Shown: positions 1 to 32,000, numbered from the stretch's first letter. The stretch is 32,000 nucleotides of DNA from Erysipelotrichaceae bacterium (GCA_963663995.1 OY760660.1:1020001-1052000); one strand, 5' to 3'. The notes: a model not told the origin generated them from the letters alone. Translations and numbers: made by a program.

Positions 1-217
1 GTTCTGGATTAACATCCACACTCATCAACATCTGACATTCATGACATTTAGTTGTCATATCAGTAAACATCTTAATGACATTTTCTGGGTTGTCCTTAAC
101 CGAAAACATGCTAGAGAACACTCTTTTAAAACCAGCATTTGATGCCTTTTCCATATAAGCATAGATATCTTCTACACTTGCGACATCTGGATAAATTGAT
201 ATACCTAATGATTTCAT
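1..217 (-). CDS. DUF871/MupG-like (6-phospho-N-acetylmuramidase family) protein, N-terminal part; gene runs off the left edge
   Basis: Reverse-strand ATG at 217-215, with AAGGAG (rc of 225-230) 7 nt upstream. Translation MKSLGISIYPDVASVEDIYAYMEKASNAGFKRVFSSMFSV...MLMSVDVNPE fits the N-terminal pattern I recall for DUF871 proteins. Confidence 0.5.
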   Translation of the reverse strand, partial: MKSLGISIYPDVASVEDIYAYMEKASNAGFKRVFSSMFSVKDNPENVIKMFTDMTTKCHECQMLMSVDVNPE

Positions 218-370
218 GTTTAAACTCCTTATTATTTAATGGTTCGTCTATTTAAATCATAGCACTTTGATGAATGTGAATTGATACTTAAAACAAAGTT
301 TTATCTAAATAATGCTTTACTTTATCACTTTATTATAGTAAAGTAGTAAAGTATTTAAGGAGAGTCTGCG

Positions 371-442
371 ATGAATACAAAACATTACACACATCACACA
401 TCTTCTCACCACCATCATTTGATGGCTTTTTGCGTTATCTAA
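371..442 (+). CDS. Putative his operon leader peptide (23 aa, MNTKHYTHHTSSHHHHLMAFCVI; 7 His, 4 of them consecutive)
   Basis: Strong SD AAGGAGAG at 357-364, 6 nt before ATG 371. His codons at 383, 392, 395 and a run at 407-418. TAA at 440-442. Followed by an intrinsic terminator and then hisG. Confidence 0.7.
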   Translation: MNTKHYTHHTSSHHHHLMAFCVI

Positions 443-473
443 ACTGTAATAAACATTACAAACACTTAGGTAT

Positions 474-499
474 GCGCAAGAAAATCTTGCGCTTTTTTT
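474..499 (+). terminator. Rho-independent terminator (attenuator) between the leader peptide and hisG
   Basis: GCGCAAG (474-480) / CTTGCGC (486-492) form a 7-bp stem with a 5-nt loop, followed by a run of 7 T (493-499). It lies 30 nt upstream of the hisG ATG. Confidence 0.75.
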
Positions 500-529
500 A
501 TAAAATAACCCTATAGGAGAAAATAACTT

Positions 530-1237
530 ATGAATACCATTACCATTGCTTTACCAAAAGGAAAAAGACTTCTTGGATCAGCTTATGATATTTTCAAGAA
601 TGCTGGGATTACATCTGCATTATTAGAATCGGAAATGAAAGATGCGAAAGGAAAACTTTTAGAGTTTAAATCAGATTGTGGAAACTATAACTTCATCTTA
701 CTTAAAGTGGCCGATATTCCTCAATACATTGATCGAAACTGGGCAGAACTTGGTGTCGCAGCCTTTGATAACTATCGTGAGTATGAGTTAGAAAATGCTA
801 CTTTAAAAAACAGTTTACGAGGTGATAACTTTGCTTCTGATTTACTCCCTGATTTAGAACTATGTCCACAATCTCGTTTCTGTGTAGCAGGCCGTCCTGA
901 AGTATTAGACTTTTATGAAAGTTGTAAGAATAGTGAAGAAAAAATCTTAACGGTTGCGACTTCAAATCCAGCCATTGCCAATCACTATTTCACTACAAAA
1001 GGGATCATTGCCGATATTATCACGATTGGTGGATCATCTGAAGTTATGCCTAAGTTTGGGAATGTTGATTGTATTTTCGATATTGTTGAAAGTGGTAGAG
1101 CTTTAAAAGAAAATGGTTTAATTATCTTTGAAGAAGCAATGCAAATCAAAACAAAAGTATTATTTTCAAAAGCTGCTTTAAAATATAGTGAGAAAGCACA
1201 AAAAATTATGGAGGTGCTCAGTAATGCGCTTCAATAA
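530..1237 (+). CDS. hisG: ATP phosphoribosyltransferase, short (HisZ-dependent type) form, 235 aa
   Basis: N-terminus ITIALPKGKRLLGSAYDIFKNAGI is typical of HisG. No C-terminal regulatory domain. First gene of the his operon. RBS TAGGAGA lies upstream. Confidence 0.85.
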   Translation: MNTITIALPKGKRLLGSAYDIFKNAGITSALLESEMKDAKGKLLEFKSDCGNYNFILLKVADIPQYIDRNWAELGVAAFDNYREYELENATLKNSLRGDNFASDLLPDLELCPQSRFCVAGRPEVLDFYESCKNSEEKILTVATSNPAIANHYFTTKGIIADIITIGGSSEVMPKFGNVDCIFDIVESGRALKENGLIIFEEAMQIKTKVLFSKAALKYSEKAQKIMEVLSNALQ

Positions 1238-2435
1238 AGAAATAAAAGAAAGATCAATGGATTCAAACTTAGAAATCGAAACGATTGTAAGAGATATTAT
1301 CGTTGATGTTCGTCTCAATGGTGATGCAGCCCTTCGTAAATATAATGAGAAGTTTGATAAATATACTGGTGATTTTATCATTCAGCCAGAAGTCACAGAA
1401 GAAGAAAACTTCATGCGTATCTTAGAGCGTGCAAAAGCTCAAATTACAGATTTTCACATCAATCAACTTAATAAAGGTTTTGAACTAAAAAAAGAGAATG
1501 GTGTCATCATGGGTCAGTTTGCGAGACCTATTAAAAGAGTTGCCGTTTATGTGCCGGGCGGAAAAGCCTCCTACCCTTCTTCAGTTTTAATGAATGTACT
1601 TCCAGCTCAAATTGCCGGTGTCAAAGAGATTGCAGTTTTTACCCCAGATCCATCCAATGAAGTCTTAATGGCTTGTAAAGTATGTGGCATTCATTCGATC
1701 TATAAGATAGGTGGAGCTCAAGCGATTGCGGCGGCTGCTTATGGGACTGAAAGTATTAAAAAATTTGATAAGATTGTGGGCCCAGGTAATATTTTTGTGG
1801 CAACCGCTAAAAAACAAGTTTATGGAGATGTTGATATCGACATGATTGCTGGACCATCTGAAGTTCTTGTGATTGCAGATGAAAAGGCAAACCCTGCCTA
1901 TATTGCAGCAGATCTCATGTCACAAGCTGAACATGATGAAATGGCACGCGCCATCCTAATCACGACTTCTCAAACAATCATTGATGAAACTGAAAAAGAG
2001 ATTGATAAACAAATAAAAACACTAAATCGTAAGAACATTATTGAGAAAAGTTTAAATGATTATTCAACAGCGCTCTTGGTTAACACAATTGAAGAAGCGA
2101 TTGAATGTTCTAATGATATTGCCCCAGAACATTTAGAGTTACTAGTTGAAGATCCCTTTAAATATTTAGATCTCATTGATAATGCTGGTTCTGTTTTCTT
2201 AGGTGAAAATGCTCCTGAACCTTTAGGGGATTATATGTCAGGAACAAATCATGTTCTACCGACTTCAGGAACAGCTAAGTTCTATTCACCATTAGGAGTG
2301 TATGATTTTATTAAATATTCTTGTTATTCCTATTATCCAAAAGAAGTCTTAGAAACATTTAAGGATGATGTAGTTGAATTCGCAAACAGAGAGGGACTAG
2401 ATGCTCACGCAAATAGTTTAAAGGTACGTTTCTAA
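1224..2435 (+). CDS. hisD: Histidinol dehydrogenase
   Basis: ATG 1224 has GGAGG at 1210-1214; the ORF-track start at 1188 has no RBS. HisD-like motifs are present (VYVPGG.ASYPSSVLM, GPGNIFV, SQAEHD). Operon context. Confidence 0.9.
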   Translation: MRFNKEIKERSMDSNLEIETIVRDIIVDVRLNGDAALRKYNEKFDKYTGDFIIQPEVTEEENFMRILERAKAQITDFHINQLNKGFELKKENGVIMGQFARPIKRVAVYVPGGKASYPSSVLMNVLPAQIAGVKEIAVFTPDPSNEVLMACKVCGIHSIYKIGGAQAIAAAAYGTESIKKFDKIVGPGNIFVATAKKQVYGDVDIDMIAGPSEVLVIADEKANPAYIAADLMSQAEHDEMARAILITTSQTIIDETEKEIDKQIKTLNRKNIIEKSLNDYSTALLVNTIEEAIECSNDIAPEHLELLVEDPFKYLDLIDNAGSVFLGENAPEPLGDYMSGTNHVLPTSGTAKFYSPLGVYDFIKYSCYSYYPKEVLETFKDDVVEFANREGLDAHANSLKVRF

Positions 2436-3370
2436 TGGCATATGTCGCTGGTTTTCAACCAAAAGGTGAAGGCTATATCAAACTCAATACCAATGAGAAT
2501 CCTTATCCTCCTAAAGTTAGCTTAGAAGATATTGATTTGACTAAACTAAAACTCTACCCAGATCCTGATAGCACAAAATTAAGTACAGCTATCGCAGAAA
2601 AATTTAATGTTGATGTTAAGAATGTCTTTGTGGGAAATGGAAGTGATGAAGTCATTGCCTTAATCTATGAAACTTTCTTTAGAAATCAAGTATTATCACA
2701 ACCTGATATCTCTTATGGATTCTATCCCGTTTGGACAGATTTCTACGCTGCTAAAGCAAACTATATTCCACTTAAGAATTGGACGATTGATTTCAGTGAA
2801 TATCGTGGTAACTGCATTATTGCAAACCCAAATGCCCCAACGGGTGTTGGGATTAAAATAGATTCAATACCACAAGATGGAATCGTTGTTATTGATGAAG
2901 CTTACATTGATTTCTCAGATATTCCTTCAGCTATTGAATTAGCCAAGAAATATGACAATTTACTCGTTGTTCGGACCTTCTCAAAATCTTATTCACTTGC
3001 CGGTCTTAGAGTTGGATTTGCGATAGGAAATGAAAAACTAATTGAGAAATTAAACGATAGTAAAAATAGTTTTAACTCTTATCCTATCGATATGATTGCG
3101 GAAAATTTAGCCACCCAAGCGATTCAACAAGATCCAATTGTTGAAGAAGTTAAAAAGACACGGGCTTGGTTAGAAACTCAAATTGATTGCTTACCCTCTG
3201 ATGCCAACTTTGTCTTCTGGAAGATAGAGAACGCAAAAGAGATGTATGATTATCTTATGGAACACAAAATCGTGGTTCGATATTGGGATAAGTTCCCAGA
3301 TCGTATCCGTGTATCAATTGGTACACAGGAAGAAATGGAGGCCTTTGTAAAATGCGTCAAAGCCAAATAG
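2435..3370 (+). CDS. hisC: Histidinol-phosphate aminotransferase (311 aa, shorter than the ~350 aa I recall as typical)
   Basis: [10 protein letters not shown] motif and PLP-lysine region [21 protein letters not shown] overlap with the hisD stop. Confidence 0.9.
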
Positions 3371-3930
3371 AAAGAAATACAAAAGAAACACAAATTAAAC
3401 TTAGTCTTAATTTGGATGAGAAAAGTCAGAATTCAATTAATACAGGTATTGGTTTCTTAGATCACATGTTAGATTTATTTGCCTTTAGAGCAGGTATTAC
3501 TCTAAATATTGAATGCAAAGGTGATCTTTATATTGATGGACACCACAGTGTTGAAGATATTGGCATTGCTTTAGGTTTGGCTTTAAAAGAAGCTTTAGCT
3601 GATAAAAAAGGGATTCAACGTTATGGCAGTTCAAGATGTCCCATGGATGAAACATTAGTTAGTGTTGATTTAGATTTAGCCAATCGTGCATTTCTAGTCT
3701 TTAATGCTGAACTTTGTGCTGAGCGTGTTGGTGAACTTGAAACAGAATTAGTGGAAGAATTCTTTAGAGCGCTTGCCTTTAATTCTGGGATGACTCTACA
3801 CATTAATGAATTGTATGGTAAAAATACGCACCACAAAATTGAAGCGATTTTTAAAGCTTTCGGGATGGCTTTAAAAGCCGCGATTGAAATTACTTCAAAT
3901 GAAATCCCATCCACTAAAGGTGTTCTTTAA
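3352..3930 (+). CDS. hisB: Imidazoleglycerol-phosphate dehydratase (monofunctional)
   Basis: Motifs [41 protein letters not shown] at 3337-3341. Confidence 0.92.
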
Positions 3931-4478
3931 TGGTTACGATTGTTGATTACAATTGCGGAAACATTAAATCTGTTTTAAATGCTTGTAAGCGAGCTGGTAT
4001 AGAAGCTAAGTTATCAAAAAATATTGATGATGCTGATGCGATTATTTTGCCAGGTGTTGGTGCTTTTAAAACAGCGATGGATAATTTAGGACCTTTAGCT
4101 GAAGAACTCAAGAAAACAGACAAACCTATTTTAGGGATTTGTTTAGGCATGCAAATTCTTTTTGAAAGAGGTTTTGAAGGTGAAGAAATAAAAGGTTTAG
4201 GTTTATTAAAAGGTGATGTTAAATTAATCCCAACCAATGCTAAACTTCCTCATATGGGTTGGAATACGTTAAGTGAAACTAAAGAGGATGTTTACTTTGT
4301 CCACTCTTACATGGCTGACTTTAATGAAACAACCATTGAGTATGTTGATTATGCTGGGGTTAAAGTTCCGGCAACTGTTGGTCAAGGTAAAATCATGGGC
4401 ACTCAATTTCACCCAGAAAAAAGTGGTAAAGTGGGGGAAGCTATTTTGAAAGGATGGGCACAAAAATGGGGCTTATAA
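3930..4478 (+). CDS. hisH: Imidazole glycerol phosphate synthase, glutamine amidotransferase subunit
   Basis: Class I GATase motifs LPGVGAF, GICLGMQ (nucleophile Cys) and FHPEKS. TAATG overlap with hisB. Confidence 0.92.
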   Translation: MVTIVDYNCGNIKSVLNACKRAGIEAKLSKNIDDADAIILPGVGAFKTAMDNLGPLAEELKKTDKPILGICLGMQILFERGFEGEEIKGLGLLKGDVKLIPTNAKLPHMGWNTLSETKEDVYFVHSYMADFNETTIEYVDYAGVKVPATVGQGKIMGTQFHPEKSGKVGEAILKGWAQKWGL

Positions 4479-5155
4479 TTCCAGCAATTGATTTACTCAA
4501 TGGACAAGCTGTTCGTCTATATAAGGGTGATTATGATCAAAAAACTGTTTATAGCGATAATCCATTAGAAATTGCCCAAAAATTTAAAGATATGGGGGCA
4601 AGCCTCATTCATATCGTAGACTTAGATGGCGCAAAATCAGGAGATAACCCTAACTTTGAAGTCATCACACAAATCGCTAAGATTATCGATATTGAAGTCG
4701 GTGGTGGTATCCGTAATGCCGATATCGTTGAGAAATATTTACAAGTCGCAAAGCGCGTCATATTGGGTACTGTTGCGGTTAAAGATCCACAATTCGTTAT
4801 TGATATGGTCAAAAAATATGGCAATGAAAAGATTGTTGTAGGGGTTGATGTTAAAGATGGAAAAGTGGCCGTTCATGGTTGGACTGAAAAATCAGATCTT
4901 GATTATTTAGAATTTATTAACTCTTTACCTTGTGACATCATCATTGTTACTGACATCTCAAAGGATGGAACTTTAAAAGGACCTAATTGGGAGATGTATA
5001 AACAAATTCAAAATAAACGCGTGATTGTATCTGGTGGTGTAGCTACAGATGCAGATCTAGATAATCCCTATTATGGAACAATTGTTGGTAAGGCTTACTA
5101 TGAAGGAAAGGTGGATCTTGAAACATGCTTAAGAAAAGAATCATCCCCTGCTTAG
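4466..5155 (+). CDS. hisA: ProFAR isomerase (1-(5-phosphoribosyl)-5-[(5-phosphoribosylamino)methylideneamino]imidazole-4-carboxamide isomerase)
   Basis: [18 protein letters not shown]..., GGGIR. An alternative in-frame ATG at 4454 (the ORF-track start) sits directly on the putative SD GAAAGGA, so 4466 is preferred. Confidence 0.88.
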
Positions 5156-5874
5156 ATATAAAAGATGGTCATGTCGTCAAAGGAATAAATTTTGAAGGCT
5201 TAGTTAATGTTGGTGATCCTGTTGAGATTGCGAAGCGTTATGAAGATCAAATGGCTGATGAAGTTGTTTTCTTAGATATCACCGCTACCCACGAAAATAG
5301 AGATACGATTTATGAATTGATAGAAAGAGCTGGCTCAGTGCTTTCTATTCCACTTACTGTTGGTGGTGGTATTCGTACTCTAGACGATTTTCGTAAAATC
5401 TTAAATAGTGGTGCTGACAAAGTTTCAATTAACTCATCAGCTGTAAATAATCCACAACTGATTAAAGAGGCATCTGATGAATTTGGATCTTCAACGGTTG
5501 TTGTAGCGATAGATTCTAAAGATTTTGAGGTTTATATCAATGGAGGTCGTAAAGCGACTGGACTAAATTTAGTTGAATGGGCTAAAAAAGTTGAAGAGTT
5601 AGGTGCTGGAGAAATTTTACTCACTTCAATGAATGCCGATGGTACACAAGATGGTTATGATATCGCTCAAACGAAAGCTGTTTGTGATGCAGTAAATATC
5701 CCCGTTGTCGCTTCAGGTGGTTGTGGTTCTATCGATGATATTATAGAAGTCTTTAAAGAAACCAATTGTGATGCTGCCTTAGTCGCTAGTTTATTCCACT
5801 ATGGAAAAGCAACAGTTGATGAAGTTAAAGAAGCAATGGAAAGGAATGATATCCCATGTCGGATCTTAAAATAA
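5125..5874 (+). CDS. hisF: Imidazole glycerol phosphate synthase, cyclase subunit
   Basis: [23 protein letters not shown] motifs. Overlaps hisA by 31 nt. Confidence 0.92.
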
Positions 5875-6500
5875 AATTTAATGATAAAGGCCTAGTTCCT
5901 GTCATTGTACAAGACTATTATTCAGGTAAAGTCTTAATGTTTGCTTATGCAAACCAAGAAGCATATGACTATATGTTAGCTAATAATGAAACTTGTTTCT
6001 ATTCACGCTCTCGTGATGAACAATGGCATAAAGGTGAAACATCTGGAAATACCCAAATTATCAAGTCAATGGCTTTTGATTGTGATAATGATACTCTACT
6101 TGTTCAAGTACAACAAAATGGTATTGGCGCATGTCATCGCAATACCTTCTCTTGTTTTGATGGAGGAGAAATAGGACAATTCTCAATACTTGATGATTTA
6201 TACAAACAAATTGATGATCGTGCTCATCACCCTGTTGAAAAATCATATACGAACTACTTATTAGATAGTGGTTTAGATAAGATATGTAAAAAGGTAGGAG
6301 AAGAAGCCACTGAAACGATTATTGCAGCTAAAAACGCACATAATGGCGATCTTGTTGAAGAGTTATCTGACCTTACTTATCACTTAATGGTACTTATGTA
6401 TAAACAAGGTGTTAGCTTAGATGATCTAAAAGCTAAACTTGTTGAAAGACACGAAGTATCTGGTAATTTAAAAGATAAAAACACTAAAGGTGACTATTAG
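5856..6500 (+). CDS. hisI: Bifunctional phosphoribosyl-AMP cyclohydrolase / phosphoribosyl-ATP pyrophosphatase
   Basis: N-terminal HisI part (LVPVIVQD..., SRSR...[10 protein letters not shown]....SCF) fused to a C-terminal HisE part (YTNYLL..G.DKI.KKVGEEA.E). Confidence 0.9.
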
Positions 6501-6501
6501 A

Positions 6502-6538
6502 AAAATCACTTATCCAATAAATGGGTAAGTGATTTTTA
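6502..6538. terminator. Bidirectional intrinsic terminator between hisIE and the convergent HAD gene
   Basis: AAAAATCACTTA[T]CC (6502-6515) / GGGTAAGTGATTTTT (6523-6537): 14-nt arms with one T/G mispair around the loop AATAAAT, flanked by A-runs/T-runs on both strands. Confidence 0.8.
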
Positions 6539-6540
6539 AT

Positions 6541-7347
6541 TTACTCTGTTTTACTTTTAATAACTTCTTTAATAACTTTTAAGACACCTTCTTTTTCATT
6601 TGATTCAGCGATGTACTTTGCAAATTCTTTTAGTTCTTCTTGAGCATTCTCAACAATGTAACTATATTTAACTGATTCTAGCATTTCTTTGTCATTCATT
6701 GCATCTCCAAATGCCATCATTTCATCGAAATTAATGTCTAAAATTCCAGCTAGTTCACGTAATGCTTTCCCTTTATTAACGCCTTTAAGTGTTAAATCGA
6801 TCCAGACACTATGACCCAATACAATCTCATAATCTTTTTCCAATTGACTTTTAACACCATCATTAAAATACTTTCTAGCATTATTATTGGGATAGTAAAC
6901 TGAGATCTTAATAATATCGTCTTGATAGTTTTTCAAATCATCCAAAATTTTGATTGGGTTAAAATACCAACTCATTTCATCAAAATGCTTTTTGTGTCGT
7001 TCATGCATATAAGCTGAAGTAATCCCAAATAACACCGGAATTCCTGCATCTTGAGTATCAAAGTAATCAATAATTGTATCTAAATCATCTTTAGAGAAAA
7101 CATGTGCGTCTAATACTTTACCAAAGCGCTCTATCGATGCACCATTATCACCAAGAATTGAAATCTTATCCGTATACGTTCCCATAAACTCTCTTATTTT
7201 AAACATTGGTCTTCCACTAGCAATGACAAATTCAACTCCTAAATCTAATAATTGATCTAAGTAATTGAAAAACTCTGAAGGTAACTTACCTTCTTTAGTT
7301 AGTAAAGTATTATCCATATCTGAAGCTATTAGTCGTATTTTTTTCAT
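6541..7347 (-). CDS. Cof-type HAD-IIB family phosphatase/hydrolase
   Basis: HAD motif I ASDMDNTLL, cap-type insert, motif IV FGDAMNDKEM. 268 aa. Confidence 0.8.
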   Translation of the reverse strand: MKKIRLIASDMDNTLLTKEGKLPSEFFNYLDQLLDLGVEFVIASGRPMFKIREFMGTYTDKISILGDNGASIERFGKVLDAHVFSKDDLDTIIDYFDTQDAGIPVLFGITSAYMHERHKKHFDEMSWYFNPIKILDDLKNYQDDIIKISVYYPNNNARKYFNDGVKSQLEKDYEIVLGHSVWIDLTLKGVNKGKALRELAGILDINFDEMMAFGDAMNDKEMLESVKYSYIVENAQEELKEFAKYIAESNEKEGVLKVIKEVIKSKTE

Positions 7348-7441
7348 TTTATGTTCCTATTCCTATTCTTATTTTAATTTAAATTGGTAATTTATGCCTT
7401 TTCACCTTAAAATTTAATTAATAATTACAAGTGAGAAAACT

Positions 7442-7927
7442 ATGCCAAAAATTGAAGTTAATAATATAGATAAAGATCTACTAATAGATGACATCAACAA
7501 AAGTTTAAATATAAACAATTCAATTACTCAAATTAATCTCAACGATATTATTAGATGTGATCTTATTGAGACAAGAGGATCATATGGTAAAACCGGTTTT
7601 GCTAAAGCATTTTCAACAAGTTTTCTTGGAGAACAAAGTCACATTTTGACATCTTTTTGTATAGAAATTCAAACAAGTGAAGACACATATTTATTTGAGT
7701 TACTTAAAACACCATTAAAATCAAACACTTTTATATTTAAAAATATTAAAAAAAATGCAGAACAATTTTTAGTCAAAATTAAATCATATGTTCCAGATAG
7801 CCCAGTGGTGTTAACAAACTTAAGTTACATCGAAGAATTACGTGAATTAAAAAAATTACTTAATGAGAATATCTTAACCCAAGAAGAATTTGAACAAAAG
7901 AAACAAAGAATATTGAATTCAAAATAA
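7442..7927 (+). CDS. Hypothetical protein with a C-terminal SHOCT-like short helical domain
   Basis: C-terminus IEELRELKKLLNENILTQEEFEQKKQRIL matches the SHOCT pattern. The N-terminal ~125 aa are unrecognised. Confidence 0.55.
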   Translation: MPKIEVNNIDKDLLIDDINKSLNINNSITQINLNDIIRCDLIETRGSYGKTGFAKAFSTSFLGEQSHILTSFCIEIQTSEDTYLFELLKTPLKSNTFIFKNIKKNAEQFLVKIKSYVPDSPVVLTNLSYIEELRELKKLLNENILTQEEFEQKKQRILNSK

Positions 7928-7952
7928 AGATGAGTCGAATGACTCATCTTTT
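7925..7952. repeat. Left copy of the 28-bp target-site duplication (palindromic terminator hairpin)
   Basis: TAAAGATGAGTCGAATGACTCATCTTTT is identical to 9497-9524. It is itself a hairpin: AAAGATGAGTC-GAAT-GACTCATCTTT. Confidence 0.85.
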
Positions 7953-9496
7953 CAGGCTGTTGACAAATAAAGTTGACAGTCTTTTTTTGTGATTTAGAAG
8001 AAAAGAGTGAAATGGTAAAATAGAGATAGATAAAACGAGGGTTTAAGTGATGTATAAAGAACGTAAATTTAGCCAAGAAAATATCATTATGATGAGTATG
8101 GAAGAGATGGTCCCCAAGGATCATCTTTTACGTAAAATTGATAAAAGTATGGATTTTAGTTTTATCAACGAAAAGACAAAACACTTATATAGTTCTAACT
8201 CAGGAAGAAACTGTATTGAACCAGTAGTCTTATTTAAAATCGTGTTCTTACAGTATTTATATGGAATTAAATCCATGCGCGCAACCGTTAAACAATGTGA
8301 AACAGATGCGTCCTTTAGATGGTTTCTAGGAATTCCTTTTGGTCAGAGTGTTCCTCATTATTCAACCTTCTCACAAAACTATATAAGACGTTATTCAAAG
8401 AGTGATATCTTCGAAGAGATCTTTGAAGAAGTCTTGAATAAAGCCATCTCAAAATAACTGGTAAGTGGACGAGACTTATTTACGGATTCAACCCACATTA
8501 AAGCGAATGCGAATAAGAAGAAGTATGAAATAGAAGTTAAACAAGTGGTTAAACAACGTAAGTTAGAGTTAGAGAATGAGATTAATCACTTAAGAGAAGA
8601 GATGGGTAAAGATGCATTTGAGTATGAAGATGAGACTGAACGTAAAGAAATTAAAATCTCAAAGATTGATTCAGATAGTGGCTATTATCATCGAGATGAG
8701 AAAGAAAAAGGCTTTATGTATCTCGATCATCGGACTGTTGATGGATTAAACAACTTTATTGTCGATGCCTATGTCACTCCTGGAAATGTCCATGATTCAA
8801 AACCATATATTTCAAGAGTTGAGTATATCTTAAATAAATATGGCTTTCATACAAAGAATGTAGGATTAGATAGCGGGTATTACAGTTGGGATATTTTAGA
8901 GTCATTAGAGAAGAAAGATATCTATGGTGTAGTAGCTTATCGACGATTCAATAAAGCGAGTCAAAAAGGCTTTAAGTATAATGAAGAGAATGATGTCTAT
9001 GTCTGTCCAATCGGTTGTGTCTTACCTTTAAAAAATATTGATAAATTAGGATATAAACAGTATCACGATTCTAAACAATGTCAGGGATGTCCGCTTCTTC
9101 AAAGCTGTGCAGGCAAATCGAATAAAAAAGTAATGAGACGACACATCAAACAAGAAGTGTATGAGCGTGCCAAAGATCGAAGACTAAGTAATCACGGTAA
9201 GCAACTCTATGCACGACGCAAGACAACGGTTGAGAGAAGTTTTGCGGATAGTGAACAAAATCATGGATACCGATATGCGACTTATCGAGGACTAGCCAAA
9301 GTACAGAATTACGTTTGGTTGTCTTGTGCTGTTCAGAATATGAAAAAGATGGCTTTACTGCTTCATGAGCACCCTCAAGAAACCTTAAAACCATCATTAA
9401 AACTAATAAAATTTCACTTCGAACAGCTCATCAGCTGTTTTTTAATCCACAAAAGAAAAAGTACAGCTTATAAAAGCCGTACTTGTCATCAGTCTG
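7953..9496 (+). mobile_element. IS1182-family insertion sequence (about 1.54 kb)
   Basis: Imperfect terminal inverted repeats CAGGCTGTTGACAAATA (left) versus rc CAGACTGATGACAAGTA (right), 14/17 matching. Flanked by an exact 28-bp direct repeat. Encodes a DDE transposase with an N-terminal DUF772-like region and a C-terminal ERSFADSEQNHGYRYATYRGLAKV motif. Confidence 0.8.
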
Positions 9497-9534
9497 TAAA
9501 GATGAGTCGAATGACTCATCTTTTGTTTAATTAA
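8047..9534 (+). pseudogene. IS1182-family transposase interrupted by an in-frame TAA (8455-8457)
   Basis: ORFs 8047-8457 and 8545-9534 are in the same frame. The 29 codons between them read LVSGRDLFTDSTHIKANANKKKK..., the conserved first catalytic Asp region, so a single nonsense codon splits the protein. The reading frame runs through the right IR into the duplicated hairpin. Confidence 0.7.
9497..9524. repeat. Right copy of the 28-bp target-site duplication (palindromic terminator hairpin)
   Basis: Identical to 7925-7952. Lies 7 nt from the stop of the convergent aldolase gene. Confidence 0.85.
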
Positions 9535-10190
9535 TTTTTTGGTCTTTCAGGAGTTTCTTGACCATAATATTTAATAACATCTACCGCATCAGCTACTTGA
9601 GCAGGTGTCAGTTCTGCGACTGTACCAATCGATTTAGCAGCGATATAACATTTCGCAGCTTCTTCTAAATAAACACATGCATACAAAGCTTCTTTTAAAC
9701 TTTTACCTATCGTGACAACACCATGATGTTTTAGAATAACAGCCAGTTGATCTCCAAAAGTTTCTACAGCATTAATGCCCATATCTATACTTGCAGCAGA
9801 ACTATACTTAGCAACTTTAACAGCACCTTTTGTCATATTAGCCAACGTTGTTAAAGTACATGGTAATTCATCTTGTACCAAACCAATAGCTGTAGCGTAT
9901 GGTTGATGTGTATGAATAACCGCATTAACATCTGGTCTATTTTTAAAAATATATAATAAAGCTTCAGTGTCTACTGATGCTTTTCTTTTTCCTTCTAATA
10001 TTTTTCCTTCAATATTGACAACAAGAACATCGTCTTCAACCATGTCTTCGTATATCATTCCGGATGGAGTAACTAAAATACTACCATTTTCCATTCTTAC
10101 ACTGATATTACCACCACTCAGAGTGATAAGCTCATAACGATCCATATTGATGCCAGCTTTTATGACATCTCTTTTTTCTTTTTCGTACAT
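9531..10190 (-). CDS. Class II aldolase/adducin-family protein (L-ribulose-5-P 4-epimerase / L-fuculose-P aldolase-like)
   Basis: 219 aa. Motifs GGNISVR, PSG and the metal-binding region AVIHTHQPYATA. Last gene of the minus-strand PTS operon. Confidence 0.75.
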   Translation of the reverse strand: MYEKEKRDVIKAGINMDRYELITLSGGNISVRMENGSILVTPSGMIYEDMVEDDVLVVNIEGKILEGKRKASVDTEALLYIFKNRPDVNAVIHTHQPYATAIGLVQDELPCTLTTLANMTKGAVKVAKYSSAASIDMGINAVETFGDQLAVILKHHGVVTIGKSLKEALYACVYLEEAAKCYIAAKSIGTVAELTPAQVADAVDVIKYYGQETPERPKN

Positions 10191-10201
10191 AATTTTACTT
10201 C

Positions 10202-10741
10202 CTAAGATAACACTGCATCATCAAAGAAATGATCAGTCGTTTCAATTTCATTTATCTCTTGATTACATTTTCGGACATTAAACATATGACTACGTCCTCT
10301 AAATTTCAAACTTTGTGGATGAACTTTTTTCTCAATTACATAAAGTTCATCAATTAATTCTTCTCTTTCACTGAAATAATAATAGGATACCCAGAAGCGA
10401 CCTTTTTTCCCATTTTTATCAGTAATGCGAATGTAAAATTGAGCGTTCGCAAATTCTTTAATTAAAAATCTTGTTAAATCTTCTATCTGATATTCAACTT
10501 CACCAAACGAAATAAATCGAATTGAATTATCAGTAATAACTATTTCTTTAGGATTACTTTTCAAAACAAACGTATTAACCGCACCATAAACAGCAGTACC
10601 TATTCCAAATAAATAAAGCAACTGTGACATATTCATGATAAATAAGACAGTAAATACAACAGCAACAGCAATTAAGATATATCCAGCATATAAAACTTTA
10701 AATTGATAACGTTTTGGATCATAACTATATGTTTTTTGCAT
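10202..10741 (-). CDS. Hypothetical membrane protein (2 N-terminal TM helices plus a soluble, possibly PH-like, domain)
   Basis: ATG at 10741 has AAAGG 8 nt upstream; the ORF-track TTG at 10765 has none. The hydrophobic stretches YILIAVAVVFTVLFI and LLYLFGIGTAVYGAV are followed by a beta-rich region. The architecture resembles DUF304/bPH-type proteins, but this is only a guess. Confidence 0.45.
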   Translation of the reverse strand: MQKTYSYDPKRYQFKVLYAGYILIAVAVVFTVLFIMNMSQLLYLFGIGTAVYGAVNTFVLKSNPKEIVITDNSIRFISFGEVEYQIEDLTRFLIKEFANAQFYIRITDKNGKKGRFWVSYYYFSEREELIDELYVIEKKVHPQSLKFRGRSHMFNVRKCNQEINEIETTDHFFDDAVLS

Positions 10742-10774
10742 AAGGCTTACCTTTCTATGCAACAAAATGCATGT

Positions 10775-10804
10775 ATAGATACACCATAAATATGGTGTAT
10801 CTAT
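10775..10804. repeat. Perfect 30-bp palindrome (14-bp arms) between the EIIC stop and the next gene
   Basis: ATAGATACACCATA-AA-TATGGTGTATCTAT. No T-run directly follows on the transcribed (minus) strand. Confidence 0.8.
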
Positions 10805-10819
10805 TTAACTAAGAACTAA

Positions 10820-12175
10820 TTAGAGAGCAGCTGATTCTTCTTTGATAATTTTCTTTCTATTATAGAAAGCCATACCAAGAGCACCTGCACCTAATGCACT
10901 AATACCAGCCCATCCTAAGCCAGATGATCTAAAGAATAACCAAGTTAATGGATTTGAACCATCGCATAAGCTTGAGAAGTTTCCAGCACCAGCGTATGAT
11001 CCAGGATCAGCAGCAACAGCTGCTTTAACAAATGTATCAACCATATCTGTACCAACGTAAAGCATGATGATTAATGTAAAGAAACCTGAAATTAAAGCTC
11101 TTAAGAAATCACCTTTTGCAGCAGGAACAAATAGAACGAACATCCAAGGAATAACAGCTAAATCAGCAAATGGTAATACTCTATTACCAGGTAATAAAAC
11201 AGCTAATACAATACTTACAGGAACTAGAATCAAAGCACTTGTCATACAAATTGGATGACCAATACCAACAGCTGAATCTAAGCCGATATAAATTTTACCG
11301 TTTCCAGAAGTATGTTTTTCAATGAATTGTTGTGCTGCATCTGAAACTGGAATTAAACCTTCCATAAGAAGTGCAGCCATTTTTGGAATTAAAACTAATG
11401 AAGCAGCTAAGCTCATACCTAATGTTGTAACGCCAAATACGTCATAACCAGCAATAACACCGATAACGACACCAAATACTAAACCGATTAAGATAGGTTC
11501 CCCAAATACACCTAGCTTTTGTTGAATTTTTTCCATATCAACATTTACATTATTTAAACCAGGAATTTTATCAATGATTGCATTAAATAAATAAGCAAAT
11601 GGGACGAATGCTGTTGTAAAACCATGAGGTAAAGAAATACCTGGTAAACCATTGTATTTTTCTAATCCTGGAGCAGTCCAGTCACCTAAAATCATGATAA
11701 TAATCATATTAATTGCAGCGGCAGCCATACCCATAGCTAAACTACCTGTATAAGCTTGAACTAATGCGCCTGTGAAAGCGAAATGCCAATAATCCCAAAT
11801 ATCAACGTCGATCGTTTGAGTTGTTTTAGTTAACAACATAACGATATTAACTGTTAAACCAATTGGAATAATAAATGTTCCAACTTCAGACGCAAATGCG
11901 ATAGCAGCTGAAGCAACCCAGCCGATGTCGACAGCATCCATTTGTAAACCATACAATGTAACCATTTGTTGAACAGCTGGGCCTAAATTACCTGCCATTA
12001 AACCGGTTACTAAACCTAAACCAATGAAGCCAACACCTACAGTTAAACCAGCTCTTAGTGATTTACCAAACGGTGCACCTAATGCTAACCCTAAAATCAA
12101 CATTATGATTGGCATCATAACTGATGGTCCTAAATCAGAAATAAATTGAAAGAACCCTAAAATTACATCTACCAT
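10820..12175 (-). CDS. PTS system EIIC component, galactitol (Gat) family
   Basis: 451 aa polytopic membrane protein. Length and N-terminal pattern (ILGFFQFISDLGPSVMMPIIM.ILGL) resemble GatC-type permeases. RBS AAAGGAGAAAAAATG. Confidence 0.8.
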   Translation of the reverse strand: MVDVILGFFQFISDLGPSVMMPIIMLILGLALGAPFGKSLRAGLTVGVGFIGLGLVTGLMAGNLGPAVQQMVTLYGLQMDAVDIGWVASAAIAFASEVGTFIIPIGLTVNIVMLLTKTTQTIDVDIWDYWHFAFTGALVQAYTGSLAMGMAAAAINMIIIMILGDWTAPGLEKYNGLPGISLPHGFTTAFVPFAYLFNAIIDKIPGLNNVNVDMEKIQQKLGVFGEPILIGLVFGVVIGVIAGYDVFGVTTLGMSLAASLVLIPKMAALLMEGLIPVSDAAQQFIEKHTSGNGKIYIGLDSAVGIGHPICMTSALILVPVSIVLAVLLPGNRVLPFADLAVIPWMFVLFVPAAKGDFLRALISGFFTLIIMLYVGTDMVDTFVKAAVAADPGSYAGAGNFSSLCDGSNPLTWLFFRSSGLGWAGISALGAGALGMAFYNRKKIIKEESAAL

Positions 12176-12238
12176 TTTTTCTCCTTTTTTAAGCGTTATA
12201 AAGAACTCTTGTCTCCATAACTAAATAGTTAACAAAAC

Positions 12239-12547
12239 TTATTTTCCCTCTGGCCAAAGAATTGCAACAACTTCATCTGCAACTTTATCCATACCTCTAC
12301 CCGTTACTAATGGCAATGCATTAACGGTTGGTGTTTTTAAGAAACTAGGTACAGTTGTTGTGTGAACTATTACATCAAATCCATCATCCTTAGATGATAA
12401 TTCAGCAATTTTATACTGAGTCGTTGAGTACTGACCTTTGTAACCTCTGGCGTCCAGTAATTCTGATAATCTTTTGGTGGCTAATGTTGAGGTTACAACA
12501 CCTGTGCCGCAAGAAATCAGAATTTTTTTTGCTTTACCGACTGTCAT
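12239..12547 (-). CDS. PTS system EIIB component (Gat/type-2 EIIB)
   Basis: 102 aa. Phosphorylatable Cys in KKILISCGTGVVTS. RBS AAAGGAGAAATTATC before the ATG. Confidence 0.8.
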   Translation of the reverse strand: MTVGKAKKILISCGTGVVTSTLATKRLSELLDARGYKGQYSTTQYKIAELSSKDDGFDVIVHTTTVPSFLKTPTVNALPLVTGRGMDKVADEVVAILWPEGK

Positions 12548-12614
12548 GATAATTTCTCCTTTCTTTCATTTTGATTTCTTATTTGATAGGAAATAAGCTT
12601 CTGTAAACAAATCT

Positions 12615-12640
12615 ATGTAATAGCATTTTTGCTTTACATT
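12615..12640. promoter_or_regulatory. Degenerate, expanded third copy of the ATGTAA...TTACAT palindrome, in the EIIB 5' region
   Basis: ATGTAATAGCATTTTTGCTTTACATT shares both half-sites with box 1 (AATGTAATTGCTTACATT) but carries extra central bases. It can form a 9-bp stem with one bulge. Confidence 0.35.
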
Positions 12641-12709
12641 CAAATTAATGAACAAACTTTTATTCGTGATATACTAGCGCTATATTCAACTTTTATAGAA
12701 AGGGCCATC

Positions 12710-13507
12710 ATGATATCAGAATTCAAAAAATCTCTAGCACAATACTTAATCGTCTTAATTTTTCTTTCAGCTGTTTTTGTAGTAATAATTATTCCAACTA
12801 CATCTCCTCTTGGATTTTTATCTCCAATAACTAAGTTTTTACTCTTAACGCTTTCACTTTTCGTTGCCCATACTTTAGCTGCAGTGATAAGTACAAAGAC
12901 TGGTAATAAGGAATTTCAACGTATCGCTAGTATTCTAATGACTGATTGTGATGTTAATCAGTTTTTTGCTGAATCTACTCCACTTTTGAAAAAAGGAAGC
13001 AGACAATCAAATTTAGCAAAATATATTTTATTGAGTAACGCCTATCTTGCTAAAGGTGATTACTCTGAAGTTATGCAAATTTTAGAGAAAGCTATTCAAG
13101 ATTCGAATGTAGACTGGATTACTGAAGAAATGAAACATAATATGTGTCACATTTACAGAAATGCATGTATTGCATCAGTTGAAATGGATCAATCTAAACA
13201 AGCTATTAATCTATATTCGAAGTTAAGTGACTTATCTTTAACAATCAATAATTCAGCAAATTTCAAACAAGATTCAGAATCAGTCAAATTGTTCACTCGT
13301 GATTACATTGGAGTATTTACGAAGCCATCAATGGATGTTAGTCAACTTGAGGAAACATTTTCATCTAGTTCCTCCAACTATTACAAATTAATGTTAGCCC
13401 ATATACTCACTCGTTATTTTCAAAAAAATAAAAATAATGCTAAGAAGAACTTCTATAATGATTACATTCTTGAAAATAAGAGTGATTGCTTCACATCAAT
13501 GAAGTAA
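12710..13507 (+). CDS. Hypothetical membrane protein (2 TM helices plus an alpha-helical, TPR-like C-terminal region)
   Basis: ATG 12710 preferred over the ORF-track TTG at 12629. GAAAGGG lies 5 nt upstream, and an extended -10-like TGATATACT sits at 12667-12675. No recognisable catalytic motif. Confidence 0.5.
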   Translation: MISEFKKSLAQYLIVLIFLSAVFVVIIIPTTSPLGFLSPITKFLLLTLSLFVAHTLAAVISTKTGNKEFQRIASILMTDCDVNQFFAESTPLLKKGSRQSNLAKYILLSNAYLAKGDYSEVMQILEKAIQDSNVDWITEEMKHNMCHIYRNACIASVEMDQSKQAINLYSKLSDLSLTINNSANFKQDSESVKLFTRDYIGVFTKPSMDVSQLEETFSSSSSNYYKLMLAHILTRYFQKNKNNAKKNFYNDYILENKSDCFTSMK

Positions 13508-13527
13508 TTTATACAATATTTCTCAAA

Positions 13528-13605
13528 AATGTAATTGCTTACATTTCTATTCTAACGTTTCAAAATCAAGATATTTGATACCATAGTTTCACTTTTTCCA
13601 CATCA
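13528..13605 (-). repeat. Copy A of the two-box module: box 1 (13528-13546) and box 2 (13586-13605)
   Basis: Box 1 AATGTAATTGCTTACATTT and box 2 GTTTCACTTTTTCCACATCA are identical to those at 16260-16337, with the same 58-nt start-to-start spacing. The 39 nt between the boxes have diverged. Confidence 0.8.
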
Positions 13606-13663
13606 TTGTGGTAATAATCTAGATTCAAATTTTATATTGACCAAAATTATGAAATATAGACAT

Positions 13664-13694
13664 AAAAACTCCTGAAATCTTTAGGAGTTTTTTA
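13664..13694. terminator. Bidirectional intrinsic terminator
   Basis: AAAAACTCCT (13664-13673) / AGGAGTTTTT (13683-13692), with a T-run on the plus strand and an A-run (T-run on the minus strand) flanking it. Confidence 0.7.
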
Positions 13695-13842
13695 GTACCA
13701 ATTCTTTTTCAATCTTTTTTTCCGATATTTCAATACGCTGGAACTATAAATGTTCTTGTTGGTTTACCGATCACCTCAAATGTATGAAGTGTTCGGTAAA
13801 CAACAGTCGGTCCAACGTATAAACGTTAGTAAACTTACAGCT

Positions 13843-14325
13843 TTAAATGGCTTCTTTAAAATAATCAGCGATTTCAACTGCTGAAGTGGAATTATAAATT
13901 TTCTCCAAAACTTTTGGATCTTGAATAAACATAATTAGTTTTGAAAGTAATTCCATATGTTGATGGCCTTCTTTCAATGCTAACATCACAACAATCGAGG
14001 TTTTTATAATTTCATCATGATTAGACATCATCCTAAAATCAACGGGATTCTTTAATGTTGCAATACAAATACAAGCTTTATTAACATGTTCTATGTCCGC
14101 ATGAGGAATAGCAATTCCATAACTTTCAGTTGGTAACCCAGTCGCGAAAGCAATTTCACGATCTTTTACTGCTTGTTGAAAAGAATCTTTTACATATCCT
14201 AGTTTATATAAATGACTAGCCATTTTATCTAGTACATCTTCAGATGTTTCTAGATCCTCATTTAATAAAACTAATTCCTCGCTAATATCAACTAGACTCA
14301 TAGTATTTCTCCTAACTATTTCCAA
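13843..14325 (-). CDS. PTS system EIIA component (type-2, mannitol/fructose-class EIIA)
   Basis: 160 aa. Phosphorylatable His in GIAIPHADIEHV. Overlaps the regulator stop by 14 nt. Confidence 0.8.
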   Translation of the reverse strand: MEIVRRNTMSLVDISEELVLLNEDLETSEDVLDKMASHLYKLGYVKDSFQQAVKDREIAFATGLPTESYGIAIPHADIEHVNKACICIATLKNPVDFRMMSNHDEIIKTSIVVMLALKEGHQHMELLSKLIMFIQDPKVLEKIYNSTSAVEIADYFKEAI

Positions 14326-16246
14326 ACATTCTATTGAACTTAATACTGAAATCTTCTTTGTTTTTAATCAACATTAGCTCATCCCAGAAATCAGAATTGT
14401 ATTCCAAATCGGCTAATCGTTTAAAAAAGTTTATAAATCTATCCGTGTCGTCTTCATGAATATTTACTGATAGAATAAATCTCACTTTGTTAAATTCATC
14501 CCAATGTATTGGGTTTTTTAATGTTATTACTTGAATGCTACTAAACAGCACTGCATCATTCATTGCATGTGGTAAACCAATATAAGGTGCAACAACTGTT
14601 GATCCTAATTCTTCACGTTCAACAAGAGCTTTTAAGAAACCTTCTTTTACATATTTTTTTTCTAGCAGTACTTTATCAATAAATTTAAGGACATCATTTT
14701 TAGATGCAAACTCCTTATCGAGATACACATTTTCAGGATTTAAGAAATTGTATTCTTGAACATAACTATTTTTATCAATAACAGTTCTTACATGATCTAA
14801 ATCTTTTGTAGTAAGTAATGGACTTACAAGAATGACGGGCAACAAACTATTCACATTTATTGTAGATATGATTAGATCAGCTTCTTTATTTGTATATTTA
14901 TTAACTTCTAAATTTGAGACGACATCAATAATGTCTAAATTTGCAAAGTTGCGTTTCAGTTTTGCGACTAATAATTGAGCTGTTCCCAATCCACTAGCAC
15001 ACATAACTACCGTTCTAATAGGTTTAAAATTTCTTTCTAATGCAGCTGCGAAATGGAGGGCTAGATAAGCTATTTCATGGGTAGGAATTTGTGCATTGAA
15101 ATCAATTTTAAAAATATCAGCATTTTTCATCAATATCTGACAAAGTTCGCCATAATCTCTTTGGATTTCGTCAAACAATGGATTTTGAATAGTTAAACCA
15201 TATTCCAAACGATTGATAGCAGGTTTTAAATGAAGAATTAAACTATTGAACAAATGCACATCATTTTCTAAGAAAATACCAAGTTCTACTTGAACATTTC
15301 TTATCATCTTCAGAACACTTTCTTCCAATTTTGAATCATCAGATTTCAATTTAAAATCGATTAATTCCATATTTTCTTTAAGTCTTTTCGCACACAGAAA
15401 ATGTAATAATATATAGTATTTCTCTTCATCCGAGAATCTTACATTAAATTCAAGTTCAATTTTCTTTGCTGTTGACTCAGCAACAAAATATTCTTTTTGG
15501 CCTTTTAATTTTTCAACAAGATCTGGTGATAATACAACTGAATTCCCTTGTTGCATTCTTCTTATCGCGATAGCTATATGAACAATAAGATTTACTGTTG
15601 CCTCACTTGAAAGATGATATCCCAATGCTTTTTCAGCATCTTTTACTATTTTTTCTACTTTCTTAAAATCAATATTCAGAGATTCTTTAAATCTTTCTAA
15701 GAATTGTGATGAATAAATCTCATTCTGAGTTTCATAAATCTCTTCACTATTAATATTGGTCGCAAATGCAAGAACTTTTCGTTTTTCATCTTCGCTACCA
15801 TCAATATAAATCCCCTCACCCTTGTGATAACTAATAGTTAAACCAAAGTCATTTAGTGTCTCATTAATAACTTGAATATCTTTATTAATTGTTGAATGAC
15901 TTACATGATAATCAAGACTTAATTGTTTTATTAAAAGAGAATCATTATTCATTATTAGTTGAGTAAGAATGTCTCTTTGTCGATCAGCAGGAGACATCTG
16001 TTTTCTTGATTTGAAAATGTCTGAATCTAAGAATTCTTGATATTGTGAAATATCACCATTTACCATTACTCCTTGGCCTGGTTTTTTTATGATTTCAATA
16101 TCAAAATTACGAACTAAATTTTCAATATCTTTTAGTTCATTTCTCACAGTTTTTTCTGAGAAGCCTATATTCTCTGCTATTTCACTCACACTAAAATAGC
16201 GCTTTTCAGAAAACAATAATCTAAGTATGTCATTTTTTCTTTTCAT
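14312..16246 (-). CDS. PRD-domain transcriptional regulator of the MtlR/LicR/ManR type (HTH - Mga-like HTH - PRD1 - PRD2 - EIIB-like - EIIA-like)
   Basis: N-terminal wHTH (YFSVSEIAENIGFSEKTVRNELKDI). PRD histidines (NLIVHIAIAIRR, LILHLKPAINR, YLALHFAAA). EIIB-like Cys (VVMCASGLGTAQL). EIIA-like His (GLPHAM). ATG 16246 is preferred over the ORF-track TTG at 16261. Confidence 0.8.
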   Translation of the reverse strand: MKRKNDILRLLFSEKRYFSVSEIAENIGFSEKTVRNELKDIENLVRNFDIEIIKKPGQGVMVNGDISQYQEFLDSDIFKSRKQMSPADRQRDILTQLIMNNDSLLIKQLSLDYHVSHSTINKDIQVINETLNDFGLTISYHKGEGIYIDGSEDEKRKVLAFATNINSEEIYETQNEIYSSQFLERFKESLNIDFKKVEKIVKDAEKALGYHLSSEATVNLIVHIAIAIRRMQQGNSVVLSPDLVEKLKGQKEYFVAESTAKKIELEFNVRFSDEEKYYILLHFLCAKRLKENMELIDFKLKSDDSKLEESVLKMIRNVQVELGIFLENDVHLFNSLILHLKPAINRLEYGLTIQNPLFDEIQRDYGELCQILMKNADIFKIDFNAQIPTHEIAYLALHFAAALERNFKPIRTVVMCASGLGTAQLLVAKLKRNFANLDIIDVVSNLEVNKYTNKEADLIISTINVNSLLPVILVSPLLTTKDLDHVRTVIDKNSYVQEYNFLNPENVYLDKEFASKNDVLKFIDKVLLEKKYVKEGFLKALVEREELGSTVVAPYIGLPHAMNDAVLFSSIQVITLKNPIHWDEFNKVRFILSVNIHEDDTDRFINFFKRLADLEYNSDFWDELMLIKNKEDFSIKFNRMFGNS

Positions 16247-16259
16247 AATTTTGATCAAC

Positions 16260-16337
16260 AATGTAATTGCTTACATTTACATTTTACAAACAAAAAATAG
16301 GGAAAAATATTATATATGTTTCACTTTTTCCACATCA
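16260..16337 (-). repeat. Copy B of the two-box module: box 1 (16260-16278) and box 2 (16318-16337), in the regulator 5' region
   Basis: Same boxes and spacing as 13528-13605. Box 1 lies 13 nt upstream of the regulator ATG. Box 2 coincides with the spacer of the putative promoter. Confidence 0.8.
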
Positions 16338-16338
16338 A
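16309..16338 (-). promoter_or_regulatory. Putative sigma-A promoter of the regulator-EIIA operon
   Basis: On the minus strand: TTGATG (rc of 16333-16338), 18 nt, TATAAT (rc of 16309-16314). Confidence 0.45.
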
Positions 16339-16433
16339 TGTTGCAAAAGATAAATTAAGAGCCTTTCACTGATAACTATAGCAAATTACATTTGAAAGAA
16401 GTTTTTATAGTAAAATTCCTTTAATTTATTTAT

Positions 16434-16518
16434 TGAATTGATATTTATTAATTTTCTCAATAAGAAATTTTGTGAGAAAATGAGGAAAATTTACATTTTT
16501 TTATTGAAAAACTTTTCA
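16434..16518. promoter_or_regulatory. Two ARG-box-like palindromes upstream of argG (16434-16447 and 16505-16518)
   Basis: TGAATTGATATTTA and TGAAAAACTTTTCA, compared with the TGAAT-N4-ATTCA core I recall for ArgR/AhrC operators. Confidence 0.3.
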
Positions 16519-16563
16519 TGTACAATTAAACTTAGATAAACAATTTGAAAGAGGACAGCGTTT

Positions 16564-17787
16564 ATGAGCGATATCAAAAAAGTAGTATTAGCATATTCTG
16601 GAGGTTTAGATACATCTATTATTATTTCTTGGTTAAAAGAGAACTACGATAACTGCGAAGTTATTGCGGTATCTGGAGATGTTGGTCAAGGCACTGAATT
16701 AGATGGTTTAGAAGAGAAGGCATTAAAAACAGGTGCATCTAAACTCTATATAGAAGATTTAAGAAAAGAATACGTTGATGATTTCATTATTCCAACATTG
16801 AAAGCTGGTGCACGTTATGAAGGTTATCTATTAGGAACTTCACATGCGCGTCCTATCATCGCTAAAAGAATTGCGGAAATTGCGATTAAGGAAGGTGCTG
16901 ATGCGATTTGTCATGGCGCAACTGGTAAAGGAAACGACCAAGTTCGATTTGAACTAACATTTAAAGCATTTGCCCCTGAAATGAAAATCATTGCTCCTTG
17001 GCGTATTTGGGATATTAAATCTCGTGAAGAAGCGATTGAATATGCTGAAGCACGTAATATTCCTTTAAAAATCAACAGAGAAACTAACTACTCAAAAGAT
17101 AAGAATATCTGGCATCTATCCCACGAAGGATTAGATCTCGAAGATGTTGGTAATGAACCTACTTATAATAAAGATGGTTTCTTAGAAATGGGTGTTTCAC
17201 CTGAGAATGCTCCAGATAAAGCAGAATACATTGAACTTGAGTTTGTAAAAGGAACACCTGTTTCACTGAATGGTTCAAAAATGGAAGCCATCGATATTAT
17301 CTATAAACTTAACGACTTAGGTGGAAAACACGGTGTTGGTTTATTAGATTTAGTTGAAAATAGATTAGTCGGTATGAAAAGCCGTGGTGTTTATGAAACA
17401 CCTGGAGGAGAAATCCTTTATCGTGCCCATGCTCTTTTAGAAAGCATTACTTTAGATAAAGAAACAGCTCACTTAAAAGAATCCTTAGCCCTTAAATTTG
17501 CTGATTTTGTTTATAATGGTCAATGGTTTACAAAAGCACGCGAGTCTTTAAGTGCCTTTGTTGAATGTACACAAGAAAATGTTACAGGTAAAGTAAGATT
17601 AAAGCTTTATAAAGGTAATATCATACCCGCAGGCGCTTGGTCTGATTATTCACTGTATAGTGAAGAACTTGCTTCATTTGGTGAAAGTGATTATAACCAA
17701 AAAGATGCTGAAGGCTTTATCAATTTATATGGTTTACCGCTAAAAGTAAAAGCTGTCTTAGACAAACAATTAAAGGATAAAAAATAA
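16564..17787 (+). CDS. argG: Argininosuccinate synthase
   Basis: [12 protein letters not shown]-binding motif, [13 protein letters not shown]. 407 aa. RBS GAAAGAGGA. Confidence 0.93.
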
Positions 17788-19169
17788 TGAAACTTTGGTC
17801 TGGAAGATTTAGTACAGATACCGATGAACTGGTGGATGAGTTTAACGCATCCATCCATTTTGATAAGCGTTTTTACCCTTATGATATTCAAGGTTCAATT
17901 GCTCACGCGACGATGCTTGGAACAGTTGGCATCATTGATAAGAAAGATGCCGATTTAATTGTTGAAACCTTAAAGGAAATTAAAGTTGATTTTGATAAAG
18001 GTTTAATTGAGTTTAAAACAGCTGATGAAGATATACATATGGCTATTGAATCAGAGCTCACTAAACGAATTGGTGATGCCGGTAAGAAATTACATACTGC
18101 GCGTAGTCGAAACGATCAAGTCGCTTTAGATTTTAGACTATATCTAAAAGATGAAATTCAAACAATCCTTGGGAATACTTTAAACTTAATCAATGTCTTA
18201 AAAGAAATCGCTGAACAACATACAGAAACAATTCTGCCTGCTTATACTCATCTTCAACGTGCACAACCGACTAGTTTTGCCCATGTGATGATGGCTTATA
18301 CAAATATGTTGATGCGTGATGTAACAAGACTTGAAGATTGTTATACGCGATTTGATGTTATGCCTTTAGGGAGTGGTGCATTAACTTCCACTACTTATCC
18401 AATTGATCGTGTTTTAGTGGCAAAATTATTAGGTTTTGCAACAATTACACAAAATAGTTTAGATGGAGTATCTGATCGTGACTATGCGATTGAACTTTTA
18501 TCTGACTTATCCATCTTAATGATGCATTTATCCCGGTTCTCAGAAGAAGTTATTCTATGGAGTTCTTGGGAATACAAATTCATTGAATTATCAGATGCTT
18601 ATAGCACTGGTTCATCCATGATGCCACAAAAGAAAAACCCAGATATTGCCGAACTTGTCCGTGGTAAAACAGGCAGAGTTTACGGAAGTCTAATGGCTTT
18701 CTTAACCGTAATGAAATCACTTCCGCTTGCCTACAATAAAGATATGCAAGAAGATAAGGAACCCGTATTTGATGCAGTCGATACACTTAATCAGGTCTTA
18801 CCTATTTTTGCGGCGATGTTGAAAACAATGCATATCAACAAAGATAAAATGTTAAGTGCAGCAGCTGAGGGGTTTATTAATGCGACCGATTGCGCAGATT
18901 ACTTAGTTAAAAAATCTCTCCCTTTTAGAGATGCCTATACAGTAGTTGGTAAAACCGTAAGTTATTGCATTGAAAACAAGAAAACACTTGAGACTTTAAG
19001 TCTTGAAGAATATAAAAAATTCTCAGCTCTTTTTGAAGAAGATATCTATGAAACCATTGATTTATATAACTGTGTTCAAAAACGTAAAGTAACTGGTGGT
19101 CCTGCAAAAGAAGCTGTTCTTCAACAAATTAAAATGGTTGAAACTTTCTTAGAGGAAAGAAAATCATGA
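17787..19169 (+). CDS. argH: Argininosuccinate lyase
   Basis: MKLWSGRF..., TSRNDQ-like SRNDQV, fumarate-lyase signature [16 protein letters not shown] overlap with argG. Confidence 0.93.
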
Positions 19170-20095
19170 CTTTACCTAAAGTTTTTATTGATGGTCAAGC
19201 TGGGACAACTGGTTTAGAAATCTATGAAAGACTACAGAATAGAGATGATATTGAGCTACTCCTTATTGATGAAGCTTTAAGAAAAGATGATCAAGAAAGA
19301 AGTCGTTTAATGAATGAAGCTGATTTAGTTTTCTTATGCTTACCAGATCAAGCAGCTATTGAAGCTGTTAAACTCGTCACACATCCAAAAACAAAAATCA
19401 TTGATGCCTCAACTGCTCATCGAACTAATCCATCCTGGACCTTTGGTTTTGCTGAATTGTCAAAAGAGAATTGTGAACAAATTAAAACAACCACTCGTTT
19501 GGCTAATCCAGGTTGTCATGCGACAGGTTTTATTTCGATTGTTTATCCATTAATCAAAGCTGGTATTTTAGCTGATGATACTGCTCTAACTTGTTTTTCC
19601 ATTACTGGTTATTCTGGGGGTGGTAAACAAATGATTAAAGCCTACGAAAATGAAAAAACAGATGCGATGGCGAGTGCTACTTTATATAAGTTAGATTTAA
19701 ATCATAAACATATTCCTGAAATGATGCATGTGACTGGTTTAAAAAAGAAACCGATATTTGTGCCTATCCTTGATGATTTCTATCGAGGCATGAGTACAAG
19801 TGTTGCTTTACATTTAGAATCACTAATAGCTAAAGAAACTGTTCAATCACTTTATCAAAAATTGAGTGAATACTATCAAGATTCAAAATTTGTTTCAGTT
19901 AGTCTGATGCCTGAAAACCAATTACTACCCACAAGTTTTGGCAAGAATACCAATCAGTTAGAAATCACTGTAAGTGGAAATGATGAACAAGTCTTATTAA
20001 CAGCTCGTTTTGATAACCTTGGCAAAGGGGCATCTGGCGCAGCTGTTCAGAACATGAACTTGATGTTGGGCTTTGATGAAATGAAAGGCTTGTAA
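19166..20095 (+). CDS. argC: N-acetyl-gamma-glutamyl-phosphate reductase (short, ~310 aa type)
   Basis: [10 protein letters not shown] Rossmann start, catalytic Cys in [13 protein letters not shown] overlap with the argH stop. Confidence 0.88.
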
Positions 20096-20123
20096 AATAT
20101 TTGTAAGTTTTTTCTGAAAACAT

Positions 20124-20151
20124 TTGTAAAATAAAATTATTTGTGTATAAT
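20124..20151 (+). promoter_or_regulatory. Sigma-A promoter of the T-box leader / argJBDF
   Basis: TTGTAA (20124-20129), 16 nt, TATAAT (20146-20151). Confidence 0.6.
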
Positions 20152-20159
20152 AAGCGCAT

Positions 20160-20386
20160 AAGCATTGATCAAGAGTAGTAGTTTCTTCTCTTAAGGCATA
20201 GCGACTTGCAGTTGGTGAAAGGCAAGACTTAACAAGAAACGAACGTACTTGTGAGCTGATATCTCGAAAGTTTGAGGGATGTTCCGCAGACGCTGCGTTA
20301 TAGCGATGAGTTGTCATACCATTGTGTATGAAATTAAGGTGGTACCGCGTTATCAAGACGTCCTTTGTTTGAAGGACGTCTTTTTT
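20160..20386 (+). promoter_or_regulatory. T-box riboswitch leader with an arginine (CGU) specifier
   Basis: Stem I: CAAG / CTTG and GTTTCTT / AAGAAAC helices enclose a specifier loop whose 5' side is AGTAGTA and 3' side is GAA-CGT-A (codon at 20244-20246). Distal-loop-like GCAGTTGGTGAAAGGCAAG. T-box sequence AAATTAAGGTGGTACCGCG (20331-20349). Antiterminator AAGG[TGGTACC]GCGT...ACGTCCTT competes with terminator AAGACGTCCTT / AAGGACGTCTT plus a T-run (20355-20386). Confidence 0.9.
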
Positions 20387-20409
20387 ATTTAATCAAGGGA
20401 GAAAGAAAC

Positions 20410-21627
20410 ATGAAAATAATTTCTGGAAGCATCTGTGCAGCTAAAGGCTTTAGCACTGCTGCGATGCATGTTGGTGTTAAAACTAAAAATACTGACAAAA
20501 AAGATTTAGCGCTTATTGTTAGTGAAGTCTTAGCAAATACGGCTGCTGTTTATACCAAAAACAAAGTACAAGCTGCTCCCATTCATGTAACTAAGAAACA
20601 TCTTGATAACCATAAAGCTCAAGCCATTATCGTTAACAGTGGTAACGCTAATGCTTGTGCCATCAATGGTGAAGATCATGCCTTAAGTACTTGTGCTAAA
20701 GTTGCTCAAGAGCTTTGCATCAACGAGAGTGATGTTGTAGTTGCATCTACAGGCGTGATCGGACAAGAGTTGAATGTTTCTGTCATCCTTGAAGGCATAC
20801 CTACTTTAGCAAAATCACTCAGTTCAAGTGCTGACATGGATGCGGCTAGCGCTATCATGACAACTGATACCAAAGAAAAAAGTATTGCTCTTGAATTTGA
20901 AATTGATGGAAAAATTTGTCACTTAGGAGCAATTGCTAAAGGATCAGGTATGATTCACCCAAATATGGGTACGATGTTGTGTTTCATCACTACAGATGTC
21001 GCGATTAATGAAGTCATGCTGCAGAAGGCTTTGGTCGATGCAGTCAACGCGAGCTTCAATCGCGTATCTGTCGATGGTGATTCATCTACCAATGATATGT
21101 GTACTGTGATGGCTAATGGATTAAGCCAAAACAAAAAAATCAATCAAATGGATGATAACTATCAAATATTCTATGAAGCACTAGAAACAGTCTGCATTGA
21201 TCTTGCCAAGAAAATTGCTGCTGATGGTGAAGGCGCTAAGCACTTAGTAACTTGTACAGTGAGCCAAGCTAAGTCTGTCTTAGACGCTGAAACAATGGCT
21301 AAATCAGTCATTGCTTCCTCTTTAGTTAAAACAGCAATCTTTGGATCTGATGCGAACTGGGGGCGAGTCATATGTGCAATGGGGTATTCTGGGGTTGATT
21401 TCAATCCAAATCAAGTGAATATTGATTTCACATCTAAACTTGGTAAAGTGGAAGTATGTAAGGATGGTAAAGGCTTAGTCTTTGATGAAGATTTAGCAAA
21501 GAAAATTCTAACTGAAGACGAAATCACCATTGAAATTTCATTAAACGAAGGCTTTGAATCTTGTACAGCTTGGGGCTGTGATTTATCTTATGATTACGTC
21601 AAAATCAATGGCGATTATCGCTCATAA
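20410..21627 (+). CDS. argJ: Bifunctional glutamate N-acetyltransferase / amino-acid acetyltransferase (ornithine acetyltransferase)
   Basis: ATG 20410 with AAGGGAG upstream; the ORF-track start at 20365 lies inside the terminator. Autoprocessing site region PNMGTMLCFITTDV. C-terminus YVKINGDYRS. Confidence 0.92.
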   Translation: MKIISGSICAAKGFSTAAMHVGVKTKNTDKKDLALIVSEVLANTAAVYTKNKVQAAPIHVTKKHLDNHKAQAIIVNSGNANACAINGEDHALSTCAKVAQELCINESDVVVASTGVIGQELNVSVILEGIPTLAKSLSSSADMDAASAIMTTDTKEKSIALEFEIDGKICHLGAIAKGSGMIHPNMGTMLCFITTDVAINEVMLQKALVDAVNASFNRVSVDGDSSTNDMCTVMANGLSQNKKINQMDDNYQIFYEALETVCIDLAKKIAADGEGAKHLVTCTVSQAKSVLDAETMAKSVIASSLVKTAIFGSDANWGRVICAMGYSGVDFNPNQVNIDFTSKLGKVEVCKDGKGLVFDEDLAKKILTEDEITIEISLNEGFESCTAWGCDLSYDYVKINGDYRS

Positions 21628-21641
21628 ACAAGGGGTACAAA

Positions 21642-22493
21642 ATGGAAAAACTGATTGAAAGGGCTCAAACATTAGTTGAAGCTCTTCCTTATATACAATC
21701 CTTCTATGGAAAAGTCGTCGTCATTAAATATGGTGGAAATGCGATGATTAATCAAAGTCTACTTAATTCTGTCATGGATGATGTCATATTATTAAATACC
21801 GTTGGAATTCACGTTGTTTTAGTTCATGGTGGTGGTCCAGAAATCAACAATATGCTTAAAAAGATTGGGAAAGAAAGCACCTTTATTGATGGTCTTCGTT
21901 ATACCGATCAAGAAACAATGGATGTCGTTCAAGGTATCTTATGTGGAAAAGTTAATAAAGATCTAGTCGCTTCTATTGTTAGAAAAGGAGCGAATGCGAT
22001 TGGTTTATCTGGCCTTGATGATGGTTTGCTTAAAGCAATGAAGAAGACCACAAATGGTAAAGATTATGGCCTTGTTGGTGTTGTCACACAAGTAAATCCA
22101 AAACCAATCTTAAATGCACTATCTAGTAATACGATTCCGGTAATCGCATCGGTTGCTTTAGGGACTGATCAAAATACCGCTTATAACGTAAATGCAGATA
22201 CTGCTGCAGCTGAAATCGCAATTGCTTTAAAAGCTGAGAAATTAATAATTTTAACAGATACGACGGGTGTTTTAGATAAAGAAAAGAATTTAATTACCAA
22301 GTTAACTAAAGCTGAAGTTGATGAAGCGATTAACAATGAAACCATTGTCGGTGGAATGATTCCTAAAGTTGAATGTTGTACAAACGCTATTACACACGGT
22401 GTTCACCGTACCCATATTATTGATGGACGTGTTCCACACTCCATTCTCATCGAAGTTCTCACCAATGAGGGTGTTGGAACGATGATCTACTAG
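21642..22493 (+). CDS. argB: Acetylglutamate kinase
   Basis: VIKYGGNAM, LVHGGGPEI, NVNADTAA motifs. Confidence 0.92.
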   Translation: MEKLIERAQTLVEALPYIQSFYGKVVVIKYGGNAMINQSLLNSVMDDVILLNTVGIHVVLVHGGGPEINNMLKKIGKESTFIDGLRYTDQETMDVVQGILCGKVNKDLVASIVRKGANAIGLSGLDDGLLKAMKKTTNGKDYGLVGVVTQVNPKPILNALSSNTIPVIASVALGTDQNTAYNVNADTAAAEIAIALKAEKLIILTDTTGVLDKEKNLITKLTKAEVDEAINNETIVGGMIPKVECCTNAITHGVHRTHIIDGRVPHSILIEVLTNEGVGTMIY

Positions 22494-22501
22494 GAGGCTT
22501 T

Positions 22502-23686
22502 ATGAATAGCAAAGATTTAAAACAACTTGATCAACAAGCGGTTATGCAAACTTATGGTCGTTTTGATTTAGCCATTGAAAAAGCTGAAGGTTCTACCCTT
22601 TATGATTTCGAAGGAAAAGCTTATGTCGATTTCACCAGTGGAATTGGGGTAAATAGTATCGGCTACAATAATCAAAAATGGATTGATGCGATCACTAAAC
22701 AAGCATCTCTCATCCAACACACATCAAATATCTACTACACTGCACCATCGACATTATTAGCTGTTGAATTAACAGAAAAAACAGGCATGAAATCTGCTTT
22801 CTTTGCGAATTCAGGGGCTGAGTCAAATGAGGGTGTCATTAAATGTGCACGTAAATATTCTTTTGATAAATATGGACAAGATCGCTATGAAATCATCACT
22901 CTTGAAAATTCATTTCATGGAAGAACAATCTCTACTTTAGCAGCTACAGCTCAAGATCATTTCCATAACTATTTCTTTCCATTTACACAAGGTTTTGTTT
23001 ACGCAAAAGCAAATATTGAAGCGATAAAGGCAAAAGTATCAGAGAGTACTTGTGCCATTATGATGGAACTTATTCAAGGTGAAGGTGGTGTATTACCACT
23101 AGATATGACATTTGTTAAAGAAGTCGAAGCCTTATGTAAAGAAAAAGATATTCTTCTCATTATTGATGAAGTCCAAACAGGTGTTGGACGTACTGGTAGC
23201 TTATTTGCTTTTCAACAATATGAGATTAAACCAGATTTACTTTCATTTGCGAAAGGCATTGGTGGAGGTTTACCTTTAGGTGGATTCTTAGCCAATGAAA
23301 AATGCTCTACAGTATTAGGAGCTGGCACTCATGCGACAACTTTTGGTGGAAATCCAATTGCATGTGCAGGTGCATTAGAAGTTTTAAATCAAGTAAATGA
23401 TGCACTTCTAAGTGATGTCAAAGATAAAGGTGAATATATCACTTCAAAGATTAATTCTTGGGGTTTTGATTTTGTATCACAAGCCCGTGGTTTAGGTTTA
23501 ATGATTGCGATACCACTTGTGAGTGTAAGTCATAAAGAAGTAGCGGTTAAATGCATTGAAGACGGTCTATTAGTATTGACTGCTGGTAAAGATGCTTTAA
23601 GACTTTTACCTCCATTGACTATTTCATATGCAGATATTGATAAAGGTTTATCTATTTTAAAGAAAGTACTAGAGAGTTTTAAATAA
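22502..23686 (+). CDS. argD: Acetylornithine aminotransferase
   Basis: Class III aminotransferase: NSGAESNE, IIDEVQTGVGRTG, PLP-Lys in SFAKGIGGGLPLG. RBS TAGGAGG. Confidence 0.9.
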   Translation: MNSKDLKQLDQQAVMQTYGRFDLAIEKAEGSTLYDFEGKAYVDFTSGIGVNSIGYNNQKWIDAITKQASLIQHTSNIYYTAPSTLLAVELTEKTGMKSAFFANSGAESNEGVIKCARKYSFDKYGQDRYEIITLENSFHGRTISTLAATAQDHFHNYFFPFTQGFVYAKANIEAIKAKVSESTCAIMMELIQGEGGVLPLDMTFVKEVEALCKEKDILLIIDEVQTGVGRTGSLFAFQQYEIKPDLLSFAKGIGGGLPLGGFLANEKCSTVLGAGTHATTFGGNPIACAGALEVLNQVNDALLSDVKDKGEYITSKINSWGFDFVSQARGLGLMIAIPLVSVSHKEVAVKCIEDGLLVLTAGKDALRLLPPLTISYADIDKGLSILKKVLESFK

Positions 23687-23687
23687 G

Positions 23688-24614
23688 ATGAAAAAAGACT
23701 TAACCAAATTATTAGATTTAAGCCAAGAAGAAATCTTTGAAATTCTTGACTTAGCTGATCAACTTAAAAAAGAACAAAAAGAAGGAATTCCTCACGATTT
23801 TCCTAAAGGTAAAACTTTAGCGATGATTTTCGCAAAAAACTCAACACGTACACGTGTTTCCTTCGAAGTTGGTATGTTTCAATTAGGTGGTCATGCCTTA
23901 TTTCTTTCAAATGATACCTCACAAGTTTCTCGTGGTGAACCTGTTGAAGATACAGCTCGTGTACTAAGTCGTTATTGTGATTGCATCATGATTCGCACAT
24001 ATGAACAAGAGGAAATAGAACTACTTGCAAAATATTCTTCTGTTCCCGTAATCAATGGTTTATCTAATCAATTTCATCCTTGCCAAGTCTTAGCCGACTT
24101 AATGACAATTAGAGAAGTAAAAGGTTATTTAAAAGGCTTGAAAATTGCTTATGTTGGTGATGGATTCAATATGGCTAACTCAATCATTGTTGGTGGCATA
24201 AAATGTGGAATGGATGTTTCCATTGCCTGTCCATCTGGTTATGAACCTGATCACGAAGTCATTGAATTTGCGAAAAATGCTGATGGTTTACACTTCCATA
24301 TGGGAACTGATCCTGTCGCTGCTGTTAAAGATGCAGATATCGTCTTCACTGATGTATGGTCAAGTATGGGACATGAAGAAGAACATAAACGTCGTTTAGA
24401 AAAATTTGAAGGCTATCAAATCAACGATACTTTAATGGCTTATGCGAAAAAAGATGCGATAGTTCAACATTGCTTACCTGCTCATAAAGGTGAAGAGATT
24501 TCAGAAAATGTATTTGAAGAGCATGCGGATGAAATCTTTGAAGAAGCAGAAAACAGACTACATGTGCAAAAAGCCGTCATGAGTATTCTCATGAAAAATA
24601 ATCTCAAACAATAA
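23688..24614 (+). CDS. argF: Ornithine carbamoyltransferase
   Basis: STRTRVSFE, HPCQVLADL, HCLPAHKGEE motifs. Confidence 0.92.
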   Translation: MKKDLTKLLDLSQEEIFEILDLADQLKKEQKEGIPHDFPKGKTLAMIFAKNSTRTRVSFEVGMFQLGGHALFLSNDTSQVSRGEPVEDTARVLSRYCDCIMIRTYEQEEIELLAKYSSVPVINGLSNQFHPCQVLADLMTIREVKGYLKGLKIAYVGDGFNMANSIIVGGIKCGMDVSIACPSGYEPDHEVIEFAKNADGLHFHMGTDPVAAVKDADIVFTDVWSSMGHEEEHKRRLEKFEGYQINDTLMAYAKKDAIVQHCLPAHKGEEISENVFEEHADEIFEEAENRLHVQKAVMSILMKNNLKQ

Positions 24615-24633
24615 GGATCAATTGATCCTTTTT
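24612..24633 (+). terminator. Intrinsic terminator after argF
   Basis: AAGGATC-AATT-GATCCTT followed by TTT. Confidence 0.65.
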
Positions 24634-24773
24634 CGATTTTTATATGCAACAAACCCGCTTTTTTGACTGTATTTTAAATACAATTTTATATAAATATAAT
24701 TATTTTTATTAATTTAGTTTAATTTAGATATTTTAGAGTACAATCGTTTATCGATCATAATAAGCTTGTTATA

Positions 24774-26276
24774 ATGGTTGGTATAAGCTTGTTTATGTAT
24801 CTATCTATTATCTTCAATTTTACATTTCTAATCTCAATCATTTCACTCTTGCAGTTCTTCTTGAAGGACAGCAATCTTAAATTAGAGTGGAATTTTTCTA
24901 GACGAATAGTCGCTGGTGTATTTATAGCGGCAGTTGGACTCTTCTTAATGGTGACTTCAATCGACTTTGCAAGTAATGTTCAATTCGATATGCGTTATGT
25001 TGCTTTTATGGTAGCTGCTACATATGGTGGACCTATCGTCAGTCTTGTAACCGGAATTACCATGTTTTTAGCGAATTTCTTATTACTTGAAACAAGAAGA
25101 AGTCCTGATTTTATTATTCTTCTTAATACAACATTATTTTTCTATTTTAATGTAATCGCCTATCAAAAATGGCCTCGAAAAAAAATGTATCTCGCTTATG
25201 TACTAGGGATGGTTTTTTTGTTGACTATCAGTAGTGCGGTATTTCATCTATGGTCTAAAGAATATAATACTTTCTTAATCGTATATATCGGTACTAATGT
25301 TCTAGCAGGCTATGTTGTTCTCAACTTTATTGATTATACATTTGAAAGTTTAGTACAGTATCGCCATCTTCAAGTTTCACATGAAATCGACTACTTAACA
25401 CAAGTAAACAATGTTCATGCCTTTGATGAGAAACTTCAAGAATATATTAAACATGCGACAAGTAATAATGAACAACTTGTTATGTTAATGATTGATTTAG
25501 ATTTCTTTAAAAAGGTAAATGATTTTTATGGTCACGATATTGGTGATATCGTTTTATTCGAATTAGCGAACATCTTAAAACAACAGACTCGACCTAATGA
25601 TATTGTCGCCCGAAAAGGCGGAGAAGAGTTCGCTATAGTATTACATAATTGTAATGGTGAAAATGCCGAAATCATTGCTGAGCGTATTCGAAAAGCAGTT
25701 GAAGAATTTATTTTTGTGAAAGAAAAATCACCAATTTCTCAGACCATTTCAATTGGTATGTCACTTTTCCCTGATGACGCGACTAACTCAAAAGATTTAA
25801 TAAAAACTTCAGATTTAGCGCTTTACTTAGCAAAAGCTAGTGGACGTAATCGTGTCGAAAATTATTCTACTTTAAAAAATGCTCATCCATACATCAAATT
25901 TAATCGCTCAGGTAATGAGATTATTGATTCTGAGCATGCTGAACTTGTAACTTTGTTTAATACCATAACCTCGGATTATTTAAATAAAACCGGATTTGAA
26001 GAATTACAAGAGATGACTAAATCACTTAAACGACACTTTGAAATGCACTGTGTTTCAGAAGAAAATGAATATAGTTTAAATCGTGTTCCGAATAGTTTAT
26101 TACTTAAACATCAAAAAATACATCTCGAATTAATATCGCTTTTTGATGCTTTACTTTCACGTTTAAATAAAAACACTGATGCATTGGATTCTGAATACTT
26201 CGCTTTATTAAGTAATATTATCATTGGTCATATACAGACAGATGATACAGATCTATTTAAATATTTAAAAACTTGA
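24774..26276 (+). CDS. Membrane diguanylate cyclase: LytS-type 5TM sensor domain - GGDEF (GGEEF, with RxxD I-site) - C-terminal hemerythrin-like domain
   Basis: N-terminal TM bundle with FDMRYVAFMVAATYGGP (5TMR_LYT-like). RPND-x5-GGEEF. The C-terminal ~125 aa carry a hemerythrin ligand pattern: IDSEH, RHFEMHCVSEENEY, KHQKIH, GHIQTDD. Start uncertain (ATG 24774 or 24795; neither has an SD). Confidence 0.8.
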   Translation: MVGISLFMYLSIIFNFTFLISIISLLQFFLKDSNLKLEWNFSRRIVAGVFIAAVGLFLMVTSIDFASNVQFDMRYVAFMVAATYGGPIVSLVTGITMFLANFLLLETRRSPDFIILLNTTLFFYFNVIAYQKWPRKKMYLAYVLGMVFLLTISSAVFHLWSKEYNTFLIVYIGTNVLAGYVVLNFIDYTFESLVQYRHLQVSHEIDYLTQVNNVHAFDEKLQEYIKHATSNNEQLVMLMIDLDFFKKVNDFYGHDIGDIVLFELANILKQQTRPNDIVARKGGEEFAIVLHNCNGENAEIIAERIRKAVEEFIFVKEKSPISQTISIGMSLFPDDATNSKDLIKTSDLALYLAKASGRNRVENYSTLKNAHPYIKFNRSGNEIIDSEHAELVTLFNTITSDYLNKTGFEELQEMTKSLKRHFEMHCVSEENEYSLNRVPNSLLLKHQKIHLELISLFDALLSRLNKNTDALDSEYFALLSNIIIGHIQTDDTDLFKYLKT

Positions 26277-26289
26277 ACAAAACTCAAGT
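26271..26289. terminator. Weak hairpin shared by the two convergent genes
   Basis: ACTTGA-ACAAAAC-TCAAGT followed by TTTTATTTT. Only 6 bp and AT-rich. Confidence 0.35.
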
Positions 26290-26290
26290 T

Positions 26291-27091
26291 TTATTTTGTC
26301 TTTATGTGGTCTACTGTTTCTTTACATGCTTTTATAAAAATGGAAGCATCTAGACTATAGGCTACGCTGTCATAACCTAAATGATAATACTCTTTGGCTT
26401 TTTCGATACTACCAGCAAAAATAAAAGCTAATTTATGATGCTTCTTACATAGACTTAAGATTGTTTGTATCGCTTCTTTCATGATTTCAGAATCTAGCTG
26501 AAATGGTACACCTAAAGCAATTGATAAGTCTAAAGGTCCGACAAATATTCCATCTACACCTTCAACCATAATAATTTCTTCAATGTTTTGATAAGCTGAT
26601 AAAGTTTCACATTGTGGCAGTATGAGTTGTTCTTGATTACAGATGCTCATATATTTATTTGCATCTTTAGCCCATCCATCAACTCCCCAGGTGGATGTCT
26701 TTGTTGGACAATAACCACGTCTTCCTATAGGAGCATATTTAGCATGTTTGATGAGTTCTTTTACCTCATCTACAGTTTCAATATATGGAACAATAAGTCC
26801 TTTAGCACCAATATCTAATGTTTTTAGAATGTGGCTCCGACTGACTTCAGATATTCTAACTAATGGACATAAATGATTCGCTTCTGCACGACTGATCATT
26901 TGATCAATTGTCTCTAACGAAAATGGTCCATGTTCTGCATCTATGACAATATAATCAAATCCTGAACTAGACAAAGATTCAATGATTCCTCTACCACCAA
27001 GATGGACAAACGTTCCTAGACTATTTTTAAGTTCTTTTAATTTGTTTTTAAATTCTTTATGATCGACTGAATGCATATTTTCGTTGTACAT
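26291..27091 (-). CDS. HpcH/HpaI-family (class II, pyruvate-specific) 2-keto-3-deoxy-acid aldolase
   Basis: 266 aa. Family-like pattern: FDYIVIDAEHGP, R.S........KTLDIGA.G..VP, EGVDGIFVGP.DLS. Confidence 0.7.
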   Translation of the reverse strand: MYNENMHSVDHKEFKNKLKELKNSLGTFVHLGGRGIIESLSSSGFDYIVIDAEHGPFSLETIDQMISRAEANHLCPLVRISEVSRSHILKTLDIGAKGLIVPYIETVDEVKELIKHAKYAPIGRRGYCPTKTSTWGVDGWAKDANKYMSICNQEQLILPQCETLSAYQNIEEIIMVEGVDGIFVGPLDLSIALGVPFQLDSEIMKEAIQTILSLCKKHHKLAFIFAGSIEKAKEYYHLGYDSVAYSLDASIFIKACKETVDHIKTK

Positions 27092-27199
27092 AGTAATACC
27101 TCATCTTTCATTATCTAATAAAGCTGCTTTTTTCGCATAAAGAATTTTGTTTAAGTTTAATTGATGTCATAATATATACATTAAATAGAGGAGAAACTT

Positions 27200-28351
27200 A
27201 TGCCATTTACTTTTATTCTTCCCACTAATATCAGATTTGGTAAAATTGTAATTACTGAATTAAACTCGATATTAGATGATTTAAATGCTGAAAAAATAAT
27301 GATTGTGACGGATCCTGGCATTATTAAGGCTGGTTTATTAGACAAAGTCACAGAACATATATCGATTGAAAAAGAAGTTTTTATTTTTGATGAAATTGAA
27401 GCTAATCCAAAAGATACAAATGTCTATAAGGGTGCAGAGTTTGCTAGAGTTCATGAGATTGATTGTGTTGTCGCCTTAGGTGGTGGAAGTTCTATTGATG
27501 CAGCTAAAGCAATGATTGTACTCGCTAAGCAAGGAGGACAAGCCCGTGATTATGTAACTAAAGAAATTACAAGTGATGTCTTAGATTTTATTGCGATTCC
27601 TACCACTGCAGGAACAGGAAGTGAAGTTACTTTTTCAAGTGTTATCACAGATACAAAAGAACATTTTAAATTCACGATCAAATCCCCTTTTATGGCCGCA
27701 AAGATTGCCTTAGTAGATCCTGAACTTACTTATTCTTTACCTAGTCATATTAGCGCATCAACAGGTATTGACGCTTTAGTTCATGCGATTGAAGGTTATA
27801 CTGCTACCTGCACTGAGCCGATTGCTGAAGCCTTAGGCTTATATGCCATAGAACTGATTAGTCAAAATATTGTTAAAGCTGTTAATATTCCAGATAATAC
27901 TGAAGCAAAAGATAATATGATGATGGCTTCGTTAATTGCTGGACTATCTTTTTCTCATTCTGATGTTGCCGGTGTTCATTGTATGGCTGAAGCTTTAGGT
28001 AGTCTTTATGATAAACCACATGGTTTATGTAACTCTATTATTCTTCCACATATGATGCTTGAAAATATGGATTATTGTTTAGATAAATATGCACGTATCG
28101 CTGACATCTTAGGTGTTAAAGAAAATGATCTAAAAACAAAAGTTTTAAAAGGTATTGAGGTCATTAGTGATATTTCCAAGGAAATAGGTTTGCCTGATTT
28201 TAAATCATTAAACATTAACCCTAAAGATTTTAGAAAATTAGCTGAGATGTCATATAAAAATGGTTCAAATTCAAGTAATCCAAAACCAATGTCGATTGAT
28301 GACTATGAAGCTTTATTTACACGCATAAATAATTTTAAGGGGGAAGAATGA
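27200..28351 (+). CDS. Iron-containing (group III) alcohol dehydrogenase
   Basis: GGGSSIDAAK motif, PTTAGTGSE, and metal-binding His region (DALVHAIE, HSDVAGVHCMAEALG). RBS AGAGGAGA. Confidence 0.85.
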   Translation: MPFTFILPTNIRFGKIVITELNSILDDLNAEKIMIVTDPGIIKAGLLDKVTEHISIEKEVFIFDEIEANPKDTNVYKGAEFARVHEIDCVVALGGGSSIDAAKAMIVLAKQGGQARDYVTKEITSDVLDFIAIPTTAGTGSEVTFSSVITDTKEHFKFTIKSPFMAAKIALVDPELTYSLPSHISASTGIDALVHAIEGYTATCTEPIAEALGLYAIELISQNIVKAVNIPDNTEAKDNMMMASLIAGLSFSHSDVAGVHCMAEALGSLYDKPHGLCNSIILPHMMLENMDYCLDKYARIADILGVKENDLKTKVLKGIEVISDISKEIGLPDFKSLNINPKDFRKLAEMSYKNGSNSSNPKPMSIDDYEALFTRINNFKGEE

Positions 28352-29271
28352 AAGAAATAAAAAAAGTAGCGATTATTGGTATGGGTGCTTTAGGCATCAT
28401 GTATGGAAAACTTTTTCTAGATAAATGTGGAGCAGAGAATCTTCGTTTTCTCGGGAATAAAAAAAGAATTGATAAGTTTAATCATGAGGGCGTTTACAGC
28501 AATGATGTCCGTTGTGACTTTGAAATGATTGATCCAAGTTCAGATAGATATCATACTGATTTACTTATTTTTGCAGTTAAAGCAACTGCTTTAGAAGAAA
28601 GCATTGAAATGGCAAAGTCTGTCGTTAGTGAAGATACAATTATCCTTTCTGTTTTAAATGGCATTTCCAGCGAAGAAATTATTCAAGAGAAATTAAATAA
28701 AGGAATTGTTATTAAATCAGTTGCCCAAGGGATGGATGCTTTAAAGATTGGTAATAGACTAAGTTATCAAAACTTTGGTGTATTATGTATAGGTTTAAGT
28801 GAAGATGAGAACACTAAACAAGAAGCTTTGAATACATTGTTAGCATTCTTTCAAGAAATAAATTATCCTTTTGTTCTTGAGAAAGATATTCAACATCGTT
28901 TATGGGGTAAATGGATGTTGAATGTGGGAGTTAATCAAGTCGTCATGCTTTATGAAGGAACCTTTAAGACGATACAAGAAAATGGTGAAGCGCGTGATTT
29001 AATGATAGCCGCTATGAATGAAGTGATATCGATTGCTAAAAAAGCTGGAGTTACATTAGATCAGAGTGATCGAGATTTCTATGTCAATTTAATGTCTACC
29101 CTTAACCCTGAAGGGATGCCTTCCATGCGACAAGATGGTGTTGCCAAGAGAAAAAGTGAAGTTGAATTATTTGCAGGTACTGTCATTAAAAAAGCAGAAC
29201 AGTTTGGAATTGATGTACCTGTAAATAAAATGTTATACCAGAAAATTCAAGAGATAGAAAGTCAGTATTGA
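28348..29271 (+). CDS. 2-dehydropantoate 2-reductase (ketopantoate reductase/ApbA family) or related 2-ketoacid reductase
   Basis: N-terminal VAIIGMGALG Rossmann motif, ~307 aa, family-like C-terminal helical domain (W.K...N, S.RQD). ATGA overlap with the upstream ADH. Confidence 0.65.
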   Translation: MKEIKKVAIIGMGALGIMYGKLFLDKCGAENLRFLGNKKRIDKFNHEGVYSNDVRCDFEMIDPSSDRYHTDLLIFAVKATALEESIEMAKSVVSEDTIILSVLNGISSEEIIQEKLNKGIVIKSVAQGMDALKIGNRLSYQNFGVLCIGLSEDENTKQEALNTLLAFFQEINYPFVLEKDIQHRLWGKWMLNVGVNQVVMLYEGTFKTIQENGEARDLMIAAMNEVISIAKKAGVTLDQSDRDFYVNLMSTLNPEGMPSMRQDGVAKRKSEVELFAGTVIKKAEQFGIDVPVNKMLYQKIQEIESQY

Positions 29272-29281
29272 AGCACATTTC

Positions 29282-29310
29282 TTGAAGCAAATAATGCATT
29301 TAAGTAAAAT
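29282..29310 (+). promoter_or_regulatory. Sigma-A promoter of tpx
   Basis: TTGAAG (29282-29287), 17 nt, TAAAAT (29305-29310). Confidence 0.5.
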
Positions 29311-29347
29311 ACAAATAGTCATAAAAATGATTAAGGAGATAATAAAT

Positions 29348-29851
29348 ATGAGTCGTAAAGACGTTGTCAAAGCAGGCGGAAATCCATTAACGCTTTTAGG
29401 TAATGAAATAAAAGTTGGCGATCTTGCGCCAGATTTCACAGTATTAGACAAAAATTCAAATCCAGTTAAATTATCAGATGCAAAAGGTAAAACAGTTATT
29501 TTAAGTATTGCTCCATCACTTGATACTTCAGTTTGTGCCAATCAAACAAGACGTTTCAATCAAGAGGCAGCACAACTTGAGAACACAAGCGTTTATTGTA
29601 TCAGTGTTGATTTACCTACTGCCTTAGATCGTTTCTGTACAACCGAAGGCATTGATAATGTCTTAACTTTATCTGACCACAGAGACTTAGACTTTGGGAT
29701 GAAATATGGTTATGTCATTGAAGAGTTAAGATTATTAACGCGTGGTATTGTTGTTGTGGGAGCTGATGGAGTGGTAAAACATGTTGAGTATGTGCCAATC
29801 TTATCTGATTATCCAAACTATGAATTAGCTTTAGAAAAAGCAAAAGCCTAA
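29348..29851 (+). CDS. tpx: Thiol peroxidase (atypical 2-Cys peroxiredoxin)
   Basis: ATG 29348 with AAGGAG at 29333-29338. GNPLTLLGNEIKVGDLAPDF, peroxidatic Cys in APSLDTSVC, resolving Cys in LDRFC. Confidence 0.9.
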   Translation: MSRKDVVKAGGNPLTLLGNEIKVGDLAPDFTVLDKNSNPVKLSDAKGKTVILSIAPSLDTSVCANQTRRFNQEAAQLENTSVYCISVDLPTALDRFCTTEGIDNVLTLSDHRDLDFGMKYGYVIEELRLLTRGIVVVGADGVVKHVEYVPILSDYPNYELALEKAKA

Positions 29852-29855
29852 TCTT

Positions 29856-29881
29856 AAGGAGTCATAAAGACTCCTTTTTTA
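29856..29881 (+). terminator. Intrinsic terminator after tpx
   Basis: AAGGAGTC-ATAAA-GACTCCTT followed by TTTTT. Confidence 0.8.
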
Positions 29882-29935
29882 TTGTAAATTACAATTGTTT
29901 TCTATATATTAAAGAGTATATTTTGGAGATATAAA

Positions 29936-30418
29936 ATGATACGACTAGCGAACAATACTGATATTGAAATTTTATTAGACATCTATAAAAAAGCGCGTGA
30001 ATTTATGCGCGCTAATGGAAATTTAACACAATGGCCAGATACTTATCCAAATGCTGATGTATTACGTGATGATATTAAAAAAGGTGAACTATTTGTCTTT
30101 GAAGAAAATGGAAGAGTTCATGGTGTATTCGCCTTTATCTTAGGAAATGATCCAACTTATGATGTGATTGAAGATGGAGCATGGTTGAGTGATTCAGCTT
30201 ATGGCACAATCCATAGAATAGCAAGTGATGGAAGTATTAAAGGACTTTTTGATCAATGTATTAGTTATTGTAAACAAAGTATTAATCACCTTCGCATTGA
30301 CACCCATCAATATAATAAAACTATGCAATATGTCATTAAGAAAAATGGATTTCAATATTGTGGCATCATTTATACGGATAATGGTAGTCCAAGGGTAGCT
30401 TTTGAATATCTTCCTTAA
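29936..30418 (+). CDS. GNAT-family N-acetyltransferase
   Basis: 160 aa. Overall GNAT-like layout (..GVFAFILG.., RIASDG..KGL, N..MQ....KNGF). Call based on general resemblance only. Confidence 0.6.
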   Translation: MIRLANNTDIEILLDIYKKAREFMRANGNLTQWPDTYPNADVLRDDIKKGELFVFEENGRVHGVFAFILGNDPTYDVIEDGAWLSDSAYGTIHRIASDGSIKGLFDQCISYCKQSINHLRIDTHQYNKTMQYVIKKNGFQYCGIIYTDNGSPRVAFEYLP

Positions 30419-30421
30419 ACT

Positions 30422-32000
30422 TTATCGGTTTGAAAAATAATCTAAATTAAGTATGCGATAGCTAAACTCAGCTGTCGTTTTTACTTTTTGTTTCATATTA
30501 TCAATAAATGTATCGTCAAGCTCAATATTATCATTTGGAAAAAATTTAGCTTTACTGGTGTAGTAGTACCCTTCATCACTTATCCAAGAATAACTTGGAA
30601 AACTAACAGTATGTTTAATGCTAGTATCAAAAATATCTTGACCAAAATAAAGTCGAGGATCATAGTCTATTCCAAATAAATTTGCAAGGGTTGGAGTAAT
30701 ATCGATTGTACTAGATAGGGTTGAAATAGTTTGTCCAACTAATGTTGAATTGTAAATAATGAAAGGTGATTTATAAATATTTAAATCACTGCCACGATCA
30801 ACATCTTGTTGAGTATTTTCAATAATATCCGTTTTAGATGTTTTTAGTGGGAAATGATCTGAATACAAGACAATAACGGTATTTTCTAATATTCCATCAT
30901 TCTTTAATTCATTCAATAATGTTTCCAATGCTTTATCAACTTCGATTGCTTTTGATAAGTAACGTTGAATATTCAAAGGTGCATCAGGGTAGATTGATTG
31001 AACAGTATCTAAATAACGATTACCCAAGGTTGAGTCAACATCATAAGGAAAGTGTGTACTCGCACTAACAATAAAACTAAAGAATAGATTCTTATCAACA
31101 AAGTGTGGGCATGATTCTTCAATCAAGTTAACATCACTTGGCCAACCATATAGAGTCTTTATCTCAAGACTTTGGTTATCATAGAAGTGATCACTTCCCA
31201 TTGATTCATGCCAAATGGTACGATCGTAAAATTCATCTGAATAACTATGATAAGAACTGGAATAGTAATTGGCACTATTAAAGATTTCAAAGATATTTTG
31301 ATCAAACGCATTAGTTGTATAAGTATTTGGCGAACAGATTCCTAATCTTGGAATCAGTGATGTAAGTGCCATAAACTCACTGTCCCCGGTTGTACAAGAA
31401 AACTGTGGAGCATAGAACTGGTCAAAGTAAAATGAATTTTGACTCATCATGTATAAAGTTGGCGTTAATTGCTCATCGATCGCCATTAAATCAAAGGCTT
31501 CAATTTGCATTAAAATTAGATTTTTACCCGCAAATAAACCTGTCATTTCATTTTTAGGACTAATTGTTTTAGACATCAAATACTGATCAATTTCTTTTAT
31601 CGTCTCATTATTTTCGACAGCACTTAATTCAATCCATGCACTATCATCAATAACTCTTGAATAATCGACTTCTACAATTTCCTCAACTTCCTCAGTTTCT
31701 TCCTCTGGAAGAATTAATACAGGTTGGAATTGCGATTGATCACTCAAGATATCTCTGACACTTGTCGTGATTAAGCCTAATTCCTTGAAGCTAGTTTCAA
31801 TCAAAAAAGGTTGATGATAGAGTTCAACGGCTGTGTACACACTGTTATTGTTTTCAAATAATTTTAATATTTTATCTATTTGCAAATGAACAGAAAGACT
31901 GATAAACAACAATACAAAAGCTGCCCGAAATTTGAAATGATACCCTTCTTTATTAGTAAAAAAAGCATAGATGATAAGTGGTACAAAAAGTAGAACACTA
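30422..32000 (-). CDS. LTA synthase (LtaS)-family / sulfatase-fold membrane protein; N-terminus runs off the right edge
   Basis: The frame stays open upstream of the ORF-track TTG (31912) to the window end and encodes hydrophobic segments (..VLLFVPLIIYAFF..AAFVLLFISLSV). The extracellular domain has sulfatase-like features (LILMQIEAF, TGDSEF, YSDHFP). Confidence 0.7.
   Translation of the reverse strand, partial: SVLLFVPLIIYAFFTNKEGYHFKFRAAFVLLFISLSVHLQIDKILKLFENNNSVYTAVELYHQPFLIETSFKELGLITTSVRDILSDQSQFQPVLILPEEETEEVEEIVEVDYSRVIDDSAWIELSAVENNETIKEIDQYLMSKTISPKNEMTGLFAGKNLILMQIEAFDLMAIDEQLTPTLYMMSQNSFYFDQFYAPQFSCTTGDSEFMALTSLIPRLGICSPNTYTTNAFDQNIFEIFNSANYYSSSYHSYSDEFYDRTIWHESMGSDHFYDNQSLEIKTLYGWPSDVNLIEESCPHFVDKNLFFSFIVSASTHFPYDVDSTLGNRYLDTVQSIYPDAPLNIQRYLSKAIEVDKALETLLNELKNDGILENTVIVLYSDHFPLKTSKTDIIENTQQDVDRGSDLNIYKSPFIIYNSTLVGQTISTLSSTIDITPTLANLFGIDYDPRLYFGQDIFDTSIKHTVSFPSYSWISDEGYYYTSKAKFFPNDNIELDDTFIDNMKQKVKTTAEFSYRILNLDYFSNR

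Follow-up and report, generated by a model that had tools for sequence, protein, structure and literature searches.

How transcription of the his operon is adjusted to the supply of histidine in an Erysipelotrichaceae bacterium is the question raised by the 32-kb stretch of DNA analysed here in its whole length (32,000 nucleotides, hereafter the window), in which hisG is preceded by a short histidine-rich ORF and an intrinsic terminator. The regulation of histidine genes in more than 600 Firmicutes has been surveyed by Ashniev et al. (2022; PMC9413887), who found HisR to be the commonest regulator and His T-boxes to be present in 129 genomes, mostly of Lactobacillales. Candidate attenuators with a His leader peptide were reported in the same survey from 17 genomes, namely six of the B. 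cereus group, five Eubacteriales, and six Erysipelotrichales (Catenibacterium, Coprobacillus, Eggerthia, Erysipelatoclostridium, [C.] cocleatum, and [C.] spiroforme). HisR was absent from all 20 Erysipelotrichales genomes, the His_leader family RF00514 matched nothing in Firmicutes, and the Erysipelotrichales attenuators were proposed, in what was computational work, for his operons lacking both HisR and a T-box (PMC9413887). His leader peptides located before hisZ and before a hisS paralogue in bacilli had been described by Naville and Gautheret (2010; PMC2965389). No experiment on any Firmicutes his leader came to light in a literature search. The original prediction for this locus, which read it as a ribosome-mediated attenuator, had presented such a leader as a departure from the T-boxes usual in low-GC Gram-positive bacteria. 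In the light of these surveys (PMC9413887; PMC2965389), that argument for novelty was overstated.

Leader ORF and Terminator Upstream of hisG

The features of the region are collected in Table 1. The SD and the 23-codon mini-ORF with seven His codons, four of them in tandem, had been predicted exactly to the base, as direct reading of the sequence showed. The predicted terminator with its T7 run, followed by hisG, was likewise recovered by the terminator scan and by NCBIfam matches. The operon contains no hisZ according to the NCBIfam matches in 530–6500, and its HisG is a protein of 235 aa.

Table 1. Features of the his leader region and operon, in coordinates of the window.
Feature	Position	Strand	Description and basis
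Inverted repeat with ACTTTA/TAAAGT units	318–353	+	arms 318–335 and 336–353, 83% complementary
Leader SD	357–362	+	AAGGAG, 8 nt 5′ of ATG at 371; read from sequence
Leader ORF	371–442	+	MNTKHYTHHTSSHHHHLMAFCVI*, 23 codons, 7 His; stop UAA at 440–442
Four-His-codon run, putative stall site	407–418	+	CAC CAC CAU CAU; read from sequence
Hairpin P1	412–425	+	CCAUC-AUUU-GAUGG, 5 bp (412–416:421–425), −4.8 kcal/mol; CUUUUUG next
Antiterminator 5′ arm	427–442	+	last five sense codons and leader stop; pairs from fold
Inner hairpin	445–460	+	UGUAAU-AAAC-AUUACA (445–450:455–460); closes antiterminator loop; folding
Antiterminator 3′ arm	466–482	+	lower half 466–472, upper half 474–482, U473 bulged
Intrinsic terminator	474–499	+	GCGCAAGA-AAA-UCUUGCGC; stem 474–481/485–492, loop 482–484, U7 493–499; terminator scan, folding
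hisG SD	514–520	+	hisG ATG at 530
his operon	530–6500	+	hisG-hisD-hisC-hisB-hisH-hisA-hisF-hisIE; NCBIfam matches, ORF list

The His codons of the leader are located at 383, 392, 395, and 407–418 and make up 7 of its 23 codons. The HHHH encoded by the tandem run recurs nowhere else in the window in any of six frames, and the leader ORF has the highest His content among the 373 ATG-started mini-ORFs of 10–40 codons in the window. The probability of encountering at least seven His residues in 22 codons was calculated to be ∼2 × 10−7 if His is taken to be as frequent as in the long ORFs of the window (2.0%) and ∼2.5 × 10−6 if the intergenic base composition is used.

The stop codon of the leader is separated from the hisG ATG by 88 nt, with the terminator lying in between. 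The terminator consists of eight pairs, five of which are G-C, and its stem by itself has a folding energy of −10.8 kcal/mol; the terminator scan returned two terminator-like sites in the region, as compared to a mean of 0.4 in shuffled sequences. The gene located 5′ of the leader is transcribed divergently from the minus strand, where its start codon lies at ∼217, and hence the terminator at 474–492 cannot serve a preceding gene. The genes upstream of the leader vary among relatives.

Two Mutually Exclusive RNA Structures

The segment 340–505 was found to be more stably folded than its dinucleotide shuffles (z = −3.6). The first structure in it, P1, is made of His codons paired with the Leu/Met codons that follow, and together with the adjoining CUUUUUG it was scored as terminator-like by the terminator scan. 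When the 3′ strand of the terminator was left out, the MFE structure consisted of P1, a 16-bp antiterminator, and the inner hairpin. The antiterminator is formed by 427–435 pairing with 474–482 and by 436–442 pairing with 466–472, and the leader stop codon at 440–442 sits within its lower helix. An antiterminator of 9 bp with two G-U pairs had been predicted at 427–435:474–482; this pairing and its G-U pairs (U429-G480 and U435-G474) were confirmed, but its extent had been underestimated, the real helix being of 16 bp with only the upper half competing with the terminator. These upper 9 bp overlap the 5′ strand of the terminator, so that the two are mutually exclusive; the lower 7 bp can coexist with the terminator.

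The full-length MFE structure comprises P1, the lower helix, and the terminator (−23.7 kcal/mol), as against −22.8 kcal/mol for the full antiterminator fold; the terminator state is thus more stable by ∼1 kcal/mol in the window. In four of the six aligned sequences (the window, L002, L005, and L003), the antiterminator and terminator states are at most ∼2.5 kcal/mol apart. As the two states are nearly isoenergetic, the choice between them must be kinetic, i.e., made co-transcriptionally, rather than thermodynamic. The antiterminator has priority if its 5′ arm is free since its 3′ arm is transcribed before the 3′ strand of the terminator, and the direct-path barrier for leaving the antiterminator state was estimated at ∼9 kcal/mol. 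The folds showed no alternative partner for 427–442 that could act as an anti-antiterminator, P1 ending at 425. Such a 1:2 pairing characterises the classical attenuators, although it does not strictly define the class. Owing to this absence of an anti-antiterminator, an untranslated transcript should fold as the antiterminator and be read through.

Conservation of the Element in Related his Operons

Relatives were collected by HisG searches, which contributed two genome and two metagenome loci, and by exact-protein look-ups, from which most of them came. The upstream regions of eleven further distinct loci were obtained in this manner, and base pairs were counted on an alignment of six sequences. 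Of these eleven loci, nine carry a His-rich leader ORF. Relatives with HisG 65–89% identical to that of the window, among them five close or intermediate ones (67–89%), retain the His-rich mini-ORF, the antiterminator core, and the terminator. The nearest relative by HisG (L002, 89% identity) is an Erysipelotrichaceae MAG with the same leader. The His-rich leader ORF was present at the same place in L002 (MTVYSTHTHHHSTHHQMMVFCVI), L005–L010 (MFTSNTHQHHHSHHHHLMDFCVI), L003 (...HHHHIHHHHMVFCVIH), L011 (METKYITDYSEFHHQHMLIFCVLR), and L013 (MIKKGTQSFNSLHHHHGMVDFALPVMI). In-frame His runs, the SD, and the start codon are kept in all ten related leader variants, while the remaining peptide drifts. 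At the position of the SD, a purine-rich block could be aligned in L002, L005, and L011, which reads AAAGGA and AGGGAG in L002 and L005, respectively. Sequestration of the leader SD by 401–406 was also considered and was dropped, this pairing not being kept in L011.

At the RNA level, the core UUUUGCGU was found to be invariant in the six sequences, a CGCAAG partner and the terminator are kept as well, and each of the close relatives folded singly into the same two alternatives. The terminator is paired to 100% in all six sequences, with the pair 474:492 being G-C in three and A-U in three; column 474 nevertheless still pairs with the invariant U435 in the antiterminator, as U-G or U-A. Pairing is likewise 100% in the upper antiterminator half. 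P1 is paired in 93% of cells and has two compensatory pairs, and RNAalifold recovered P1 and the terminator independently. The observed register of pairing had 81% of cells paired in the alignment as compared to 33–47% in slid registers. In L003 and L011, the lower half of the antiterminator differs completely in sequence, but its pairing is retained and the stop codon lies within it; similarly, each relative has a hairpin at the position of the inner hairpin, with a differing sequence. The arms of the antiterminator and terminator are 90–92% identical to those of L002 and L005, whereas hisG third codon positions are 62–64% and the N-terminal leader codons 25–50% identical in the same comparison. 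Conservation of the His-rich mini-ORF and compensatory changes in the stems, which the original prediction had suggested looking for in related genomes, were thus both found among the close relatives of the six-sequence alignment.

In L013, the core UUUUGCGUU falls in a different frame, so as to encode D-F-A-L in place of F-C-V, and four in-frame His codons are kept. As the frame over the core differs in this relative, what is conserved is the RNA pairing together with the in-frame His codons and not the peptide. Its stop codon is located ∼15 nt past the core, so that a ribosome at that stop codon would barely cover the core. That every leader has Met codons after its His run can be attributed to P1, AUG being complementary to CAU.

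A switch of this kind could be real and still be set by uncharged tRNA-His or by a histidine-responsive RNA-binding protein, the mini-ORF being incidental. Two near-isoenergetic structures could be tipped by any ligand, conserved ACTTTA/TAAAGT repeats lie just upstream, and tRNA- or protein-mediated attenuation is frequent in Firmicutes (PMC9413887). This explanation is nevertheless considered very unlikely. The SD, the start codon, and the in-frame His codons are retained while the peptide drifts and while one variant shifts the frame over the core, a combination which is expected only if the codons must be read. Furthermore, no T-box (RF00230) was found in 200–600 even at E ≤ 10, in agreement with the expectation of the original prediction that an Rfam scan would reveal no T-box at the leader. 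The His_leader family (RF00514) had no match there at E ≤ 10 and none at gathering score in the whole window. Assignment of the leader to any other known Rfam family was rejected, the matches being at chance level (the best, tsr26, reached 23 bits where 141 are required). The T-box that had been predicted for the arg genes is real: it lies at 20156–20368 with 123 bits, between argGHC and argJBDF (i.e., between argC and argJ), and no other Rfam family was matched in the window. A search for an Arg-rich leader before argG found none.

Control could alternatively be exerted mainly at initiation by a DNA-binding repressor acting on 318–353, with the leader and terminator providing a constant damping. 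The inverted repeat at this place, with its two arms of 18 nt, lies over candidate promoter hexamers and the 5′ end of the leader, and its ACTTTA/TAAAGT units are kept in three relatives (L002, L005, and L011). The spacing and number of these units vary between the relatives, however, which is unusual for an operator. The surveyed Erysipelotrichales genomes are also without HisR (PMC9413887), and a repressor would leave both the His codons and the conserved antiterminator unexplained. Initiation control as the main mechanism is accordingly given as low a probability as the ligand-operated switch. A repressor layer and leader attenuation are not mutually exclusive. A sigma-70 scan at threshold detected no promoter on the + strand 5′ of the leader, and promoter hexamers picked by eye from the alignment were discarded as they were inconsistent between relatives.

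Leader ORFs have been proposed to boost downstream translation by reinitiation, and the mini-ORF could therefore be such a booster of hisG or else encode a functional His-rich peptide, for example a metal-binding one, without any sensor function. The C-terminal F-C-V-I, which is conserved in four sequences, would agree with a functional peptide. This conserved C-terminus, however, coincides with the RNA core and is in the other frame in L013, the N-terminal codons show the low identity given above, and the leader peptides of relatives vary in length and sequence, His excepted. The distance and the terminator that separate hisG from the leader stop also speak against reinitiation. The probability left for a peptide or reinitiation function is very small, smaller still than that of the two preceding explanations. 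Finally, a chance ORF beside an ordinary terminator or insulator, without regulation, might be invoked because short ORFs are plentiful in AT-rich DNA, as the number of mini-ORFs counted in the window illustrates, but with a His content of such low probability, the only HHHH in six frames, a divergent upstream gene that leaves nothing needing termination, and an element conserved with covariation in relatives, this reading is effectively refuted by the comparative data and is given next to no probability.

Ribosome Position and Proposed Mechanism

The ribosome was modelled with a footprint extending from −15 to +12 nt around the first base of the A site, as known from toeprints and ribosome profiling. 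With any of the His codons 13–16 in the A site, its 3′ edge falls at 419–428 and 429–442 is left free; this arithmetic fits the earlier proposal that a ribosome stalled at the His run would spare the antiterminator arm. Once the stop codon has reached the A site, the ribosome covers 425–452, i.e., the entire 5′ arm of the antiterminator, including the segment 427–435 which it had been predicted to cover. Masking of 425–452 resulted in a probability of 1.00 for the terminator pairs and of 0.00 for the antiterminator, and the same outcome was obtained for each A-site position from codon 19 on. Under the masks of a ribosome at His13–16, the mean probability of the terminator ranged from 0.28 to 0.87, and the antiterminator was not clearly favoured at equilibrium. 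Constrained folding of the kind proposed with the original prediction therefore gave a clear answer for the stop-codon state and an ambiguous one for the His-stalled states. The folds with the His-stalled masks are noisy because the two states are nearly isoenergetic and because the U tract mispairs with the A-rich 5′ end. This ambiguous equilibrium under His stalling is the main computational weakness of the attenuator model for this sequence.

The computation shows that the elements are present, that the two structures exclude each other, that they are conserved and covary, and that the geometry of the ribosome fits. It is very likely, on this basis, that the element is a ribosome-mediated leader-peptide attenuator which sets his transcription by the supply of charged tRNA-His. 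The reading advanced originally is thus supported computationally, all the elements that it would need being present and conserved in relatives. From these elements we infer the translation of the leader, the stalling, the pause, and the regulatory outcome as follows. Transcription would start somewhere in 325–350, and the 23-codon leader would be translated while the RNA polymerase is still on the leader. When His is scarce, the ribosome would stall while a His codon occupies its A site, and would do so most effectively at 407–418. The free segment 429–442 would then pair with 466–480(482) as soon as the latter is transcribed, giving an antiterminator of 14–16 bp, and with the terminator's 5′ strand held in this helix the polymerase would pass the U tract into hisGDCBHAF(IE). 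When His is plentiful, the ribosome would run to the UAA at 440–442 and cover ∼425–452; the segment 474–481 would then be available to pair with 485–492, the terminator would form, and transcription would end near 499. P1 and the U tract following it probably pause the polymerase until the ribosome arrives and melts P1.

The attenuator model relies on the co-transcriptional order of events and on a modest refolding barrier, and read-through may therefore be partial. Repression would need a ribosome close behind the polymerase, since there is no anti-antiterminator. Phylum-level classification places the Bacillota among the bacteria with runaway (uncoupled) transcription (PMC13323073), and for this reason a local synchronisation of ribosome and polymerase would be needed at this leader.

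Comparison With Known Attenuators

The enterobacterial his leader carries seven consecutive His codons and follows a multi-hairpin scheme (A:B/C:D/E:F) which includes an anti-antiterminator. The element described here shares the logic of the enterobacterial hisL (RF00514), that is, tandem His codons within a short ORF, hairpins of the antiterminator and terminator that compete, and stalling that leads to read-through. It has no detectable sequence or structure similarity to hisL, as seen from the lack of an RF00514 match at E ≤ 10, and it differs in three points: four of its seven His codons are consecutive, there is one small hairpin with His codons, and the antiterminator is a single helix of 16 bp. 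In E. coli trpL, a ribosome at the leader stop masks the 5′ strand of the antiterminator (region 2), and the hairpin in the coding region doubles as a polymerase pause which synchronises ribosome and polymerase. P1 and its U tract are placed to do the pausing job of this trpL hairpin, and by this analogy it may be conjectured that P1 is a candidate RNA polymerase pause signal. The 1:2 hairpin of trpL also sequesters region 2, with the result that untranslated transcripts terminate, whereas P1 misses 427–442 and read-through of such transcripts is predicted here.

Among Firmicutes, the element is of the same kind as the attenuators predicted earlier for Erysipelotrichales (2022) and for the B. 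cereus group. The Erysipelotrichales attenuators of Ashniev et al. (2022) come from the same taxonomic neighbourhood, the nearest relative of the present operon being the Erysipelotrichaceae MAG with 89% HisG identity, and they share the described architecture. Going by their description, the element precedes hisZ in operons of the order hisZGDCBHAF(IE), whereas the present operon begins with the gene of the 235-aa HisG and is without hisZ. The attenuators of the B. cereus group (PMC2965389) similarly combine a short ORF containing a His run with a premature terminator before a his-related operon of a Firmicute, and differ in lineage and in the downstream gene (hisZ/hisS). A leader-peptide transcription attenuator in a Firmicute has been the subject of experimental work in the case of the leucine-rich attenuator peptide of the Staphylococcus aureus ilv-leu operon (Kaiser et al., 2018; PMC5794164). 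It concerns another amino acid and another operon and has no sequence relationship with the present leader. The T-box leaders of his operons in Lactobacillales and some Erysipelotrichaceae occupy the same 5′ leader position and have the same terminator/antiterminator output. Uncharged tRNA is sensed in them directly, by means of a specifier loop and of the T-box sequence; neither feature is present at 200–600 here.

The element leaves known his regulation unchanged in kind. It adds a new example, with a structural model and covariation, to the list of Firmicutes His attenuators, which is still computational. It goes beyond the literature consulted in its explicit 16-bp antiterminator containing the stop codon, in having no anti-antiterminator, and in its tie to a HisZ-less operon type in several Firmicutes lineages. 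A single genome is seen to have a T-box for its arginine genes and a leader peptide for its histidine genes. The compact layout of the leader is suited to asking how ribosome-dependent attenuation works where polymerases are thought to outrun ribosomes.

Distant Operons With the Same Type of HisG

Five more distant operons with the 235-aa type of HisG (63–66% identical) were observed to have their own SD, His-rich ORF, and terminator before hisG. The carriers are L004, L014, L015/16, L017/18, and L021, the last being a Defluviitaleaceae MAG, and MKFFNQFHHHKK, MLRRNLFVHAHADVHHHAHH..., and MRNSTLFVHTNSHVHHHYGVQCLCVNK are examples of their leaders. In the copies L001, L019, and L020, which are assigned to Endomicrobiia, Treponema, and Puniceicoccales, respectively, a His-rich ORF was absent upstream. 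The element of the window could tentatively be grouped into an undescribed and fairly widespread family of His attenuators associated with the HisZ-less operon of 235-aa HisG type, though this proposal is, taken as a whole, rather unlikely to hold. Such a family would occur in Erysipelotrichaceae, Clostridiales, and Defluviitaleaceae MAGs and would be lacking or decayed in Treponema, Endomicrobiia, and Puniceicoccales. Its Erysipelotrichaceae branch would be two-state and ON by default, with the stop codon in the antiterminator and with a pause at P1 and the U tract locally coupling ribosome and polymerase. In the distant operons L004, L014, L015, L017, and L021, the His codons form part of a long hairpin of the 1:2 type known from classical attenuators.

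Leaders of the his Operon in Relatives and Outside Firmicutes

Among the copies of the his operon outside Firmicutes, the Puniceicoccales one (L020) retains a UUUGCGUG core together with a terminator-like hairpin, but the overlapping ORF contains only two His residues. No leader was found in the Treponema copy (L019, 600–1000), where an apparent tRNA gene lies upstream, or in the Endomicrobiia copy (L001, 1100–1500). These findings suggest that the attenuator was lost or decayed once the operon had been transferred outside Firmicutes.

At 700–960 of L003, an unrelated GC-rich ORF continues directly into the leader's run of His codons, and the contig has a coverage of 1.2x. The assembly is probably chimeric, with the junction at the CAC/CAT repeat, and hence the 5' part of this leader is unreliable. 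Between the leader and hisG of L013, the first terminator-like hairpin is succeeded by another (AAAGACGCGAG...CTTGCGTCTTTTT).

Features of the his and arg regions in the window and in related loci
Feature	Location	Description
Inverted repeat TACTTTATCACTTTATTA/TAGTAAAGTAGTAAAGTA	window 318–353	near-perfect; units ACTTTA/TAAAGT
ACTTTA/TAAAGT units	L002 ~1304–1330	
ACTTTA/TAAAGT units	L005 ~1002–1028	
ACTTTA/TAAAGT units	L011 ~105–150	
HisG	window 530–1237	235 aa
HisC	window 2435–3370	311 aa
T-box	window 20156–20368	
Second hairpin	L013 1121–1180	
Core and hairpin	L020 250–487	

Elements Upstream of and Within the Leader

The inverted repeat of the window lies downstream of the candidate promoter and upstream of the leader Shine–Dalgarno (SD) sequence. 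Its units are kept in three related his loci (L002, L005, and L011), with variation in their number and spacing. The repeat could be an operator, a 5' stabilizing stem-loop, or merely promoter hexamers. The SD itself (AGGAGA, 358–363) is able to pair with UCUUCU (401–406), immediately 5' of the His run, with a mean pairing probability of 0.66 in the window, 0.55–0.65 in L002 and L005, and 0.11 in L011; this pairing is probably not a conserved feature.

Arginine and Histidine Biosynthesis Genes

The arginine genes of the window are organized in two blocks, argGHC and argJBDF, and the T-box precedes the latter only. The 300-nt region before argG (16262–16563) yielded zero Rfam matches and no Arg-rich mini-ORF.

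The catalytic domain was the sole Pfam domain in HisG, the HisG_C domain being absent, and the NCBIfam hisG model matched residues 4–210. The homologues (>120) are uniformly ∼235 aa in length, and hisG is the first gene in the relatives' operons examined, as in the window. No hisZ was found within the his operon of the window (530–6500). HisG could represent a short form that does not depend on HisZ; alternatively, the genome may carry hisZ at another site. HisC, with a length of only 311 aa, scored 250.8 bits, below the curated cut-off of 276.55 bits of the hisC equivalog; in relatives, the same 311-aa aminotransferase is encoded 3' of hisD.
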